Shown: positions 1 through 64,000 of the stretch, piece after piece
How the letters are laid out: every line of letters starts with the position of its first letter
Position numbering within the stretch: position 1 is the stretch's first letter
Virus record (IMG/VR): IMGVR_UViG_3300028832_000100
Source: a virus
Taxonomy: Duplodnaviria > Caudoviricetes
Direction: 5' to 3' (one strand)
Length of the DNA: 64,000 bases
Notes under the pieces: generated by a model
What the model saw: only the letters and a program-made list of their open reading frames with translations
The model's database searches: none
Told to the model about the DNA's origin: nothing
Program-made: the position numbers and the translations under genes

Positions 1-483
1 CTCATCATCATAAACTTCGGAAAGCCAATAATTGGCTGTAACTGCCCCAGAATTTGATAAGATCAATCCACCTAATGAATAAGAAACAGTAGAATTTTCC
101 TTTACACGCCAATCGCTCACTTTAAGATAGCTGTCTACAACTTTCTTATAATTTATTAAAGTATCTTCTGTTTCTCGAACCTTTTGATGTTGATACCTGT
201 ATTTAATATAATGTTTAGCAAGATTATACTTGTTAAGTCTTATAAGTTCGTTCTCTATAATATCTTGTATCTCTTCTACAGATAAATCTATTATCTGGTC
301 ATTAGAAATATCAATTACCGCTCTCTCTGCAATTCTTCCTTGAATTGATTTAATTAGTTTTGTAAAACTCGCTCCTTCTACTCGATCTTCTTCATCTACA
401 TCTTTGTTTGCTTCCTCTAAACACTTTTTTATTTTTTCAATATTAAAGTCTTGTAGAGTGCCATCTCTTTTGATAACTTTCAT
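1..483 (-). CDS. nrdD: Anaerobic ribonucleoside-triphosphate reductase, N-terminal part (runs off the window)
   Basis: Manual translation from ATG at 483: MKVIKRDG...F.IEKI (ATP cone), then KENSTVSYSLGGLILSNSGAVTANYWLSEVYDDE, typical of class III RNR. Not in the ORF track. Confidence 0.9.
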   Translation of the reverse strand, partial: MKVIKRDGTLQDFNIEKIKKCLEEANKDVDEEDRVEGASFTKLIKSIQGRIAERAVIDISNDQIIDLSVEEIQDIIENELIRLNKYNLAKHYIKYRYQHQKVRETEDTLINYKKVVDSYLKVSDWRVKENSTVSYSLGGLILSNSGAVTANYWLSEVYDDE

Positions 484-498
484 GGATAACCTCTTTTG

Positions 499-1092
499 TT
501 AATATATTTTTGTTAGTCTTTCTTTTGACTGAAAGTAACTCGGTCTTGGTTGCTCGACCTCGAACATTTCCTTTATCTCCCCCAAATGAAACGGTTTTCC
601 ACCTTTCACTGGTAAAGATACTGCTCCACCCTCCTTTTTAGAAATAATATCTCTTGCTTGCTCAATGTTAAGAATATGGTCGCCAGTGTTAGTAAATTTT
701 CTAACAATGTCACCACGGGAATGACCTTCAAACGGATTTGTGCATACTTCAAAGCAACCATCACTATCTTTGTAGATGATAGAACTTTGCTCATATTTCA
801 TCCCTAATTCAAATGCCCGTTTTTTAGTAATCCCTGAAATCAACAAAGAACGCTCATCAAATTCTTCTCCATCTTCAACCCATCTGCTTATGAACTCAAT
901 GAACCCATATCCAAGATCTCTAACTTCGGATTTTAGATTTGCCATTCGTTTACGGTTTTCTTTCTCTGAATATTCTCCTCTGTACGGGGAAATAATAGCG
1001 CAAGAAGATTCGTCCGATAAGTGCTTTAACAATCTAGATGTAGTAGATTCTTCAATTTCATTTAGTTCCTCAAAAACCTCTCTGTAATTCAT
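499..1092 (-). CDS. Hypothetical phage protein, DUF3293-like
   Basis: 197-aa ORF; IISPYR..ENRKRMANLK..LGYGF..ERSLLI..KYEQSSI pattern; resembles 4983..5663. Confidence 0.5.
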   Translation of the reverse strand: MNYREVFEELNEIEESTTSRLLKHLSDESSCAIISPYRGEYSEKENRKRMANLKSEVRDLGYGFIEFISRWVEDGEEFDERSLLISGITKKRAFELGMKYEQSSIIYKDSDGCFEVCTNPFEGHSRGDIVRKFTNTGDHILNIEQARDIISKKEGGAVSLPVKGGKPFHLGEIKEMFEVEQPRPSYFQSKERLTKIY

Positions 1093-1112
1093 TTTTTATC
1101 CTTTCGTGAAAA

Positions 1113-1144
1113 ATATAGACAGAGAAGATTATTCTCTGTCTATA
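1113..1144 (-). terminator. Stem-loop / probable intrinsic terminator
   Basis: TATAGACAGAGAA gatta TTCTCTGTCTATA inverted repeat, followed by TTTTT on the minus strand. Confidence 0.6.
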
Positions 1145-1149
1145 AAGTT

Positions 1150-2364
1150 TTAGTTTTCAAAGTAAGACCAGAACTCGTCGAAAGCTTTTTGTACGCTGTC
1201 TGTACCGGGTTCATGTACTTTTTCAACAGGCTTCTCAACACTGACAACTCTTGCTCGTGTAATCTCAGTCTGTTTCGTTCCTCTGTACTCGTTGTGTGCT
1301 TTAACAGTACCTTTAAGCGTCATCGCTACACTATCAAGGCATTTTGAAGTCTTCCACACAAGAATATCATTTCCGACAACAAACTTGTAGATGTAAATAT
1401 ATCCATACTCACCATCAATGGAATACACACATTCAGGAGTTGCGGTGAACTCAATACGATCTCCGACATTCCCCACATAATCAGACTGACAGATTTCTCT
1501 CTCGGTCTTCTCTTTGTTATTCTTCAAATACAGGCTGTAAGCGGAAGAAAGAAGACCAATATTTTCTTCCCCAACACTGCTGTGAGAAATGAGAACTTTA
1601 AGATTGTTAATCCAAGAATTGGTGTCAGGACTTTCCTTTACCAATCTCTTGATCTCCACAACGATTTCTTTCGTACCAGCATACACTTCGTGACGCTCGA
1701 CAATGATCTCTCCAAGCATATTCTTTCGCTCGGTAATCAGGTTGTAGATATCACTTGCGGTAGTGGTAGGAAGATCCACATGACCTTCATCAACGAGTCT
1801 GTCGAGCATCGCTCTCGAAATATACCCATACTTTTTGATGTGCTCTACTGTCTGTTCAAGAACATCATCAACATCGTAGAATCTCTTGTCGAATCCAATA
1901 TGCTCCTCATTGAGTTTGTCGATGTATTCATCAATGGTTTCAAACCAAGAGAGATAAGAAGCATAACTATTTGCACTGATACCGATATACTCTTTCAAGC
2001 AAGTTTTTCCAACTTGAACGAAACCTACCCCCTCTTTGTAGAGAAGAACGGTGTGCTTACGAGTTCTGACATCGGTCTTACAATGGTCGCACTCACAGCG
2101 AGTGAAATATTCAGACGGGATCTCGATATTACTTACTCCCTTGATAATGTTTCTGCCACAATCCGGATCAAAGTCAAGGGTTGCAACAAACTCATACCCA
2201 TCAATCTTGTATTGACCATCAACAGTAACCTCAACATACTTGTGGTTATTCTGAATGAACGGCTCTCCAAATTCAAGAGTGACTTCTGCTCCGTACTTCT
2301 TGCGAATTTTTTCAACCTTTTCTTCGAGAAGATTTTTCAAGCCATAGAGAATAGTACAAGTCAT
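1150..2364 (-). CDS. Conserved phage protein with CDHC/C metal site and C-terminal OB-fold-like domain
   Basis: 404 aa; CECDHC...VGKTCL; C-terminal YVGNVGDR...KGTVKAHNEYRGTKQT; has its own sigmaA promoter. Confidence 0.55.
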   Translation of the reverse strand: MTCTILYGLKNLLEEKVEKIRKKYGAEVTLEFGEPFIQNNHKYVEVTVDGQYKIDGYEFVATLDFDPDCGRNIIKGVSNIEIPSEYFTRCECDHCKTDVRTRKHTVLLYKEGVGFVQVGKTCLKEYIGISANSYASYLSWFETIDEYIDKLNEEHIGFDKRFYDVDDVLEQTVEHIKKYGYISRAMLDRLVDEGHVDLPTTTASDIYNLITERKNMLGEIIVERHEVYAGTKEIVVEIKRLVKESPDTNSWINNLKVLISHSSVGEENIGLLSSAYSLYLKNNKEKTEREICQSDYVGNVGDRIEFTATPECVYSIDGEYGYIYIYKFVVGNDILVWKTSKCLDSVAMTLKGTVKAHNEYRGTKQTEITRARVVSVEKPVEKVHEPGTDSVQKAFDEFWSYFEN

Positions 2365-2394
2365 ATTGATTACCTCTCTTTCTTTACTATATAT

Positions 2395-2423
2395 ATTATA
2401 TCATAAAAAGAGAGTTTTGTCAA
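2395..2423 (-). promoter_or_regulatory. Host sigmaA-type early promoter
   Basis: Minus strand tagTTGACA-17 nt-TATAAT with extended -10 TG. Confidence 0.85.
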
Positions 2424-2432
2424 CTATATATT

Positions 2433-2654
2433 TTAAGGATTTTTCCTCTTGTATGCATCGGAAAACAGTATTCCAGTATTGTCTCCTCGTGCAATAATTC
2501 TTCCGTAGAAATCTCTTGTTGTATTGGACGATTTGTTATATGTACCAAGAATCCTTTTATAAAAATCTCTCACAACTTTATCACCATTCGGCTTTGTTTC
2601 TATATAACCGATAGTTCTACCATGAAAATCTTTGATCGCTTCTTGATTAGTCAT
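2433..2654 (-). CDS. Small hypothetical protein with 3 short repeats (DFHGR/DFYKR/DFYGR)
   Basis: 73-aa ORF within the operon. Confidence 0.6.
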   Translation of the reverse strand: MTNQEAIKDFHGRTIGYIETKPNGDKVVRDFYKRILGTYNKSSNTTRDFYGRIIARGDNTGILFSDAYKRKNP

Positions 2655-2657
2655 TTA

Positions 2658-3035
2658 TTAAAAAGCCTCCTCGTCTTTCATGTAGCCTATTATTGATTTG
2701 CATTGAGCCAGCGCATTATCCTTGCTGATATCTCTTGCCTGTGTTATATCTGAAAAAGATTTTTTACCTTTGTTCAAAAAATTATCTATTATGCGGACAA
2801 CTTTTTTACCATCAAACTCCATTCTGGAAAAATAACATATACAGGAGTCTTCTAATTTATCCGAAGTAGGATCTATTGGTCCATATTCCATAACTCTTAC
2901 AAATCCCATTGAGGTACTTATCACTAAATACCAAAACAGACCGTCATCGTTATTTGCTTCTATTGCACAATTACCATAATCTTCAATATCTATTGATCCA
3001 AGATATGACTCTTGTCTACAAAATTCAATCCGCAT
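2658..3035 (-). CDS. Hypothetical protein
   Basis: 125-aa ORF, tightly packed. Confidence 0.6.
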   Translation of the reverse strand: MRIEFCRQESYLGSIDIEDYGNCAIEANNDDGLFWYLVISTSMGFVRVMEYGPIDPTSDKLEDSCICYFSRMEFDGKKVVRIIDNFLNKGKKSFSDITQARDISKDNALAQCKSIIGYMKDEEAF

Positions 3036-3711
3036 TTTCTGAATTTTCTTCGTTCAATTCATCTGCATTATCAATATGAATTGTAGCAGGAGTCAGTTTA
3101 ACCTCTCCGTTTTGAATAGCAGTCAAGAATTTAATACCATCATTCATCTGCTTCAGTTCTGGATCTTCTTCAATCTCTTTTTCAAGTGATTTCTTTTTAA
3201 CATCAATGGATTCCAAATACATATCAATTAGTTCTTCTTTTTCTTGTTCTGTAAAGTAATCCCAATTTGAATCGATCTCAAACCCAACATCAGAAATCAA
3301 AACACCGTCTAACTGATTAACCAACTGCTGAATGACTGTTGCTGCAACGCCAAGAAATCTATCACTCTTTATCTTTCCGAGTGGTGTTACATAAGAAGCA
3401 ACAACCTCCTGATTTCTGACAACAAGATATTCCTTGTCTGGAATACTCGGTGAACTTTCTCTCGAAATGGTAAGACCTTTTGCATTATACAAAACAGGGT
3501 TTACATAACTTCTTACATCCCCGTTATAGTTAATTACTATAATTCTTTTGTTTTTACCAATCTGATTTGCTGAAAGACCAAGTAGATTCTTTTCTTTTAC
3601 TGTGTGCTTCAATTCGAGAATAATGTCACGCATTTCCTTACTTTGCTTAACAGTATCAATCTCATCCGCTCTTTCGCACAATTCTTCATAATCTGTTACA
3701 ATTTCTGCCAT
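3025..3711 (-). CDS. Peptide deformylase homologue, metal ligands lost
   Basis: GLSANQIG (motif I) and YVNP kept; EGCLS becomes ESSPS; HExxH becomes QLVNQ (followed by LDGVL). Confidence 0.8.
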   Translation of the reverse strand: MAEIVTDYEELCERADEIDTVKQSKEMRDIILELKHTVKEKNLLGLSANQIGKNKRIIVINYNGDVRSYVNPVLYNAKGLTISRESSPSIPDKEYLVVRNQEVVASYVTPLGKIKSDRFLGVAATVIQQLVNQLDGVLISDVGFEIDSNWDYFTEQEKEELIDMYLESIDVKKKSLEKEIEEDPELKQMNDGIKFLTAIQNGEVKLTPATIHIDNADELNEENSENAD

Positions 3712-3714
3712 TTA

Positions 3715-3996
3715 TCAAATCTCCGTTATTGTCATTTGGTATATATCGTTTTCAAGATCACCGGAAAGGCTAATTAAAAAATCTTCATCTTCATAAAGAT
3801 AGTTCATATTTGCGCTTTCATCAGTCAATATACCATTGTCTTCTTGTGGGATCAAAAGATCAGAGTCTTCCAGTATGCTGAATATCTTTCCGAACTCATC
3901 GCTGGAATCAATGTCAACAACAAAGGATCCGTCTTCGCTGTATGTTCCAGATTTATTTATGCCCAAATTTTTCAAAATTGTTTCTGCTACAATCAT
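3715..3996 (-). CDS. Hypothetical protein (acidic)
   Basis: 93-aa ORF, start overlaps upstream stop (ATGA). Confidence 0.6.
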   Translation of the reverse strand: MIVAETILKNLGINKSGTYSEDGSFVVDIDSSDEFGKIFSILEDSDLLIPQEDNGILTDESANMNYLYEDEDFLISLSGDLENDIYQMTITEI

Positions 3997-4337
3997 TTGT
4001 GGATCATTTTTTGTAAGTCATCCAATGCGTTTCTATTGGATTGAATTACACCTTCCTTTGAATATTTCTTGTCAAGAGATGATGTTTTCTTTTTCATCAT
4101 ATCACTATAATTCTTGTGCTTCTCTTTCCTCGTTGGTTGGTTCAATAAGAAAGAAACCCAAGACATTGTTTCATAGGATTGCATAACGGGTTGGAAAACT
4201 TTTTTCATATTTTCCAATCTTTCCGGCTCTACCAATCCCTGTTGAACTACCTCTTCAAACTCTTTTATTTGCCCCTTTAATTCCGCATATTGCTCACAAA
4301 CTTGGGCGTAATATTCATCAAAATCTTTTTTGCTCAT
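3993..4337 (-). CDS. Hypothetical protein
   Basis: 114-aa ORF. Confidence 0.6.
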   Translation of the reverse strand: MSKKDFDEYYAQVCEQYAELKGQIKEFEEVVQQGLVEPERLENMKKVFQPVMQSYETMSWVSFLLNQPTRKEKHKNYSDMMKKKTSSLDKKYSKEGVIQSNRNALDDLQKMIHK

Positions 4338-4393
4338 ATTGTTACCTATCTGTAAAAATGAAAGTAATTGGGGGATATTTTATCCCCCAATCA

Positions 4394-4891
4394 TTACAGC
4401 CAAAAGAATTCATTAAACCATCTATTGGTACTATTAAACTCCTTGATAGCGCGATCAAACTCTTCTGCCGCTTTCTTGTCACTATAAGACACACGATACA
4501 CACCATAGGCATCATTGAATTCTTTAAGTGCCTTATACTTATTCTGCTCTGCATCCTGAACTGCTTTCTTTGCAGGATTCAGAAGATTGTCAATATCCTC
4601 ATGGTATTTCTTGGATATTTCCTTCGCCTTTTCCAGTGCAACAGAATAGAGTGCCCTTGCTTCGGTCACTTTTTCTTCACACTTCTGAACCTTGTCCGCA
4701 AGGTCTTTCTTTGATGGTGTTTTAACTTCATCTGACTTTTTACAGCCTTTTGATTCTTCACACTCATCACATGGTTTCACACAGTCACAATCAGGGTCAT
4801 CTTCATACCCTTCAAGATACAGTGCTTCTGCTTCTTGACACTCTTTCTCAGTGTCAAACACTTCTTTTAACATTTCGGAATAATACTTCAT
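4394..4891 (-). CDS. Hypothetical coiled-coil protein
   Basis: 165 aa, GGAGG RBS; followed by hairpin TTGGGGGATA..TATCCCCCAA (4368-4390). Confidence 0.65.
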   Translation of the reverse strand: MKYYSEMLKEVFDTEKECQEAEALYLEGYEDDPDCDCVKPCDECEESKGCKKSDEVKTPSKKDLADKVQKCEEKVTEARALYSVALEKAKEISKKYHEDIDNLLNPAKKAVQDAEQNKYKALKEFNDAYGVYRVSYSDKKAAEEFDRAIKEFNSTNRWFNEFFWL

Positions 4892-4982
4892 AATTATTCC
4901 CTCCTATAAAATATATTTACAAACCTGTTGCTTCGGAACTTACCAAAATATTGGGCTTATCTTTGCACACAGGAAAGTATCT

Positions 4983-5663
4983 TTATTGGTCATTTTTTCT
5001 ATAAGCGCGTCTACGACAAATACTTCTTTCCTTGAATGGGTAAACCTCATTCATAGATTTCTCAAATTCTGCCATATCAATTATTTCCGGTATTTGATCT
5101 CCAAACACACTCATATTGATTCTAAATTTTATACCAAACCTTGAAAAGAAATCTTCTGCATCAGTTTCATCTGTTACAGTTTTTGAAACATCAACCAACT
5201 TATATGTATGACAAGAATTATGTGTCTCATAATATCCAATTTCTGAATGATCTTCATATACTTTTCCATAGAAGAAACTTTCTTGCCCGAAGTTGCTTGC
5301 AATTGCTTCTGCATCTTTGTATGGGATGTTAAAAATCACAAAAGATTTTTCTTTTCCTTTGTACTCTCCCTTAATTGGGACATACTGAAATCCACCATAT
5401 TGAAGAGTGTCGTTACCGGTCTTTTCAATTCTTCTCAAAAGTTCTGTGGTTTTAAGATCATCAACCGCTTTTCTGTTATATGTGCTGAAATTTGCTGCCC
5501 ACTTTGCGAATTTTTCCTTGAACTCTTCCTCAGTGCTGTTTTCCCATCCAAGAGGATTTTCAGGAGATACAATGGCAAATGTTTTAATCTTGCCAGTTGG
5601 ATCTCCCCACAGACTTCTTTTTAATTTTCTATATCTATTGCTATTCTCTTTTATTACTCTCAT
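4983..5663 (-). CDS. Hypothetical phage protein, DUF3293-like
   Basis: 226 aa; AIVSPENP..G.Y..KEKSFVI..FGQESF pattern. Confidence 0.5.
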   Translation of the reverse strand: MRVIKENSNRYRKLKRSLWGDPTGKIKTFAIVSPENPLGWENSTEEEFKEKFAKWAANFSTYNRKAVDDLKTTELLRRIEKTGNDTLQYGGFQYVPIKGEYKGKEKSFVIFNIPYKDAEAIASNFGQESFFYGKVYEDHSEIGYYETHNSCHTYKLVDVSKTVTDETDAEDFFSRFGIKFRINMSVFGDQIPEIIDMAEFEKSMNEVYPFKERSICRRRAYRKNDQ

Positions 5664-5664
5664 A

Positions 5665-6894
5665 TTACTTTCCCAAGTTTATTTTATAAATGGCGTCACA
5701 AACATTCTGTGGTGTTGCAATAATCAGCGTTTGAGATGGCTCGCTGTGTAATCTCAAATTCATCGCATAATCGTCTGTCCCCATAAGACTTCCGTTGCCA
5801 ACCGTAACGCACCCGCATTTCTCATCTGCTGAAAAATGATGTAAATGTGCAGTACACATAAGATCATAACTCTGCCTTGTCACAAGGGTAATTTTATCAA
5901 GAGCAACCAACGGTTTATCCTTATCTCCGTGCACACCTGCAACATTATGACCGCAGACAGTGCATGTTATAATATCTTCTGAAAACTCGTTGTCATATAT
6001 ACTAACATCAAATCCCTTTAATCTCTGTCTTAAATAGAACGGAATAAATCTTGCAAGGGATTCAAGATCTAATGATTCACTCTTGTTTGGTTCAATTCTT
6101 GAATGGTTGTCTAAACAATCAAAATAAGAGATGTGCATTTTTTCAGAAAGTCTAACAATCATCTCTGCAAGAATTTCGCTTACTTCCATGATTTGGGAAA
6201 TTACATCTTCCCTGCTTTGAATGCGAATTTGTGTATGAATTCTTCCTGCAATAAGATCGGACAGGTTAATAATTGTTAGATTTCTTATGCAGTTTTCCTC
6301 ACATCTTTTAATAACTTCTGCAACAAGTCTTGAAACTCTTTCTCTACAAATTTCTGGGTTAAAACGATTATAGGCGTTTTCAAACTCTAACCCATAATGC
6401 CAGTCGCTTATTAGAAGAATACCTTCTTTTACACTGTTTGTTGCATATTTTTCAAAAAACTTATCAACGGAAAGAGCCTTCTCCTTTGACATTCTATCTG
6501 CAAAAGATTCAGCAATCTCTTTTATACTCTCTTCTCTTGCAAGTCTTCTTACATACCTACCATTTTGAACTCTTTCATCAGAAAGTTTTGCTCTTTCTTT
6601 CTTGATCTCCAACAAAATGTCTTGAAGATTAGACAGATACGAAGATTCATCATCACTTAATACCGCTTCTGATTTTTGATTGTCTGTCATAGAATGATAC
6701 AACTTCCTAAAACGACTTTCATCCTTGTGTATACCAGAAGCATCTTCTATAATTTTTGCGAACTCTGACCATGAACAGTCAAGAAGGTCTTTCAAAAGAA
6801 CAACCCTCTGAATATAATCCTTGTCTTCCTCATTGGGAAGTCTTTGAAACTTATCCTGCAATTCTGATCTATCCATATTATTCCTCGTCTTCAT
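5665..6894 (-). CDS. Calcineurin-like metallophosphoesterase
   Basis: SDWHYG, DLIAG, DNHSR, VHGD and AHLHH motifs. Confidence 0.8.
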   Translation of the reverse strand: MKTRNNMDRSELQDKFQRLPNEEDKDYIQRVVLLKDLLDCSWSEFAKIIEDASGIHKDESRFRKLYHSMTDNQKSEAVLSDDESSYLSNLQDILLEIKKERAKLSDERVQNGRYVRRLAREESIKEIAESFADRMSKEKALSVDKFFEKYATNSVKEGILLISDWHYGLEFENAYNRFNPEICRERVSRLVAEVIKRCEENCIRNLTIINLSDLIAGRIHTQIRIQSREDVISQIMEVSEILAEMIVRLSEKMHISYFDCLDNHSRIEPNKSESLDLESLARFIPFYLRQRLKGFDVSIYDNEFSEDIITCTVCGHNVAGVHGDKDKPLVALDKITLVTRQSYDLMCTAHLHHFSADEKCGCVTVGNGSLMGTDDYAMNLRLHSEPSQTLIIATPQNVCDAIYKINLGK

Positions 6895-7360
6895 CAGTAT
6901 TTTCTACTACTATCATGTTATCTTCTGATTTTATTCTTGATAGATATGCTTGAACAGCACTCAACACTTTTTCTTTTGATTGTCTGTCAAGACCATCACC
7001 AAGACCAATGTTTAACTCGTTTGTAGTATTATTTATATTAATAACAGGACACTCATCGACCTGATTTAATGACTTGTTTGATTTCTCGATGGATTCTTGA
7101 ACAACTTTCATATAAGATATAAGATCGCTATTACTAAACTCATCTGACCGTTTATTCAGTCGCTCCTGCATTTCGTCAGAAACAGAATCTAAAAGATTGT
7201 TTAGTTTCATAAGTCTTGCAACATTCTTCTTTGACATATTCATGTTGAATAATGTTGTAAGATCTTTTATCTTTCCTATATCTTCTTCTGCAATTATTTC
7301 ATCAGCAATTTTTGCTGTTTTTTCTTCAAGTTCATCATATTTTTTTGGTAAATTTTCCAT
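6878..7360 (-). CDS. Hypothetical protein
   Basis: 160-aa helical ORF. Confidence 0.6.
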   Translation of the reverse strand: MENLPKKYDELEEKTAKIADEIIAEEDIGKIKDLTTLFNMNMSKKNVARLMKLNNLLDSVSDEMQERLNKRSDEFSNSDLISYMKVVQESIEKSNKSLNQVDECPVININNTTNELNIGLGDGLDRQSKEKVLSAVQAYLSRIKSEDNMIVVENTDEDEE

Positions 7361-7361
7361 A

Positions 7362-7682
7362 TTACAGTATATTCTTATATGTAGAAATTATCTTGCTTGA
7401 TAAACTATCTTCCAATGCCTTTGACAATGGATCAAATCCATCAAAAGCGGATGTAATTTTTTCTTCCATCATCTTGTTAGGTATGAACTTGTATCTAACG
7501 CCGCAATCGGTCATACCAATACATAGATTTCCAATCCCAATATCTGCTACGAGAACATCATCATTACTCATTGTTGCAACGGCATGGGCTACACACAAGG
7601 TTTCTTTATTTTTTAATGATTCTATTGTTACTCTCGGTATATTAGTGACAGAGGATAAATTGTCAACAACATCAATATTCAC
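7362..7682 (-). CDS. Hypothetical protein
   Basis: 106 aa, GAGGAGG RBS. Confidence 0.6.
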   Translation of the reverse strand: MNIDVVDNLSSVTNIPRVTIESLKNKETLCVAHAVATMSNDDVLVADIGIGNLCIGMTDCGVRYKFIPNKMMEEKITSAFDGFDPLSKALEDSLSSKIISTYKNIL

Positions 7683-7881
7683 TTCTGTTAATCCTCCTCA
7701 TTACTTTTATTGGCTCTTTTCTTTGCAAATAATCCAAACTATATTTCATTGTATCTTCGTAGGATGAATAAGATTCTTCAAGTCTTTCTTTAACAGCATT
7801 TTCTAAAACTACATCCTTGTCATTTTGCATGGAATCTATGTCACAAAAAATGTGCATTATTTGTTCTTTTAGTTCACTCAT
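7672..7881 (-). CDS. Hypothetical protein
   Basis: 69-aa ORF, overlapping both neighbours. Confidence 0.5.
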   Translation of the reverse strand: MSELKEQIMHIFCDIDSMQNDKDVVLENAVKERLEESYSSYEDTMKYSLDYLQRKEPIKVMRRINRSEY

Positions 7882-8279
7882 TTATCCATCACCGATTGTA
7901 GTGTATATTTATTAGTGTCAAATGTATAGTTTTGAATCACATTGCAAATAGATTCATATGCACTTTGAATGTTCTTTGCATTTGGTCTTAATTCTCTCAC
8001 CTCATTGAGAGAAGTTGCATAGTCTTTACCTTCAACATTCACAAGTTGATACAGTAAAAGCCCACAAGTTACAGTTTCTAACTCCGATATTGTAGGTACA
8101 CGAATGGTCATCCCACCGAACATTTCAATAAAACGGAGCATATTTTTTCTATCAAGCACATAAGACATTTCAGACAAAACTTCATATTCTGGATTTCCAA
8201 TTAACTTATACAATGAAAACAAGATAATGGAATTTATATCATATTCTTTTAATTTATTTAATTCATTCTTGATCGCCAT
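7878..8279 (-). CDS. Mor-family-like transcription regulator (putative)
   Basis: FIEMFGGMTIRVP resembles the Mor FGGxxxYIP signature. Confidence 0.4.
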   Translation of the reverse strand: MAIKNELNKLKEYDINSIILFSLYKLIGNPEYEVLSEMSYVLDRKNMLRFIEMFGGMTIRVPTISELETVTCGLLLYQLVNVEGKDYATSLNEVRELRPNAKNIQSAYESICNVIQNYTFDTNKYTLQSVMDK

Positions 8280-9177
8280 ATATTGCTACTCCGGTACATT
8301 CCTCGATTTGGTTAAGAATTAAACTATCAATCACTGCATCTGACGGTTCCCATGAATGTATGACCGCAGATAAATCTCTTGCAAGTGTCTTCTTACTTCT
8401 ATTAGCCAAAAACAGAATATAGTTTTTTAAGTCCTTGCAGTTACCGTATGCTATTACAGATTTTAATGGGTCTGAATATTCGCGCATTCTTGCAGTATAA
8501 AATTCATAGACACCACTTGTCATCTTTTGAACCTTTTTCATATCTTCTGCCGACAAAGTTATTTGGTTAATGATAGTCAATAGAACACTTGCATATAGAT
8601 CACTGAATATATCTTTCCGTCCAAAATATGGTGTCCGTTTACAAGTTTCATAAACGCATTTTGGAAGTGTTTCCAAGCACATTGAAAATTCACACCCGTT
8701 GTAATCGTGATAGCTTTTATAAGCAAGCAATATTCTATCACGGTCAACATCATGTGCATCACAATCTTCATAGGACTTGTATGTTTGATTGAAGTTTAAC
8801 TGCTCAAAATCCACCTTTCTTGCATAGATTGTTGAACGAATATAATTCGTTATACTCTTAATCTTTTGCATTTGTGGATTTCCGTTATTGTCAAAAACAA
8901 ACTGCTTCTTGTTTTTCAGCCGATTAAAAAGATATGTTGCACAATGTAAAGAAAATTCATCATAATAATCTGCCCTTCGGAAGAAATTATGCTTTCTTGC
9001 AAACATTTCGCATAGAAGATAAAGGTACTCAAACAACTTATCATCTTTGCAATTTTCGCTATATGCATTTTCATCAATCCACATAGCCATATCTACATAT
9101 CGGACACCAAGTGGCTTTTTATAAGTCATTACACTTTTCACAAAGTAGTATGAGTGAAATGTCGAAAACAAGTTCAC
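8263..9177 (-). CDS. Hypothetical protein (possibly sigma-factor-like)
   Basis: 304-aa helical ORF; no decisive motif. Confidence 0.45.
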   Translation of the reverse strand: MNLFSTFHSYYFVKSVMTYKKPLGVRYVDMAMWIDENAYSENCKDDKLFEYLYLLCEMFARKHNFFRRADYYDEFSLHCATYLFNRLKNKKQFVFDNNGNPQMQKIKSITNYIRSTIYARKVDFEQLNFNQTYKSYEDCDAHDVDRDRILLAYKSYHDYNGCEFSMCLETLPKCVYETCKRTPYFGRKDIFSDLYASVLLTIINQITLSAEDMKKVQKMTSGVYEFYTARMREYSDPLKSVIAYGNCKDLKNYILFLANRSKKTLARDLSAVIHSWEPSDAVIDSLILNQIEECTGVAIYGDQE

Positions 9178-11039
9178 TCTACTCTGCTGATGTTACCATC
9201 CTTTACAACTTTTAATATGCTGTCATACGGAATTTGCAAATCGGAGTGGTGTGTAATGATAAAAACGGTTTCAAGATCATTAAGTTCATTTGCAATAAAA
9301 TCGATAATTGTTTTTGAACTTTCACAATCCAAATTATCAAAAATCTCATCCAAAACAATAATGTTAGAAGAAAAGTCCTCTGTTTTACAGAGCATTTTTC
9401 TAATAGCAAATTGAATAATGAGATCAACCTTTTGCTTCTCGCCACCTGACAAAGATTCATACTCTCTGTCAAACAATGTTATATTTAGAGAATTTCCATC
9501 GAGATAGAAAGAAACACACGGTTCTCCAAAAATTCTTTCACTATATGACTTTGCTATATTATTAATATAAGAAACAACCCCGGAAAGCAAATAACCCCTA
9601 AAATCTCTGTTTGCAAGATTAGAAATTTTAGAAAGTGCATCAATATGGCTTTGCAGTTTTTGTTTCTCTGCAATATAATACAACTCTTGTTCTTGAAATT
9701 TTTGAAGTTTGTTTTCTAATTCTTTTATCTCTTCCTTAATAGATAAAATAGATTCATTATATTTGTCTATGTCGGATTTCAGAATGAATGACTCGGTTTT
9801 CAAAGAACTGACTTTACCTTCAAAGTTTCTTTTCTCTACCTCATGTTTCTTTTTCTCATCATTCAGCGTTATAATAGTATTATCATTGTCAGTAAGAAAC
9901 CTTTTGTATTCTTCTTCAATGACCGACAGTTCCGCATCTTGATTTGAAATCAAATCTTTTAAGGAATCATTTTCTTGTGATATGGTCGTTTTCAGTTTCC
10001 CTATTTCTTCTGTCAATGGTGCTGTATCTACTTTAACAACATTTGGAATTTTTTGTCCGCAGGTTGGGCAAATATCCGTAATAGAATCCAGCCGATTTTT
10101 CTCCTGCATTAAATATGGGAGTCTTGATTGAAGATCATATATATTCGATTTCTTTTCATCTATTAAATTAGAATATTTACTGGAAACGAAATTTCGTTTT
10201 GAAACATAAATTTCGTTTTGTTTCGTTCTTTCTTCGTTTGCTTTTGATATATTGGATTCTATTTTTGATAACAAATCTTCTAAATTGATAATCTGTTTTT
10301 CAAACTCTTCAATATTTTTATCTACTTCGATCTTCTTATCAACAAGTTCTTGGATCGACTTTGCATTGTTTAACTGATCTTTTACTTTGTTTAATTCTTT
10401 CTCACAAAAACTCTTACTGACTGAAAATTCAGTTATCTTTGATTCAGCATCTCTCATGCTTGAAGATAGTGTATCTTTTCTTAATGAAATCCTATTCTTT
10501 ATATCCTCGATCATGTAATCTGATTTTGTCAATTTTTCAAGTAATTCTTTTCGTCCAGACGGTGATCTGCTTGAAAGCTTACATGGAAGTCCTTGACCGA
10601 GCAGAATAACAGATCCGATTAGGTCAGATGTAATGTCTGGGAGAATGGTTGACAAAATGGATTCTCCGTCCCTTAATCCTTTACCAGACACATCCTTACC
10701 ATCCATCAATATATTTAGATTGGTTTTATATATGGAATGATCTTTTGTTCTTCTAACAATATAATCTGTTCCATTAACGGAAAATGATAATGTGACACAA
10801 GCACCATCACTTCCGTACCTGTTAGATACATCTTTGTTTCCTCTTATAGTATCCCCTGTTAAGCACCAACTAATGGCTTCCCATATACTACTTTTTCCTG
10901 ATCCGTTTGAAGAATAATATTCTCTGTTTCCGTCTATGCTCCCTTGAACAAGCACATATCCACCATTCTCTAAAAAAATGTGTGCTGATTCAAAAGACAT
11001 AAAATTCTCAATGACAATATCTTTGAATCGAATTATCAT
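9174..11039 (-). CDS. SbcC/Rad50/gp46-like SMC ATPase
   Basis: Walker A NGSGKSS, coiled coil with CPTCG zinc hook, LSGGE signature, LDEIFD Walker B. Confidence 0.93.
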   Translation of the reverse strand: MIIRFKDIVIENFMSFESAHIFLENGGYVLVQGSIDGNREYYSSNGSGKSSIWEAISWCLTGDTIRGNKDVSNRYGSDGACVTLSFSVNGTDYIVRRTKDHSIYKTNLNILMDGKDVSGKGLRDGESILSTILPDITSDLIGSVILLGQGLPCKLSSRSPSGRKELLEKLTKSDYMIEDIKNRISLRKDTLSSSMRDAESKITEFSVSKSFCEKELNKVKDQLNNAKSIQELVDKKIEVDKNIEEFEKQIINLEDLLSKIESNISKANEERTKQNEIYVSKRNFVSSKYSNLIDEKKSNIYDLQSRLPYLMQEKNRLDSITDICPTCGQKIPNVVKVDTAPLTEEIGKLKTTISQENDSLKDLISNQDAELSVIEEEYKRFLTDNDNTIITLNDEKKKHEVEKRNFEGKVSSLKTESFILKSDIDKYNESILSIKEEIKELENKLQKFQEQELYYIAEKQKLQSHIDALSKISNLANRDFRGYLLSGVVSYINNIAKSYSERIFGEPCVSFYLDGNSLNITLFDREYESLSGGEKQKVDLIIQFAIRKMLCKTEDFSSNIIVLDEIFDNLDCESSKTIIDFIANELNDLETVFIITHHSDLQIPYDSILKVVKDGNISRVE

Positions 11040-11040
11040 T

Positions 11041-12075
11041 CTATTCTCCTTCGCAGATTAGGTTTAGTTCTTCCGCAACGACTAAATCGTTCCCAAGAAC
11101 ATTTATAATAAATTCTGAAAACTTGTTTTTTGGCGTTGAAGAGTCATTAAAAAGTTGTTCCTTATCGGAATACTCACTTCTCGTTACAGTAATTTTATAA
11201 TATTTAATATTGTTGTTTTCCTTTATGATTTTTCTTACAGAATCCGCTTCTTGTTCTTCGCATGAAACAGATACTACTGCATTTTTCATATATGTAACAG
11301 AATCACATAACTTTTTTGTGTCTACTTTGTAAAAATTAAAAGCAAATGGATTTTCTACATATTGTATTGAAAACGATTCTGTATTGAAAATTGCAATATT
11401 GTGGCTATACTGAAATCCGTCTTCTGAAAAATTTTGCCCTGTAACATTTCCAATATTGATAATCTTATCTGTCACTCTCATAAAATTATGAAGATGACCA
11501 TTTATGCACATATCAAAATACTTGCTAACTTCTTCGATGTTCAAACCGCTTGTTGACACATACTTCCCATACTGCAACCCATTTATCTCATTGTGGCTCA
11601 AAAGAAGTCTTTTATTGCTTTGAAACAATGTATTACCAAAAATATCTTCAAGAGATATTGATTCATTGTTATTCGTACTTACATAGGGCAAGAAATAAAT
11701 GCCAACACCGCTGATAGATATTCCAGATGGTTTGTCAATTACAAAAGAGTTTGGAATAGAAGCAAGTACATTTGTTGCATTATAAGAAAGGCTCTTATTG
11801 GAAGCATCGTGATTTCCAACAATGTAATAATGGGGAATAGATACATCCCATTGAACCTCTTTTAATGCCGATATTTCCTCGCTGTTCAACTCCGGCTTAT
11901 CAAAGAAATCCCCACAATTAAAAATTGCGCTACAAGAATATCTTTTTGCTGTTTCTTCAATAAATAACAATGTGTTTAGTTGGTTCTCCAACCGATCAGA
12001 AAATCTGTTCCCTCTTCCTCTTATAATTGAAGAGTTTTGACAAAAATGATTGTCAGAGTAAACAAGTATGTTCAT
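11041..12075 (-). CDS. SbcD/Mre11/gp47-like nuclease
   Basis: SDNH, GDFFD, GNHD and GHLH motifs; adjacent to the SbcC gene. Confidence 0.9.
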   Translation of the reverse strand: MNILVYSDNHFCQNSSIIRGRGNRFSDRLENQLNTLLFIEETAKRYSCSAIFNCGDFFDKPELNSEEISALKEVQWDVSIPHYYIVGNHDASNKSLSYNATNVLASIPNSFVIDKPSGISISGVGIYFLPYVSTNNNESISLEDIFGNTLFQSNKRLLLSHNEINGLQYGKYVSTSGLNIEEVSKYFDMCINGHLHNFMRVTDKIINIGNVTGQNFSEDGFQYSHNIAIFNTESFSIQYVENPFAFNFYKVDTKKLCDSVTYMKNAVVSVSCEEQEADSVRKIIKENNNIKYYKITVTRSEYSDKEQLFNDSSTPKNKFSEFIINVLGNDLVVAEELNLICEGE

Positions 12076-12957
12076 TTACCTCTCCGATAGTATCTTTGCG
12101 ACAATATATGAAATCATATCTGACTGAATAAAATTTCCGGTTTTAATTCCTTCGTCCACGGAATTCAAAAAATGTAGAATTTTAATAAGTGCCTTTGTAG
12201 AATACCTTCCTGTAAGTTTTGAAACAACATAAAACTGTTTTGAATTCATACCGAGTTTATCTGCTGTTGGACACGGACTACCCTGTATCAAAAGAATATT
12301 TCTAAAATTATTTGATAAAAGAGTTACAATCCCAAAAACTTCATCATCGGAATATTTGCCAGAAATCAATTCATTTTTCGCTTTTTGTATATCCCTCTCA
12401 CAAAGAGAATTAACAAGATTAAAAACATTTTTATTTACACACCCACTAATTGTTCCATCTGCAAGAAAATCTTTTAGTACATACTTTCTTTCTTGCTCGG
12501 AAAATATTTGCACCTTTTCACATTCATTATATGCAAAATATGCGTCGCTATCAACAGAATCATGCAAATCTTGCAATGCACTATTTTCAGCACCGAAGCA
12601 CATAGTGTCTATCATTTCATCTATTTGCCACTTTTCCAATTTTGGAACTTTGCATACATAATCTTCCGACAGATTCTTTCCTGCTTTTTTGCAAACAATA
12701 TAAACATTTTCTTTGCAAAGATCATCAACGGAATCAATAGAATCTACATGACACAGCATAATGTTGTCATTGTCGGAGAACATTGAAAAAGCACTATTTT
12801 GAAGGGTTGACAAGTCCGCATATTGTATTTGTTTGTTTGAAAGATTTGCAATTTCTTTGACATATTGATCTGGAATAAAATTGCAATCGGATTGGAACAC
12901 AATGAATTTTGGTGCCTGACCGCTTTCCACCATCTTCTTTACAAACTCTATATTCAC
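12076..12957 (-). CDS. holA: DNA polymerase III delta-like clamp-loader subunit
   Basis: NECEKV, NVFNLVN..L and L.SVDEGIKTG patterns; adjacent to holB/dnaX homologues. Confidence 0.7.
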   Translation of the reverse strand: MNIEFVKKMVESGQAPKFIVFQSDCNFIPDQYVKEIANLSNKQIQYADLSTLQNSAFSMFSDNDNIMLCHVDSIDSVDDLCKENVYIVCKKAGKNLSEDYVCKVPKLEKWQIDEMIDTMCFGAENSALQDLHDSVDSDAYFAYNECEKVQIFSEQERKYVLKDFLADGTISGCVNKNVFNLVNSLCERDIQKAKNELISGKYSDDEVFGIVTLLSNNFRNILLIQGSPCPTADKLGMNSKQFYVVSKLTGRYSTKALIKILHFLNSVDEGIKTGNFIQSDMISYIVAKILSER

Positions 12958-12961
12958 ACTA

Positions 12962-13759
12962 TTACTCCCACAATAGATTTTTCATTTTTGCATCAATCAA
13001 GAAATTTTCAAAAATGTTCTTTTTTGATAAATTATTCATTTCTAACTTTTTGCACATGGATAATATTTCAGAATAAAGAGGATAAACATCTGAATTTTTC
13101 AAACAATTCTTGTATATTGTATTTCTTAAAATTCCGACAAACGGCAGAAAATCAAGTCGATCATTGTTTGTTAATTTTTTGTCAAAGTTAAACTTGTTTG
13201 GTATTGTTAGAACATTTGATATGTTGGCACGATTTAGGTTCTTAACCATGTTGTTTACCAACGACTGATAGGGTTCTAAATCTATATCTTTGTAATTTAG
13301 AATTTCACCCGGAGTTTCAAACAGTTCAAGAATATATGGATTGGAGCCATTATAAAAATGGCTTAATTGCTCATTCGTGTAAGGAACAAAATGAATTTGA
13401 TAACATCTATTCATTATTGTTTCGAGAAGTTTTCCATCCTCGCAAATAACACAAGCAATACACAATTTAGGTGGTTCTTCCAAAAATTTTAACAGCGAAT
13501 ACTGATCCTTTTCTGATAAAGAATCGCCATCAATAATATATAGCATCGGAACACTATTAACATATATCTCAATAATGTCATCAAAATTCAGTTTTTTGGT
13601 TATATCCTTTTTCTGAATATTCAGTTTTTCAGCAATGTTGCTGGCAGTCGTTTTTCTACCGCTCCCACGCTTGCCAACCAATGCAATAGATCTCGGACAA
13701 GTTTCGATTGTTAAATTTTCTACAAAGTTATTGATCTCATCTTGAAATAGCAACTTCAT
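12962..13759 (-). CDS. holB: DNA polymerase III delta-prime-like subunit
   Basis: GKRGSGRKT, LLKFLEEPP, TIMNRC. Confidence 0.75.
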   Translation of the reverse strand: MKLLFQDEINNFVENLTIETCPRSIALVGKRGSGRKTTASNIAEKLNIQKKDITKKLNFDDIIEIYVNSVPMLYIIDGDSLSEKDQYSLLKFLEEPPKLCIACVICEDGKLLETIMNRCYQIHFVPYTNEQLSHFYNGSNPYILELFETPGEILNYKDIDLEPYQSLVNNMVKNLNRANISNVLTIPNKFNFDKKLTNNDRLDFLPFVGILRNTIYKNCLKNSDVYPLYSEILSMCKKLEMNNLSKKNIFENFLIDAKMKNLLWE

Positions 13760-14778
13760 TATTTACACCTTGCAATCTGTAACAATGCAATCTCTACGGT
13801 TTCTTTCGGGTAGGAATCCCCTTTTAACTTTTGTTTTAGATCAAGAAGTTTATCCAACACCCAAGAATAGTAAGCAGGTGCATTATCAAAATTTATGCAC
13901 TTCTTAATAGATTCTTCTGCTGATTGTGGAAGTTGCAACAATGAAAAATCACCAAACAACGCATATTTATCAATGTCAAGACAAAACGAGATGAACTGAT
14001 CCACAAACAATTTTATATCCGTTCCGTTTTGATATGCCTCATACACAACCTTCAAAACAGTCTTATCATCACCGTCTATGCAACCATTTATTAGACTAAA
14101 ATAGGAATCAATCCCAAATCTTCCAAGACTTGCCAAAACATTATTAGCCGTAATTTGATTGGAGTATCCAGCACATTTTTCAAGCATTGACAATGACTGT
14201 CTTATGCTACCGCCACAAATTCGAGAAATGTAATCAATACCATCATCAAAATCCTCAAAACCCTCTTGAATACATACATATTTCAGTCTGTTATATATTT
14301 CTTGTGGCTTTGCCTTTTTAATGTCAAATCTCTGACATCTGTTGATGATCGTCTGCGGAATTTTCTGCGGGTCGGTTGTGCAGAACATAAAAATTGTGAA
14401 TTCAGGTGGCTCTTCAATGCACTTCAAAAGAACTTGAAAAGCAGCTGTCCCAAAAGCGTGTGCTTCATCAAAAATATAAATCTTATATTTACCTTCTAAT
14501 GATCTTTCAGAAGCAGAAGCTACAATCTCTCTTGCATTATCAACACCACTATTAGAAGCGGCATCAATCTCTATTGGGCTTCCAACACCCTTATTTATGG
14601 CATTTGCCACTATACGAGCGAGTGAAGTCTTTCCGGCTCCTGTTTCCCCACAAAAAAGATAGCAGTGTGGAAATCGGTTGATTTCTATCTGCCTTTTAAG
14701 AATCTTGACAACAGAATCCTGTGCTATAACCTCATCAAAGGTTTTGGGTCTATATTTGGTGTGTAAAGATTCAGCCAT
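13759..14778 (-). CDS. dnaX: DNA polymerase III gamma subunit (short DnaX)
   Basis: KYRPKTFDEV, GETGAGKT, EIDAAS, DEAH, LLKCIEEPP, NRCQRF; 339 aa. Confidence 0.92.
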   Translation of the reverse strand: MAESLHTKYRPKTFDEVIAQDSVVKILKRQIEINRFPHCYLFCGETGAGKTSLARIVANAINKGVGSPIEIDAASNSGVDNAREIVASASERSLEGKYKIYIFDEAHAFGTAAFQVLLKCIEEPPEFTIFMFCTTDPQKIPQTIINRCQRFDIKKAKPQEIYNRLKYVCIQEGFEDFDDGIDYISRICGGSIRQSLSMLEKCAGYSNQITANNVLASLGRFGIDSYFSLINGCIDGDDKTVLKVVYEAYQNGTDIKLFVDQFISFCLDIDKYALFGDFSLLQLPQSAEESIKKCINFDNAPAYYSWVLDKLLDLKQKLKGDSYPKETVEIALLQIARCK

Positions 14779-15154
14779 TACTTAAATTCCTTTTCACTTT
14801 GATTGATTTTCGTGGAAGCCATCCCATCCACACTTCTCCAACATTTTCTCTTGTTTTTATATCAAATCCCATTCCCTCTATCTTTATCATCTTTCCCATA
14901 ATTGCAGTAATAATAATCCTCATATACTTTTGCGTTGGGACAATACCATTATTCCAATTCTTGTGTAATGTAAAGTTTTCCGATGGATGAATAATGTAAT
15001 CCTCTAACTCAATTAAATAAAAACCTCCGACTTGAACATCTGCTGTCAATAATGTTTCTTGCTTATCAATTTGAAGAACATTAAAATCATTTGGTATATC
15101 AGATAAATCAACAGCCGTAACAAGTTTCAATTGTTTGCACAATGTATCACTCAT
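14771..15154 (-). CDS. Hypothetical protein
   Basis: 127-aa ORF. Confidence 0.6.
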   Translation of the reverse strand: MSDTLCKQLKLVTAVDLSDIPNDFNVLQIDKQETLLTADVQVGGFYLIELEDYIIHPSENFTLHKNWNNGIVPTQKYMRIIITAIMGKMIKIEGMGFDIKTRENVGEVWMGWLPRKSIKVKRNLSNG

Positions 15155-15818
15155 TGTAAGGGTTCATATAAACGGCAGAAAAGTCTGCCATGTGTAAAAC
15201 AGCAGCAAGAGGATGTTTTCTATATACCTCTCCAAGACTTTCTACATTCAGCACGTTAGAGTCAAACGGACCTGCATGGTGAAGAATAGCACAAGATTCT
15301 TCAATGTTGATTGGCATAAAGCACCTAACAATATATTCCGATTCTTGACCACGAGATCCATAGCAGAATCTTTCAGACGCATCTCTAACCTTAAATGCTT
15401 TTTGTGCAACCCAGTCAAATTTTCCAATTTCATCGGACTTGCTTCCAAACGAAGAATACACCTTCTTGTTTTGCACATATTCTTCATACAAATTAGACTT
15501 GCTGATGTCATGCAATAAGCATACAATAGCAATAGAAGTTTCTGCATCTTCTGACAATGCAAGCTTATCAACTAAACTTCTGTTGTTGTTAAGGAATGAC
15601 ATACCAAAAGAATAAACAGAAAGACAGTGCTCACACAAGCCACCTTCATAAGCACCATAACTCTTCGTTGAAGCCGGTGCATGGAAAAACCTGTGAGAGT
15701 TTAGATATTCTGCAAGGCTGTCTAAACGAAATGACGGTCTTTTTTCCTTTATTTTCTGTAACAAAGATAGAAATGTTGACTTGTTGGCTTCAATTTCTTC
15801 TTGTGTAAGAGCCATCAC
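15147..15818 (-). CDS. HD-domain phosphohydrolase
   Basis: APAST..GAYEGGLCEH, LLHDISK, ILHH, LHMAD. Confidence 0.85.
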   Translation of the reverse strand: MMALTQEEIEANKSTFLSLLQKIKEKRPSFRLDSLAEYLNSHRFFHAPASTKSYGAYEGGLCEHCLSVYSFGMSFLNNNRSLVDKLALSEDAETSIAIVCLLHDISKSNLYEEYVQNKKVYSSFGSKSDEIGKFDWVAQKAFKVRDASERFCYGSRGQESEYIVRCFMPINIEESCAILHHAGPFDSNVLNVESLGEVYRKHPLAAVLHMADFSAVYMNPYNE

Positions 15819-16171
15819 ACATATCTCCCAGAGTTCACAAGGTCACGCTTGTAAGCAACACGATCCCCAAATGTGATATTGTCCACACCATAATGATGAC
15901 CGTTGCTCTGAGCGATTCTCTTTAGTCTGTAGTTTGGATCTACACTGTACCGAATGGTACGAACATCCATTTCATACTGCTCTGCAATTTCGTTGTAATT
16001 CCAACCTTTTTTGAGCATCTTTGAAATATTTGCCACATCTGCGGAAGAAAGCTTTCTCTTTCTGTCAAATTCTGTTCCTGTAAGAATGATGGAATGATCT
16101 ACTTCCTTATCATCCATTTTTGAAACTTTCCGTTTCAATCTTGCCGATTTAATAGTTCTGATAATTCCCAT
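15815..16171 (-). CDS. Small HTH DNA-binding protein (putative)
   Basis: ATG at 16171 after GGAG; RKLS..DV..I...GWNYNEIAEQYEMDVRTIRY is HTH-like. Confidence 0.55.
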   Translation of the reverse strand: MGIIRTIKSARLKRKVSKMDDKEVDHSIILTGTEFDRKRKLSSADVANISKMLKKGWNYNEIAEQYEMDVRTIRYSVDPNYRLKRIAQSNGHHYGVDNITFGDRVAYKRDLVNSGRYV

Positions 16172-16184
16172 AATTAAATTCTCC

Positions 16185-16320
16185 GTCAACTACCAACTAC
16201 CTAAAGGTAGATTGGATTTCAAATTTGTTAAAATTTTTCTCGCTCAATGCACCTAACGGTGCAAGTATCAACGAGCTATCCCCACCGTTGCAGTGGTTCT
16301 CTGACGACTAAAGTCACCAG
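16185..16320 (-). mobile_element. Non-autonomous IS200/IS605-like mini element / TnpB omegaRNA-like scaffold
   Basis: Left-end-like hairpin CTGGTGAC-TTTA-GTCGTCAG; AACCACTGCAACGGTGGGGATAGCTCG...CGAG; right-end hairpin CCAATCTACC-TTTA-GGTAGTTGG ending TAGTTGAC; no tnpA or tnpB. Confidence 0.65.
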
Positions 16321-16334
16321 ATATCTTTATTGAG

Positions 16335-16363
16335 ATTATATCACAAAAGCACTGTTTTGTCAA
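16335..16363 (-). promoter_or_regulatory. Host sigmaA-type early promoter
   Basis: tagTTGACA-17-TGaTATAAT. Confidence 0.85.
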
Positions 16364-16719
16364 CTATACTCTTCTTTTAACTTATCCACAAGAAAAGACA
16401 TCAATTTTCCATCAATTATAAAATAGTCTTCTTTATCTTCAAAGAAAAAGTTAAAAGCAATGGCACTATTTTCAAATCTATTGGCGAAAGACTCTTCCTT
16501 GCTCTTTTTTAGCCATTCCTTTTTAATGGAAAACGAATCCTTTGGTGTCATGCAAGTCTTACACTCAATGGATAGGGAAGCCCCATCAACCGATATATCG
16601 GATTTATAAAACTTCCCAGCCCCAGAATTTGAATTTCTTACCCCTCCAAGAAGTTTTGCTACTCTACCTTCTTGTATTTCCGAAGCATATCTTGTTGCGG
16701 ATTTGTTTTTCATTTGCAC
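16360..16719 (-). CDS. PD-(D/E)XK nuclease, Holliday-junction-resolvase-like
   Basis: QE.RVAK.LGG..NSGAG...KSDI...IECKT. Confidence 0.65.
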   Translation of the reverse strand: MQMKNKSATRYASEIQEGRVAKLLGGVRNSNSGAGKFYKSDISVDGASLSIECKTCMTPKDSFSIKKEWLKKSKEESFANRFENSAIAFNFFFEDKEDYFIIDGKLMSFLVDKLKEEYS

Positions 16720-17225
16720 AAACCACCCATGTATTTGTGTATTTCTTCCAATGTAAAGTTGTTTTTGATAAGATCAATGCACATATTATTGAAATCGTGT
16801 TCGTTTTTTATGCGATAGATAAGTCCATTATTTTCGTATTTTTCATGGTCATCCACACAAAACCATCCGTCAGCAGAATCAAAAGAATACTCACCGTCAA
16901 AATAACTGTAGGTAATTACCCTTCCTTGGATTCCATTCCCTCGTAATGTCTTCGTACAACCATTCAAAATAATAACTTTCAAAAGATCTTCACACCCACC
17001 AAAACATATAGGAGAATATGCAATAGCATAAACACCGTCATCACCAATCATCTTATTGTCTAATATATAAGAAGACCTTGTTGATTCTAAACAACGAATG
17101 CTGTCATTTAACTCTGCTATTGCCTTTCCAATGCTGTTATACTCTGCTTTAAGACAATCAACCTTTTCTTTCTTCTCTTTTATGGAATCATCAAATGCCA
17201 ACAATGTGTCATCTTTATTCTTCAT
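16710..17225 (-). CDS. Hypothetical protein
   Basis: 171-aa ORF. Confidence 0.6.
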   Translation of the reverse strand: MKNKDDTLLAFDDSIKEKKEKVDCLKAEYNSIGKAIAELNDSIRCLESTRSSYILDNKMIGDDGVYAIAYSPICFGGCEDLLKVIILNGCTKTLRGNGIQGRVITYSYFDGEYSFDSADGWFCVDDHEKYENNGLIYRIKNEHDFNNMCIDLIKNNFTLEEIHKYMGGLCK

Positions 17226-17226
17226 G

Positions 17227-18414
17227 TTATTCTTCCTCCTTATTTAAGTCAACACCAAACTCACCAGACGAAGAATTTAGCATTTCTTCAAATAATTTTA
17301 CATTGGGATCATCTTTTTTAGACAATTTTTCATAAACTGCATCATACAGATTTTTCCATAATTCCAAATGCTCTTCAAAGAATGGTTTTAGATTTTTCAT
17401 CCCATGAATCTTAATCTCTTCTCCATTTTCATCGTTTAGAATTTCACCTGTTTTTGTATCTATGATCTTAAAATATCCCTTTGCAGGACTTACAATCAGA
17501 CCAAAATAGGTTGCGACATCAATAGTATCTTGCATAATATCAACACCACGGTCATAATTGATATATAGTCTTCCAACTTTTCTGTCCCACTTGCAAACCT
17601 TTGTTTTCAATACAGCTGCCTCCATAATGTATCCGGCAGGGGATTCTGCAGTAGATTTTACTTCATTTCCTTCTTCATCAAAGAATTTATCTTTCTTAAA
17701 CATCATTCTAACTGAGCAAGCATGCCTCCATGCTCTACCACCAGATGTTGTAATCGGGTTTCCATACCCACCTATATTCTCTCTGATTTGATTTATACCA
17801 ATGAGCGTACAATCATACTTAATAAGCAACCCTGTAATTCTTCTTACAAAATCACCGAGTGCTTTTGCAACCCCGCCCATATCTTTCTTCTCGAAGGATT
17901 CACCATAAGTCTGCAAAGGAGTGAGCATATTAAGAGAGTCAATAATAACAAGACCGACTTCTTCTGATTTTACTGAATCATAAATCACATCAAAAATTGA
18001 TTCTGCTGGCATATCACTGCCCGTAAAACGAACAGTCTGCACTGGGTGTCCGTTCGTCTTATACCCAAACTTTTCTGCCCACATCGGATCAGCACCGCAC
18101 TCCAGATCTACAAACAAAATCTTCCTCGGATCTTCAGGGTTTCTTTCCAATTCTTTCCGTTGGTAAGAAGCAGCCACTAAATAAGCAGTTGATGTTTTCC
18201 CTGAACTTTCAGGACCACAAAACTCAATGATTCTCTTTTCTGGTAGTGAATTATATAGACAAAAGTCAAGACCGGGAGAGCCAAAAGAAAGTGTCCCGAA
18301 AGCAGTCAGATCATCCACTCCAAGAGATATGACTTGCTTATTCTTATCTTGGGAATCCCCAAAATTCTTATTCGTTTCTCTGATGATCTGTGCAAGTGTT
18401 TTCTTTTCTGCCAT
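17227..18414 (-). CDS. recA: RecA/UvsX recombinase
   Basis: GPESSGKT, VIIDS, INQIRE, TSGGRA. Confidence 0.93.
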   Translation of the reverse strand: MAEKKTLAQIIRETNKNFGDSQDKNKQVISLGVDDLTAFGTLSFGSPGLDFCLYNSLPEKRIIEFCGPESSGKTSTAYLVAASYQRKELERNPEDPRKILFVDLECGADPMWAEKFGYKTNGHPVQTVRFTGSDMPAESIFDVIYDSVKSEEVGLVIIDSLNMLTPLQTYGESFEKKDMGGVAKALGDFVRRITGLLIKYDCTLIGINQIRENIGGYGNPITTSGGRAWRHACSVRMMFKKDKFFDEEGNEVKSTAESPAGYIMEAAVLKTKVCKWDRKVGRLYINYDRGVDIMQDTIDVATYFGLIVSPAKGYFKIIDTKTGEILNDENGEEIKIHGMKNLKPFFEEHLELWKNLYDAVYEKLSKKDDPNVKLFEEMLNSSSGEFGVDLNKEEE

Positions 18415-18417
18415 ATA

Positions 18418-19005
18418 TTAAAAATCCTCTCTTGATGACGGTACAATTTCCCTAGGCGAATAAGCAGAAAGTTGCATCTCTTGCATTCTTCTGCTAATGA
18501 TCTTATGAATAGTCTGTGCCATTGCTTTTGCAGCGTCAATCTTCAACTTAATCATTTGATATGCGTGTTGGTAAATATTACTTACCACCGTTTCGTATTT
18601 AGATGCTTCTTCGCCAATGGCGGTCAGTTCCGCTACAGTTGTTTTGTTTTTCTTATCAGTATCTTTTACTTGATTATCAAGATATGCACCGTTAAATACT
18701 TCCTTTTGAGCTGCCTTTGACATATCGGCAAAAACACCCATCTGCTCTTGATTCTCACACATGGAGTAGATCGTACTTGATAAATTCATGTAGTATCTCT
18801 CCAAATCAAAATCGGTAATGTCTTGAATATCTCCTTGAAGTTTCTGCTTGATGTCACCCATTAACCGATCTAAGTCAGTACAATACTCTCTTACAAGTGC
18901 ATCCACAGAAGCGTTAAAATATTGAACATTATCTCTTGTTTCCTTAACAAGTCTTTCTACTTTTTCAGTATCAACATTATTAAGATATGTTATATTGTCT
19001 GCCAC
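18418..19005 (-). CDS. Hypothetical helical protein (possible recombination mediator)
   Basis: 195 aa, between recU and recA. Confidence 0.5.
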   Translation of the reverse strand: MADNITYLNNVDTEKVERLVKETRDNVQYFNASVDALVREYCTDLDRLMGDIKQKLQGDIQDITDFDLERYYMNLSSTIYSMCENQEQMGVFADMSKAAQKEVFNGAYLDNQVKDTDKKNKTTVAELTAIGEEASKYETVVSNIYQHAYQMIKLKIDAAKAMAQTIHKIISRRMQEMQLSAYSPREIVPSSREDF

Positions 19006-19479
19006 TTAATCACCATCCTTCAAATCTGATAGCAATGAATAGTCACTATCTAAAAAAACTCTTCTCTTTTTTGAAGGAAAAACAAAAAATCTATATTCTG
19101 AATTTCCGATATACTTCACATTAAAAGATTTAAGACCGTCTTCCTTCATCCTCTTGATAGTAGAAACAGGAATATACAATTCAACCCCATGCTCTACCAT
19201 CCACAGTAAAACACCAATACGAACACCATCTATCCCGAAATATGATAGCAATTTGTCATATTGTGTAAGGTTTGCAAATGGAAAAGTATTTCCATTGTGG
19301 CTTTTACACTCCAAAAGAAATAATTTTCCATTATTAAATCCTATAAAATCGCTGACATTTGAAGAAGTAAACTTATAACCAGTAACTTGGTCTGGGACTC
19401 GGTACAAAAACCCTTTAGGAAATGTTTTGTACCAATTCTCCTTTACTTTCTGTTCGTATTGTTTACCCCTCGAACTCAA
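19006..19479 (-). CDS. recU: RecU-like Holliday junction resolvase
   Basis: RGKQYE, SDFIG..NGKLFLLECKS, F.FANLTQ. Confidence 0.75.
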   Translation of the reverse strand: MSSRGKQYEQKVKENWYKTFPKGFLYRVPDQVTGYKFTSSNVSDFIGFNNGKLFLLECKSHNGNTFPFANLTQYDKLLSYFGIDGVRIGVLLWMVEHGVELYIPVSTIKRMKEDGLKSFNVKYIGNSEYRFFVFPSKKRRVFLDSDYSLLSDLKDGD

Positions 19480-20600
19480 CTTAAATGAACCTCAGGAATT
19501 ACATTGTATACATTTCCACGAGCAATAACAATCGCTTTGTGGTTTCCAAAATTGATAGTGACATACTTATCTTTACAAATTTCAAGAGTTGATTTAACAT
19601 CATTGAAATCAAACACCGCTTCATAGGATTCTGCAAGATTGCTTTCTGAATTAAGGTAATTAACTGTTTCCTCGTTCTTTGTTTTAACATCAGAAACATT
19701 AACAGAATCCGTAGAGAATACAAATCGACCATACGGCTTAAACATTGTCTTACCTACATTGAATACCATAAGTCTATTGATAGTGGAAATAAGCGCATCC
19801 TTATCAATGACAACAGAATGATTATAATCACCAAAAGCATAACCTCTAATTGCTTCTACAGGATATGCTCCAAGAAGTGTGTCATCACAAGTAAGAATAG
19901 ATGTGATCTGAACAGTGGGTGTTTTCAATGAAAGTTTTGTCTGAATAATTTCTTCCGATGCTCCAACGGCATCATAACCCAATGAAAGGTGTACTTTTTC
20001 TTCTGTAAACAACTTGAATAGTTTAACCAACTTTTGGTTGAGAAGAATTTTAATTGGCTTTTCCAATGTAAAGTTGTTAATGCAAGCCCCAGTGGTAAAG
20101 GTGATCGCGCCTGTTTCATCGACATAGAACAACTTCTGAACAGCACGAGTGACAATCCCCTTGCTTAATTCCTTGCTATTGTATTGAAGGATACTCATAA
20201 GAATATCACTATTTACATCCATCTCATTTGTTACATTGTTGATTGTAATTTCCGGTAGCTTTAACAAACAATCACCGTCATAAATCAACGGAATTTTATA
20301 TGTTCCATTCGCTACAACCACAAGTGAATTATCTGCAATGCTGAGATCCACAGATGTTGTTGTAATCTGTGACACCAACTTCAAAAAAAGACTTGCATTA
20401 ACAGTTGCATCAAAAGTATCTTGTGAATCAATGGGAAGAAAAACGGTTGCAAAATACTCTCTGTTTGTCACATCAAGTTTAAGAACCCCACCGTCGGCAT
20501 GAATTTGAAGTGACTCTGTGATTTCCGTAAATTCTGTGGTATCTACCGCAGTTAAAATTTTCTGACAGACTTCTTGAATGTCTTTTGTTTTTAATAGCAT
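19476..20600 (-). CDS. dnaN: DNA polymerase III beta sliding clamp
   Basis: 374 aa; L...TNRE.F and GAYP motifs; next to polA and the clamp-loader genes. Confidence 0.75.
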   Translation of the reverse strand: MLLKTKDIQEVCQKILTAVDTTEFTEITESLQIHADGGVLKLDVTNREYFATVFLPIDSQDTFDATVNASLFLKLVSQITTTSVDLSIADNSLVVVANGTYKIPLIYDGDCLLKLPEITINNVTNEMDVNSDILMSILQYNSKELSKGIVTRAVQKLFYVDETGAITFTTGACINNFTLEKPIKILLNQKLVKLFKLFTEEKVHLSLGYDAVGASEEIIQTKLSLKTPTVQITSILTCDDTLLGAYPVEAIRGYAFGDYNHSVVIDKDALISTINRLMVFNVGKTMFKPYGRFVFSTDSVNVSDVKTKNEETVNYLNSESNLAESYEAVFDFNDVKSTLEICKDKYVTINFGNHKAIVIARGNVYNVIPEVHLS

Positions 20601-20603
20601 TAC

Positions 20604-23600
20604 TTATTCTCCTAAAATTTCTTTCAATATAGATTGTTCAAATTCAGAATGAATTTGTGAAAATTCACTGAATTTATCTTCTGTTTTTGGTACAAAATTT
20701 TCATATTCCTCTTCCAAATGGCTTGAATAGTCGTTAAAATACCACTGCTTCTCTATTTCAACATCGCACTTAAAAGGAACATTTGATATCTCTGGTTGTG
20801 CTGACTCCCTCATTATTTTAGACAGGAGTTCTGCAACACGATCTTTATTTTCTTGCGGACACTCACCAATTAACTCCATTCGTGCACTTAAAAATGCACT
20901 CGACTATATCTTATATCTGCAATATATCTTCTTGCTTCCATTTAAGGGTTGTCATCCCACTATGCATTTCAGCATAGCCGTACTCTACTTGCTTCTCAAT
21001 AGTTAGTTATATATGCAGTTCCTAACTATCTATGCTTTCGATAGTCTGTGAGGGTAGAAATGTTTTATATAATAAACTATCTATATTATTACTTATAAGA
21101 AAATCACGAACATCTTTATTCATTTCACATGCAACAGATTTTGGTACATAAACATACGGAAAACATCTTCCGTCTTTTTTTCTATCAAATCTCAAAGCAC
21201 ACCGCTTTTGTGGGTAAAATGAAAAAATCTTATCTATAAGCAAATTAGTTTCTTCTATACTAAATGAATTACAATATATGTGCATATAATGTTTTGTTTT
21301 GTGCAATGAACCATCATCTAAATATAAAAGGATGATACCATAAGAATCTAAATCTTCTATTGCTGATTTTAAACTCATATTTCCAACCAATGTTGTTTCA
21401 ACTGTTACATGCGTTGTTATGCCATACATGTTTGAATTTTTATTATACCCTGAAAAGCATTTTATATCTTTAGTTTTCAAACCAAAACTTTCAAGTATGC
21501 TTCTTTTATACTCCACATAATCTCTTTTTATTGAGTTTGTAGAAACCCGATATCTCTTATTTTCTGTTACATTTTGTGTTATATAACATCCATCGCCTAA
21601 TTTTAAACTTAATAGTAATTGATATAGTTTATTATTCATATTTCTCTCCCTGCTGATTGGCTACACGCGAATTGTTCACGATACGCACTATATTTTCACT
21701 TAATAATACAATAAGTAATAGGGCGTTTTTGCTTTCCAGCATATCAAGAAGTTTATACACGACAAGTTTTTGACTATGGTCTATCGTGTACAGCGATTAG
21801 CAACTTGAATCCAAGTTCTTTCAGTTCCTTGCTATTATGAACATTTATCATTGCAAGTTTAGACATAGAAGCAGCACCGCCTTGAACCCTTGCGTTTACA
21901 CACTGACGTTCTGCCTGTGAAATAAATCCACTATTGTCTTTAATCTGTATACCGCATTTTTTAGCGTTTTCTATAATACTGTTGATTTGATTTTTTCCTC
22001 TTGCATTTGATAAAAGTTCTTCAAATTTTTTAACATTTGGATCTTCTTTTTTAATCCCGTTACACCCCAGTATTGGATTAAATACAGAACCGAACGATTC
22101 ATTTGTACTTTTTATCTCATATCTTGGGAGCGCAAGGTCTGGAAGTCTTCTTCTACGACCCCAAAAATCTTCGACATACACATTCTTCTTTGCAAATTCC
22201 ATAGTGTCTTCAATCCATTTCTTGACTTTAGGAAATCCAAGATAAAACTTATCAACAATATCTTGTGCTTCTTTAATATCAATATTAAGACTGGCTGCTA
22301 TTGACTTTGCTCCCATCCCATAGCTGATTCCCAAATGGAGTATTTTCATCTTTTTTCTTCTTGTTTTTCCTTCTGGGTTTGGGCTTCCATCCTCATGTCG
22401 CTCCATATTGTCCCAATAGGAGTTATGATATACCCCTGTACCAATTGTGGCATAAAAATCACGACCACTCTTAAAACCATTTATCATAGTTTCGTCGTTT
22501 GAATAAGATGCCATAATTCGAGGCTCTTGTTGCTCTATTTTCATGTGTTACCACATGGTTCGGACTATCTCTTGTACACAAACATGTGTACCCCTCTGTT
22601 TCGACATATAAAATGCCTACTCTACTCGGTTACTCGGTTTTACCCTACCCTTTCGATAGTCTCTACGCACATTAAATATATTTCCAGAACATGCCCGCAA
22701 ACTCTACTTTGCAGACATCGCTCTTTTTAATTTTTGACATTATGTGTTTCAACGAAAGTGATTCAAATTCTGTGTTTTTCTTAACCCACAAAGCAGCGCT
22801 TTTTACGCTGTCAAAAATAGTATCAGACCCATCAGATACGCTTGTTGCTACCACCTTGATTCTTCTTTTTCTTGCGGTTGCTTCTATTGCATCTATTGGT
22901 CTTTTTTTACCTTTTCCATGGGTATTTCCTTTTAATTTGTTGGATATCTTATTTCTGGTTTCCTGAGAAAACCCATGTTCTTTTCTAATAGCAGTCATTT
23001 TTTCTGATATTTTCCTACGGGTATCCTCAGACTGCATCCTTCTCTTATGTCTAACTTTTACACACTCTGAATCCATTGGGTTTGAATCTCCTCCTGGAGT
23101 ATTATTATACCCGAATTCAGATGAATTTGAATTGTAAAAACTGATCCAATACATTTCTTTGTAGTTAAGATCGTCTTCATTATCCGCTGAATCAATTTCT
23201 TCCACGGTAAAATTTTCAACACCATATTTACGCATAGATTCATACAAATGATAATCACAATGATTCCTATATCTATTCATGTGGTTTTTCCATCTGTCGT
23301 CTAGTGACTTCTTAGTTTGTCCTATATACACTTTTCCGTTTATGGTGTTTGTTATTTTATAAATTATCATATGTGATCTCCTTAATTTAATAGTCTTACA
23401 ATATTATATACAATTAAAGACATCACACAACAAGTTCAAATATATTTAATTTGGCACGGGATTGACCACAAATGGAGAACCACACCACAAATGGCTTTCC
23501 CCGTTTAAGAGGGTTTTACTTCAGCCAACATTAACCGAAGTCGGATCCGACCAGCACATTTCCGTCTTCTGCTGTAAACATTAAGCGAATCTCATTATTC

Positions 23601-25290
23601 TTCGATGGTATATTTTGCATTATGTTATCGTTAGCCTCTTTATGCTAACCTCTATGAGTATGTAGTTTTCCTCATAGTTCAGACTATATCATTAACCTAT
23701 TATAACCTTTCAGTGAAATAGGTTATTGTGCGCTCGTGCGAGAATTATTGATTTTATCTCTCATCTCGTAGTCGTTGCTCCTTCCACAGACTTTCTCTGT
23801 GGCTTGGATCAGGATTGGGACAAAATTTACTACATCCTTTCCCTGAATTCACACAATTTTCATCTCAACATTACTGTTGAGTGCCTCCGTAATTAAAGGT
23901 TTGGATCGCTGGAACTAAATCTTCCTGTATCTGCCCCAAGAGTGTTAAAATGTGCATGAAGTCTATTGTCTTTTACTGAAACTACTTTTGGTAACTTATC
24001 AATATAAGTATTTACTAATTTTAACAAACCTCTCTGCTCTAATATCAGTTTTGTTATTGGCAGATCAATTTGTTTTAGTATTCCTTCTCCTGTTCCTCTT
24101 GGTGTTTTTGGATCAATAACACCAACTTTTAGAATGTCATACAAAAAAACTGCAAGTTGAGATGGACTTGATGTATTTAATGGGTTTTCCACTATATCTA
24201 CATCAAAAAATCTGTATGGTCCTTTTCCATCCATATCGTCAAAAGGATATTTCTTTCTTACAGCAATTGGATCTTTTCTGTCATTAGCACTTGCATATAC
24301 TCTATCAAGTTTATGTTTTTGCTTCCATTCTTCTATGACAGGCTCGTACTCTTTTAGAGCACTTTTAATTCTCTTATCACAATCTTCCAAAAGGAGATTA
24401 TATTTCTTGCTCAAACGATCACAATAAGAAGTATCTAATGCAATCCCGGTAAGTTCCATAGAAGCAGCGACAGAGATGATTGGGAACTCAATCCTAAACA
24501 GCAAATCCAATAACTTCCTATTCTCTGCTTTATTGTATTGAACCCATTGCCAATCATATAACTTCAATGTCATAAACGGGTCTGTCGCTGCATAAAGAGC
24601 AAATACCTCTGGACTTACAACGGCATAATCTATATCCTTGAAAAGATGTTCTATTGAATACTTCTCAATACTTCCATCAATCTTTGAAATGTACTGATCC
24701 TTCAAGGAGTATGACTTTTCATTCTCGTCTAAAATCTTTGCGGCAACAAGTGTGTCCCAATATATTTTAAGATCCACCCCTGTTGTGCATTTTATTACCT
24801 CGTAGTCAAACTTTGCATTATGATAAACAGTTTTTGTATTCTCTAATCGAGAAAATTCTTGCTTAATATCATCTTCTGAAAGTTGGTCTTTCAACCGTTC
24901 TCCGCTATGAGGGTCAACATGGTTCAATGGAATATATGCATTTTTCATTCCATAAGTATAAATACAAGGACCCATTAACTTACAAGTTAGCGGATCCAAA
25001 CTCATGTTTGTTTCGGTATCTATTGCTATTATTCCGTTCTCTATTGCTTTATTGATATATTGATGCAAAGATTCCCTGTCCTTTATAACAACAGTGTTTT
25101 CTGCATACTTGCCAAGTATTCGATATACTTCTTCACGAATCATTCTTAACTTGGTATCTATATCAACCTTACCGCCTGACCGTTTTCTTACTTCTTTTGG
25201 GGAACTAATCTTGTTGAGTACATTTTTGATTGCTTCTAACGAATCTTGTGGGGAGAAAGAATCTCCCCACAAAGATACTTCATAGCCCAT
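20604..25290 (-). CDS. polA: Family A DNA polymerase (3'-5' exonuclease + polymerase), spliced: exons 25290-23896, 23617-23534, 22532-21783, 20876-20604 (833 aa)
   Basis: Exonuclease motifs DTET/HNAKFD/YAATD; joined junctions give TGRFSSSDPNL|QNIP, GSDFG|QQEPR (motif A) and VHD|ELI (motif C); the 84-nt exon 2 was found manually. Confidence 0.93.
20877..21782 (-). mobile_element. Group I intron polA-I3 (906 nt) with LAGLIDADG ORF
   Basis: P1 UACACGAU/GUCGUGUA with U.G; UGCUGG..CAAUCAGCAG (P4); GACUA / GAUAUAGUC (P7); ends in omega-G. Confidence 0.9.
21022..21639 (-). CDS. Intron-encoded LAGLIDADG homing endonuclease
   Basis: LKLGDGC and LYLDDGS double motif; F.IEE..LL. Confidence 0.85.
   Translation of the reverse strand: MNNKLYQLLLSLKLGDGCYITQNVTENKRYRVSTNSIKRDYVEYKRSILESFGLKTKDIKCFSGYNKNSNMYGITTHVTVETTLVGNMSLKSAIEDLDSYGIILLYLDDGSLHKTKHYMHIYCNSFSIEETNLLIDKIFSFYPQKRCALRFDRKKDGRCFPYVYVPKSVACEMNKDVRDFLISNNIDSLLYKTFLPSQTIESIDS
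22533..23533 (-). mobile_element. Group I intron polA-I2 (1001 nt) with GIY-YIG ORF
   Basis: P1 ACUUCGGU/GCUGAAGU; P4 ACGGG/CCCGU; AGAGACUA and GAUAGUCCG core; ends in omega-G. Confidence 0.9.
22672..23370 (-). CDS. Intron-encoded GIY-YIG homing endonuclease with NUMOD3-like repeats
   Basis: IYKITNTINGKVYIGQT, GYN..PGG, SEDTRRKIS / SQETRNKIS. Confidence 0.92.
   Translation of the reverse strand: MIIYKITNTINGKVYIGQTKKSLDDRWKNHMNRYRNHCDYHLYESMRKYGVENFTVEEIDSADNEDDLNYKEMYWISFYNSNSSEFGYNNTPGGDSNPMDSECVKVRHKRRMQSEDTRRKISEKMTAIRKEHGFSQETRNKISNKLKGNTHGKGKKRPIDAIEATARKRRIKVVATSVSDGSDTIFDSVKSAALWVKKNTEFESLSLKHIMSKIKKSDVCKVEFAGMFWKYI
23618..23895 (-). mobile_element. Group I intron polA-I1 (278 nt), no ORF
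   Basis: P1 CCUU/GAGG; P4 UCAGG/CCUGA; AACGACUA and GAUAUAGUCUG; ends in omega-G. Confidence 0.9.
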
Positions 25291-26105
25291 CAATAATACC
25301 TCGTAGGTCTTTCAGCGGTTGGTGCTGTCGTACTCATCGGTACTTCCCACGGCTTTGCACCTGTCATCGGAATGTCATTTGGTGCAAATTGCGGTTGTGC
25401 GGGAGTTGGAATTGGCGCAGGTTGAGGCGCAACAGGCTGACTATAATCTCTCTGATATGCAGGCGTTGTAGCAGGTGCGCTTCCCTGTGGCGTTTGATTG
25501 TTCTTAGCAGGGAATGAACCGGTTTCCAAAAAAGTGTTCATCTCCTGTGCGTTCTTATTGAGTACATGGGAATTGAGAATAGAGAACCCATCGAAAGCAT
25601 TAGGAATATTCGGGTAATACTGCTCTGGATAGTTTGCAGGAACACAGTAATTGATGCTGTATGTTGTCTTCATGTCACCAGGCGCACCATTTCTCTTAAT
25701 CTTGAAAAGATTTTGGGAAAGAGGACCGTACTCTGTAATCTTATTGTAGAGGTCGTCCGCAAACCATGCAGGTCTTTCCCATACCTTAGGTGTGGGAACA
25801 ATCGTCCCATTTTCTGATTTTACATACTCAATGAGGTGTACAAAGATTCTTGTCATAAGTTTAACATTCTTTGCACAAAGCGGACAGGTTTCTACGGGAT
25901 CTTTCGGATCTCTGATGCAGTTCACATTCCGAAACTTTCCACCGATGTTGACGCTGTGCACAACAGCAATGTCAAACGAATCGGGTGTGTCGTGCATAAA
26001 CCTAACAACCGCCTCATCATTGTTGTTTTTCAAAGAAAAAAATCCAACCCCTGTATTAGATCCATTTGAATTTCTTTGAATTTCACCATACGAAATTTGT
26101 GCCAT
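25290..26105 (-). CDS. Single-stranded DNA-binding protein (gp32-like)
   Basis: FFSLK..DEAVVRF, C..DP....CPLC, KIKRNG..GDMKTTY; Pro-rich tail. Confidence 0.7.
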   Translation of the reverse strand: MAQISYGEIQRNSNGSNTGVGFFSLKNNNDEAVVRFMHDTPDSFDIAVVHSVNIGGKFRNVNCIRDPKDPVETCPLCAKNVKLMTRIFVHLIEYVKSENGTIVPTPKVWERPAWFADDLYNKITEYGPLSQNLFKIKRNGAPGDMKTTYSINYCVPANYPEQYYPNIPNAFDGFSILNSHVLNKNAQEMNTFLETGSFPAKNNQTPQGSAPATTPAYQRDYSQPVAPQPAPIPTPAQPQFAPNDIPMTGAKPWEVPMSTTAPTAERPTRYY

Positions 26106-26169
26106 AACTTTCTAATTTTCTCCTTAAAAATAGTTTTTTATTTTTTGTAATTTTTCTGACTTTAACATT

Positions 26170-26198
26170 ATTATATCACACTTTGTTTATTTTGTCAA
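26170..26198 (-). promoter_or_regulatory. Host sigmaA-type early promoter
   Basis: tagTTGACA-17-TGaTATAAT upstream of ssb. Confidence 0.85.
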
Positions 26199-27154
26199 CT
26201 ACAAATATCATTTTCTTTCAAAAGAGCAAAAAATTCCTCTCTTGTAAGGTCAGATACATCTTTACCTGCATACATCACTACATCTGTTATATATGCAGTA
26301 TCAGACAGATGCTTCTTAAATTTTTCTGCCCCTGTCCTTCCAGCCGCATCCCCATCGAACATTAAGACATAGTTTCTTATACCGCTTTTCTTCAAAATAT
26401 CATATTGATAATTAGAGCCAGTTCCAAACAACCCAACAGCAGGAAATCCATACTTCCAACAGTTTAGTGTGTTTAACTGCGATTCACATACGAAAACCCT
26501 TTTTATGTTTTCTTTTAATATAAAGTTCAAAAGATAAATCGGCTTTTCAACACTGGCTGGTATATGAAACCTTTTTCCAACAACGGATCGTTCTGTTACT
26601 GTTACTAAATTTCCAACAGCATCCCAAACAGGAAAGGTTATGGAATTGGTTTCAGCATTATATCCAATTTGAAACTTGTCAATAACATCATCAGTAAGAC
26701 CTCTTTGATACATATATGGATGTTTGAGATTGCACTTTTCTATTTCATATTTTAGTGTATTTTCACACTTTTTCTCAATAGAAGGCAATCTAATCTCATC
26801 AAGAAGAATCGAATCGTCTTGGAGAATATCTGATGAGAAATTTGATAGTATCCAATTCTCTGCATCTTCTGTACTAATACCAAAAGTATCTCCAACAAAT
26901 TTTGGAAACCGCGCTGAATAACTACATGAAAAACAATGGGCATACCCATACTCCACAGATCCATCTTTCATACAGTAGATATTCATGGCAGGTTTTCTTT
27001 CAAACCCACCTTTATGGAAAGGACAAGTACAAATTATATTGTTTCCCTTTCGTTGAATATCTTTGAATCTTCCGTCATTCAGTTCTTGCTTCATCTTTTT
27101 TAAGACAGATTCTATATCTGAATTAAATATCTTGTTTTGAATGACTAACTCCAT
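26195..27154 (-). CDS. dnaG: DNA primase (CHC2 zinc finger + TOPRIM)
   Basis: CPFH...HCFSC; YMYQRG; VCES; FDGDAAG; KDVSD. Confidence 0.88.
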   Translation of the reverse strand: MELVIQNKIFNSDIESVLKKMKQELNDGRFKDIQRKGNNIICTCPFHKGGFERKPAMNIYCMKDGSVEYGYAHCFSCSYSARFPKFVGDTFGISTEDAENWILSNFSSDILQDDSILLDEIRLPSIEKKCENTLKYEIEKCNLKHPYMYQRGLTDDVIDKFQIGYNAETNSITFPVWDAVGNLVTVTERSVVGKRFHIPASVEKPIYLLNFILKENIKRVFVCESQLNTLNCWKYGFPAVGLFGTGSNYQYDILKKSGIRNYVLMFDGDAAGRTGAEKFKKHLSDTAYITDVVMYAGKDVSDLTREEFFALLKENDICS

Positions 27155-28428
27155 CAGAAAACATCCTCTCCACCGAAGTTTGGATCTTCAAACTCTGCTC
27201 TCATGTCTTCAACTTTACTTGCATCTTGCGGAAGTTCCTCGTTTGGTATATAAGTGAAAATTCCTTTGTCAAAATCTACGGCGTACTTTATTTTAACACC
27301 GTTTTGACTATCCCTTGATTTTACCAAACTCATAGTTAGCACACCGTCTTTTTGCTCAAAAAACAAAATTATGGTGCTGTCCTGCGAAATTCTGTCTGAC
27401 TGTGCAATGTGCTCTGTACCAACCCCATTTTCGGTTGAAGTTCTATTCTGTTGAGAAACAGCAATAATCGGTATTTTCTTCATTACTTGAAGATTTTTCA
27501 AATCCTTTGAAATATTAGCAGCCCGCTCAACAGGATTTTTTGCCTTCCTATCATCTTCCAACAACGAGTGTTGGTCAATAAAAAGAACATCAAGATTGTC
27601 CTTTTCTATGAATGACCTCAATGCGCCTACACCAGCGGGTCCGCTTATCATGTTGGGGGTTAGCACACGAATAGAACCCTTTACCTTTTCTTGAATACCA
27701 TCCAAAAACATCTTATAGGAGTTTTGAAGATCAATATTGCCGTGTATAATTCCTTTGTTGGATATGTGAGAAATAAGGGTGTCAATTCTATACCCAACCT
27801 TGTTTGCGCTCATTTCACCCTCGTAAATTCCTACACGAAGACCTTGCTGTGCAGCTGCAACTGCACATTTGAACAACACAAAACTTTTACCAGAGTTGGT
27901 TCTTGCAGCGATAGTAGCCAACTCCTCTGTTCTATCCCACCCTCCAATAATCTCGTCCAATTCTGCAAATCCGGTCTTTATATAGAATTTGGAAAAATCC
28001 CTTGACCTTTCAACATAAGAATCATATCGTGATGTGTCTGCAATTATGTCAACAGAGTTTATTCCAACACCCCTCGATTGGTTCTCAACTGAATGCTTAT
28101 ATATTTCAAGTGCTTTATCTGTTTGACCATTTTGCAAAGCAATACGAATATTATTAAATGTAGTTACTAAAAACCGAGTATCACGATCCTTAATAAGCTC
28201 TTGCAAAAGGTAACTGTCATCTTCAGAAACATTTATAACATCGAAGTTTCTAAAATTATACAGAAATGTCTCCATATCTGGTACACATCCGTATTGAGAA
28301 ATATGACTAATTATAAATGTAAATTCGTCTTGATACTCTGAAAAATATTCTTTTGTAAGATTATTTTCAGTAATAAAGGAAGAATCCTTATTTTTTAGAA
28401 TTTTATTTAGTACCTGTAATTGAATCAC
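27154..28428 (-). CDS. dnaB: DnaB-like replicative helicase
   Basis: ARTNSGKS, EGEMS, FIDQ, SQQNR, ISQDS, KSRD. Confidence 0.9.
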   Translation of the reverse strand: MIQLQVLNKILKNKDSSFITENNLTKEYFSEYQDEFTFIISHISQYGCVPDMETFLYNFRNFDVINVSEDDSYLLQELIKDRDTRFLVTTFNNIRIALQNGQTDKALEIYKHSVENQSRGVGINSVDIIADTSRYDSYVERSRDFSKFYIKTGFAELDEIIGGWDRTEELATIAARTNSGKSFVLFKCAVAAAQQGLRVGIYEGEMSANKVGYRIDTLISHISNKGIIHGNIDLQNSYKMFLDGIQEKVKGSIRVLTPNMISGPAGVGALRSFIEKDNLDVLFIDQHSLLEDDRKAKNPVERAANISKDLKNLQVMKKIPIIAVSQQNRTSTENGVGTEHIAQSDRISQDSTIILFFEQKDGVLTMSLVKSRDSQNGVKIKYAVDFDKGIFTYIPNEELPQDASKVEDMRAEFEDPNFGGEDVF

Positions 28429-29132
28429 TTGCAGATACCTCTCTTATCCGCTCCGAAAAGCTCTACTGTTTCACTATAATTTATAACACGACTGTACAAT
28501 CTTTCTCCAATTACTCCACGAAGTTCACTAGGAGTGACATTCGAGGTGAAAATAGAGGATTTCCCAGCATCTATTCTTGCATTGATGTAGTTTAATAATT
28601 GCTCGTGGTCATGTGGCGATAACTCTCTTGTTCCTATCTCGTCCCAAACAATAAGATCGGCATCATATACATTGTCCCTAAACCATTCAAAATAGTCATT
28701 TTTACTGCCGTAATTCTCTTTAATAGAAAGAAGGAGTCTTGGGACATTAACAAACATCGCTCTGCACTTCAAATCTGTTTTATGCCATATAGCACCAAAA
28801 TACCCCTGTATTAGACGAATAGCCCAAGAGGTCTTCCCGTTCCCTGTTATATTTGAGTAAATGAATAGGTTTTTTCCTTCATTTACAAAATTCTCAATGT
28901 CACTTTGAATATCGGATAATCTCTTAAAAGATTCAGCATCAGACATATTTGAATCTAACTGTAACCCGATATGCTTTCTCTGCTTAACAGATAAACCAGC
29001 CATATCGAACAAACAATTTAACTTAAACAACTTTATGCAAAATACATCTGTTTGCATACATGGTGCTTCAATATTCTTGTTGAGTGCCTTTGCACAACGA
29101 TCTTTCATCCAGCACTCATTTGATAGTATCAT
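28425..29132 (-). CDS. DnaC/IstB-like helicase-loader ATPase
   Basis: TGNGKT, LIVWDEIG, IFTSN, ERLYSRV. Confidence 0.85.
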   Translation of the reverse strand: MILSNECWMKDRCAKALNKNIEAPCMQTDVFCIKLFKLNCLFDMAGLSVKQRKHIGLQLDSNMSDAESFKRLSDIQSDIENFVNEGKNLFIYSNITGNGKTSWAIRLIQGYFGAIWHKTDLKCRAMFVNVPRLLLSIKENYGSKNDYFEWFRDNVYDADLIVWDEIGTRELSPHDHEQLLNYINARIDAGKSSIFTSNVTPSELRGVIGERLYSRVINYSETVELFGADKRGICK

Positions 29133-29833
29133 TAAAATATTACCTCGCTTAATTGATCCTTGCTTGTTATCTGTGAAGATTCCGGCAACCTATAACTTAC
29201 CCCAAACTGTCTTCTGTAAGATTCAATTGCCCAAGAAGCATCTCTAAAACCACCAACGATAGCGATCTCTATCAATTTCAAGGCAACATCCAAATTGTGG
29301 TTAGAAAAATCATCAATGTTTTTCTGAAAAATTTCGATGGATCTCTTTGACAAAAAACCTTTCGGATTTGCACCAACGGCATCAATCCAATCATAGTAAG
29401 CGGATTTTAACTCTTCATTGTCACAAATAATATATGATTTTAGAGCATCAAATTGAGATTGCCTTCTCGTTTTTCTTGTTGCCTTTGATTTCTTCTCAAC
29501 CGCAGAAACAATCTCTTCATTTGCTGACATCAATGCAATAATTGATTTTACATTAAGGTAAACAGACCCATCCTCATTCTTTTCCAAAATGTTCAGGGCA
29601 GAAAGCACTTTCTCGGATTCAATCTGCTCATCCTTACTCAAAGTTGTTCTTCTTTCAATGTATGATCTGTCAAGAGTGCAATACTTGTTCTCTGCAAGAA
29701 CATTTTTTCTCGTTGCTTTATCATATATATTTAGAACTTCTGATATATAAATTGCTGGTTTTAGACCAACTATCGAAGCAATCTTTGAGTTAAAACAAAT
29801 ATTATTACTTGTACTTAATAAATCAAGAAGCAT
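29132..29833 (-). CDS. Replication initiator / DnaD-like winged-helix protein (putative)
   Basis: IA..VGL..AIY.SE...IERRTTLS..EQ winged-helix pattern; directly upstream of the dnaC-like gene. Confidence 0.55.
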   Translation of the reverse strand: MLLDLLSTSNNICFNSKIASIVGLKPAIYISEVLNIYDKATRKNVLAENKYCTLDRSYIERRTTLSKDEQIESEKVLSALNILEKNEDGSVYLNVKSIIALMSANEEIVSAVEKKSKATRKTRRQSQFDALKSYIICDNEELKSAYYDWIDAVGANPKGFLSKRSIEIFQKNIDDFSNHNLDVALKLIEIAIVGGFRDASWAIESYRRQFGVSYRLPESSQITSKDQLSEVIF

Positions 29834-29836
29834 TAG

Positions 29837-30664
29837 TTACCTCGAAATCATTTTTTTCATTTTTGAATTTCTTAATCTTGATAAACTGGTATCAACCAAT
29901 TCATAAATTCTTTCTTGTTTTAATGCGGAAAAGAACTCTCGCATATCTTTAATTCTTTTTTCTGAAACTCTGTACTGCTCGGCAAAAGATTTATAAAAAT
30001 CATCATCAAAAGATTTTATAATTTTATGAACTTTTCTTTTGTTTATATTCGTAAACATCTCGGATTTATCTTCTCTATATTCAAAAACATCTTGATATGT
30101 TATCATATCAAGAAGAACGGCTGTGAAATAATCATAGGCATTTACGCAGTCTGAAATCATCTTTTCAACGGTGCTTTCTGTCAACGAAACATCTGGTTCT
30201 GAAACCGCTCCAATAAAGTCCATTGCCAAATCACCTGCTTCATCAGTCAGCTCATCCATGCTAACAGTACCCAAATTTGAACTTCTCTTATCCTTGTTTA
30301 GAAGTTGATAATGTGTTAATCTCATACAGCGCATCTTAATGTTCACTGCTTTATCAGGTCCATTAGGATCCCCATACAGTTTTGAAGATTCTTTTAGCCA
30401 AACTCTATTTTGCAACACATAAGTAATGCTGTCTATTAGCCAACTGTAACAATCAGTCACATCCACGCCAAACTTACTGTTGCTATAATATTTATCTATT
30501 AGCTTCCAATACCTAGCTACAATGGCACTGAAATATGCTTCTGAAATTAACTTATCATTTTCATTTTCTATATACAAATCGAATAATTTGTTTTTGTTTA
30601 TTTTTCTCCAACCATCTATTCGATCTGCTACACTCTCATACAATCTTAAATAATCGTTTAACAC
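29837..30664 (-). CDS. Hypothetical protein, possible phage sigma-like factor
   Basis: 275 aa, helical; AIVARYWKLI..YY is sigma region-2-like; VSMDEL. Confidence 0.4.
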   Translation of the reverse strand: MLNDYLRLYESVADRIDGWRKINKNKLFDLYIENENDKLISEAYFSAIVARYWKLIDKYYSNSKFGVDVTDCYSWLIDSITYVLQNRVWLKESSKLYGDPNGPDKAVNIKMRCMRLTHYQLLNKDKRSSNLGTVSMDELTDEAGDLAMDFIGAVSEPDVSLTESTVEKMISDCVNAYDYFTAVLLDMITYQDVFEYREDKSEMFTNINKRKVHKIIKSFDDDFYKSFAEQYRVSEKRIKDMREFFSALKQERIYELVDTSLSRLRNSKMKKMISR

Positions 30665-32364
30665 TTGTTTTCTACTCGCATTTCTACATTAAAATCTTGT
30701 ATATATTTCCTCAAACTTTCCATTGCAGATTCCGAAATTTCATCATCAATAACAAAATCTGCAATATATTTTTTATCGGTAATAATTTCTAACACTTTTT
30801 CATCTAATGTGTCTTTACAAATCAAATTGTAAATAAATACCGGCTTCTTCGTTCCAATTCTATGTATTCTATCGCATGCTTGGTCAAAAGCACCTGCTGT
30901 ATATGGGGTTGATAGGAATATCATATGTGAAGCGGAGTTCAATGTTATTCCTGTTCCGCACTTCTGCCAAGTTCCAAGAAACACTTTATCTGCACCGTTT
31001 TGAAAAGAATTGACATTTTCGTTTATCTCATTATCTTTTTGATCCCCTGTATTGATAGAAGGTTTTAAGTCATCTATTTTCTTTGCAAGATAATATATTG
31101 GTTCCTTAAAAGAAGAAAATACAATTACTTTCTCTCCGTTTGAAACAATTTGTCTTATCAAGTCCTCTGCTCGGTCTATTTTAGAAGATGGTACATTATC
31201 AGTTGTAAGGATGCTCGGCAATTCAGCAGCTTGCCTCAATCTTGCGAACATTGCAAGTAGTGACTTTGTACTTATGTGTACTTTATCAACCTGCTCAACG
31301 ATTCCATTAAGGATGTTGTTGTAAAACTGCTTGTGGTACTCATTCAACTCTACATATTCTACAATGACATTCTTTTCTGGCAGATTCAACAAATCTTTTG
31401 TTCTTCGTATAGAGCAATTACTCAACTGTTCCTTGATAATATCCAAGTTACGATATCCCAAAAATCTCGTTCCAAACTTATCGTCAAATACACAGTAATA
31501 ATGCTCAAAAATAGAAGAACTTGAATGATCCTCTCCTATAAACTTCATCGGTAGATGACAATCAGTTACATTGTTAAGAAGCATTGTACCTGTTGCACAA
31601 ACTGCATACTGAACCCCCTTTAATTTAAGGAAATTTTCAGATTGCTTTGCTCCTGCACTTTTTACAGCGTGGGCTTCATCAAGAACGATCATATCAAAAT
31701 TGTTTATTTTGTTTTTCTTGATAGCATTAACGATGTCATTTGATCGGATAGTTTCAATATTTGTAATAACAAAAAATTCATCTATCTTTCTTTTTAGGTG
31801 GTTTACACGCTCTTTTAATGAACCTATTGTAACCTTACCTGTCCTAGAAGTTCTCTCTCCAAGTATTGTAGCAGACAAGTTGGAGTGCTTTTGAATCTCA
31901 TTCTTCCAGTTAAATTTGAGAGAATTAACCCCGCACACAATTAGGCAGTGTTCTATCTTCTTTTGTCTGTACAGATGATTTGCCATCATTATGATTTGCA
32001 AAGTTTTTCCCAAACCGGGAACATCGAGCAACAAAAACTTTTTGTGACTTAAACCAAACTCCGCTCCCTCAATTTGATAATCATATGGGTTTGACTTTAT
32101 TCCATCCAGATCCAAACTTTCTTTTTTATAGGAAACTTTTTCCATTTTATAGTTTGTAATCTCAATGTCATCATACTTACAAAGTTCATCTACAAGATAA
32201 GCAAGAGAGGTGGTCGGTACTTCCCATGTCTTTTTCTTCTCATCAAAATAACTTACTTCACTACCCTTAACAATATTGACAATTTCTTTTCGATAAGGGA
32301 ATGAAACAGTTAAAGAAGTAATTCCGGGCATTTTTCTTGGCTTGCCCTCTTTTATCTCAATCAT
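30658..32364 (-). CDS. SNF2-family helicase
   Basis: PYDYQ, PGLGKT, LDEAH, ATGT, GTGITL, QACDRIHRIG. Confidence 0.92.
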   Translation of the reverse strand: MIEIKEGKPRKMPGITSLTVSFPYRKEIVNIVKGSEVSYFDEKKKTWEVPTTSLAYLVDELCKYDDIEITNYKMEKVSYKKESLDLDGIKSNPYDYQIEGAEFGLSHKKFLLLDVPGLGKTLQIIMMANHLYRQKKIEHCLIVCGVNSLKFNWKNEIQKHSNLSATILGERTSRTGKVTIGSLKERVNHLKRKIDEFFVITNIETIRSNDIVNAIKKNKINNFDMIVLDEAHAVKSAGAKQSENFLKLKGVQYAVCATGTMLLNNVTDCHLPMKFIGEDHSSSSIFEHYYCVFDDKFGTRFLGYRNLDIIKEQLSNCSIRRTKDLLNLPEKNVIVEYVELNEYHKQFYNNILNGIVEQVDKVHISTKSLLAMFARLRQAAELPSILTTDNVPSSKIDRAEDLIRQIVSNGEKVIVFSSFKEPIYYLAKKIDDLKPSINTGDQKDNEINENVNSFQNGADKVFLGTWQKCGTGITLNSASHMIFLSTPYTAGAFDQACDRIHRIGTKKPVFIYNLICKDTLDEKVLEIITDKKYIADFVIDDEISESAMESLRKYIQDFNVEMRVENKC

Positions 32365-32660
32365 CCCTCAAACAATTCCAATTTCTTCTCTTTCTGTGAA
32401 ACATAGTCATTGTTAAAATCTCTCACCGTATCCACAACAGATTCAAAATTGATCCTTGCATAGACCTTCATGGCTGTCCCACATTCATCGCAAATGTAGT
32501 TTTCTGACAGGTTGAGAGAATTTCCACTGAATGAAATAATCTTTCCAGAATAATCTCTTGTAATGTCTTTGACATCTCCGAAGAAAAATTTCGGATAAAA
32601 GATTTCAGCAGGAAGATATTCCCTATCGCATTTCGGACATTTAATCGTTTTTACTTTCAT
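32361..32660 (-). CDS. Small zinc-ribbon protein
   Basis: CPKC...CDEC. Confidence 0.65.
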   Translation of the reverse strand: MKVKTIKCPKCDREYLPAEIFYPKFFFGDVKDITRDYSGKIISFSGNSLNLSENYICDECGTAMKVYARINFESVVDTVRDFNNDYVSQKEKKLELFEG

Positions 32661-32693
32661 TGTTGTAATCTATCTCCTTGTTTTTTTATTTAT

Positions 32694-32722
32694 AGTATAC
32701 CACAAATATGCTATTTTGTCAA
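32694..32722 (-). promoter_or_regulatory. Host sigmaA-type early promoter
   Basis: tagTTGACA-17-TGgTATACT. Confidence 0.8.
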
Positions 32723-32725
32723 CTA

Positions 32726-33055
32726 TCAGAATAAATTTTCTTCAAAATTATCATTCCTAACTTCTACATTATTTAATCTGTCTATGTATTTAGGATTCCT
32801 TTTAATAGTATCAGAAACAACATCAATGATGCTATCAATATATGGAAAAATATCTTCCTTTTTCTTGATTGGCTTACTACTCTACGAAACAAGCAATCCT
32901 GTGAATAGTTCTGTAACATGCCAAGATCCACTTTTGTAAGTTACTCCAAACATAAAACCAGATGGGTGATCTATTATATATCCGTCTACAATTTTTGCAT
33001 AAGGCTTCTTTTCTTCACAATCAAAACAGCAGATTTTGTATGAACCTTTTTTCAT
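32726..33055 (-). pseudogene. 110-codon frame interrupted by one in-frame TAG (32884-32882): pseudogene or readthrough gene
   Basis: MKKGSYKICCFD...WHVTELFTGLLVS*SSKPIKK...EENLF-TGA; promoter and RBS upstream; fills the gap between two promoters exactly. Confidence 0.6.
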
Positions 33056-33087
33056 ATAACTACACCTACCCCTTTTATGGTACTATT

Positions 33088-33116
33088 ATTATATCACTTA
33101 TTTCTCAATTTGTCAA
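33088..33116 (-). promoter_or_regulatory. Host sigmaA-type early promoter
   Basis: tagTTGACA-17-TGaTATAAT immediately after the structural-operon terminator. Confidence 0.85.
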
Positions 33117-33120
33117 CTAC

Positions 33121-33157
33121 AAAAATAAAAAAAGAGAGCCAATTTTAATCGGCTCTC
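33121..33157 (-). terminator. Intrinsic terminator closing the structural operon
   Basis: GAGAGCCGAT-taaa-ATTGGCTCTC followed by TTTTTTTATTTTT. Confidence 0.85.
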
Positions 33158-33213
33158 GTGAGGGGAACATCCCCATCAGTTGGTGGACCATGATCTTTCG
33201 ATCAGCCCATGTA

Positions 33214-33732
33214 TTATAATGGAATCCATTGCATATCAATGGAGTTTCTATCTATTTTGTATCTATACTCCTCTTTTATTGTTATGTCATCGTTTGCATT
33301 AACATCAAATAACGGTAAACTGATGCACCCTTCTGGTATACTTGATGTTGATCCTGTAAATCCAATGTCATAAAAAGTACCGGAATCATCCCCCGCACTC
33401 ACTTCTTCAAGGGGTGACAACTCCTGCGTTTGATCGGTATTACTTAACTTTATATAAGCATAAACTGTACCAGCACCGGATAATCCGGATGCATCATAAG
33501 CATACTTAAAAGTTGTTCTGAAGAAATATCCATCTACTACAAATTCAAGTGTATTAAGACTGGTTGTTGATGTTTCTGAATTTATACTTGTAATAACATA
33601 TCCAGGCTTATCAACAATGTTTCTCGTCATTTGAGTAGTGTTATATTCAGTGGAAATTCTTGAAAATGGATAGTCCCCACCTCTATTTGCCACTGGATAG
33701 GCATGAATGTCATTACTTGCTATATATCCCAT
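33214..33732 (-). CDS. Hypothetical virion (baseplate/tail) protein
   Basis: 172 aa, last gene of the structural operon. Confidence 0.5.
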   Translation of the reverse strand: MGYIASNDIHAYPVANRGGDYPFSRISTEYNTTQMTRNIVDKPGYVITSINSETSTTSLNTLEFVVDGYFFRTTFKYAYDASGLSGAGTVYAYIKLSNTDQTQELSPLEEVSAGDDSGTFYDIGFTGSTSSIPEGCISLPLFDVNANDDITIKEEYRYKIDRNSIDMQWIPL

Positions 33733-33738
33733 ATTCTA

Positions 33739-34374
33739 TTATTCACCTACCTGTTCTTCTTGTTGTTCTTGTGTTTCTGGTGTTGGCTGTTCTGTTGTGG
33801 ATGTAGTGTTTTGTAATCTCATCTGCCACTGAATGTACAGAGATTGACCTTCTGATAAACTTTTCAGGTTTACCAGGGATTGCCCATCCTGCAGATTGCT
33901 CAAAATATCTATTGTAGCCAATTCCGAACTTGAGCCGTCACCATCTTGGTAATAACTATATAGAGAAACCGTTCTTAAATAATTATCCTCTGCGCTGCTT
34001 GCACTATTCAAACTAAATGATTGATATGGTATAGAACACGAAAAAGCAGAATACCATCCGTTTACACTGGTTCCGTGGTATGTTGGGTTAATACCATTAA
34101 ATGTCACAGGTATTCTTGAATAAAGAGCATTAGACAATGTTTCTCCCTCTGATGCACCTCTTTGTGCCCCTAAAAAATGCGGAACATTAACCGCTTCCTC
34201 CATATTACCACCCAATAGGGATGCAATAACTTTGAATAGCCAAACAGTTCCTTCATTGTGTCCAACAAAGTTCTGTAAGATTCTTCCTCTTTTATCTTTA
34301 ACCTGTATCTTTACAATACCACTATATTGAATTGATGTTGAATTATTGCTCTTCATTGCTATTGCTTTCCTCAC
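33739..34374 (-). CDS. Hypothetical virion protein
   Basis: 211 aa, beta-rich; HNEGT...IQW pattern. Confidence 0.5.
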   Translation of the reverse strand: MRKAIAMKSNNSTSIQYSGIVKIQVKDKRGRILQNFVGHNEGTVWLFKVIASLLGGNMEEAVNVPHFLGAQRGASEGETLSNALYSRIPVTFNGINPTYHGTSVNGWYSAFSCSIPYQSFSLNSASSAEDNYLRTVSLYSYYQDGDGSSSELATIDILSNLQDGQSLVNLKSLSEGQSLYIQWQMRLQNTTSTTEQPTPETQEQQEEQVGE

Positions 34375-35200
34375 TTTGTTGTTCTGATGCGTTTTGAGAA
34401 CTTGGTGGTATTTGTGAGCTTGACGGGATTATCGTATTAGTATCGAATGCACCAACCAAATCATTTTCCACATCGGACACAACTGCTTCTTTCGGACTTG
34501 GTATGGCAGTGCTTGGTTTAAGTGATCCAATATCACCGACATACATACTACTTTCAACATCTTTAGATGCTGATTTGTTATTTATTGAAGAAACGGATCT
34601 TATTCCAGATGGGTTGTGACCATCTTGTCCTGATGTATATACTTTTTTACCTACAAATGCTACCATAGAATCATCAATGTGATATGTGTCATAAATAGGA
34701 TCAGTGAATTTGGAATATACTACCGCAAAATCAAAACCTGCAGGTATAACATATTTTAATACCTCTTCCAATGCATATTTGTATTGCATTTGAAACTGAA
34801 TAAGTATTAAAACTTGATGAGTAGTTTTATCTATACTTACAATAATTTCTGTATCTCCGCTTGGAATATTCTCTGCTCTCAATACAGATGCAACAGCATA
34901 TTCTATCCCTCTTATGCTTCCTTTATTCTTAACGGCGAATGGAAATGCTGCAAGGATGGGTCTTAATACCTTTGCGTCAATATCCACTTTCGGAAAGAAT
35001 CCCACCTTTGTGGCGTAATGTATCAAAAGAGAATCATAAATATTTAATGGTCGAATTAGATTTATAATAGATGATGCGTCAAACATTACACCACCGTGTA
35101 TGACATCCATAACTCTTCCCATTAACTGGAAATCTCTGGATTCATTAACATACACTTGTGGTACATTATTTTGCATCCTAAATACTGCCATGAATGTCAC
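34343..35200 (-). CDS. Baseplate protein (P2 gpI-like)
   Basis: KNKGSIRGIEYAV, LKYVIPAG; follows the wedge gene. Confidence 0.65.
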   Translation of the reverse strand: MTFMAVFRMQNNVPQVYVNESRDFQLMGRVMDVIHGGVMFDASSIINLIRPLNIYDSLLIHYATKVGFFPKVDIDAKVLRPILAAFPFAVKNKGSIRGIEYAVASVLRAENIPSGDTEIIVSIDKTTHQVLILIQFQMQYKYALEEVLKYVIPAGFDFAVVYSKFTDPIYDTYHIDDSMVAFVGKKVYTSGQDGHNPSGIRSVSSINNKSASKDVESSMYVGDIGSLKPSTAIPSPKEAVVSDVENDLVGAFDTNTIIPSSSQIPPSSQNASEQQSEESNSNEEQ

Positions 35201-35206
35201 CCCCTA

Positions 35207-38200
35207 TTATAATCTACTTGAATTGATAACCGAAACATTGCAGTTATTCATCTGTGCAATGGTGAATCTGTTAAACGGATTGTTGGAATCCCAGAATGAA
35301 TCTGCTGTCATTGGATCTTCTACTGCTGTCGCTTCATTAACTCTGTTTGTCCAATTGTAAGCAACTGCCGGCGAATATGGAGACACAAGCATTGTACTCT
35401 TTATAAAACCCTCAACACCGCTCATAATAGTGTTATTTTCGGTTTCGTCGCTCAATATCTGTGTATATCTTTCTACGATATTAACATTTCCTATGAGCAA
35501 TTCTTCTGCTCCTTGTGGGTTTGTTATAGTGACGGAGATTGTATTTCCCAATGGACTTCCTGCCGGATTATTTATGAAGGCATAATATGTTCCGGGACTG
35601 GTTATTGATGACGGATTTGAAATAGCTCCATACTGACTCCTTATCTCCGAGACGCCACTTATCGTAACTGTTTCTCCGTCCTGCTTAAATATGGTAAATA
35701 CAACTTCATTTCCCCAACTAAGAGAACTGTCTGTTCTACTAATAGATAGTGCAGTAGATGTCCCGTTTCCTTCTATTATGTAATAACCACTTGAGTCCGT
35801 ATTGGGCAAACCACTTGCTAACGTGTAAGAAATAGCATCAAGTTCCGCTTCAAAAGTACCATCTTCCTGCATTACTCTTACATCAATATTTTCTCCACCG
35901 GCTAATACAAGGTTTGCATTGAATTGAACAATACTGCCGGACGAAACATCTGCATTTGTATTACCATTAAAATAAAATGATTGACCCTGCAGAAGTTTTT
36001 GTGGATTTAGTGCGGTTGAGTTTATATTTAATCTTGACCAAACCTGGTAATTTGTTGTCCCCATAGAGGAATCAAAACTTGCAATTTCTATCGGTTGGTC
36101 ATCTATATCTTTTAACTCTAAATCTGCTATGGATTGTTCTGTGTTTTTAATATCGGAAGAAACAGTACCTTTAATATTGCACCCTTCTCCAAGAACTGTC
36201 ATATTCATTTCTTGAATGTACAAATCCATCTCTTTGTACTGCCAATATATATCCTCAATGTCCCCTGTGAGTATTGTTTCTGCGGTTATTTTTGAAGATA
36301 AGCCAGATGATATTGCTCCTGTGTAACTACTGGTCGGTGTTAAATGTCTTGTTAGCTTTGTACCACTTCCAAGAACAGCAATACCTTGTGAGAAGTCTTC
36401 GGATTTAGAATACAGAAAATATTCACCCTCTTCCAGAATAATATACTGGTCTGCCTCGGTGGTGATGGCTTCATTGTATTCTGGAAATAGTGTGTTTTCT
36501 GCATTATTTCTAAGCCAGTAGCAAGGCATCCTGTATTCTTTTACGCTCGGGTTCATTTGAAGATGTACTTCGTTTATTTTATTCAAATAAATAGCCCCGG
36601 TTGCTTCTAATCCCTTCCAGTTGTCACCAGATGTGTTTTCTAACAATCTATTAGATGAGCAAACTGTTCCCGGTGGTATGTCGTAGGTTTTTTCTTCACC
36701 GGAATCTGTGTCTGTCCATTTCAATGTAATTTGGATGTTGTTGCTTGTACCAACATTGCTTTGTATCTTGAAATATGTGTTTGGATTTATTCCATCAGAA
36801 GGTGCACCACTCATTTGATAGTATATCATGTACGAATATGTATATGTGACTATGTATTCTGGTCGTGAAACAAATACATACTCGTTCTTTTTTATATCAT
36901 AACCAGATGATACACTACCAGATGTGATCTCAACTTCTGTCTTGATTTTGCTAATATTGTCAAAAACTTTAATGTTTTGCTGACCGAACTTGTATACAAA
37001 TCTATCGTCAAATTGATACATCTGCACATTTCCATTAAGAATAAGGCTTTGAAGAATATGCTTATAGAACTTGCTGGCTTCATCAGTACCGTCACTGGTA
37101 TATTTTAGATCTGTTGCACTATCGAAAGAGCCGGATGTATCATTACCCCACATAATCTTTGCTGTATAGGTCGGCTCGTTCAGAACAACACTCTTAATTC
37201 TTGTATCAGCGTTATTTATAGTTTGAATGATATCGTCATAAGAGATTGGCTCACCAAAATTGACTTTTCTAGCATTATACTTTCTATATAGTGCTGTTTT
37301 TATATTGGTTTCAATCTCTCTTGCATCTTGGTTGGAAACCTTATAATAGGTAATTACTTTACCGTTTACATCGTAGAAGTTTTTAATGCAAAATGGGTAG
37401 TCGGTACTTCTTACGTTGTCAACATAATCATGTTGAAGTGATTTCAACTCCTCTATACCTTGCTCGATTACCTGATAGTTTTGATTTACGCTAAATGAAG
37501 CATCATAAGAAACCTTTTTACTGCCCCCATCGTATGGAGAAAGAATATACAGAGCAAGGTTAAATGCGTTTCTACCATCTTCATTTACAACGAGTTTCTT
37601 ATCAATAGAGTCTTGATCCATTGTAACAACATGATAAGAGTATTCTATGTCGTTTGTCCTGTCTGCTGCTACGGCATTTGAGGCAAGATATTTTCCGTTT
37701 TCTTGAAGATTATAAACAGCATTTTCATAATCTCTACAGGTAACAAGAGTATTAAATGTCCCTACCGTTTTCTTATAGTTTCTATAAGCGTCTTCCAGCA
37801 ATTCTGGATCTTCACCATCAACAGCGTCAAATGGGTTAAAGACAATTAGGTTTTCTGTCAAGTTCTGATCGGTTCCACTATCATCTGTTATTTCTACATT
37901 AGTGTAGAAACTATCAATGACATTGTTCTGAATGTTTCCACTTTCACCCATTGTAACGATATATTTTATTTTCAAGCCGGATTCAATAATATCGCTTATG
38001 TCTTCCGGGAATTGAATGTAGCAAGTTCCGGAGTTCGGAAGGACACCGAAGGAGTAGACTCTCTGCCCTGTTTGGTAACTCTCTATATTGGAAACCCTTT
38101 TCCAAGCATCCCATTGTAAATCTGAATCTTCTGTTTGGGCTTGGTTGGTATTTGCTACGAATATACCGTTCTCTGCAACCATTGTGTCTGGTATGTACAC

Positions 38201-38782
38201 TCTGAGATCATCGTCAAGATTGTTAAGAGAGATAATATCGCTGCCACCAATCACAAGGTTTTGAATAACACCCTGCAACGATGGGGAAGTATATACTTCA
38301 TTTTTGGTCATTATTACGGACGGATCTGTAAGAGTGTAAACATATTCCCCTGTTGAATCTGTGACCATTGTAAAACGTGGTATTTTAATTCCGTTTGAAA
38401 AGTTTTTCCCTGCTCCACCTATGGTAAGGTCTCCATTGTACTTATAGGAGATCTGTGTAGAAGCAGCTCGATACCACTTCATTTCGTATCCGAGGGAGTC
38501 ATAAATCTGTCTTGCATTTCCGACCTGTGATACTGAAAGTGGAAATGTTTCAAGAATATTCTTATCAATATTATAGTTCTCTTTGTCTGCAATAATGGCG
38601 TTTTCTTTCAAAAGGACAACACCGGGGTCAGACTCGTTAGAGATAGTAGGGTCCCACTTCGGAGAAATGGACTTTACAAGGTCTAATTCCTCGTTATAAA
38701 TGCTATTAAAATCTTTATTTGTGTAAGATAGTCCACTAGAAGGATTCGTGTATATTACATTTTTTACATTGCTTGATGGCAT
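35207..38782 (-). CDS. Baseplate wedge protein (T4 gp6 / gpJ-like)
   Basis: YTNKDF.SI...ESDPGVVL, LGY, G.DPE, TLVTCRDYE. Confidence 0.85.
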   Translation of the reverse strand: MPSSNVKNVIYTNPSSGLSYTNKDFNSIYNEELDLVKSISPKWDPTISNESDPGVVLLKENAIIADKENYNIDKNILETFPLSVSQVGNARQIYDSLGYEMKWYRAASTQISYKYNGDLTIGGAGKNFSNGIKIPRFTMVTDSTGEYVYTLTDPSVIMTKNEVYTSPSLQGVIQNLVIGGSDIISLNNLDDDLRVYIPDTMVAENGIFVANTNQAQTEDSDLQWDAWKRVSNIESYQTGQRVYSFGVLPNSGTCYIQFPEDISDIIESGLKIKYIVTMGESGNIQNNVIDSFYTNVEITDDSGTDQNLTENLIVFNPFDAVDGEDPELLEDAYRNYKKTVGTFNTLVTCRDYENAVYNLQENGKYLASNAVAADRTNDIEYSYHVVTMDQDSIDKKLVVNEDGRNAFNLALYILSPYDGGSKKVSYDASFSVNQNYQVIEQGIEELKSLQHDYVDNVRSTDYPFCIKNFYDVNGKVITYYKVSNQDAREIETNIKTALYRKYNARKVNFGEPISYDDIIQTINNADTRIKSVVLNEPTYTAKIMWGNDTSGSFDSATDLKYTSDGTDEASKFYKHILQSLILNGNVQMYQFDDRFVYKFGQQNIKVFDNISKIKTEVEITSGSVSSGYDIKKNEYVFVSRPEYIVTYTYSYMIYYQMSGAPSDGINPNTYFKIQSNVGTSNNIQITLKWTDTDSGEEKTYDIPPGTVCSSNRLLENTSGDNWKGLEATGAIYLNKINEVHLQMNPSVKEYRMPCYWLRNNAENTLFPEYNEAITTEADQYIILEEGEYFLYSKSEDFSQGIAVLGSGTKLTRHLTPTSSYTGAISSGLSSKITAETILTGDIEDIYWQYKEMDLYIQEMNMTVLGEGCNIKGTVSSDIKNTEQSIADLELKDIDDQPIEIASFDSSMGTTNYQVWSRLNINSTALNPQKLLQGQSFYFNGNTNADVSSGSIVQFNANLVLAGGENIDVRVMQEDGTFEAELDAISYTLASGLPNTDSSGYYIIEGNGTSTALSISRTDSSLSWGNEVVFTIFKQDGETVTISGVSEIRSQYGAISNPSSITSPGTYYAFINNPAGSPLGNTISVTITNPQGAEELLIGNVNIVERYTQILSDETENNTIMSGVEGFIKSTMLVSPYSPAVAYNWTNRVNEATAVEDPMTADSFWDSNNPFNRFTIAQMNNCNVSVINSSRL

Positions 38783-38783
38783 A

Positions 38784-39167
38784 TTATACTATCTCACTCC
38801 CTGTTAGTGTAATGTTGTACATATCTGTTTGGTAGTCAATCAAATTTTTTGCTTTTATGTTTATAAACAATTTTGTTCTGTCGGATGTTACTTTAATATC
38901 TTTTCGTTCTACCAATACCTGCGGCATAAACTGCAATATTGCAGTATAGATGCTGTCTATAACAATATCTCTAAGTACACGGTTATTTTGATCGAACATA
39001 AACTTTTTTAGATTTGTTCCGAAATAAGGATCACCAAACAAGGAGGTCTTGTCTGATAGTAGAAGCAATTTTAGGTTGCTTGCTGTTGCTTCGTGATCGC
39101 TATACACTTTTGTACTTCCTCTATTGAACATAGATGGAAATGCAATAGACTTAATCATATTATACAA
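38784..39167 (-). CDS. Baseplate gp25/gpW-like protein
   Basis: NLKLLLLS.K..LFGDPYFGTNL. Confidence 0.85.
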   Translation of the reverse strand: MYNMIKSIAFPSMFNRGSTKVYSDHEATASNLKLLLLSDKTSLFGDPYFGTNLKKFMFDQNNRVLRDIVIDSIYTAILQFMPQVLVERKDIKVTSDRTKLFINIKAKNLIDYQTDMYNITLTGSEIV

Positions 39168-39666
39168 CCTCCCCGTTTATTTCATCTATCTGTGCTGATA
39201 TTCCTTCCAACTGAGCTGATAATTGATCCAACTGATATTGAATATTGTTTTTAATGCCAATTAGACAAGATATAGCAACTGGTGTTACATTGCCGATTCT
39301 TGTGTTGTATGGAAGATCTGCACTTTCCGATCCATCATCACTGTAAAAACTCAAACTCTTTGCCACGATCTGTGGTCTTGTTTCGGTTATATTTTTATCA
39401 TTGACTGTAGATGGATTTAGGTTTGTCAATAATTGACCGAGAATTACCGGATTGTTATAATTGTCATTCTCAAAGGCAATATAAACAACATCTCCGATGT
39501 TTATTAAATTTGTAAAACCCGGAATACCACAAACAGTGGCTTTCGCTAAATCTTCCTTACTTGTGCTATTGGCTGTTCCCTCTATACCATTTATAATTGG
39601 TATTCTTACATAAAATTTGTTTGGCTCATTTGGAACAGCACTCTCTACAAAACCTTTCAGAATCAC
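39160..39666 (-). CDS. Baseplate spike-like protein (gp5/gpV OB-fold)
   Basis: VRIP....IGDVVYIAFENDNYNNPVILG. Confidence 0.7.
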   Translation of the reverse strand: MILKGFVESAVPNEPNKFYVRIPIINGIEGTANSTSKEDLAKATVCGIPGFTNLINIGDVVYIAFENDNYNNPVILGQLLTNLNPSTVNDKNITETRPQIVAKSLSFYSDDGSESADLPYNTRIGNVTPVAISCLIGIKNNIQYQLDQLSAQLEGISAQIDEINGEVV

Positions 39667-40925
39667 ACTTCTTCACCTGCAATTCTTGTTAATGAAAGGG
39701 TGGTTTTGTATCCACTTTCATCAATCGTATCATTCTGTGCAGTTATGATATATGTCCCAGAAGATATATGCTTTCTTCCGTAGAATATGGTGTTAATCTT
39801 TAAGTATGTCATAAGCAATGCAGGTCTTAACAAACCCTTAATGGTTAGTTTTGCAGTTATAGGGTATTGTGTAACTCTTGTCCACCATGTCTTATCTGCC
39901 TCTGTAGTCTTATAGAACATCGACTGCCTACTAATAAGTGGCGAGTATATATATTCCAAAACACCGTTGTCATTTATTCTGTAATTGTACTCACTTTGTT
40001 CGATCTTTTGTGAGTAATCATATAGAATAGAATATTGTTGGTTATTATCTATGGTGAAAGAAATCACATTGTTTGGAGAAGGATAACCAATATCAATCGT
40101 ATAAGTATCAAGAGAGTTAATATCAGAAATACTTCTCGCTACTTTCTGTACCTTAAAATAAGGACCGCCAAACTCTCCTGTTGTACTGTCGAAAACAGAT
40201 ATAATATACTTATTTCCTGAAAGCAAGGATTTATTATCTGTAGAGGTTAAACTTGTCATACAAGAAATGAGATAACTCATATAATCTAATACAGAAATAT
40301 TTGACTGTGCCTCTATGACTACTTTTTTATCGTCAGTTGCGATCAAACCTCTGGCTTCAACAAGTTCTCTATCTCTCATTCCATAGAAAACATCTAATAG
40401 CCCATATCTATTATCATACAGGATCTCTGTCAATACCTTGCTCGGCTTTTCATTTCTTCTTGGAAAGAAATATGTACCTGCGGTCAAAGATATTGCATCG
40501 CTCGTACAGGCAATATTATATGAAATCTTGCTTCCCTCAAAACTGAAGGATGAGCGAACATCGCTCATTACGGCTGTTTCTTTTCTGAATATAAATGTTG
40601 GAGATGCTAAATCACCATAACTTAATGTGATCTTACGGTCGGAAGACGCTTTACTGAAAACTTTCTCTAAAAAGTTTGGATCATCCCCTCCGCGAATAGC
40701 ATAATCCATATTCACATTGTAAGTGTTTACCGCTCCATTTATCTTATTTATGGACAAACTTTTAATGTAATTTGGGTAAGAAGCAATTATCTTTTTAGAA
40801 TAACCCTCATTGTCTGTAACACTTTTAGTTTGTTTATCATAAATTCCGAAAGAGTACCCGCCTATTTCCACATTGATAAAAGGAACTTCCACACGGTTTG
40901 TTGTGCTTAATAAATTAAGTGCCAT
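39663..40925 (-). CDS. Baseplate hub protein (gpD/gp27-like)
   Basis: A.LTIKG..P, SGTYIIT...DTI...GYKTTLSL.R. Confidence 0.7.
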   Translation of the reverse strand: MALNLLSTTNRVEVPFINVEIGGYSFGIYDKQTKSVTDNEGYSKKIIASYPNYIKSLSINKINGAVNTYNVNMDYAIRGGDDPNFLEKVFSKASSDRKITLSYGDLASPTFIFRKETAVMSDVRSSFSFEGSKISYNIACTSDAISLTAGTYFFPRRNEKPSKVLTEILYDNRYGLLDVFYGMRDRELVEARGLIATDDKKVVIEAQSNISVLDYMSYLISCMTSLTSTDNKSLLSGNKYIISVFDSTTGEFGGPYFKVQKVARSISDINSLDTYTIDIGYPSPNNVISFTIDNNQQYSILYDYSQKIEQSEYNYRINDNGVLEYIYSPLISRQSMFYKTTEADKTWWTRVTQYPITAKLTIKGLLRPALLMTYLKINTIFYGRKHISSGTYIITAQNDTIDESGYKTTLSLTRIAGEEV

Positions 40926-40945
40926 AAAGCTCCTTTCTCGATGTC

Positions 40946-41266
40946 TTACATTGTTGCAAATGATATATTACTGATTGTCGGTATTTTAATAAGTGTTCCA
41001 ACCTCTATCTCCGAAAATGGGTCTTGAATTCTGTTAAAATCACATATCACCCAATATAGAGTAGGGTTGTTATAATATTTCAGTGAGATGCTGTCAAATG
41101 TATCTCCTAAAACCGATTTATGAATGACATATGGTGTATTGCTCTTTATGTAAGCAGTGGTTCCATAAATGTATTTTTCCGTTTCGGTGTCATAAAAATA
41201 TGGAAAACCTGTGTATCTGGAAATATAGTCATACTGTCTATATGCCTTATTTGTGAGTTTATCCAT
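40946..41266 (-). CDS. LysM-like baseplate protein (gp53/gpX-like)
   Basis: GDTFDSIS.KYYNNPTLYWVICDFN.I.DP...GT.IKIP. Confidence 0.8.
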   Translation of the reverse strand: MDKLTNKAYRQYDYISRYTGFPYFYDTETEKYIYGTTAYIKSNTPYVIHKSVLGDTFDSISLKYYNNPTLYWVICDFNRIQDPFSEIEVGTLIKIPTISNISFATM

Positions 41267-41836
41267 TTACTTATACAACGACCTTTCTAATGTTCTTGCC
41301 AACCCACGGAACGAACCTGTCTTTGTCACCGTTTCCGCATCATATGGATCAACCTCTGCTACTGTAAACTGAATCTCAATGGACGCATACTTATTGCTCT
41401 CTAAAAGAGGAAGTCCGTAAGTAACGGTAATTCCACCTGTTAAAACACCTTTGATAAATATGTCGCTTCCAAATCTAACAGCAACCATTGGTGGATCTAC
41501 CATTTTATTCTCGATTGCATATCTTGGAAGAGAAGCTGCCTGTAATTGCTTGATTATTGTATCAACATAATCATCACCAATTTCAACTGCAAGATTGCTT
41601 ACATTTACATTAAGTGCCTCAAACATATCTCTTCTTAAGGTTAAATTTATGTTTATAGTTCTCGGACCTGAATAACTATATGAGAAGATTGGAGCTGTTC
41701 TCATCATTATGGGTGTTTGGGCGAATGTTGTTGCCATTGCGTCACTCACTGTTTCTGGCACTGTTGGTAATACAACAAAGGCATCGAGATGATAAAGATA
41801 GATGTAATTGTCAATTAAATTTATATTCTCCATCAC
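41267..41836 (-). CDS. Tail tube initiator-like protein
   Basis: P..VSD, R.AP..SYS.SGPRT, PPMV..RFG. Confidence 0.65.
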   Translation of the reverse strand: MMENINLIDNYIYLYHLDAFVVLPTVPETVSDAMATTFAQTPIMMRTAPIFSYSYSGPRTININLTLRRDMFEALNVNVSNLAVEIGDDYVDTIIKQLQAASLPRYAIENKMVDPPMVAVRFGSDIFIKGVLTGGITVTYGLPLLESNKYASIEIQFTVAEVDPYDAETVTKTGSFRGLARTLERSLYK

Positions 41837-43125
41837 ACATCCTGACCTTTCGTTACAACCTCTTCACCGAGAACATCAACATACCCACAAACATCTGCTC
41901 TTACATTCGGGACTTTAGTACTACCTATATCCTCATTCATAATCAACGAGAATATATAGTTTCTAATAGAATCATTCCACACACCCTTTGTGTATGTCCC
42001 CTTAAAGACTTTATTGAAATAGTTCCTGTGCGCCGAAGATGTAATATACTCTTGTACCCTTGCTATGTTCTCATCAATGGTGTCTGCTTGTGATATAACA
42101 CTCAATAGTAGGTATTGCGGGAGTGTGTCTGTAAAAGCGTATGTTTCTCCATCATTTATCCAATTAAACTTTAACGGACTTAAAAGATCATACCCACCAT
42201 AATTTGATGGACTACCCCTCCCATTAGTATATTCTGGAATTGGGTAGGATCCTTCTACATCTCTTTTAAGAATGTTTGAGTAGTTTCCTTCCAATACCAC
42301 GATAGATGATGTATTAGACACAGGAACTTTTATCAGCAGTCTTAATATTCTCTCATATTGAGAACAATCATCCGCTGTATCTTGAATATTTGTTGCGGAT
42401 GTATTTTCGGATGCGCTTACTTCTCCCCACTCTATCGATGGCAATATTTCCGGTTTACTAAATTTTGAATAATACCTTATCCAAGGAGATGCATCACTAT
42501 TTATATTTGATTTTTCCCATAGTATCTTTGATTTGTCTGATATATATCCGTTTCTTCCGTAGAAGCATGGCAGAACTTCAAACCCTGTATCTGAATCAAT
42601 GTATATGGAATATTCTTTACCAAACTTGATAGGTACGGAACAAACTTTATACCCGTCTGCGCTGGATTTCTCAACAATAGGAACGAGTTTTTTCTTTTCA
42701 GAATCGAAAGTGAAAGTGAAATTGACATCATCTACAAACACACTGTTGAAACAGTTGTAAAAGGGCATCAAATTCATGTTATAATAAGCATTAAATGTCC
42801 TAATATACTCTCCAAGCCAGTAGTGATCCATAGGTGTATATGCTCCTGAATCTCCTATTCTTGTTGTAGTTAAATTAGGATATTTTGCACCATACACAAA
42901 TGGCTGAATTTCTGTAAAAGAACTGTTATCTATTTTTTGGTGCGATCCGCTTTTATCACATCTATATAGTTTAGAATTGTATATATAAAGTCCACCCTTT
43001 TTGGTAAACATCTTTCCTGATGTCACAGATGGACTAAAGAATGGGATAATTGGAATGTTAAACCTTGAAAGGAGATATTTTACATATTTTGTTATGATTG
43101 TATCATCATATATTTTGGTATACAT
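41833..43125 (-). CDS. Hypothetical virion protein
   Basis: 430 aa, between tape measure and baseplate genes. Confidence 0.5.
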   Translation of the reverse strand: MYTKIYDDTIITKYVKYLLSRFNIPIIPFFSPSVTSGKMFTKKGGLYIYNSKLYRCDKSGSHQKIDNSSFTEIQPFVYGAKYPNLTTTRIGDSGAYTPMDHYWLGEYIRTFNAYYNMNLMPFYNCFNSVFVDDVNFTFTFDSEKKKLVPIVEKSSADGYKVCSVPIKFGKEYSIYIDSDTGFEVLPCFYGRNGYISDKSKILWEKSNINSDASPWIRYYSKFSKPEILPSIEWGEVSASENTSATNIQDTADDCSQYERILRLLIKVPVSNTSSIVVLEGNYSNILKRDVEGSYPIPEYTNGRGSPSNYGGYDLLSPLKFNWINDGETYAFTDTLPQYLLLSVISQADTIDENIARVQEYITSSAHRNYFNKVFKGTYTKGVWNDSIRNYIFSLIMNEDIGSTKVPNVRADVCGYVDVLGEEVVTKGQDV

Positions 43126-43140
43126 TTTTATCTCCTTTTA

Positions 43141-45030
43141 TTACCAAGATGGTTCTCCAACGGCTTTGCCAACCATCAATCTACCGCCAATTATTACGGT
43201 TCTTAACATATCTCTTATTTCACTGACATTTTCAGACATTGCTTTTTCATAGGCTTCCATTTTAGCAGTATTGTCCCTTATCTCCGGAACGATTTTAGTT
43301 TGATCCTCATCTGCACCTGTTGTTTCTTCAGACGCTTTATCTTTTGCAGAGGTTACTGTTTGTTTATACAGGTCGGAATAACTCGCATTTCCCGCAAAGC
43401 CACTTTCGGAAGTTCCTTGACCGAAACCTCTTGTGGTAATGGTAGTTCCACCTCTTGGGGTATAATCCGCGCCTCCCCAAGAAGACAAATTCATTGTCTT
43501 ACCCATCAACCCACCAATAATCGACGGTATTGATGTCATCAAGGATGTTCCTATCAACCCGATCTTAACCAACTGATTTACATTCGCGTTTAGGTCAACA
43601 CCTGTACCAAGAGCTGATACGAATGGAATGTTAATACCGCCTGTTGCTTTTTCTACAAGGTCGTTTATCATCCATGTGGTGTACATTACTGCATTATTAG
43701 CAATCCCACCACCAATATTTGCAATTGTGTTATCAAAAACATTCTTGATCTTTTCTGACAAGTGCTGTCTGCTTCCAACCTGACTTAACTGATAGGAGGT
43801 CTCTTCAAGCATCCCGCTATAACTTAATGCAGTTCCAGAAATCGATCTTAATGTTTCAGCATCTAAGTTTGAAATAGCAGCCAGGTCTGAAATAGATAAA
43901 CCAAACAGACTTGCATAACTACTCTTAACAACATTGCTTGTACTCTGCGCTATTGTTTGACCATACTCTACAATGCTTCTTAAAATTCTATTCAAATCAG
44001 AAGCAGTTAGCCCACCTGTCAGAGTAGATCCATAGGAAACACCTGCTCTACCACTTGCCATTACAAGAAGTGATTGCAACGCTTGATTTCCTGCCAATGA
44101 GGATATATCACCTGTTCCAAGTGCGTTGATTCCTTTTGCTAATGAAGAAAGAGTAGACTCATTAACACCAACAGATGCCAATGCACCCAACCACTTTTGT
44201 ACAACAAATTCAAGTTCTGCTGCTTCTTTTTGATTTTTAAGTGAACTCACACCAAGAAGAGCCGCTGATACTGCATCAAATGATGTTGATAGGTAAGAAG
44301 TGTCTCTAAATTCAGCGTTTAAGAATCTGGTTAGAGCGGCTTCCATGCCCAAACGAGCAGCGGTAGAATCTGCCTGTTGAATACGGATTAACTGCAGTAG
44401 AGTTCCATTAGCAGCATCAAAGGTTGTTGCAATGTCCTCTTTTACCGTCTGTAAAAATGCTCTTTGTTCTACATTATAGGCAATACCCTTTTCAACAAGA
44501 GAACCTAAATTTTCAAGAACCTTTGTTTGCGAAACATATGGACTTGATCCGACATTTTTTCGGACCATATCATACATTTTTTGGAAAGTGTTATTACTGC
44601 CTTGTATTCTTGCATTAACAGCAGATTGGTATTTTGTAAGAAGATCTGCCATCTGCGTAACGCTTTGTTCTGCTTTTGCATATGCTGCTTTCGTGGTGTT
44701 CTCCACTGCAAGTTGCAAAGATGCAGATAGCCTATCTCCGAATTTTTCGGCATACTTTGCTTGATCTTCCAACATCTCCCTACGGAGTTTTCTTTCTTTT
44801 TCTACATTTTCGGAAGCAAGCTTTGCACTATATGTAGACAGAGCTTTAGCGTACTCTTTTTCAGTTATGAACTTCTTCTTTAATAAGTCTTTTAACTGCT
44901 TATCGTACTCTTTAAGGCTCTGGTTGTCGCGCTTTCTTTGTCTTTTTTCTTCAGACGAAACTGCGTCGGAGGATCGACTGAGTTCGTCGGCAAGGCTACC
45001 ACTTCTACCTGGTCTATCTATTGTTGCCAT
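43141..45030 (-). CDS. Tape measure protein (putative)
   Basis: Helical, Ala/Gly/Ser-rich, about 629 aa; follows the tail chaperone; GGAGG RBS. Confidence 0.7.
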   Translation of the reverse strand: MATIDRPGRSGSLADELSRSSDAVSSEEKRQRKRDNQSLKEYDKQLKDLLKKKFITEKEYAKALSTYSAKLASENVEKERKLRREMLEDQAKYAEKFGDRLSASLQLAVENTTKAAYAKAEQSVTQMADLLTKYQSAVNARIQGSNNTFQKMYDMVRKNVGSSPYVSQTKVLENLGSLVEKGIAYNVEQRAFLQTVKEDIATTFDAANGTLLQLIRIQQADSTAARLGMEAALTRFLNAEFRDTSYLSTSFDAVSAALLGVSSLKNQKEAAELEFVVQKWLGALASVGVNESTLSSLAKGINALGTGDISSLAGNQALQSLLVMASGRAGVSYGSTLTGGLTASDLNRILRSIVEYGQTIAQSTSNVVKSSYASLFGLSISDLAAISNLDAETLRSISGTALSYSGMLEETSYQLSQVGSRQHLSEKIKNVFDNTIANIGGGIANNAVMYTTWMINDLVEKATGGINIPFVSALGTGVDLNANVNQLVKIGLIGTSLMTSIPSIIGGLMGKTMNLSSWGGADYTPRGGTTITTRGFGQGTSESGFAGNASYSDLYKQTVTSAKDKASEETTGADEDQTKIVPEIRDNTAKMEAYEKAMSENVSEIRDMLRTVIIGGRLMVGKAVGEPSW

Positions 45031-45049
45031 CAATCTACCTCCTGATTAG

Positions 45050-45290
45050 TTATTTTTTCCTTTTTGTTGCTTTTTCTAATTGTTTTCTATTTATTTCTAT
45101 TTCTTCTAAAATCAAGTCAATTACACGGTTTCTCTCAGTTGGGGTCATTTTTCCAACCTCCGTATATGGAGTGTTTGTATTTTTAGAAATAAAATATCTT
45201 TCTTGTATTATTTTGTTAAACATTGTAACTGCCCACGGTTTTCCGTCTTGGTCAGTCTTCGGGTCCATAAAACTCAGAGGTAATGCGAAA
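45050..45290 (-). CDS. Tail chaperone C-terminal extension (+1 frame) or separate small gene from ATG 45268
   Basis: Overlaps the 3' end of 45252..46010; MTPTERNRVIDLI pattern. Confidence 0.55.
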
Positions 45291-46010
45291 CGGACTGCGG
45301 AAAGTATTACCGCATGCCTCACATTCATACTCAATGCTTGTATTTATTCCGATTGCTGCAATTAGTTTTTCTTGCGCTTTAGTGATCTTATTTGTATCAG
45401 CCATTGGAAGATTTCTTATGAAAGTTTCCAATTTGAATGGATCAAGTCTTTCTCCGTCAATTGTTTCGATCATTGCACAAATAGAAAATAGGAGTGATTG
45501 GTCTGTCTTGGAATCTGGGAATTTCTTTTGAAAGTCTTTCTTCCGTATTTCTATATTATCATAATCTCTTGGAGTTTGAATTTTTAGTTTGACTTCTTTT
45601 TTAGATCTCGGAAGCGTAACAGACAGCATGGAATCTATATCCTCTGGAAATGGTAGAATCTCCATCTCATCGAGGTTTATTGTCTTCGCTACCCTCTCCC
45701 CACAGAATGGGCAAAACGAATCTAATCTATAATTAGGTCCGTATGTTGCGGTACGCAATTTGTGAAGTAGATATTGATAATCTCCAAGACACATATCATA
45801 AGATGATATTCCAATCTTTTCTCCAACAATGCAGTCATCAATAATGTCACAAATCAATTTTAGAGGTCTTTCTGATTTTGATAAGCGACGCATTTCTTCT
45901 TCTGTCGTCATGGATCTAATTTTGAACTCCGGGTTTACTTTTCTGTCAAAATAAACCTTTCCACCACTTGGCAATACTCCTTGTTCAAAAATGGTGTATT
46001 CTTCTGCCAT
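45252..46010 (-). CDS. Tail assembly chaperone / gp26-like hub assembly protein
   Basis: LPSGG..Y, IRSMTTEEE, GDYQYLL..LR..TYG, CPFC and CEAC; lies between tube and tape measure. Confidence 0.75.
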   Translation of the reverse strand: MAEEYTIFEQGVLPSGGKVYFDRKVNPEFKIRSMTTEEEMRRLSKSERPLKLICDIIDDCIVGEKIGISSYDMCLGDYQYLLHKLRTATYGPNYRLDSFCPFCGERVAKTINLDEMEILPFPEDIDSMLSVTLPRSKKEVKLKIQTPRDYDNIEIRKKDFQKKFPDSKTDQSLLFSICAMIETIDGERLDPFKLETFIRNLPMADTNKITKAQEKLIAAIGINTSIEYECEACGNTFRSPFRITSEFYGPED

Positions 46011-46033
46011 ATAAATTTTCTCCCAATAGTAAA

Positions 46034-46068
46034 ATTAGGGGACTAATAATGTTATATTGTCCCCTAAT
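46034..46068 (-). terminator. Stem-loop after the tail tube gene
   Basis: ATTAGGGGAC...GTCCCCTAAT followed by TTT. Confidence 0.55.
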
Positions 46069-46082
46069 AATATATACAATTT

Positions 46083-46667
46083 TTATTCTTCGTCAGAACC
46101 CATTGCTCTTGCACTATCGAATGAGATTGTAGCAGTAACGGTTCTTGCGTCACCATTCTCTACATTAAGGGCATCTTGCTGAATTGAAGAAACCCAACAA
46201 CCTTTCATAAGCCACTGACGAACGACTTTTGAATAATCAACATCATACTGAATCAAGTAGCAATCTTTTTTATAGGCTGTCATCTTTCCAGTAAGCTGTG
46301 TGTCAGGGTTGTAAGCTAATCTCTGCCATGATTGAAGAACAGATAAACCATCGGCACCGATGAAGTCTCTTATAGTGATACTACCATCCTCGAAAGTGGG
46401 AAGACCAGCTACTTTCATAACAGAATTTCCTCTGCGGATTTCAACAGGTGCGATTGTGTAGTTAGGAATATTTGCTGTTACAACCGAGAAGGTAAGAACT
46501 TCCTGACCATTTGTAATATAATCGTTTGTAGCATTTCCAAGTGCACCAGGCTTTAGAAGACTGTCAAGACCAGTCACAACGAATTGGAATGTATTACTTC
46601 TTTGTGGCTCGTAAAGAGCAGCATTGTCTGAAAAATAATATGCACCTACATTAGTTACTTCTGCCAT
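46083..46667 (-). CDS. Tail tube protein (gp19-like)
   Basis: EPQRSNTF, GN...KVAG.PTF, YKKD, W.MKGCW. Confidence 0.85.
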   Translation of the reverse strand: MAEVTNVGAYYFSDNAALYEPQRSNTFQFVVTGLDSLLKPGALGNATNDYITNGQEVLTFSVVTANIPNYTIAPVEIRRGNSVMKVAGLPTFEDGSITIRDFIGADGLSVLQSWQRLAYNPDTQLTGKMTAYKKDCYLIQYDVDYSKVVRQWLMKGCWVSSIQQDALNVENGDARTVTATISFDSARAMGSDEE

Positions 46668-46680
46668 TTTTCTCTACTCC

Positions 46681-48345
46681 TTACTGAATAAGTGTTATTT
46701 GACTGTCTGTAAGTTCTACAGTAATATCAAAGTCTTCTACTGCTTCCACGCAATACAGAGTTACTCTTGCCACGAGTGTTGCTTTTTTATCTGTTGCAAG
46801 TCTTACAATCTTATAATTAGAAAGACCGTTGTTACCAACCATTTGGTCAAGAAGTGGTGTGATCTGCGCCTTAAAGTTGATCCACAAAATGTTGTTATTC
46901 TGATCGAAAGTGCAACGCTTCGCAGCTACCCAAATTGTTCTCTTAACATCATTAGCAAGTTGACGAATATTCATAAAGGAACTTGCAGTAAGATCACCTT
47001 CAAGGAAGTTATTCTTCAATGTTCTATTACCCCAAACCCTAATTCCGTATGGTTTGACATTAATGATCGGTATAAGCGAAACATCATTTCTTGGCTGAAG
47101 AACTTCACTCATTGCATTTGTAATTCCGGTATCCGTACTCTTAAGATTAGGAATTACACCTCTTGTAACACCGGCACAAGCATACCAGTTAGCATTTGTA
47201 ATAACAGAATTAGCAAATGCACTTAACCAGGCAAATACTGGTGATAGAGTTTCTTCCTCTTTTGTCGATGGAGAATAGAATACAAGGTCTTTACAAGCAG
47301 GAACACCGCAATAGATACCAGGTTCCTCACCTCTACTATTTTTAGGAAGATAGGTAATCCATGTTTTGATATTTTCTCTAATATCCTCAAAATCAGGAGA
47401 AGCTGTTTTGTAGAAATCAAGGATAGCGGTGATATCACCACGGCTACTTGCAATATCAACCAGATTGTTTGCAATAGTATAATATGAGCTTCCAGTATTC
47501 ATAGATGGATAACCACCAGTTGTTATGAACTTGAATACATATTCGCCTTTATCCTTTAGTTTGGATAGATTGCTCTCTGTGCTAATGTATGTAAATAGCA
47601 AATCTGGTGTAAATTCATCATCTGTTAGTGGTGCGTCTATCGTGAGATAGGTTGGTTCCAAAAGATCAAAAGATGTAAAGGATGCAGCTAATCCGTTCTC
47701 TGAATCAACCACGGTAAAATTAATTAGTCCGGTTTTATCCACGAATGAACCTGTACCTCTAATATACAAAATACTCGGATAGGATTCTGCAACCTCTGGG
47801 TCAAAAGTAAAAATCGTTTCAAGAGGGGCAACACTACTTATATGATCTGTTTCGCTAGAATCTCTACCAACTTGTATAGTATAATATATATGATCTTCGG
47901 TTTCATCTGTATATGTAGCTATTAACTTGAACCATGTTAGGTTAGAATATATGCCTGTGTATAGAGATGTAACGGTGGCTGCGGTGCCATGACCGACTTC
48001 TGCTTCAATAGATTCTGATCCGTACCAATAAGCACTTGGACTAACCCTTTCATAAAGAATTGGTAAACCAAGTCTTAACAAGTCCGATGCAAATACATAA
48101 GACTTTTCATACTCCCCTTTAATCACCGACCACGGGATAAGTGAGGAAACTGTTGATTCTGCAGTGTTTCTATACACATAAGGAGAATCACCAAAAATGC
48201 TCTTAAACTCCTCCAATGTGTTACAAAGTGTCGGTTGATTAACCGGACCGGTTACTGCGTAGCCGGGAACATATACTGCATTTGTTGTTACATCTGACAC
48301 ACCAGCAGTAGATGTATCAACTTCTGTGATTTTAATTTGTGGCAT
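46681..48345 (-). CDS. Tail sheath protein (gp18-like)
   Basis: GYAVTGP.NQPT..EEF..IFG, WYACAG..RG, VWGNRTL, NIRQL. Confidence 0.92.
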   Translation of the reverse strand: MPQIKITEVDTSTAGVSDVTTNAVYVPGYAVTGPVNQPTLCNTLEEFKSIFGDSPYVYRNTAESTVSSLIPWSVIKGEYEKSYVFASDLLRLGLPILYERVSPSAYWYGSESIEAEVGHGTAATVTSLYTGIYSNLTWFKLIATYTDETEDHIYYTIQVGRDSSETDHISSVAPLETIFTFDPEVAESYPSILYIRGTGSFVDKTGLINFTVVDSENGLAASFTSFDLLEPTYLTIDAPLTDDEFTPDLLFTYISTESNLSKLKDKGEYVFKFITTGGYPSMNTGSSYYTIANNLVDIASSRGDITAILDFYKTASPDFEDIRENIKTWITYLPKNSRGEEPGIYCGVPACKDLVFYSPSTKEEETLSPVFAWLSAFANSVITNANWYACAGVTRGVIPNLKSTDTGITNAMSEVLQPRNDVSLIPIINVKPYGIRVWGNRTLKNNFLEGDLTASSFMNIRQLANDVKRTIWVAAKRCTFDQNNNILWINFKAQITPLLDQMVGNNGLSNYKIVRLATDKKATLVARVTLYCVEAVEDFDITVELTDSQITLIQ

Positions 48346-48347
48346 TT

Positions 48348-49004
48348 TTACTTCTCCTCATTTGTTGTAATAAGTATCGGTTTGTCTATTTCTACCTTGA
48401 CCTCTCCACCTTCTATATGGTAAGGTTTCTTAATAGGAACAGAGAATAAATAAGCATTGCTCACTCTTAAACTGATAGTCCATCTTGTAAACTGACCGGG
48501 GACTAATCTTTCCGGTATATCTGAATTATCTGTTATTGGAGATTCCATATCTAATGTACACTGGTGAATGTAATGTGCATCATTATAGGGAATGTCTATC
48601 TCCATCTCTGGGTGGTTAATTAGATTGAATGTAAAATTTCTTAAATACTCGTCTGCTTCCTCAGCATATCTCGTATAAATATCAATTTGATACCCGAGAT
48701 CAATAGGAATTGCATTGAGTGTGCTTACATTGCAATAGATTAACCCATTTTCGTCCTCTTTGTGTTCGCCTTTAAGTCTTTTACCACTAAAGGACAATGT
48801 GTTTTTATTTGTGTTTTTTATCTCAACATCTCTCCGTCTTCGTATTGCTACGAGCGGAAGGGCTATTGGTTTATCGTTGTTTATGTCTGCTTGATATTCA
48901 AACAGTCTTCTTGTTTCATCTGGTGATGTTATCTTAATTGAGTCATCTCTAACCCATTTTCTAATCTTGTTAGCAAGTGCCTCATCATAATATCTCATTG
49001 CCAT
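48348..49004 (-). CDS. Tail terminator / gp15-like protein
   Basis: IALPLVAI.R, IP.DL.YQIDIYTR; upstream of the sheath gene. Confidence 0.65.
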   Translation of the reverse strand: MAMRYYDEALANKIRKWVRDDSIKITSPDETRRLFEYQADINNDKPIALPLVAIRRRRDVEIKNTNKNTLSFSGKRLKGEHKEDENGLIYCNVSTLNAIPIDLGYQIDIYTRYAEEADEYLRNFTFNLINHPEMEIDIPYNDAHYIHQCTLDMESPITDNSDIPERLVPGQFTRWTISLRVSNAYLFSVPIKKPYHIEGGEVKVEIDKPILITTNEEK

Positions 49005-49435
49005 GATTGTTCACCGCCCTCTTCCAAGAATTCATCATACAGATCATTTACATTTTCATCAAAGTATTCTATTGTTTTTGTCCATACAGGATAAGAAGAT
49101 AATTGAAGATTTCCCTCATCTATTAACTGAACCATTCCTGCAAAGGTTAATTGTGAGTTTGGTATATATGCGTTCGGATCAATGAATATCCTATATACTC
49201 TTTCATCTACATGGGAGTAGGTTAAATAGTTCATTGCTCCTACTAATATATTGCATGATGATATTCTTTTGTTCAGTTTTTCTCCAATACTTCCATCACC
49301 GTTAAGATATGCATCAATCCTGTCTGTTTGATCTTCGTTTATACTATCTATAAAATAGTCTATCATTTGTGGCATGAGCCATTTTATGAATTCTGTAAGA
49401 TCTTCACCAGAATTATTATTCAAAACTAATTCCAT
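48995..49435 (-). CDS. Hypothetical protein
   Basis: 146-aa ORF in the head-tail region. Confidence 0.5.
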   Translation of the reverse strand: MELVLNNNSGEDLTEFIKWLMPQMIDYFIDSINEDQTDRIDAYLNGDGSIGEKLNKRISSCNILVGAMNYLTYSHVDERVYRIFIDPNAYIPNSQLTFAGMVQLIDEGNLQLSSYPVWTKTIEYFDENVNDLYDEFLEEGGEQSWQ

Positions 49436-50270
49436 GTTCTTTTGGATTAAATTTTATCTTTTTTAACAGGGCTATCAATTGATCTTTTTCCTCTTCTTTT
49501 AAGTTAGAAGTGTCGATAGCGGTGTTCTCCCTGTCTCTTTTAAAGGAAGCACTTTTAGGACCGATTCTCGTCAATTCATCTGTTAAGTATTCTCTTGTTA
49601 TCCCCTGTTCATTCCCGTGTTTTATTATATTCCCTATCTCTTTCTCGGCATCTTCTCTTTTTAGAGGATTGTCTCTGTGTTTATTTACTCTATCTAATCC
49701 AGTGGTTAGTGCTTGAATCGTGTTAAGAAAGAAGGTCTTTGTCTCGTCTCCTTCTGTAATTTTTTTCCAAACATTGAATATCGCTTGATCGAAAAGGGCA
49801 TTCTCACCGCTATAAGCGACACTGCTGTCCTCTTGAATACAATTTATATAAAAATCTGATAGTTCACTTTCAAATGATCCATACTTTTTAGATGTATCTA
49901 AAAAGGCGACAAATGGATTATCATCGTCAACGCCTTCTTCTACGATAGAGTCTTCAACTATCTCGTTGTTTAAATAATTTTCCTTGTCTTCTCCATACTT
50001 GCTCAAAAGATATGCTTTTCCATAGGATCTTCTTTGCACGGGGTCTTCTGAATTATTAAATATTTCAAACCACTCATCTGCACTTTTGGAAGATGGATTT
50101 TTTTCTGCTTTCAATGCATAAGCGGTATCCCTACCCGCTCTTGCACCGGACTTCTGTATAGGGGAACCTAACCCTCTATTAATAGCACCAGCAGTACCTT
50201 TAATAGCATTTTTTATTGCATTTCCTATTTTACTACCATTTTTCGGTTCTGCCATGTCAATCTTCCTCAT
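49416..50270 (-). CDS. Hypothetical protein (likely start 50255)
   Basis: About 280-aa ORF. Confidence 0.5.
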   Translation of the reverse strand: MRKIDMAEPKNGSKIGNAIKNAIKGTAGAINRGLGSPIQKSGARAGRDTAYALKAEKNPSSKSADEWFEIFNNSEDPVQRRSYGKAYLLSKYGEDKENYLNNEIVEDSIVEEGVDDDNPFVAFLDTSKKYGSFESELSDFYINCIQEDSSVAYSGENALFDQAIFNVWKKITEGDETKTFFLNTIQALTTGLDRVNKHRDNPLKREDAEKEIGNIIKHGNEQGITREYLTDELTRIGPKSASFKRDRENTAIDTSNLKEEEKDQLIALLKKIKFNPKEHGISFE

Positions 50271-50781
50271 CTAATAGGTTGAAGTTTGTATGCTTATAAT
50301 TTAACAAGGATGGCTCAAAAACATCCTTATATTCTGGTACAATTTCACAAGCGATAGAAGCAGGATATATCATCGAAACTTCCATGCTTACTACACGGAA
50401 TAATCTGTCGGGAGTGTTATCAATACCACTTGGTATTGAAACTAATGCGCCAACTTGAATACCCGGTGTGTCATAAGCAAGATGTATCATAGAAGAATTT
50501 TCTTGTAATTCTGCTACCCAACCCATCTTCTTTAATGTCTTCTGCGTTGGATGCTCGTCAAATATACAACCAACTCTTATTGGGTCATAATGGGTTGTCT
50601 TAATTTCTGTGTAATTTGTGTAGTGCTTTCCGGGTTTTACTTGATAATACAAAATCTGTATTCCAAGCAAATCCACCATTTGCTGAAACCATATTCTATG
50701 AAGTTTTATATCAGGGGTGAGTAGTAATCCGAGATTTGGATTATGCTGTTCGTTCAACATCTCACCCCTCCCCTTCTTCAT
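50257..50781 (-). CDS. Head closure / neck protein (gp14-like; likely start 50760)
   Basis: Position; L.G....YY and LKKMGW patterns. Confidence 0.5.
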   Translation of the reverse strand: MKKGRGEMLNEQHNPNLGLLLTPDIKLHRIWFQQMVDLLGIQILYYQVKPGKHYTNYTEIKTTHYDPIRVGCIFDEHPTQKTLKKMGWVAELQENSSMIHLAYDTPGIQVGALVSIPSGIDNTPDRLFRVVSMEVSMIYPASIACEIVPEYKDVFEPSLLNYKHTNFNLLDEED

Positions 50782-51583
50782 CTTCTATACTTACTTGATC
50801 TGAATCCTTATCCGACTTTCTAAATCTATATGGATTTCCTTTTTGGAACTGTGTAGACTTCTTTCCATACTCATTAGATTTATCAATCTCACCCTTATCA
50901 GTTGCAAGAGCATCGTCATCGAAGACATCAAGTTGAATATCTCCTTCATACTCTTTTTCAAACAGAGCAGGATAAATAACAGTTTGATAAAGTTTCTTAT
51001 AATGAACACTCATGTACTTAATGTAGTTGTTTAGAACACTTGCTACTTTAATAAGCCATGAATGGTTTGATAGCGCAAGCATAATGTGCTTACACCCTGC
51101 GCCTAATGTGTTATTTGGGTTTGTTATGTTTGATGGTATATCTTGCCTCTCACCATATATAATGTTGTCTTTAGACAGGAAAAAACCGAATCTGTAAAAA
51201 AAATCGGGGCAGCTGCATCGTAAATAAACATTATCTCCATTAAATGCTCTTACAACAGATCGGATAATATCTCTTAATGTTATTACATCTCTTCCGTCAA
51301 GTTGTCTGTGGAGTTCCTTTAAGAACCCGCCAAAACTTATGGTAACAACATAATCTGCGGTTTCTCCTTGAACATCTATCCCAACGGTCAAAATGTCTTC
51401 TTTGAAAACCGAGTTCATGTTAATACTGTTAAAGTTTTTTACAGATGTTCCTATTTTGGATTTGACACGCTTTTCATATCGTGTCTTCCCATCTTTTTCT
51501 TTTTCTGCTCTCCTTGAACGGCTCACAAGTTGTGAACGAGTATCTTCAAGTATTCTTTTCACAACTTGCAACCCCCTTGACAA
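50762..51583 (-). CDS. SWIM zinc-finger protein
   Basis: CSCPDF.YRF...GCKH. Confidence 0.7.
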   Translation of the reverse strand: MSRGLQVVKRILEDTRSQLVSRSRRAEKEKDGKTRYEKRVKSKIGTSVKNFNSINMNSVFKEDILTVGIDVQGETADYVVTISFGGFLKELHRQLDGRDVITLRDIIRSVVRAFNGDNVYLRCSCPDFFYRFGFFLSKDNIIYGERQDIPSNITNPNNTLGAGCKHIMLALSNHSWLIKVASVLNNYIKYMSVHYKKLYQTVIYPALFEKEYEGDIQLDVFDDDALATDKGEIDKSNEYGKKSTQFQKGNPYRFRKSDKDSDQVSIEDEEGEG

Positions 51584-51607
51584 TATATACCGTCCCTAAA
51601 CAGAATA

Positions 51608-53437
51608 TTATTTCTTTCCAACAAGAACTCTTCCGTAGATTCTCTTTGCGTTTCCGTCCTTGTTTTCTTTTGCATTGTATTTATAAGTTAAACTTTCTGC
51701 AATAAATTTGCTTCCATCTACCTTACCAGTAAATGTAAATGCTCTCTTGCAGTTTGAAATACCTTTGTTTTCTCCGAGGATCTTAACCTTTCCTGTCTTT
51801 GTCTTGCATACTGACTCAAACATAAAGGAAGTATCTCTGTTCTTACCTGACTTAAATCCGATTACACCTTCAACGATGAGTTTTCCATCTTCAAGTTTGC
51901 AACTTTTTGACTTGAATGAATTTACATTCTCATAAACTCTCTTCAAATAACTTTCTCCAAGTTCATCGATCTGTTCTTCATCAACCTCATCGATGTCATC
52001 AAGACTAATTTCATCAGACTTGATTTCCTCAATGGTTTCGTCAGAAGCAGGAACAATCATTTCGTCTTTTGACTCTCCTTCTTCTTTCTTCTCGGTTTCA
52101 ATACGGATTTTTTCTTTGTCGGTTTCGACCTCTATTTTTTCAACAGATTCTTCAACCTTCTTATCTTTTTTAGAACATTTCTCTGACTTGCAACTTTCTT
52201 CAAGTGTGCCAATATAAGAGAACACTTCTTCCTTTTCCTCGTCTGTGTCATAAACACCGGCACATTCTTTATCTACAAATTCAAGTGCAACATCTGCGCC
52301 AGAGCGACCGACCTTTTTCTTGAACTTTTCCCACTCATCTGCAATGGTGGCAAGTTCTCCGTAAGACAGACCTTCTTTGATTTCTTTCTTCTCGTCATCT
52401 CTTTGAGCATCAGCATCGTCAATCGTTTTCTTCAATGCTTTCCTTGCTTTTTCAACACGGTTGTCGCGCTTTGCATCAATACGATCTGTTTTAGAAGTCT
52501 TATCTTCTTTTACTTTCTTAAATGTTTTCTTTACAGACTTTCCACAGGATTCTTCCATGCTCTGTGGGTAATCAGAAGCAATTTGATTTCTACTGTCTGC
52601 CTTAAACCCATGTTGCTTCAAAAACTCTTTTACATGACGGAGAGTGGTGGCAGACAAATCCCACTTCGGTAGAAGAGTAACTTCACCCTTTTCAATTATT
52701 GCAACTGGTGTATCATAAGAGTAAAGTGTTTCCTTATCCCCTTGAACATCTACCTGTGCTTTCCCACCAAAAGACTTTCTGCTATCAAATTGAGTGTTGA
52801 GACCATAAATTGGAGATTCTTTAAGACCGTTTTTCTTTAACTGATAGTCTCTATCGGAATCAGCATCATCTTTCTTACGCATGAATCTCGCTCTTGCTCT
52901 TTCTTTTTTGTTATCTGCAATAGCGTCGATATCGTCACGAGTTCTAGGAGTTACTTTTCTTCCCTCTTTGAGAGATTCTCCAAGACCTTCTTCATCGGTG
53001 AAGTCATCTTCTTTTTCGGAAACCTTGACTTTTTCCTCGTCGCCTTTTTCTCCCTCTTCTGTCTTGTTTTCAACTTCCAACTCAACATCAGAATAGGGTG
53101 CTACTTCACCAATAACTTCAAACCCACCAACATCATGGCAGTAAGGACATTCCACTGAAATATCAACAAGGTCAGAATCTTCATCATAAGTAATCTTGTC
53201 CTTGTCTGCGTAGTGCATGGTATGGCAAATCGGGCAGTTGAGAATTACTTTTCCAACATAGGAATCTTCAATATCCCCTTCGTCATCTGCTTCCATGTCA
53301 ATGACTTCAACAGTTTCATCTGCAATGTCATCATCAAGAAAATCCTTTAACTTTTCTGTGCCTTCCTTTGAGAGTTCAAAAAGTTCTTCATCAAGGCAAT
53401 CAAGTTTTTTGAAGGCTTCAGCTATATAATTAGCCAT
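51608..53437 (-). CDS. Acidic modular head/core protein with zinc ribbon
   Basis: CPIC..CPYC; modules bounded by ES motifs; internal repeat. Confidence 0.55.
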   Translation of the reverse strand: MANYIAEAFKKLDCLDEELFELSKEGTEKLKDFLDDDIADETVEVIDMEADDEGDIEDSYVGKVILNCPICHTMHYADKDKITYDEDSDLVDISVECPYCHDVGGFEVIGEVAPYSDVELEVENKTEEGEKGDEEKVKVSEKEDDFTDEEGLGESLKEGRKVTPRTRDDIDAIADNKKERARARFMRKKDDADSDRDYQLKKNGLKESPIYGLNTQFDSRKSFGGKAQVDVQGDKETLYSYDTPVAIIEKGEVTLLPKWDLSATTLRHVKEFLKQHGFKADSRNQIASDYPQSMEESCGKSVKKTFKKVKEDKTSKTDRIDAKRDNRVEKARKALKKTIDDADAQRDDEKKEIKEGLSYGELATIADEWEKFKKKVGRSGADVALEFVDKECAGVYDTDEEKEEVFSYIGTLEESCKSEKCSKKDKKVEESVEKIEVETDKEKIRIETEKKEEGESKDEMIVPASDETIEEIKSDEISLDDIDEVDEEQIDELGESYLKRVYENVNSFKSKSCKLEDGKLIVEGVIGFKSGKNRDTSFMFESVCKTKTGKVKILGENKGISNCKRAFTFTGKVDGSKFIAESLTYKYNAKENKDGNAKRIYGRVLVGKK

Positions 53438-53508
53438 TTTACAAAATACCTCTCTTAAATAAATATATTTTCAATGGCTACTATTATAGCCAAAAATGAA
53501 GTTCATAA

Positions 53509-54222
53509 TTAGTCTACTGGATATGGTAAAGACATATTGGTATCAAGGAACTCTCTCAATGCCGTAAGTTCTGTATTTCCTTCTTCCAACATTGTTTCCC
53601 CGTCTTGTGTCCATAAAGCATTGGATTGAGTAAATCTTGTTCTTATTCTTCCAAGAGCAATTTTACATCTTGCTAATGACATTCTATGAATAATATCAAT
53701 CCAGAAATCAGATGTAATCTGTGACACATCATCAAATCTCGGTATATATTCTATTGTTATCGCTTGCGGAAAATCATAAGAGCAATTTACATATAATTTT
53801 TCAGAAGGTTTATCATACCGATATGTCAAGTCTGTTGAAATTGTATTTCTTATCTGTAATGCTATGTTCCATGCAGCATAGTTCTGTGCAAATGTTTGTA
53901 TGCCATAAGTACCACCATTACCCGAAAGCATCTGCCATTGAGCAAGATACATGGGATCCATTGGTGTTCCTAACTCACCTTCTCCACCAACCATATATCC
54001 AACGGCACGATAAACGGCTGCAACGGAACTTATCTCATATTTTGAAACATCAATACAAGGACTATATGGGACAGTAACTATTGCTGTTGTATTTATATAT
54101 CTCTGTACTTCTCTTAATGAGGAAGATATCGCTAAGGCAAGCGCAGAGTCGTCAATCTCTAAGGTAAGAACACCACCGGATAACTCAAATTTTATTTCTT
54201 CCATGAGAGCAGACATATCCAT
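53509..54222 (-). CDS. Neck / head-tail adaptor (gp13-like)
   Basis: I...L.G....LEI, W.......LA..K..LG.IR.RF, DGETML.EG..E. Confidence 0.75.
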   Translation of the reverse strand: MDMSALMEEIKFELSGGVLTLEIDDSALALAISSSLREVQRYINTTAIVTVPYSPCIDVSKYEISSVAAVYRAVGYMVGGEGELGTPMDPMYLAQWQMLSGNGGTYGIQTFAQNYAAWNIALQIRNTISTDLTYRYDKPSEKLYVNCSYDFPQAITIEYIPRFDDVSQITSDFWIDIIHRMSLARCKIALGRIRTRFTQSNALWTQDGETMLEEGNTELTALREFLDTNMSLPYPVD

Positions 54223-54249
54223 CGGTAATTCCTCCTTTTAATTATCAGT

Positions 54250-54280
54250 CAGAAGGGCGTTAAATGAATAACGCCCTTCT
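54250..54280. terminator. Stem-loop downstream of the MCP gene
   Basis: AGAAGGGCGTTA...TAACGCCCTTCT. Confidence 0.5.
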
Positions 54281-54359
54281 TCATATTTTTGCTCTACAAT
54301 TCTATACAATTTTAGCAAGAATATTTCCCTGCTTATTGTATGTTCTGATACAATTTCTA

Positions 54360-57300
54360 TCAGCCAGCAGTAGCAGTGTATACAGGACTTGCGTTAGTAC
54401 CATATACACGAGAAGCACCCTCAACCTTACCTGCAACAAGAAGCAGAGGATTGAGAACCTTCAGATCGTACATTGTGGACCCAATTGTATTTATTATAAG
54501 TCGCTACCTTATAACGGGAATCTTCTTCCCCTCTTACTTTCATAAGAGTTTAGACTATATCTTCATCCTTTTCAGGATGCACACCATTTCGGATTTGCTT
54601 AAATCCTACTCCCATATTTGGGATAGTCGTTGAACCTTCAGATCAAAGATCAGCTTGGCTGCTGATTGCCCATTGCATCTTTCATTTAGGTTTGCGCCTT
54701 GTGAAAATCCATTCTATTGTTTCTACTTTCGTAACCATTTAGGTTAGAATGGCTTTAGGGGTTTCCAGCAATTAAATGTGTTATTTTTACTACACATTAC
54801 TGTGTAGCAGACCTTTACGCTGACTTCTTATGCAGCGTATTCCAAGCCTTGAGTAGTTCCACCGTCGCTGTACTGCAACAGCTGAGTGGGAACAACTGGC
54901 ATATCGTTTATGTTTTATGTGGATCACTACACCACATATTGCTTATTAGCAACTCTATATTTCTATAGAGACCAGACTATATTATCATCTTTTCAGATGT
55001 GTAACCTTTCGGATTCGTTTGAACCCTACACCGCGCTACCGGTTAGTCGTTGAACCTTTTCCTATTCGGAACTTGGCTGCTGATTGCCCAATCCAAATAA
55101 TTTTCAAACATTCGCACTTATCCTTTCAGATTATGCTGTAGTTTATTTGGCTCTAAGGGTTTTCCAGCAATTAGTTACATTATCAATTGATTATTTCTAA
55201 TCAATGCCACTATAGATTGGATTGTTTTTAAGCAACCAATTCTAATGGAGCGTACACAGCTGCACTACTCATCATGTCCTCACCGTTAAGACCAAATGCA
55301 AACTTACCGGATGCAATGGAAGGAGATACAAAGATCTTGATTCCATTATAGGTCTGTTTTCTTTTCTATCAATCGTTACTTGATAGAGATAATTTCTTAT
55401 CCTCTTACTTTCATAAGAGCAGAGACTATATCTTCACCCAACGCATTGGGTGCAACCCATTTCGATACCACTTGATATCTACTCCAGATTTGGTCTGGAT
55501 AGTCGTTGAACCTTTTCCTATTCGGAACTTGGCTGCTGATTACCTAATCATAGCAACTTCTTAAAACTATCACAATTTGGCTTGTTTCATCCATTTGTTG
55601 TAGTGTACTACGCTCTAAAGGTTTTCCAGCAATTAGAGTTGTCTATTATTCTGCACATCTCTGTGCAGCCTGGCTATAAAGTTTAACCAGCAAGATATGG
55701 ACCGTTTACACGGGAGATTCCTTCAGCGGGTTTGAATCCACTAAGGAAGGAAATAACACGAAGAACATCAGGAGCGATCAGCATGTAGTTAGGACTGACT
55801 ATTGTGTTTACTGAAAATCGCTACTTTTCAGCACGATAATATACATGCTTGATATTATCGTCACATACTTTCATATGTGTACAGACTATATCTTCACCCT
55901 ATTTAATAGGGGCAACTCACTTCGATTTCGCTTGAAATCTACTCCATAAAGGATAGTCGTTGGGGCTGTAACTACTTGAGTTCCCTGCCTGCTGATTTCC
56001 CAATCCTCTAACTTTTCAAACCTTCATATCTTCATCGCTGAAATACTGTGGTATAGAGGCTATAAGGGGTTTCCAGCATATCGAGTTGTTTATTTTTACG
56101 CTACATCACTGTAACGAGAAGCTATAAAATTTAACTTCTGAGTTCTGTTGTAAATAATGACACGACCTGCTTCGATGATATCTGCAAATGACTCAAAGTG
56201 CTGAGCCATAGAAATACCAACAGGAACAGTGCGGTCAAAAGTAAGGGTGGCAAGTTCATCAACAGATGTTGCTTCCTCTGCAGTCTTCACAAGAAGATTG
56301 ACTACTTCAGTGTCAATTTCCAAATATGTTACGAATAAGTCAATTTCGCTTATTCTCTATAACTTATGTATTTGTTATAGTTCAGACTATATCATGTACC
56401 TATATTGATTTATCCTTTATAGGTACCCATGCACTTCCACCTCTTTGAGGTGTACTCTACTCATTTATTCATCTGAATATTTCTTTCAGATTATACTTTC
56501 GATAGTCGTTGAGCGTTATTTATTTAGATGATACTATGTACCATCCTTGATTTATATAAGCATCAATATTAAAATCTTGAATCATTCTGTATTTAGGAAA
56601 TATCACATCGTGTGACATTTTTCTTCTTCCTAAATGTGAAAGCCTATCAAGAAGTTTCTGATTTTCTGACTGGGATTTTCCAAACATTCCATTATTTTCA
56701 CCAGACGACAATGCACTGTGTAGCATCTTTAATTCATCTGACTGATGCCAACGATTTCCATAATTACTGTTTTTAGAACCAATTCTTTCGGTTCTAAACT
56801 TTTTCTTCGTTTCATCAGAATGTTTGCGACCTTTGAACATCGGTCCTCCCGGTCCACAATCTCCACCCTTACGTTTGTTGTATCCAACCAATGGGTTTCT
56901 TGAATCTAATTTATCAATCCAGAAGATTTCCTTCTGATTTAATTCATCTAAACTGTCTGCGGAATCTATCATCTCAACAGACAATCTTTCTTCAAGTGGT
57001 ATATTGTCTTGCAAGCATTTCTTTCTTATTCTTGAAATAAGAAGACCACTTCCAACGTACTTAATACCAACAAACTTGCTTGAGTGGTGTTTTCCAACGT
57101 AAATTTTTCCGTTAGATAGATCAGTTGTTTTATAAATATATCCAAACATTTTATACCTCCGAAGTACAAAACATAATAAAAGTGCGGTAATCTGAAATTT
57201 CGGAGATTTCAGAATTGGTAGCTACTCCCTTGTCCCGCACAATATATGATACAATTTTATATTGTGCTTTATATCAAGTTTTCAATAAATCTTCGCTGCT

Positions 57301-59355
57301 GATTGCCATGCAGATGACACTAATCTGCAAGGTTTTCCAGCAATTCACATGGTTTTCACTAATATATTGCTATATTAGGCTACAAAAAGTTTATAGTTCA
57401 GTTCTGCAACAGCACGTTCTGCCAGCTGCTCTCCAAGATCAAAACCATAATCCTGCTTTGCCTGCCATGCAGCAATGTTTGAATAGTACACGGCAATTCT
57501 ACGCGCTTTTGCAAGCAGAGGCATAGCCTTCATCTCAGCAGTGAGAATAGGAAGATCGTTCTGAGGAATGACAACATTATTATAGTTGTAATTGAATACA
57601 ACATTACCAGTGATTCCGCTAGTAAGAGTGATAGCAGGAGTGCCAGTAGAGTAAATCTGTTCAACACCGTTGTAAGCAACACCCTTGGTAGCAGTATTAC
57701 CATAAACGATAGTACCTGCTTCGGATGCGCCAGTAATGTTCTTCACAAAACGACCAGCGACACCTTCGAGATGTCCGTTGTTAGGATCAACTGCTTCGGT
57801 TACATAGTTAGTAACAACTGTAACAGCTGCTCCATCTGCATAACTGTAGATTTTACCGTTACCATCATCAAGGTAGTTAGTGGTGCCAACCTTGAAGGAA
57901 ACGGTGCCGGGGACTACAGGACCCCAGTTAAGAGCGATTGAGGTAGTAGAATCTGCAAAACTCTTGGATTCTTCAACCTTAGATGCTGTGAAATCGGTGT
58001 CAACCTTTCCACGAGCAAAAGGATTCTCAATCAGATCACCAACGCTTGTCTTACCTTTATTTGAGCCATATGAGTATTCAAGATAGTTTACCAATTGTGT
58101 TACGAATACTTCGCTTATAAAAGTATTCTCTGCATATTTCTATGCAGTTCGGACTATATTATCAGCCAAGATTGTTTTGTCCTCTCTTGGTTGCCAGCTC
58201 TTTCCATTCCACTTGGAATGTACTCTACTCACTTCTTCACAAGAATATTTCTTTCTTGCTATGCTTTCGATAGTCTCTGAACCTCCCACTATACAATGGT
58301 TTGGCTGCTGATTGTCCTTTCGGAGTTTCCAGCAATTTAACTGGTTTTTGTCATTCATGTTACCATGAAAGGGTTACGTCATGCTACATAACCACTCATG
58401 CTCGACATCGGGTAAGTAATTACCAAATCACATTTATCTTGCGTGTAAATCGTTTCCACTTACACTCTTATCATCACTGATAAGATGAGACTATATCATA
58501 GTCCAAACTTGATTTATCCTTATTTGGATTCCATGCACTTCGACTTCACTTGAAGCCTACTCTACTCATTTATTCTCTATTGTTTTTCTCAATAGATATA
58601 CTTTCGATAGTCGTTGAACCTTCCTGCCAAATTAGGCAGACTTGGTTGCTGATTGTCTTAATGGCTAATTTTTAAGACTTCCCAGCAATTCACATGGTTT
58701 TTTCTGCAAACATTACTATTTGCAGCCTCTGTTAAAAGGCAATAAGATTTGGTACGGTAATATTTACCAAATTTAGTGCAAATTTCTTAACATTTTTATT
58801 GCAATATGCACAATTATGCATATTTCTTGATATTACTATCAAGATTAGACTATATCATCATCCAATATTGCTTTTACCCTTTATTGGATGCCTCGCGCTT
58901 CGGAAACTTTTGCTCCTACTCTACTCATTTACTCATCATCATTTTTCTTGATAACTACATTTTCGATAGTCGTTAAACCTTCCGTTCAAAGAACGGCTTG
59001 GATTTTTGTTGTCCTACTGATTGCACTATTTCAATAGGAGTTTCAAAAAGTTCACGAGGTTTTCTACATAATATGAATTTAAGGGCTAACTTCTTAAATT
59101 GTTCTCATATCTGTAGGATCTCAATAAATATTACTATTTATTGCTCCTTTATATGGGAAAGAGTCCCATGTCGGAACGCTGGGTTCCAACGGAGTTCTCA
59201 AACTGCTCAGTGAGAAACTTGGAAGTGTTGTCAAGAAGTCTTGCAACAGCAATCTTCTTGGCTTCAGTAATGCGAGTACCGTTGTGTGCCTTCATGTGAA
59301 CACGGTCGGCAACAGCAAGACGGTTCTTGTACTGTTCAAATAGTTTGTTAGCCAT
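54360..59355 (-). CDS. Major capsid protein (T4 gp23-like), 9 exons: 59355-59160, 58790-58736, 58430-58388, 58091-57393, 56320-56134, 55798-55686, 55353-55245, 54904-54845, 54481-54360 (527 aa)
   Basis: Spliced frame is continuous (1584 nt) with gp23-like motifs PNLIAFDLVITYPM, QAKQDYG.D, ELNYEIDTE, PNYML, GPYLAGT, AVYAPYMP, QGWSTMYD; follows the prohead protease. Confidence 0.93.
54482..54844 (-). mobile_element. Group I intron MCP-I8 (363 nt, no ORF)
   Basis: P1 AGGCU|U / AGGUCU; AAUUGCUGG, CAAUCAGCAGCCAAG, AACGACUA, GAUAUAGUCUA; omega-G. Confidence 0.9.
54905..55244 (-). mobile_element. Group I intron MCP-I7 (340 nt, no ORF)
   Basis: P1 CCAU|UA / UAGUGG; same core motifs; omega-G. Confidence 0.9.
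55354..55685 (-). mobile_element. Group I intron MCP-I6 (332 nt, no ORF)
   Basis: P1 CUGGU|UA / UAGCCAG; core motifs; omega-G. Confidence 0.9.
55799..56133 (-). mobile_element. Group I intron MCP-I5 (335 nt, no ORF)
   Basis: P1 AGAAGU|UA / UAGCUUCU; core motifs; omega-G. Confidence 0.9.
56321..57392 (-). mobile_element. Group I intron MCP-I4 (1072 nt) with GIY-YIG ORF between P6 and P7
   Basis: P1 CUAU|AAA / UUUGUAG; core motifs; omega-G. Confidence 0.9.
56520..57149 (-). CDS. Intron-encoded GIY-YIG homing endonuclease with NUMOD3-like repeats
   Basis: GYIYKTT..NGKIYVGKH..Y.GSG, GYN...GG, HSDETKKK. Confidence 0.92.
   Translation of the reverse strand: MFGYIYKTTDLSNGKIYVGKHHSSKFVGIKYVGSGLLISRIRKKCLQDNIPLEERLSVEMIDSADSLDELNQKEIFWIDKLDSRNPLVGYNKRKGGDCGPGGPMFKGRKHSDETKKKFRTERIGSKNSNYGNRWHQSDELKMLHSALSSGENNGMFGKSQSENQKLLDRLSHLGRRKMSHDVIFPKYRMIQDFNIDAYINQGWYIVSSK
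58092..58387 (-). mobile_element. Group I intron MCP-I3 (296 nt, no ORF)
   Basis: P1 GGUUAU|GU / ACGUAACC; AGAGACUA, AUAUAGUCCG; omega-G. Confidence 0.9.
58431..58735 (-). mobile_element. Group I intron MCP-I2 (305 nt, no ORF)
   Basis: P1 GCCUU|U / AGAGGC; core motifs; omega-G. Confidence 0.9.
58791..59159 (-). mobile_element. Group I intron MCP-I1 (369 nt, no ORF)
   Basis: P1 CUCU|UU / AAGGAG; P4 variant UUUUUG/CAAAAA; AACGACUA, GAUAUAGUCUA; omega-G. Confidence 0.88.
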
Positions 59356-59377
59356 AGTTTTAGTTTTTCCTTTTTTG

Positions 59378-60970
59378 TTATTGAATAAATTTTTGCACGA
59401 ATGACTCATCAATCATGTCATCAGAAGAAATATTATTTGCTTCTCTTTCAATCATGCTGTCATTCGATTCGGAAATTCTCATCCTCTTTTGAGTTAATGA
59501 GAAGGGCAACTTGCTAACATTCAATGCGTGTTGCTCTACACTTTCACAAATTCTATCAATATCATTGAAGGAATAATTTTGGGGTAACTGTCTCTTAATT
59601 TCAGAATCAGACACCCCTAAATGTAGTGCCTTCATACTGATGTACTTGTTTACGGCAGTCTTTGCTACACGCTTGTACTGTTCAACAAGTTGTGTTTGTT
59701 CGTTGATTTTTTTCTCGTACTTCTCTTGAAGTTGAGATAGGTTTTCTTGGTATTCTTTGTTCTTAATGGAAGAATTCTTTTTCATATCAGAAATACTCTC
59801 CACAAGGGACTTCTTCTCTCTTTCAAAAGATTCCTTCAAAGAAATATTCTCTTTCCTTGCTTCATTCAACCTGCAATGAAGTTCGTTTGAAGATTCTTTC
59901 TTTTCATCCAAACTTTCTTGAATACGCTTTGCGGAAGCTCTTTGCATGCGAATTTGACCTTCAAGATCACGAGAACTGTTTTCCAATTTTCTAATCTCTT
60001 GGTCTTTTTCTTGCAAATCTTCTGTAAGTTTCTGAACCTCTGCTTTTAACTTTGATTCAGATTTTTTGGAATCACTCAATGTAACTACTGCACTCTTGTA
60101 CCGACTAACTTCTTCTACAAGTTTGGTTTCTTTTGCATAGCAAACTGATAACTGCTCTTGGAGAGAAATTATCTGTTCCTTAAGTTTTTCGTTAGCACCC
60201 AATGCTTCCTGCAATTCCTTGACTGTTGTTGCCATGACATCATCACCTGCAACGACTTCTTCAGAATCGTTTTCTTTATTACTGTCTTCCTCTATATTAT
60301 CGACGTTTTCGGTGTCGTTAATATCAATATCCAATTCTTTTAGTTGCTCTTCCATAACCCTCTTATCATCAGCACTTGCATGTTCCAACGATTCTTTAAG
60401 AGCTTGTTTGAGTGACTTCTTATTTGATAAAGACTCTGTTACATATTTCAGTCTTGCTTCTTTCACTGCTGGAACAAGAACGGCATCCCAACACTCACAC
60501 TCAAAAGTAGATGGCTCAACAGATTCAGATCCGTCCATCTCCTCATAAGTATCTCCTGTCCCTCTGCTTGAAACACCGATGTGGCTTCCATAATCACAAA
60601 GAGTTTTCAAAATTCTTCCACAAGGAGTGTCAAGAATATCAAAAACACCATGAATTTTTCCATCACTACCCTTTTTAGGCATCTCTGCCATACAGATAGC
60701 AATCTTTTCCGGATCAACTTCGGTTCTTTCTGCTGGATGACCAAATTCACCTACAAAGACTTTTTCTCTGATTTTCTCTTCTGTAAGTGGATCACTGAAA
60801 AACTTTTCCCACAATTTCTCGCTATAAAAACGATTGTTTCTTGTGGGGTTTTTCATATCAGCAATAACACCTACAAGTCTACCTAAAATTCCTCTGCTAG
60901 CCTGTTCTTCGGCTGACAGTTTATTGTATTCCATTTCTTTTACTGCATTGTAACTTTCTAACATCTGCAA
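59378..60970 (-). CDS. Prohead protease (gp21-like) fused to a coiled-coil scaffold
   Basis: RNNRFYS, GEFGHP, ILDTPCG, GVSSRGTG, WDAV..P; long C-terminal coiled coil. Confidence 0.9.
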   Translation of the reverse strand: MQMLESYNAVKEMEYNKLSAEEQASRGILGRLVGVIADMKNPTRNNRFYSEKLWEKFFSDPLTEEKIREKVFVGEFGHPAERTEVDPEKIAICMAEMPKKGSDGKIHGVFDILDTPCGRILKTLCDYGSHIGVSSRGTGDTYEEMDGSESVEPSTFECECWDAVLVPAVKEARLKYVTESLSNKKSLKQALKESLEHASADDKRVMEEQLKELDIDINDTENVDNIEEDSNKENDSEEVVAGDDVMATTVKELQEALGANEKLKEQIISLQEQLSVCYAKETKLVEEVSRYKSAVVTLSDSKKSESKLKAEVQKLTEDLQEKDQEIRKLENSSRDLEGQIRMQRASAKRIQESLDEKKESSNELHCRLNEARKENISLKESFEREKKSLVESISDMKKNSSIKNKEYQENLSQLQEKYEKKINEQTQLVEQYKRVAKTAVNKYISMKALHLGVSDSEIKRQLPQNYSFNDIDRICESVEQHALNVSKLPFSLTQKRMRISESNDSMIEREANNISSDDMIDESFVQKFIQ

Positions 60971-61094
60971 TACTCCTGTACCGTTTTTTAGTCGAACCGA
61001 CTATTTTAGAATTTTTTTGTCAGACAAAAATCTGAACAGTGTCTATATAATAATTTAGCAGAAAATTTTTTCGCAAATTCTTATATTTTTCTGA

Positions 61095-61416
61095 AATATG
61101 AACAAAATATGAATGAAATTTTCAAAATGTTAAAAAATCGCTTTAATAACTAGATACTATCTATATATACAATTATTTTTACTAGATATTATATAATATA
61201 TATTATAATATATTTATTATTTACTAGTATATGCGTACACAAGAAATTTGTGAACAAATTGTGAACAAATTATTAAAAATCTATGAATAGTGAACATTCT
61301 ATTACAAATTTGTGAATAAATTATTAACAGTCCGTTATGAACAGATTTCTAAATTGTGAACAAATTATGAATAATATATGAAAAATTTATGAATCATGAA
61401 CAAATTGTGAACAAAA
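61095..61416. repeat. AT-rich region with an array of TRTGAAYA iteron / DnaA-box-like repeats (candidate origin)
   Basis: TGTGAACAA at 61249, 61260, 61355 and 61406; TGTGAATAA at 61311; several TATGAAYA variants; near-pure A/T tract at about 61140-61225. Confidence 0.65.
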
Positions 61417-61872
61417 TTAAACTCTGTATATACTCTCGATTGCTTTTAGATCCGCTTTTATAAGGTTAAGCAATCGTACACAATTCGTAAGGTCATAGTT
61501 TTTGAAATAAAGACTTAACACCATACTGATCTCATCTGCTCTTGCATGTCTTAAAAACATTTGTCTGTTGGATGCCTTCTTACTGAAAAGAAGTATCTGT
61601 AAGAGCATTGAAGAAAGTGTTGTTAATATTTCTTCTGGTGATGAATCTTCCTTTACAATATTTCCATAAAGTTTTGATTTTTTACTGTTATAACTTTTTC
61701 TTATCTTTTTATAAAATTCAGTTACATCTAACTGTCTGTTGTCATTTATAAATTTCAGACAACTCAAATCAACATCTCTGCTAACAACGGCTCTTGACAG
61801 AACTTCTTTTGTGTCAATTCCTTTATCAGCAAGATCTTTAAGCAACAATAAACAATCTGACTTTGTAATCAT
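61417..61872 (-). CDS. Hypothetical protein (start MITKSDC after GGAGA)
   Basis: 151 aa, between the portal gene and the repeat array. Confidence 0.6.
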   Translation of the reverse strand: MITKSDCLLLLKDLADKGIDTKEVLSRAVVSRDVDLSCLKFINDNRQLDVTEFYKKIRKSYNSKKSKLYGNIVKEDSSPEEILTTLSSMLLQILLFSKKASNRQMFLRHARADEISMVLSLYFKNYDLTNCVRLLNLIKADLKAIESIYRV

Positions 61873-61967
61873 ATCTATATTTCTCCATTTCGCATTGCAA
61901 ACTTGGTTTTTCATTTTAATAACTACCACAGACAGCAAATTTGCCACCCTGTTGGCATTTTCTTGTG

Positions 61968-61993
61968 TTGGGGGTACAAGTATGTACCCCCAA
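61968..61993. terminator. Perfect stem-loop after the portal gene
   Basis: TTGGGGGTACA-agta-TGTACCCCCAA. Confidence 0.5.
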
Positions 61994-62010
61994 TCATTTA
62001 ATCGCTAAAA

Positions 62011-63990
62011 TCAGCCAAATTCAGGGCTGTTATTATTGGTGAAGTCAATACCTATTTCTTCTCCGCTTGGAAGAATGGTTTCTTCTGCTGAAACAGTAGG
62101 TTCTTCAGCCGTGCTTGCTTCTTGTGGCTCTGTTTCTTCCGGAGTCACACCACCACCTATTTCATCTGCAAGACTCATTGGAGCGGATTCTTCATTATCA
62201 AGACCAAGACCCTCTTCATCTCCAATTTCATCTTGAGGTGTTTCATTTTCTTGTTGTGGGTTTTCTTCTTCCTGCTTTTCTAATTTGTCTATCTGTTCTT
62301 GAATAAGCGAAATAACTTCATCATCCACCATTGCAGTAGAAAGAAGTGCTTTCACAATATTCAGTTTTATAGCAGGATCTTCAATATCACTAACAAGATC
62401 AACTGTATCTCTAATGACACCCAACCTACTTGACATATTTTCTCTTCTATCAAGTTCTTCTTGTGTAATAGGAGGCATCATTCTAATTTGGAACTTGTTG
62501 ATATAATTATCCATTTCTTTATCAAGAAGCATAAGATTTACCATGTCGGTTAATGCTTGAATCATTGCATTTTGCAAAGATTTAACAGTTTTTGCATATC
62601 TTGAAGAAAGAATGGTCAAAGATGCACCGCCATTAAATCCGGCACCATCTTCGGTAAATCCAAAATACTGTTTGAGAACCGACAGAGATCCAAAAAGTCT
62701 ATCTCTGAAATATTCAATGTCAATCAGATTTTTAGGATCATATTCACCACCAATATTTTGAATATTGATAGCACCAACATTGTTCTTTGTAGTCCAATAA
62801 ACATTATTGTCAATAGGACCTGCATTTGTATACTCTTGTAAATACTTTCCTGTGTTAAGAGCGGTTTTCTGCTCTAACATATTCTTCAAACGAATAAGGA
62901 GCGGTTGAGCCGTTTCTTTTGGCATCGATCCAACATCAACAGTAATCAGCTTGATTAGCTGTGACTTTGTAACACGGTTGAGCATAAGAGAGTTTTCAAG
63001 CAACGAAAGAGTTCTCCATGCAGGATAGGCATCGTAAAGAATTGATTTTCCTCGCTTTACAATATAACTTGCATTAGCTTCTGGATTGTCAGTATCTTCC
63101 AAGAAAATCTTTACTTCTTCAGGAACACGACTGCTATCATAATCAAGACAAGCATGAACAAAATCCGTTGCTTCATGTACTGTCACATCCGACTTCTTAA
63201 ACCCGTATCTCATTTGGTTTGATAAAACAGGGTTATCGTTCTTATAAACAGAGGTAGAAACATCTGCTTTAATAAAGCCACAAGTCTTACCAAAACGATC
63301 CAATTCAAACATTTCTGCCGGATTTGGAACAAGTTCTACATAGTGACTATAATGGTCTTCTTTTGAGTATGCTTTTATTCTTACATCCTCATTAAGATTT
63401 TTCTTTTTCTTTCTTTCTTCCTCTTTTTGAAGTTCTACAAAAGCATTGAAAGAATCTAATTCATCTTCTTTGTTTATGCTCTTGAATAGAGGATCTTCAT
63501 GGTCGGATTCTCTATAAAGTCGAAGATAAGCATCTCCATATTTACAAAGATTTATTATCCACTTTGTAACAAACTTATCTACATTGATTGTATCAAGCAA
63601 ATAGGAAACCATCTTTGCACAATTTGCATCAGACGATTCTGCCCACACAATTTTTCCTTGATCGTTCGGTTCTGTTGCATCTTCTGCATAAGTACGAACA
63701 ATGGAAGCAATAATTGGATCTTCGCACATTGTATCGAGCATTTGATACAGTTGATCTCGTCTTTGAGAAAGTTGGGTGAAAGATTGTAGAGCACCAGTAT
63801 CAAGCTTTCCACCCTCGTTAGCAATAATAATGTCATTGAAAAAATCACTGTCTAAATCTACACCAATATTTATTGGGTCAGTAGGTTCTGTTACAATCTT
63901 TTTCCCATAAATATTTTGATTTTCATTTTCAATATCATCTTGCTTATTTAGTTGTTTTTGTTCAAATTCAACATTTATGTTTGAGTCCAT
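62011..63990 (-). CDS. Portal protein (T4 gp20-like)
   Basis: M..DP.IAS....YAEDAT, LCKYGD.YL, GKSIL..A...WR.L.LLE, VDVG.MP, DIEYFRD.LF; acidic tail. Confidence 0.9.
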   Translation of the reverse strand: MDSNINVEFEQKQLNKQDDIENENQNIYGKKIVTEPTDPINIGVDLDSDFFNDIIIANEGGKLDTGALQSFTQLSQRRDQLYQMLDTMCEDPIIASIVRTYAEDATEPNDQGKIVWAESSDANCAKMVSYLLDTINVDKFVTKWIINLCKYGDAYLRLYRESDHEDPLFKSINKEDELDSFNAFVELQKEEERKKKKNLNEDVRIKAYSKEDHYSHYVELVPNPAEMFELDRFGKTCGFIKADVSTSVYKNDNPVLSNQMRYGFKKSDVTVHEATDFVHACLDYDSSRVPEEVKIFLEDTDNPEANASYIVKRGKSILYDAYPAWRTLSLLENSLMLNRVTKSQLIKLITVDVGSMPKETAQPLLIRLKNMLEQKTALNTGKYLQEYTNAGPIDNNVYWTTKNNVGAINIQNIGGEYDPKNLIDIEYFRDRLFGSLSVLKQYFGFTEDGAGFNGGASLTILSSRYAKTVKSLQNAMIQALTDMVNLMLLDKEMDNYINKFQIRMMPPITQEELDRRENMSSRLGVIRDTVDLVSDIEDPAIKLNIVKALLSTAMVDDEVISLIQEQIDKLEKQEEENPQQENETPQDEIGDEEGLGLDNEESAPMSLADEIGGGVTPEETEPQEASTAEEPTVSAEETILPSGEEIGIDFTNNNSPEFG

Positions 63991-64000
63991 TCAAAATACC

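Follow-up and report, generated by a model that had tools for sequence, protein, structure and literature searches.

A probable gene-less IS200/IS605 element with a TnpB omegaRNA scaffold behind a consensus promoter of a Clostridia phage

A structured leader between a resolvase-like and an HTH gene

The window analysed here, a 64,000-nt stretch (64 kb) of a 146,072-bp Caudoviricetes phage contig (IMG/VR record IMGVR_UViG_3300028832_000100), carries at the locus of interest a Holliday-junction-resolvase-like gene (16360–16719; phrog_2002, E 1e-21) and, downstream of it, a gene for a 118-aa protein with weak helix-turn-helix (HTH) matches (15815–16171), of which orthologues occur in contigs L001, L003 and L008/L009. 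The genes of this region and all features described below lie on the minus strand. Between the two genes is a perfect sigma-A promoter (16335–16363), written as TTGACA-17-TGATATAAT, with TTGACA at 16358–16363, a 17-nt spacer bearing a TG extension, and TATAAT at 16335–16340. Its −35 box overlaps the stop codon of the resolvase-like gene, and 163 nt separate its −10 box from the ATG at 16171. The window contains four perfect promoter matches, where 0.2 would be expected; its other consensus promoters, located near 2395, 26170, 32690 and 33088, are followed by leaders that are short and plain. Directly upstream of one of these (33088–33116), a DUF3800-XI RNA was detected at 33162–33209 on the minus strand (Rfam RF02975, 57.4 bits), with a terminator-like hairpin between RNA and promoter.

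The leader behind the promoter is occupied by what is very probably a whole gene-less IS200/IS605 element of 151 bp (16185–16335), consisting of a 35-nt left end and a 116-nt omegaRNA scaffold and right end. The element is PATE-like because it contains no gene; a single ORF overlaps it, a 31-aa chance frame. The left end (16301–16335) comprises 15 nt (UCUCAAUAAAGAUAU) and a predicted 8-bp hairpin with a UUUA loop (16301–16320; CUGGUGAC-UUUA-GUCGUCAG) that starts 14 nt past the −10 box. The omegaRNA core (16236–16299) is built from P1 (16282–16296), the junction GGAUAG, P2 (CUCG/CGAG), a conserved internal loop (UUGAUACU/UUGAG) and the P3 hairpin (16248–16263), and its motifs CCACUG-CAA-CGGUGG, GGAUAG and CUCG...CGAG span 16239–16296. 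A 23-nt AU-rich insert (16216–16238) separates P2′ from P4, at a position where most members of the RNA family described below have only AAG. P4 (16193–16215; 9 bp, one bulged U, UUUA loop) is the right-end subterminal hairpin and leads into the tail UAGUUGAC (16185–16192), the element ending after the final C. The adjoining 16 nt, GGAGAAUUUAAUUAUG (16169–16184), are the equivalent of a guide; they contain the Shine-Dalgarno sequence (SD; GGAG) and ATG of the next gene, and no second copy of them is present in the 64-kb window. None of the 16 core pairs is disrupted, and the 9-bp P4 and the hairpin of the left end are likewise intact. A JGI contig of the same phage, 99.99% identical, bears the same element.

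These hairpins, core motifs, promoter and tail, all on the minus strand, lie at the places given in the original prediction, and the 3′ flank is, as it had claimed, the SD and start codon of an HTH gene. The extent of the unit fared differently. Its first hairpin does start 14 nt past the −10 box, but the proposed length of 136 bp is too short; the element most likely measures 151 bp and begins 15 nt further left, right after TATAA. With insertion at that point, the final T of TATAAT would be contributed by the left end as its first base. TATAA (16336–16340) is a putative transposon-adjacent motif as well as part of the −10 box. Because the element is located just past this TATAA, host RNA polymerase should transcribe it as the 5′ leader of the HTH-gene mRNA. 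The leader folds into four separate hairpin domains, the SD sits unsequestered in an open loop of the minimum free energy (MFE) fold, and no U-run of the terminator type follows P4 in the leader sequence. A tRNA-like reading of GGGGAUAGCUCG... was discarded on a negative ARAGORN result.

The observation that the end octamer of the element, TAGTTGAC, also occurs in the −35 context of early promoters was borne out by counting: it is found six times on the minus strand of the window, at five promoter −35 boxes and at the element end, where about 2.0 occurrences are expected and six were reached in 2 of 100 shuffles. Because the family right end elsewhere is almost always TAGTTCAC or GTCAC, this identity is probably incidental.

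An RNA family at the 3′ ends of tnpB genes

Sequence searches with the leader itself returned little. Rfam gave no family for the region at gathering or permissive thresholds, even at E ≤ 10; BLAST against INPHARED phages matched the promoter alone; an exact 22-mer of the leader was absent from IMG/VR; and neither BLAST nor nhmmer found anything in 24 syntenic relatives. Homology was first seen by eye in one of these relatives (L020), whose structured leader has helices that differ from those of the window through compensatory changes, and afterwards by pattern and covariance model. The family was collected from IMG/VR with a pattern of two shared loops (GTTGATACT, 14–18 nt, TTGAGC), so the intactness of the conserved loops among its members is partly an ascertainment effect, since the pattern required them.

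Covariation supports the structure. Across 13 sequences, 92.8% of the cells of the P1/P2/P3 model are paired, compared with 29–42% in slid controls; compensatory changes affect 13 of 16 pairs, and the covariation score was reached by 0 of 500 shuffles. The changes include strand-specific G–U pairs, and the covariation supports the structure on the tnpB-sense strand. In P4, which is at once the last stem of the omegaRNA and the right-end subterminal hairpin, nine of ten predicted pairs covary in the family. The covariance model, R1, scores the window copy at 74.5 bits (E ~7e-18), equal to the tnpB-linked copies, other members at 68–82 bits and the copy in L020 at 80.4 bits; it has no match in the other 23 syntenic relatives and no second match within the 64-kb window. 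Together with an MFE z-score of −3.2 for the leader, this match takes the predicted structure beyond chance, and model scores and covariation also exclude a chance-match reading of the tnpB-linked homologues.

The resemblance to the right ends of tnpB elements, pointed out in the original prediction, is real homology. In six distinct phage contigs and in dozens of Clostridia genomes, a full-length tnpB gene is immediately followed by the same RNA; in the phage contigs, the sequence just before the motif encodes the C-terminus of a 367–420-aa protein. All six phage proteins carry the three Pfam domains HTH_OrfB_IS605, OrfB_IS605 and Cas12f1-like TNB, and the linked TnpBs match ISDra2 TnpB over their full length (E 4e-70). 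In one locus (L046), an IS200-type Y1 transposase gene (tnpA) precedes tnpB. A prokaryote scan restricted to one genome per species gave at least 120 loci; among the matches listed, nearly all are Clostridia metagenome-assembled genomes (Ruminococcus, Lachnospiraceae, Oscillospiraceae and others), many from rumen, and many matches lie at contig ends, as expected of a multicopy insertion sequence. At least 47 copies adjoin tnpB and at least 23 have 1.2 kb or more of upstream sequence and no TnpB, while contig ends cut the upstream sequence of the remaining members. The original prediction had named homologues that never adjoin tnpB or tnpA as the outcome that would count against it; instead, tnpB adjoins these many copies and tnpA one. 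The RNA at tnpB 3′ ends, the right-end boundary described below and the blank Rfam result, which extends to four tnpB-linked loci (no match at E ≤ 0.1), together identify the family as a TnpB omegaRNA outside Rfam 15.

Conservation ends abruptly on the right. Over 105 distinct copies, among the matches listed, information content is ~2 bits up to ...TCAC, the last eight positions of which are fixed by the anchoring pattern, and ~0.1 bit directly after, and the right flanks of the copies are unrelated to each other. Judged from this alignment, the loss of conservation after TCAC is the right end of the transposon. The right flank of a TnpB element is the guide of its omegaRNA, and studies from 2021 and 2023 (Karvelis 2021; Altae-Tran 2021; Meers 2023) reportedly describe the flank past the right end in this role. 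Typical members continue past P2′ with AAG, P4 and then (U)AGUUCAC or AUGUCAC. The tail of the window copy, UAGUUGAC, differs from the family consensus (UAGUUCAC or (U)AUGUCAC), and its terminus is the variant TTGAC. Nearly every other copy terminates in TCAC, and a few in TCAT or similar. A search for members ending in GGTAGTTGAC gave six IMG/VR matches, all of them chance, and IMG/VR yielded no TTGAC variant. Inserts between P2′ and P4 are also present in the tnpB-linked copies L181, L186, L244 and L247.

On the left, a tnpB-bearing phage element (L064) begins after TATAA with 16 nt ending in AAAGAU, followed by an 8-bp UUUA-loop hairpin; the window element has TATAA, 15 nt ending in AAAGAU and an 8-bp UUUA stem, and the two align when anchored on their hairpin loops. 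The proposed left boundary of the 151-bp element is drawn from this alignment, which upholds the initial suggestion of a non-autonomous palindrome-associated element and favours a left end over the alternative of a ‘P0’ stem of the omegaRNA for the first hairpin. Bacterial left ends are preceded by TTTAAC in 24 of 27 cases among the matches listed, and are laid out as ~10 nt, AAGAAGUC, a hairpin and then GAUGAAUUGC.

Several other copies have features of their own. Three gene-less bacterial copies (L165, L173 and L255) share a conserved stretch of ~150 nt that separates the left end from P1; in it are a promoter-like TGTTATACT and, immediately before P1, a hairpin. In tnpB-linked copies, a hairpin spans the tnpB stop codon at a comparable position, so the omegaRNA may extend 5′ of P1. 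At L036 (3264–3300, minus strand), an SD-plus-start segment, AAGGAGGAAATCAAATGATATTT, is in tandem duplicate directly past the right end of a tnpB element (..UAUGUCAC). Two IMG/VR contigs from one metagenome (L075, 1–108, minus strand; L089, 1–100, plus strand) start or end inside a gene-less omegaRNA that itself comes directly after TATAA-TCA, and the repeat probably broke both assemblies.

Syntenic relatives and candidate TnpB sources

Synteny of the replication module (clamp, RecA-like, resolvase, (HTH), HD hydrolase and clamp loader) identified 24 IMG/VR contigs as relatives. The promoter at the resolvase stop codon is kept in all 24, mostly with a plain leader of 30–50 nt, and the orthologous HTH gene is driven from it behind such a short leader. 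The 151-bp element is absent from 22 of these 24 distant relatives, so it is not the fixed, ordinary leader that the original prediction had set against itself. At the same promoter in L020 (7642–7731, plus strand), directly after TATAA(T), is an omegaRNA of another subtype, in a phage whose RecA-like protein is 51% identical; this copy has no left-end hairpin and a P4 of just 4 bp. Either the two copies go back to one ancient insertion, or this −10 box has been targeted more than once.

An exact empty-site allele was not found in a metagenome scan for TGATATAAT, 0–30 nt and then the guide. The sole match is an unrelated bacterial purine-nucleoside-phosphorylase-like gene sharing a 20-nt SD/start sequence, and was rejected: on a bacterial metagenome contig (L280, 2696–2740, plus strand), TGATATAAT, 15 nt and GGAGAATTTAATTATGGGAA follow one another, the 20 nt being identical to the guide and start of the window with no TATAA or TTTAA motif directly before them. 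Such a match probably arises by chance, SD/start regions being AT-rich. If the element were removed without a scar, TATAA|GGAG would result, in which the −10 box (TATAAG) is poor and no leader is left. This leaves the insertion history incompletely explained; either insertion was followed by rearrangement, or the junction of promoter and element has been shaped since. A word index also detected, ~3.5 kb beyond the window, a look-alike stretch sharing 4 of 37 words with the element.

Absence of tnpA and tnpB from the window, noted at the outset, holds under tblastn and a TnpB profile HMM, and no TnpB domains appear in the gene lists of the ~24 kb of flanks of the contig. The window copy is thus an orphan within the 64 kb, adjoining neither tnpB nor the nuclease-dead tldR. 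A partner in trans is made plausible by two complete phage genomes, G001 (202 kb) and G002 (133 kb), both of which contain gene-less copies and encode a full TnpB elsewhere; nine of ten relatives without gene-less copies have no TnpB, although with these small numbers p is ~0.07. The omegaRNAs of the resident TnpBs in both genomes share P1, P4 and tail with the gene-less copy and have a different central domain, so compatibility of these TnpBs with it is not assured. Stages of decay coexist in the genome of a 233-kb relative (G011, the contig of L019). At 228185–228505 (plus strand), a truncated TnpB remnant, a 108-aa open frame, is still followed by a full R1 omegaRNA (68 bits); the omegaRNA that goes with a 393-aa TnpB is divergent (28 bits), and a third fragment is also present.

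Possible guide use in trans and rival readings

The best explanation, which we consider somewhat better than even, is a non-autonomous element of the IS605 family that is transcribed from a phage promoter, depends on TnpB in trans for its RNA to act, and would persist by selfish cutting of element-free alleles. Its parts differ in strength. That the element is a gene-less, PATE-like IS200/IS605 derivative with a complete omegaRNA is highly probable, while the trans-guide step is tentative and falls short of an even chance. TnpB would be supplied by a tnpB element in another part of this 146-kb phage genome, or by one of the many same-family elements of Clostridia hosts, and the RNA loaded into it would take the 16 nt past ...UUGAC (GGAGAAUUUAAUUAUG) as guide. 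The predicted cut site has the guide sequence directly after the TATAA motif (TATAA-GGAGAATTTAATTATG), an arrangement that would exist only in an element-free allele, either generated by TnpA excision or carried by a co-infecting sibling phage. The phage’s own copy would be protected because TTGAC, not TATAA, precedes the target. Recombinational repair could then copy the element back in, giving selfish retention or homing; where no compatible TnpB is supplied, the RNA would be a mere structured 5′ UTR. This reading is supported by published PATEs, which frequently carry omegaRNAs for which TnpB would have to be provided in trans (PMC10055086). Counting against it are the variant TTGAC end, at the base next to the guide, the 23-nt AU-rich insert, the lack of tnpB and tnpA in the window and of TnpB domains in ~24 kb of flanks, the different central domains of the resident omegaRNAs in G001 and G002, and the negative scan for an empty site.

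The main rival is an inert relic, in which a dead IS200/IS605 remnant has no TnpB user and its RNA is a by-product of the promoter, at most a neutral or stabilizing 5′ UTR. We regard it as possible but doubtful. It would account for the lack of tnpB and tnpA in the window and in ~24 kb of flanks, for the terminus that departs from the TCAC of almost all other copies, and for the additional insert; the syntenic copy in L020, without left-end hairpin and most of P4, is decay-like, and the resident TnpBs of G001 and G002 go with different central omegaRNA domains. However, the 16 core pairs, 9-bp P4 and left-end hairpin of the window copy are whole, its model score equals that of the tnpB-linked copies, and some of those have inserts at the same position. 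Phage genomes also rarely keep 150 bp of junk in an early leader.

Co-option of the scaffold to control the HTH gene, in cis or trans, is much less probable. A TldR-type protein or TnpB might bind or process the leader and so remove the SD-containing guide from the mRNA, or the structure itself might tune translation or stability. The guide-equivalent flank is exactly SD plus ATG, TnpB processes its own transcript into omegaRNA (PMC10278001), and guided TldR repressors have been described, prophages included (PMC10705468). Against this, the window has neither tldR nor tnpB, the MFE fold leaves the SD in an open loop, no terminator-like U-run follows P4, and the orthologous gene of relatives is read from the same promoter behind a short, plain leader. 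The least probable reading, which we count as refuted, is an ordinary phage leader, riboswitch or small RNA with a superficial resemblance to transposons. It is suggested by a structured RNA directly behind a promoter and outside any Rfam family, and it conflicts with the homology, covariation included, to RNAs at tnpB 3′ ends, with absence from 22 of 24 syntenic relatives and with left and right ends of transposon type. A Put-like antitermination RNA or attenuator, considered for its position behind the promoter, was dropped on the tnpB linkage and the lack of a U-run terminator.

A broader version of guide use in trans, which we consider unlikely, would have several promoter-driven, protein-free omegaRNA genes sitting at TATAA (−10-like) motifs, with SD/start regions as guides and one or two phage TnpBs serving all of them. 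Such a dispersed multi-guide system would act on co-infecting sibling phages, by exclusion or conversion, at several loci simultaneously, and in function it would be intermediate between the lone guide of a transposon and a CRISPR-like array. In this version, −10 boxes of phage early promoters may also be preferred targets of the same lineage of insertion sequences, with the omegaRNA at the same promoter in L020 as an independent case.

Bacteria are already known to contain guide mini-elements of this stand-alone type, and the window copy is a clean additional example. Geobacillus stearothermophilus IS200/IS605 PATEs encode omegaRNAs (Meers et al. 2023, PMC10055086), so the window element is no new kind. 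Both are gene-less members of the same transposon superfamily with left and right hairpins and an omegaRNA that would need TnpB in trans; unlike the PATEs of a bacterial chromosome, the window copy resides in a large virulent-type Clostridia phage, right behind a phage −10 box and hence phage-promoter-driven, with a guide over SD and start codon and a TTGAC variant end. The ISDra2 TnpB–omegaRNA (reRNA; structures 8BF8, 8EXA and 8H1J) likewise has its RNA at the tnpB 3′ end and right end and takes as guide the flank past the element end, but it belongs to another RNA sequence family, its TAM is TTGAT rather than the TTTAAC or TATAA found here, and the window copy is without tnpB. TldR guide RNAs (Wiegand et al., PMC10705468) share the TnpB-type scaffold, could have a guide that addresses a promoter or ribosome-binding site, and also occur in phage-related DNA; they adjoin tldR, whereas the window copy has no such gene and its guide matches only its own flank. 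What is particular here is the phage location, the −10-box insertion, the SD/start as would-be guide, a further occurrence at this promoter in a distantly related phage and an omegaRNA family outside Rfam. The locus offers a well-delimited natural stand-alone TnpB guide-RNA gene in a phage, under a host-type consensus promoter and with a ribosome-binding site as its would-be guide, and the family it belongs to is widespread in Clostridia and their phages, with P1, a P2/P3 domain with the loop UUGAUACU/UUGAG, P4, a TCAC end and the putative TAMs TTTAAC and TATAA.

Cutting of an element-free co-infecting allele with spread by repair is also the outcome of phage homing endonucleases, intronless homing and transposon non-restorative homing, and co-infecting phages are listed among the targets of the last of these (review, PMC13565253). 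The specificity of the window element would differ in being RNA-guided, with the nuclease encoded elsewhere. If phage or host TnpB does use such RNAs in trans, co-infecting phages would compete by RNA-guided homing in addition to homing through introns and endonucleases.

Group I introns and homing endonuclease genes are already numerous in this phage. Rfam detects nine group I introns in the window (54531–59106 and 23660–23906, both minus strand), eight of them packed within ~4.6 kb and one near 23.7 kb, in the region of the family A DNA polymerase gene. According to the gene lists, that gene is in pieces with GIY-YIG and LAGLIDADG endonuclease genes between them, and beyond the low end of the window are an NrdD split by an HNH gene, a DNA methylase, a Tad3-like protein, a Thg1-like protein, a KTI12-like kinase and an RNA ligase containing an intein with a LAGLIDADG domain.

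Follow-up and report, generated by a model that had tools for sequence, protein, structure and literature searches.

A T4 gp23-type capsid gene interrupted by eight group I introns in an uncultivated cattle-gut phage

We analyzed a 64-kb stretch of DNA (hereafter the window) and found that it very probably carries a functional T4 gp23-type capsid gene of an uncultivated large cattle-gut phage, broken by eight mobile group I introns that are all spliced. The gene lies on the minus strand, running from 59355 to 54360. Its nine exons total 1584 nt and, once joined, form a single reading frame of 527 codons plus a stop, while the eight introns account for 3412 of the 4996 nt (Table 1). The numbers of exons and introns, the intronic share and the 527 codons had all been given in the original prediction, and we reproduced every one of these figures.

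Table 1. Features of the split capsid gene and its neighbors in the window. Introns are described by length, ORF content, junction phase, match to the group I model RF00028 and P1 pairing.
Feature	Coordinates	Strand	Description
Upstream gene, prohead maturation protease	59378..60970	-	Pfam Peptidase_S77, E 1.4e-12; PHROG 207 head maturation protease, E 1.9e-30
Exon 1	59160..59355	-	196 nt; Met1 to first base of codon 66; P0002 residues 1-66 (tblastn)
Intron 1	58791..59159	-	369 nt, no ORF; phase 1 in codon 66; 63.3 bits at 58826-59106; P1 CUCU/GGAG, the terminal U of exon 1 pairing with G
Exon 2	58736..58790	-	55 nt; P0002 residues 67-84; gapless in alignment
Intron 2	58431..58735	-	305 nt, no ORF; phase 2 in codon 84; 83.0 bits at 58467-58746; P1 GCCUU/GAGGC, with U.G
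Exon 3	58388..58430	-	43 nt; P0003 residues 84-98, 93% identity
Intron 3	58092..58387	-	296 nt, no ORF; phase 0 after codon 98; 74.7 bits at 58130-58399; P1 GGUUAU/GUAACC
Exon 4	57393..58091	-	699 nt, 233 codons; 64-71% identity to intron-free Gp23-family proteins (PF07068)
Intron 4	56321..57392	-	1072 nt; endonuclease ORF in P6 region; phase 0 after codon 331
Intron-encoded homing endonuclease (intron 4)	56520..57149	-	209 aa; GIY-YIG-like N-terminus and NUMOD3
Exon 5	56134..56320	-	187 nt; P0002 residues 331-392
Intron 5	55799..56133	-	335 nt, no ORF; phase 1 in codon 394; 55.7 bits at 55862-56143; P1 AGAAGU/GCUUCU
Exon 6	55686..55798	-	113 nt; P0002 residues about 393-428
Intron 6	55354..55685	-	332 nt, no ORF; phase 0 after codon 431; 85.8 bits at 55402-55695; P1 CUGGU/GCCAG
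Exon 7	55245..55353	-	109 nt; P0002 residues 429-464
Intron 7	54905..55244	-	340 nt, no ORF; phase 1 in codon 468; 78.9 bits at 54953-55228; P1 CCAU/GUGG, with extra hairpin enclosed
Exon 8	54845..54904	-	60 nt; P0002 residues 466-485
Intron 8	54482..54844	-	363 nt, no ORF; phase 1 in codon 488; 87.5 bits at 54531-54842; P1 AGGCU/GGUCU, with U.G
Exon 9	54360..54481	-	122 nt including TGA stop; P0002 residues 486-523
Downstream gene, head-tail adaptor-like	53509..54222	-	PHROG 211 head-tail adaptor Ad2, E 9.3e-9

In a tblastn comparison, the nine exon pieces were collinear with residues 1-523 of an intron-free 525-aa homologue and left no gap at the junctions, a match that is far beyond chance. 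The restoration of the frame across junctions in phases 0, 1 and 2, as originally claimed, held up when we aligned the spliced 527-aa protein with 15 intron-free homologues: the alignment was gapless at all eight junctions, and the conserved motifs were all intact. Junction 8 (T|GG), for example, re-forms the tryptophan of the conserved QGWST motif. The two junction sequences quoted earlier, GGACTCT|TTAAGAAA and GAACTAT|GAAATTG, were both correct.

The covariance-model search that had been proposed for these inserts gave full-length matches to the Rfam group I model RF00028 in seven of them, at 55.7 to 87.5 bits against a gathering score of 50 bits. The eighth, intron 4, is split by a 630-nt ORF, and its 5' half reached only 21 bits with RF00028. 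Its 3' half (56357-56514) scored 66.6 bits (E 6e-11) with R1, a covariance model trained on the other seven introns with intron 4 left out, and its core aligns motif for motif with introns 1-3. For all eight introns, a terminal G had been asserted along with a P1 helix that places a U.G pair at the 5' splice site, and we found both in each (in intron 1 the terminal G is at 58791). The P1 helices comprise 4-6 exon-side and 1-3 intron-side pairs, and the P4, P6 and P7 motifs are present throughout. Together, the covariance models, core motifs, splice sites and exact restoration of the frame argue that the inserts are bona fide group I introns. At about 59076-59111, intron 1 also contains a vestigial copy of the sequence formed where its flanking exons are ligated.

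We examined covariation in P7, P7.2, P8 and P9 using the 3' cores of 45 distinct introns, drawn from the window and from its relatives. In this alignment, which was fitted to the model and is thus biased toward the structure, 98% of cells were paired, compensatory double changes occurred in 19 of 24 pairs, and the covariation score was 0.71, compared with 0.19 for shuffled and at most 0.12 for slid alignments, with none of 500 shuffles reaching the observed values. Each intron has a two-hairpin insert of 35-50 nt after the 5' strand of P7, the second hairpin of which covaries, and a further 35-63 nt of sequence past the P9 of the Rfam model. The introns look like members of the phage IA type in that the usual core is accompanied by additional hairpins, both between P7 and P3' and beyond P9.

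These features suggest how the gene might be expressed. The late transcript would shed all eight introns to give one 527-codon mRNA, each removal proceeding by a guanosine-initiated two-step transesterification whose cuts would be set by P1, with its U.G pair, and by the terminal G. In all eight introns, reading on past the 5' splice site meets an in-frame stop after 0-12 codons (3 in intron 1). These early stops lie nearer to the splice sites than at random offsets (P about 0.007) and should keep ribosomes off the folding ribozyme. Since the sole capsid gene in the window lies in nine pieces, the shell protein would be made only after eight predicted splicing events. A search of RNA sequencing runs for the locus found none that contained it.

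It is possible, but we think unlikely, that the introns are real and that some of them are not autonomous, so that a need for a protein helper, or poor splicing, limits or times capsid output. Candidate helpers would be an RNA chaperone, from either host or phage, or the intron 4 endonuclease acting in the manner of a maturase. The P1 of intron 1 has only four exon-side pairs and that of intron 7 is interrupted by a hairpin, which makes their efficiency uncertain. As the most highly expressed late gene would have to undergo eight splicing events in series, even modest inefficiency would probably be costly. In the Jug (jumbo gut) phages, metatranscriptomes supported only 37 of 76 predicted introns (PMC12880540). 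Against such dependence, the cores are complete, including the 3' core of intron 4, and the helices covary across the intron family. Classical phage IA2 introns, moreover, self-splice in vitro. We favor ribozymes that are probably self-sufficient.

The gp23-like identity of the protein, also part of the original prediction, was borne out through its relatives. Single exons of the window gene gave no Pfam match, but the homologue P0002, 68-70% identical to the spliced protein (tblastn exon pieces; exon 4), matched Pfam Gp23 (PF07068) at 89.1 bits and a 436-aa exon of the relative L002 did so at 71.9 bits, against a cut-off of 24.4 bits. P0002 also matched the T4 gp23 structures 5vf3, 6uzc and 8gmo (E 3e-5 to 1e-4), and exon 4 is similar to the capsid proteins of Bacillus phage vB_BceM-HSE3 and Listeria phage LIS04. 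The window protein can thus be assigned to the Gp23 family indirectly, by way of homologues 70-85% identical to it.

The closest relative, L002, is 85% identical in amino acid sequence to the spliced window protein. Its gene is continuous across junctions 3-8 and has two introns, both at sites other than the eight in the window. Comparison of the two spliced coding sequences gave a dN/dS of 0.09 at a dS of about 1.3, with no indel and no stop; the capsid gene is under strong purifying selection. This result, together with the intact motifs, bears on the idea that selfish introns have overrun the locus, leaving a defective phage with a capsid gene that is in decay and unexpressed while a working copy lies elsewhere. 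The intron share of the gene, 68%, might be read in that way. We nevertheless consider decay very unlikely, because the gene also keeps its canonical place in the head module, next to a gp21-type prohead protease gene, and because the search for a separate intact capsid gene found no second copy or paralogue within the 64-kb window. The layout, furthermore, persists in samples of another study, contigs of which cover introns 7-6-5 and 8-7-6 with their exons at a few per cent divergence.

The same layout was thus found in independent cattle-gut samples, and contigs of the probable source sample, which tile the region, show zero differences from it. Although the source-run contigs break within conserved intron cores (about 55056-55073, 55512-55529 and 58596-58622), it is scarcely credible that repeated cores led the assembler to stitch introns of several phages into one gene, since exon order is perfectly collinear with the protein, depth is even (18-21) across all pieces, single contigs of independent runs hold several introns and exons in unchanged order, and a core-to-core mis-join might swap intron halves but would not yield eight precise insertions.

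Only one of the eight introns, intron 4, contains an endonuclease gene; the other seven lack one, though same-site relatives elsewhere carry one. The intron 4 ORF matched PHROG 314 "homing endonuclease" (E 1.2e-22) and Pfam NUMOD3 (E 5.9e-5) and is 49% identical to the ORF of the same-site intron in a related locus, L018. It gave no match to Pfam GIY-YIG at E 0.01, and its N-terminus reads GYIY...YVG; homologous intron ORFs in L006 and L063 do match that family.

We looked across 52 full-length related capsid genes and found that 12 carried between one and five group I introns. All 37 matches to R1 fell in capsid genes, at no fewer than 18 sites, and introns at the same site were usually each other's closest relatives. 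At site 98, the best match of intron 3 was the same-site intron of L081. Site 331 is occupied in both L017 and L018, the latter providing the best match of intron 4. Introns 5 (site about 393-394) and 6 (site 431) each had as best match an ORF-bearing same-site intron of L063, at 181 and 196 bits, respectively. This survey and the site-specific intron lineages that it revealed are new here. That same-site introns are mutually closest fits site-specific homing, and the absence of all eight window sites from L002 implies fast turnover. We infer that the introns are mobile, site-specific lineages passing between related phages of the gut and rumen, and that they were most likely acquired when phages co-infected a cell, through homing driven by endonucleases.

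A more far-reaching possibility, which we regard as quite improbable, is that the gp23-type capsid gene in this gut and rumen phage lineage is a dedicated arena for intron warfare, where the load of eight is kept for an advantage. The 18 or more sites may then be served by site-specific lineages that move among phages whose capsids are only 55-60% identical. The advantage could lie in cutting and converting the capsid gene of co-infecting rivals, action against which has a precedent in the intron endonuclease of PhiPA3 (PMC11620839), or in splicing kinetics that could pace capsid synthesis. If this were true, the load of eight would not be merely tolerated selfish DNA.

The background given with the original prediction, that phage group I introns are mostly known from nucleotide-metabolism and replication genes, with about three in the multi-intron cases, is out of date, since introns in capsid genes have been published (PMC3706429, PMC7886860). 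Those of the lactococcal phage Tuc2009 and mycobacteriophage LittleE are likewise group I-type introns in the major capsid gene, but with one intron per gene and in unrelated capsid families; RT-PCR and N-terminal sequencing showed that the LittleE intron is spliced efficiently during late expression (PMC3706429). The crAss-like Zeta-group cMAG OLRF01000054 has a capsid gene in five fragments, three of the four intervening segments encoding intron-type domains (Yutin et al. 2021, PMC7886860). It too is a gut-metagenome major capsid gene fragmented by several group I-type introns, which complicated its annotation in the same way. It belongs, however, to another capsid family and phage order, is in five fragments rather than nine, and had its introns recognized through endonuclease domains, whereas those in the window, seven of the eight lacking an ORF, were recognized through an RNA model and exact junctions. 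Our case is extreme in intron number, not new in kind.

The gene orf142 of Staphylococcus phage Twort, as described in a secondary citation, has three group I introns whose splicing was shown experimentally (Landthaler and Shub 1999, cited in PMC6669764). On that account it resembles the window gene in having several related small phage introns in one protein gene of a Gram-positive-type phage, with short exons and possible exon skipping, and differs in having three introns rather than eight and in that splicing is experimental there but predicted here. A Jug phage genome has 18.5 group I introns on average; these split essential genes, terL among them, and metatranscriptome reads confirmed about half of the introns (PMC12880540). 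Their introns are spread over many genes, in two or three fragments per gene, whereas the window has eight in a single gene and R1 found the introns of its relatives only in the capsid gene. To our knowledge, orf142 has not been established as a capsid gene.

The T4 introns in td, nrdB and nrdD (IA2) appear to share the ribozyme class and overall layout of the window introns, with P7.1/P7.2-type hairpins, P9 extensions and an early in-frame stop, and the intron-encoded GIY-YIG endonuclease I-TevI of T4 has a likely counterpart in the putative GIY-YIG-type endonuclease of intron 4, with its NUMOD3-type DNA-binding motif and its position in a peripheral loop. T4 differs in having one intron per gene, in nucleotide-metabolism genes, and its gp23 is intron-free. 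Fungal mitochondrial cox1 is likewise one conserved gene in which many mobile, site-specific group I introns accumulate, the introns varying in presence and absence and their endonucleases being gained and lost; turnover there is slow, protein maturases are often required and, unlike the window gene, it belongs to an organelle, not a virus.

Because six exons are just 43-122 nt long, standard gene callers would report this phage as having no full capsid gene, and intron-aware annotation is needed for gut viromes. The dependence of the most abundant virion protein on eight predicted ribozyme reactions on one transcript makes the gene a natural test case for how bacteria-style coupled transcription-translation copes with many introns. 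At the population level, the family survey shows that about a quarter of related capsid genes have introns, at many sites and with and without endonuclease genes, and the system lends itself well to work on how homing introns are cyclically gained and lost in nature.

We searched the region by tblastn with three intron-free homologues of 525 to 529 aa and recovered nine collinear pieces that covered residues 1 to 523. All donors ending in T and all acceptors preceded by G that left the frame open were considered as splice sites, and the choice among them was made by fit to the homologues. This homologue-guided placement reproduced the totals of the original prediction exactly, with 3412 of 4996 nt intronic and 527 codons after joining. 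The eight junctions fall in phases 1, 2, 0, 0, 1, 0, 1, and 1. The frame had been predicted to be restored at each of them, and the spliced protein indeed aligned with 15 homologues gap-free at every junction. The predicted junction sequences (slash, junction) include GGACTCT/TTAAGAAA, GAACTAT/GAAATTG, and CAAGGCT/GGTCCAC. Junction 8 (T/GG) restores the Trp of a conserved QGWST motif; a placement giving Leu instead (donor 54844, acceptor 54480) was rejected because it would disrupt this motif and offers no U.G pair. Core-less mini-introns could also be dismissed: aligned with that of L002, an IMG/VR contig and the closest relative found, the spliced coding sequence is collinear and shows no extra insert.

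Intron 1 holds (window 59076-59111, minus strand) a degenerate copy of the very exon junction that ligation across it would form, matching at 27 of 36 positions. The copy reads FKKLALK where the exons encode FKKFALN, and the mismatches in its 3' part lie at third codon positions. Splitting intron 1 into two introns around this exon-like relic was ruled out, as the split introduces a stop. The pattern suggests that the copy came in with the intron as the remnant of a foreign allele of the capsid gene. A donor was not found among 79 relatives.

We then examined whether the inserts are group I introns. The Rfam group I family RF00028 matched seven of the eight, in each case over the full model, at 55.7 to 87.5 bits (gathering score, 50). 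Intron 4, which contains a 209-aa endonuclease open reading frame (ORF), scored only 21 bits. We therefore used the 3' half (P7 to P9) of each of the seven other introns to build a covariance model (the RNA model). It located the 3' half of intron 4 at 56357-56514, immediately past the ORF stop (66.6 bits; E, 6e-11), and in an alignment the 5' and 3' parts of intron 4 matched introns 1 to 3 motif for motif. As predicted, the 5' splice site of every one of the eight inserts lies at a U.G pair in a P1 helix (four to six exon-side pairs), and every insert ends in G. Every intron also carries a two-hairpin insert past P7 and an extension of 35 to 63 nt beyond P9, features typical of phage IA-type introns, a subgroup to which they may belong. 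Two variants can be told apart, introns 1 to 4, with a long first hairpin, and introns 5 to 8. In a set of 45 distinct intron cores, strong covariation was seen in helices P7, P7.2, P8, and P9.

The protein encoded by L002 is 85% identical to the spliced window protein. Its gene has two introns only, after codons 71 and 91, and is continuous across window junctions 3 to 8. Comparison of the two spliced coding sequences gave a dS of ~1.3, a dN of 0.12, and a dN/dS of 0.09, with no indel. Conservation around the insertion sites (17 to 27 of 30 nt) did not exceed that of the gene as a whole (77%). The 64-kb window was also checked for a separate capsid gene, and a paralogue was absent. Together, these data show that the gene is under selection and that its eight ribozyme cores are complete, with the correct signals at the splice sites.

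The multi-intron layout is not an assembly artifact. The source of the locus is a bovine gut metagenome, and the contigs of the likely source run cover it at even depth and with no differences, the only breaks being in the repeated intron cores. A look-up of the locus among RNA runs gave no match. In runs of another study, introns 7-6-5 and 8-7-6 are spanned, exons included, by single contigs that diverge by a few per cent. None of the listed contig joints represented an intron-free DNA allele; the joints link repeated intron cores and lie off the predicted boundaries.

The capsid gene sits in a head-morphogenesis block and appears as fragments only in an ORF listing of the region. The largest fragment, of 233 codons, matches proteins annotated as major capsid protein in Bacillus phage vB_BceM-HSE3 and Listeria phage LIS04. 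Hundreds of metagenomic proteins bearing Pfam PF07068 (Gp23) match it too; several are full-length and free of introns, with 64 to 70% identity. Family and fold of the 527-aa joined product were assigned via homologues: P0002, an intron-free homologue, scored 89 bits on Pfam Gp23 and also matched solved T4 gp23 structures. Pfam searches with single capsid exons gave zero matches, and when 24 kb was compared by megablast with 50,697 phage records, no match to a cultured phage emerged. A 12-bp GC-rich hairpin that may act bidirectionally follows the capsid stop codon, ahead of the next gene. Downstream of the head genes lies a gene for a very acidic, modular protein of 609 aa, whose sole match, in its central part, is PHROG 4264 (unknown function). 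The family A DNA polymerase gene of the window is likewise split.

Features of the window, with the evidence for each
Feature	Coordinates	Strand	Evidence or remark
Prohead protease gene	59378-60970	-	Pfam Peptidase_S77 and PHROG head maturation protease; first in block order
Capsid gene, exons 1-9	54360-59355	-	Lengths in nt: 196, 55, 43, 699, 187, 113, 109, 60, 122
Capsid gene, introns 1-8		-	Lengths in nt: 369, 305, 296, 1072, 335, 332, 340, 363
Hairpin	54251-54280		Flagged terminator-like on plus strand
Head-tail adaptor-like gene	53509-54222	-	PHROG-based; after capsid gene
Acidic protein gene	51608-53437	-	
DUF3800-XI small RNA motif	33162-33209	-	Rfam, 57.4 bits (gathering score 37.8)
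Family A DNA polymerase gene	20604-25293	-	
DNA polymerase exons	23893-25293 and 21774-22544	-	Both match Pfam DNA_pol_A
ORF-less group I intron, DNA polymerase gene	23660-23906	-	Rfam, 70.8 bits
Second DNA polymerase intron, 3' core	22541-22668	-	RNA model, 49.6 bits
GIY-YIG/NUMOD3 ORF within second DNA polymerase intron	22672-23370	-	
LAGLIDADG ORF, downstream of second DNA polymerase intron	21022-21639	-	

We mapped exon structure across 79 related metagenomic loci (587 kb). The RNA model gave 37 matches. All were on the capsid strand, and each lay within a capsid gene or where such a gene is cut off at its edge; capsid genes account for just 21.5% of the scanned bases. Rfam independently confirmed 14 of these introns. 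Among 52 full-length genes, 40 had no intron, seven had one, three had two, one had three, and one (locus L063) had five. A partial capsid gene (L081) also had five, and the eight of the window are the maximum in this sample. An insertion near residue 500 in locus L009 was unconfirmed as an intron by the RNA model. L063 (2697-10256) and L081 (1-4047) are distant relatives; the L063 introns are all ~1.2 kb with ORFs, of GIY-YIG/NUMOD3 types plus two without a Pfam match (sites 393 and 431).

At least 18 distinct insertion sites were found, with clusters around codons 330, 393, and 427 to 431 and within the first 100 codons, which encode a conserved N-terminal part. Four window sites recur exactly (codons 98, 331, and 431 in phase 0 and codon 394 in phase 1), shared with phages whose capsid proteins are only ~55 to 60% identical. 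At all four, the best match of the window intron among ~40 introns was the intron at the same site, by a clear margin at three and a small one at site 98. ORF presence varies: at sites 393 and 431 the L063 introns carry ORFs of 263 to 283 aa and the window introns none, and at site 331 the window and locus L018 have homologous endonucleases (49% identity) and the intron of locus L017 is ORF-less. Site-specific lineages and variable ORF presence fit a history in which the introns may have spread by endonuclease-driven homing and the endonuclease genes were later lost.

The ORF of the L018 intron (1017-2012, codon 331) contains four in-frame stops. All four are TGA at tryptophan positions, and a decayed endonuclease was rejected as a reading; the L018 phage therefore probably reads TGA as Trp. 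Aligned with the intron 4 endonuclease of the window, at least two of the four TGA codons face Trp. ARAGORN found no tRNA on the L018 locus, and Rfam calls one at 2870-2933.

Each intron would be removed by the standard guanosine-initiated reaction, and full-length capsid protein would be translated once the nine exons had all been ligated. Each 5' splice site is followed by an in-frame stop at a distance of 0 to 12 codons, nearer than at random offsets (P ~0.007). Such stops are known to keep ribosomes from unfolding group I ribozymes, and their early position fits this role.

Capsid-gene introns have been published for Tuc2009 and LittleE (PMC3706429). They are also published for crAss-like phages, among which one capsid gene lies in five fragments and genomes contain up to 14 introns (PMC7886860). 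The mean in Jug phages is 18.5 group I introns per genome, of which about half are RNA-confirmed (PMC12880540). In our literature search, no single phage gene with more than four interruptions came to light. Phage capsid-gene introns as such are thus already published, and the eight-intron capsid gene is real and striking in its degree.

Follow-up and report, generated by a model that had tools for sequence, protein, structure and literature searches.

The question raised by this locus is why a hairpin inside the first intron of a phage capsid gene should resemble the coding sequence that the intron interrupts. The window (the whole stretch of 64,000 nucleotides that was analysed) carries on its minus strand the head module of a T4-like phage, with portal, prohead protease and Gp23-type capsid families that were found here and in relatives. 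The capsid gene (MCP) is interrupted by eight group I introns, and excision of all eight gives a single open frame of 528 codons. A sequence-only reading had proposed that intron 1 contains a degenerate copy of its own ligated exon junction, in the form of a 36-mer within an extra hairpin that follows P2. The gene and the 5' part of the intron are arranged as follows.

59160..59355, minus strand: MCP exon 1, 196 nt; its terminal U pairs with G in P1
58791..59159, minus strand: MCP intron 1 (the 'site A' intron), group I, 369 nt, without an ORF
58736..58790, minus strand: MCP exon 2
59144..59163, minus strand: P1, in which the last four exon and first two intron bases (59163-59158) pair with the guide AAAGGAG (59150-59144)
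59122..59143, minus strand: P2, a 9-bp stem with a GUAA loop

Intron 1 is matched by Rfam RF00028 at 63.3 bits, against a gathering cut-off of 50, and has the conserved P3-P9 core. Its ends are those of a group I intron: it is preceded by an exon U, paired with a G in P1, its last base is G, and its removal restores the frame. Relatives that lack the intron are continuous across the junction and have there, uninterrupted, the same peptide as the spliced exons 1 and 2. The splice site is therefore taken as correct, and the spliced junction stands as the sequence-only reading had written it. P1 was assigned by reading the sequence, while P2 comes from the fold and is an element also of the sister introns. 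The cmscan match to the intron (58826-59106, minus strand) is out of register: it begins within the hairpin considered below (P2.1) and takes the inner stem of that hairpin for P1, so that automatic annotation would shift the 5' splice site by about 55 nt. The arrangement in that alignment, with the 36-mer as the true P1, was rejected, because the stem lacks a U-G pair and the frame is closed 3 codons past the real splice site. A different pairing is possible at the 5' splice site, between exon AUGGGA and intron UCCCAU (59152-59168, minus strand). It loops out the splice site, is mutually exclusive with P1 and is favoured by the minimum-energy fold, and it is also possible in the orthologous introns L021 and L023 described below.

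Three further observations concern the window at large. A ninth strong group I intron (70.8 bits) lies in another gene at 23660-23906, minus strand, and runs P1-P2-P3 without P2.1. There is an Rfam match to DUF3800-XI RNA at 33162-33209, minus strand (57.4 bits, cut-off 37.8), and the intergenic stretch at 61040-61420, from the protease gene to the next gene, is A/T-rich with many repeats of TGTGAACAAAT-like words.

The order of elements in intron 1 is P1, P2, then P2.1, then P3. The 36-mer was located exactly, within P2.1.

59064..59116, minus strand: P2.1 hairpin, 53 nt, between P2 and P3 of intron 1; it consists of an outer stem, a 5-nt internal loop GAACA (59104-59100), a 7-bp inner stem (59099-59093 with 59083-59077) and a 9-nt loop (59092-59084) that contains UUAGCC
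59076..59111, minus strand: 36-mer, the inner part of P2.1, identical to the letters quoted in the sequence-only reading
59076..59098, minus strand: exon-like 23-mer, covering the distal inner stem, the loop and the 3' strand of P2.1
58769..58790, minus strand: first 22 nt of exon 2, which the 23-mer resembles together with base 59160

P2.1 folds at -12.6 kcal/mol (z -4.0), and none of 200 shuffles was as stable. It is indeed an extra hairpin after P2, since it was found neither in the other seven MCP introns nor in the intron at 23660-23906, which makes eight other introns of the window without it. Two orthologous introns occur at the same site, L021:3197-3568 and L023:266-633, in phages whose exon-1 proteins are respectively 69% and 84% identical to that of the window, and the three introns align at 85% mean column identity. 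All three have the P2.1 shape, the GAAC internal loop and the loop motif UUAGCC in common, and differ in their stem sequences. Position and shape are thus constant with the stems changed on both sides; RNAalifold finds four pairs changed on both strands, in a MAFFT register that is imperfect. Because shape and loop motifs have been retained in three orthologues while the stems differ, it is concluded from this comparison of sequences that the element probably acts as RNA structure, as the inner part of a peripheral hairpin of this intron lineage.

A near-identical copy of the element is present in L029, from another sample. Otherwise, hairpins of this type were seen solely in the orthologous introns at the same site and in no other gene, so that the same hairpin does not recur in unrelated genes. 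Searches of GenBank phages gave nothing beyond core similarity to introns of Staphylococcus and Thomasclavelia phages, and pattern scans of IMG/VR with the intron-1 core and hairpin motifs gave chance matches alone, none of them within an intron. A source for the hairpin elsewhere in the 64-kb window was rejected, the best non-self score being 16, equal to the junction score. The hairpin resembles the peripheral P2.1 helices of group I introns, in being an extra stem-loop between P2 and P3 that keeps its shape while its stems change. It differs from them in that a tertiary partner is not demonstrated here: a kissing loop between L2.1 and L9.1 was considered and rejected, as it has 6 bp in L023 but fits weakly and inconsistently in the window and in L021.

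Within this hairpin the exon likeness is confined to 23 nt, is lineage-specific and is codon-phased. The 23-mer matches positions 196-218 of the CDS (the last base of exon 1 and the first 22 of exon 2) at 18 of 23 bases. All five mismatches fall at third codon positions and all 16 first and second positions are identical, which reproduces the count in the sequence-only reading. Differences are likewise restricted to third positions against the L001 allele (4/4) and the L048 allele (3/3). Exon 1 contributes only one base to this significant block, and the rest of the 36-mer gives a different picture. Where a 1-nt insertion had been described between the 5' and 3' blocks, 4 nt in fact stand opposite 3 nt with no match among them, for an overall identity of 25/35 plus one indel. 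The 5' part, which had been read as captured exon at 7 of 9 bases, is hairpin sequence common to L021 and L023, which themselves have no exon likeness. Altogether 25 of the 36 bases are common to the L021 hairpin, including nearly the whole 5' block. What had been described as a copy of the whole ligated junction is therefore narrower, with the exon-1 side being ancestral hairpin sequence. The portion of P2.1 that differs from the orthologues, namely the distal 20-23 nt, is also the portion that matches the exon.

One explanation would be coincidence. P2.1 would then be a fast-evolving, A/U-rich hairpin in which three compensatory pair changes and some small indels happen to mimic a quasi-palindromic, A/T-rich piece of exon 2, with no history and no function. 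We consider this less probable than the reading favoured below, though a rival to be taken seriously, and the outcome of the statistical tests depends on how much sequence is compared. When the whole of intron 1 is aligned with its own ligated junction, the local score of 16-17 is equalled by 13 of 2000 shuffles, and about 3% of real 95-nt windows of the genome score as high. In an 8 x 8 matrix of introns by junctions the intron 1 pair comes top at 17, with unrelated pairs reaching 16. After correction for eight introns the whole-intron test is not significant, which counts for coincidence and against any captured exon sequence.

Tests on the hairpin alone, which is the one additional element that this intron has, point the other way. 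Against its own junction, 2 of 3000 shuffles scored as high; against the best of 14 alleles the score is 20, reached by none of 3000 shuffles (tail estimate 2e-4) and by none of 1929 real 61-mers. Such matches are thus not common among shuffles, an outcome that would have counted against the sequence-only reading had it gone the other way. The window hairpin scores 16-20 against the junction alleles, compared with 6-10, the mean for shuffles, in the case of the L021 and L023 hairpins. This last result has been counted on both sides: orthologous hairpins without similarity are in keeping with coincidence, and a likeness that is local and lineage-specific is in keeping with the arrival of a patch of exon sequence.

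An exhaustive ungapped scan set every 23-mer from the eight introns against the full spliced CDS, a total of 5.05 million pairs. Two places reach at least 18/23. One is 59098-59076 on its own junction, which makes up about 3% of the intron-by-CDS pair space; at the other, one of the five mismatches is at a third position. Across the 642,084 positions of DNA that were compared, every match of at least 18/23 to the 23-mer falls on one or another allele of this MCP site. Five mismatches would all land at third positions with a probability of 3e-4 to 6e-4; this codon-phase pattern was noticed post hoc.

Several points nevertheless favour coincidence. Once the 5' strand AAG is set, pairing dictates the 3' strand, so that few of the changes are independent; the 25 bases common to the orthologous hairpins (among them the loop motif within the tract) are ancestral and include those at which three of the five third-position mismatches fall. 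In addition, the P5-P6 and P7.1 stems diverge among the orthologues as much as P2.1 does, and rapid stem turnover alone could yield a new stem. Even so, the joint probability of chance comes to roughly 1e-5 to 1e-3, the upper figure allowing for post hoc choices. The similarity to coding sequence, at the intron's own gene, thus exceeds what chance would readily give, although the whole-intron tests are weaker.

The alleles of relatives suggest where such a sequence might have come from. The 23-mer is nearer to alleles that lack intron A (20/23 for L048 and 19/23 for L001) than to its own exon. The suggestion that coding sequence was captured from another MCP allele is therefore among those that suit the 23-mer best, and fails for the 5' part. 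The highest identity possible against any real allele is 21/23, since two of the third-position bases would alter invariant residues (F to L and N to K). Both of these non-allelic bases are common to the orthologous hairpins, one lying within the conserved loop motif and the other closing a stem pair.

The reading that we favour, with a rough probability of 0.45, is that in a structural hairpin a short patch of coding DNA from MCP has replaced the distal half. The source of the copied stretch would probably be a co-infecting relative without this intron, and plausible routes are template switching or short-patch conversion in recombinational repair, for example during homing. Short common strings may have aided the exchange, namely three T's to the left and AAAT to the right, with a 7-mer following P2 and a 6-mer inside P3 lying farther away. 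Retention of the patch might be explained by the ability of that exon segment to fold back, with the two non-allelic bases restoring the conserved loop motif and one stem pair. The element is most likely a recombination scar still serving as RNA structure. This was one of the possibilities raised in the sequence-only reading, and it survives in a reduced form, in which the non-allelic bases keep the loop motif and the stem pair. No nuclease function is needed for it, and none is shown.

The two outer strings are the following.

59116..59122, minus strand: 7-nt string after P2, equal to exon positions -20 to -14 in L001/L028/L048-type alleles; possible left microhomology
59056..59061, minus strand: 5' strand of P3, AACCTC, equal to exon positions of about +42 to +47 in several alleles; possible right microhomology

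They are the anchors of a longer alignment, and both are present in the exon. The P2-P3 linker (59122-59054) is collinear with exon -20 to +48 of L001/L048-type alleles, with 48 of 74 columns identical and a global alignment score of 17, compared with a null of -2.5 +/- 3.3; none of 2000 shuffles scored as high. Of the 7-mer, 6 bases are already present at the same place in L021, so that the anchors look like pre-existing microhomologies and not captured sequence.

A copied patch is argued for by the exhaustive scans, by the codon pattern and by the greater closeness to alleles without intron A. Several observations weigh against it. The patch is known from a single lineage, and no donor allele of near identity with a contiguous tract was found among the alleles compared, the best being 20/23. 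Bases of orthologue type occur inside the tract, which makes a simple contiguous conversion a misfit without later reversion or patchy repair. The direction of change can be read only tentatively, from three orthologues that are themselves mosaic, with no outgroup: P4-P6 joins the window with L021, the 3' half joins the window with L023, and P2.1 joins L021 with L023. Two other origins, namely deletion from an allele with two introns (A plus B) and derivation from the 5' exon of a site-B intron, were rejected, as the sequence after the block is not that of the site-B intron and the 3' exon begins at site A.

The proposed mechanism has parallels. In templated (template-switch) mutation clusters, a cluster of changes turns a sequence into a copy of a similar one that is nearby or allelic, between short common strings. 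Microhomology-mediated illegitimate repair is documented in T4 intron homing, in the section of PMC2988022 that treats it, and provides a precedent for a patch of exon sequence. As far as these accounts go, the present case is like both, in that a cluster of changes has led to a copy of a similar sequence with short shared strings at its bounds. It is unlike the template-switch clusters in that here we infer the event, and in that two bases of the tract are not donor-like.

The surroundings of intron 1 raise the further possibility that the 23-mer concerns homing. In closely related phages there are at least four insertion sites (A', A, B and C) within about 40 nt of the MCP gene.

Site A', 2 nt upstream of A: L046 and L048, with a 284-aa GIY-YIG gene
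Site A, the site in the window: window, L021 and L023, without an ORF
Site B, 17 nt downstream of A: L001 and L028, with an HNH gene
Site B, 17 nt downstream of A: L024 and L025, without an ORF; exon 1 is 99% identical to that of the window
Site C, about 37 nt downstream of A: L040-L045, with a 309-aa GIY-YIG gene

This hot spot consists of the codons for DMGLFKKFALNLVNITV of the capsid gene (window 58736-59200, minus strand; L001, L024, L028, L040, L046 and L048). The exon 1 proteins of its phages are up to 99% identical, and the cargo varies (none, HNH or GIY-YIG). The exon flanks vary synonymously in step with the resident intron (GCC CTT occurring with site-B introns), and to judge from the sequences this looks like co-conversion together with P1 adaptation. 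There is also a second, shorter likeness between intron and exon, in that the start of the site-A' intron, UAAGAAU..., echoes the downstream exon start, UAAGAAA... (L048:477-500 and L046:2494-2517).

The 23-mer could thus function in DNA as a pseudo-homing site, recognised by a homing endonuclease whose target is this part of the MCP gene. It might serve as a landing pad for the entry of an ORF into P2.1, as an orphan autorepressor operator left after loss of an ORF, or as a decoy. Models for the first two exist in T4. In the nrdD (sunY) intron, a likeness to the exon junction is seen in the sequences on either side of the I-TevII ORF (Loizos, Tillier and Belfort 1994, as reported in PMC3984707), and the T4 td intron contains an operator for I-TevI, further putative operators being described for the introns of nrdB and nrdD (PMC2988022). 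As those cases are described in these sources, the window intron is like sunY in having a sense copy of homing-site sequence in a phage group I intron, at the position of an endonuclease gene, and like the I-TevI operator in having an intronic homing-site-like sequence that does not require cleavage. On the same descriptions it is unlike sunY in having no ORF and an uninterrupted copy, placed within a conserved hairpin, convincing only on its 3'-exon side and known from sequence alone. It is unlike the I-TevI operators in that those overlie the promoter of the intron's own endonuclease gene, and intron 1 has no such gene.

Other observations are in keeping with a pseudo-homing site. The GIY-YIG and HNH genes of the sister introns at A', B and C are all located between P2 and P3, which is the P2.1 position. 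On the 5' side of site B the block takes in 18 nt, among them the GCCCUU with which site-B introns form P1, and matching restricted to first and second positions would suit a nuclease that reads conserved codon positions. We nevertheless regard a pseudo-homing site as rather improbable. None of the three known site-A introns (window, L021 and L023) has an ORF, in five sister introns no likeness to the junction or homing site was seen in the leaders or flanks of the ORFs, and no operator-like match was found in the ORF-bearing sisters. The suggestion that the hairpin marks the site of a past endonuclease invasion accordingly finds no backing in these introns. Furthermore, the exon-1 side is not mimicked, a decoy or landing pad has no clear benefit for an intron without an ORF, and the gain and loss of an ORF that left the hairpin architecture intact would be unparsimonious. 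The more specific proposal, that the 23-mer is a live site, namely an intact copy of the MCP target of co-circulating HNH or GIY-YIG endonucleases in an ORF-less intron, at the place where the sister introns keep their nuclease genes, is one to which we give decidedly low odds.

The remaining possibility is a role at the level of RNA. The 3' strand of the inner stem complements the junction from -1 to +5 (six bases, 59083-59078, read from the sequence) and could hold the 3' exon in the manner of a P10, the canonical P10 of intron 1 being only about 2 bp; alternatively, the 5' strand could compete with the substrate and act as a splicing switch. Such a role seems very improbable. It is unconserved, as in L021 and L023 the 3' strand of the hairpin is unable to pair with the exon, and we know of no arrangement in which P10 is supplied from outside the guide sequence. 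It would also leave unexplained both the codon phasing and the sense similarity in the loop.

Homing-site-like sequences in phage introns are the main circumstantial evidence on the way in which self-splicing introns and homing endonucleases came together as composite mobile elements. To our knowledge, all of the intronic cases adjoin an endonuclease gene. If the present likeness is a coincidence, it is a caution about A/T-rich hairpins. If the 23-mer is a live pseudo-homing site, it would be a natural pre-invasion intermediate of the model in which endonuclease genes invade introns. The setting is one of competition, over about 40 nt, among four or more types of intron in three cargo states. 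There, an intact exon-like patch carried by an ORF-less intron, at the place that usually harbours the ORF, would be informative, either as a scar of homing repair or as the state that precedes invasion.
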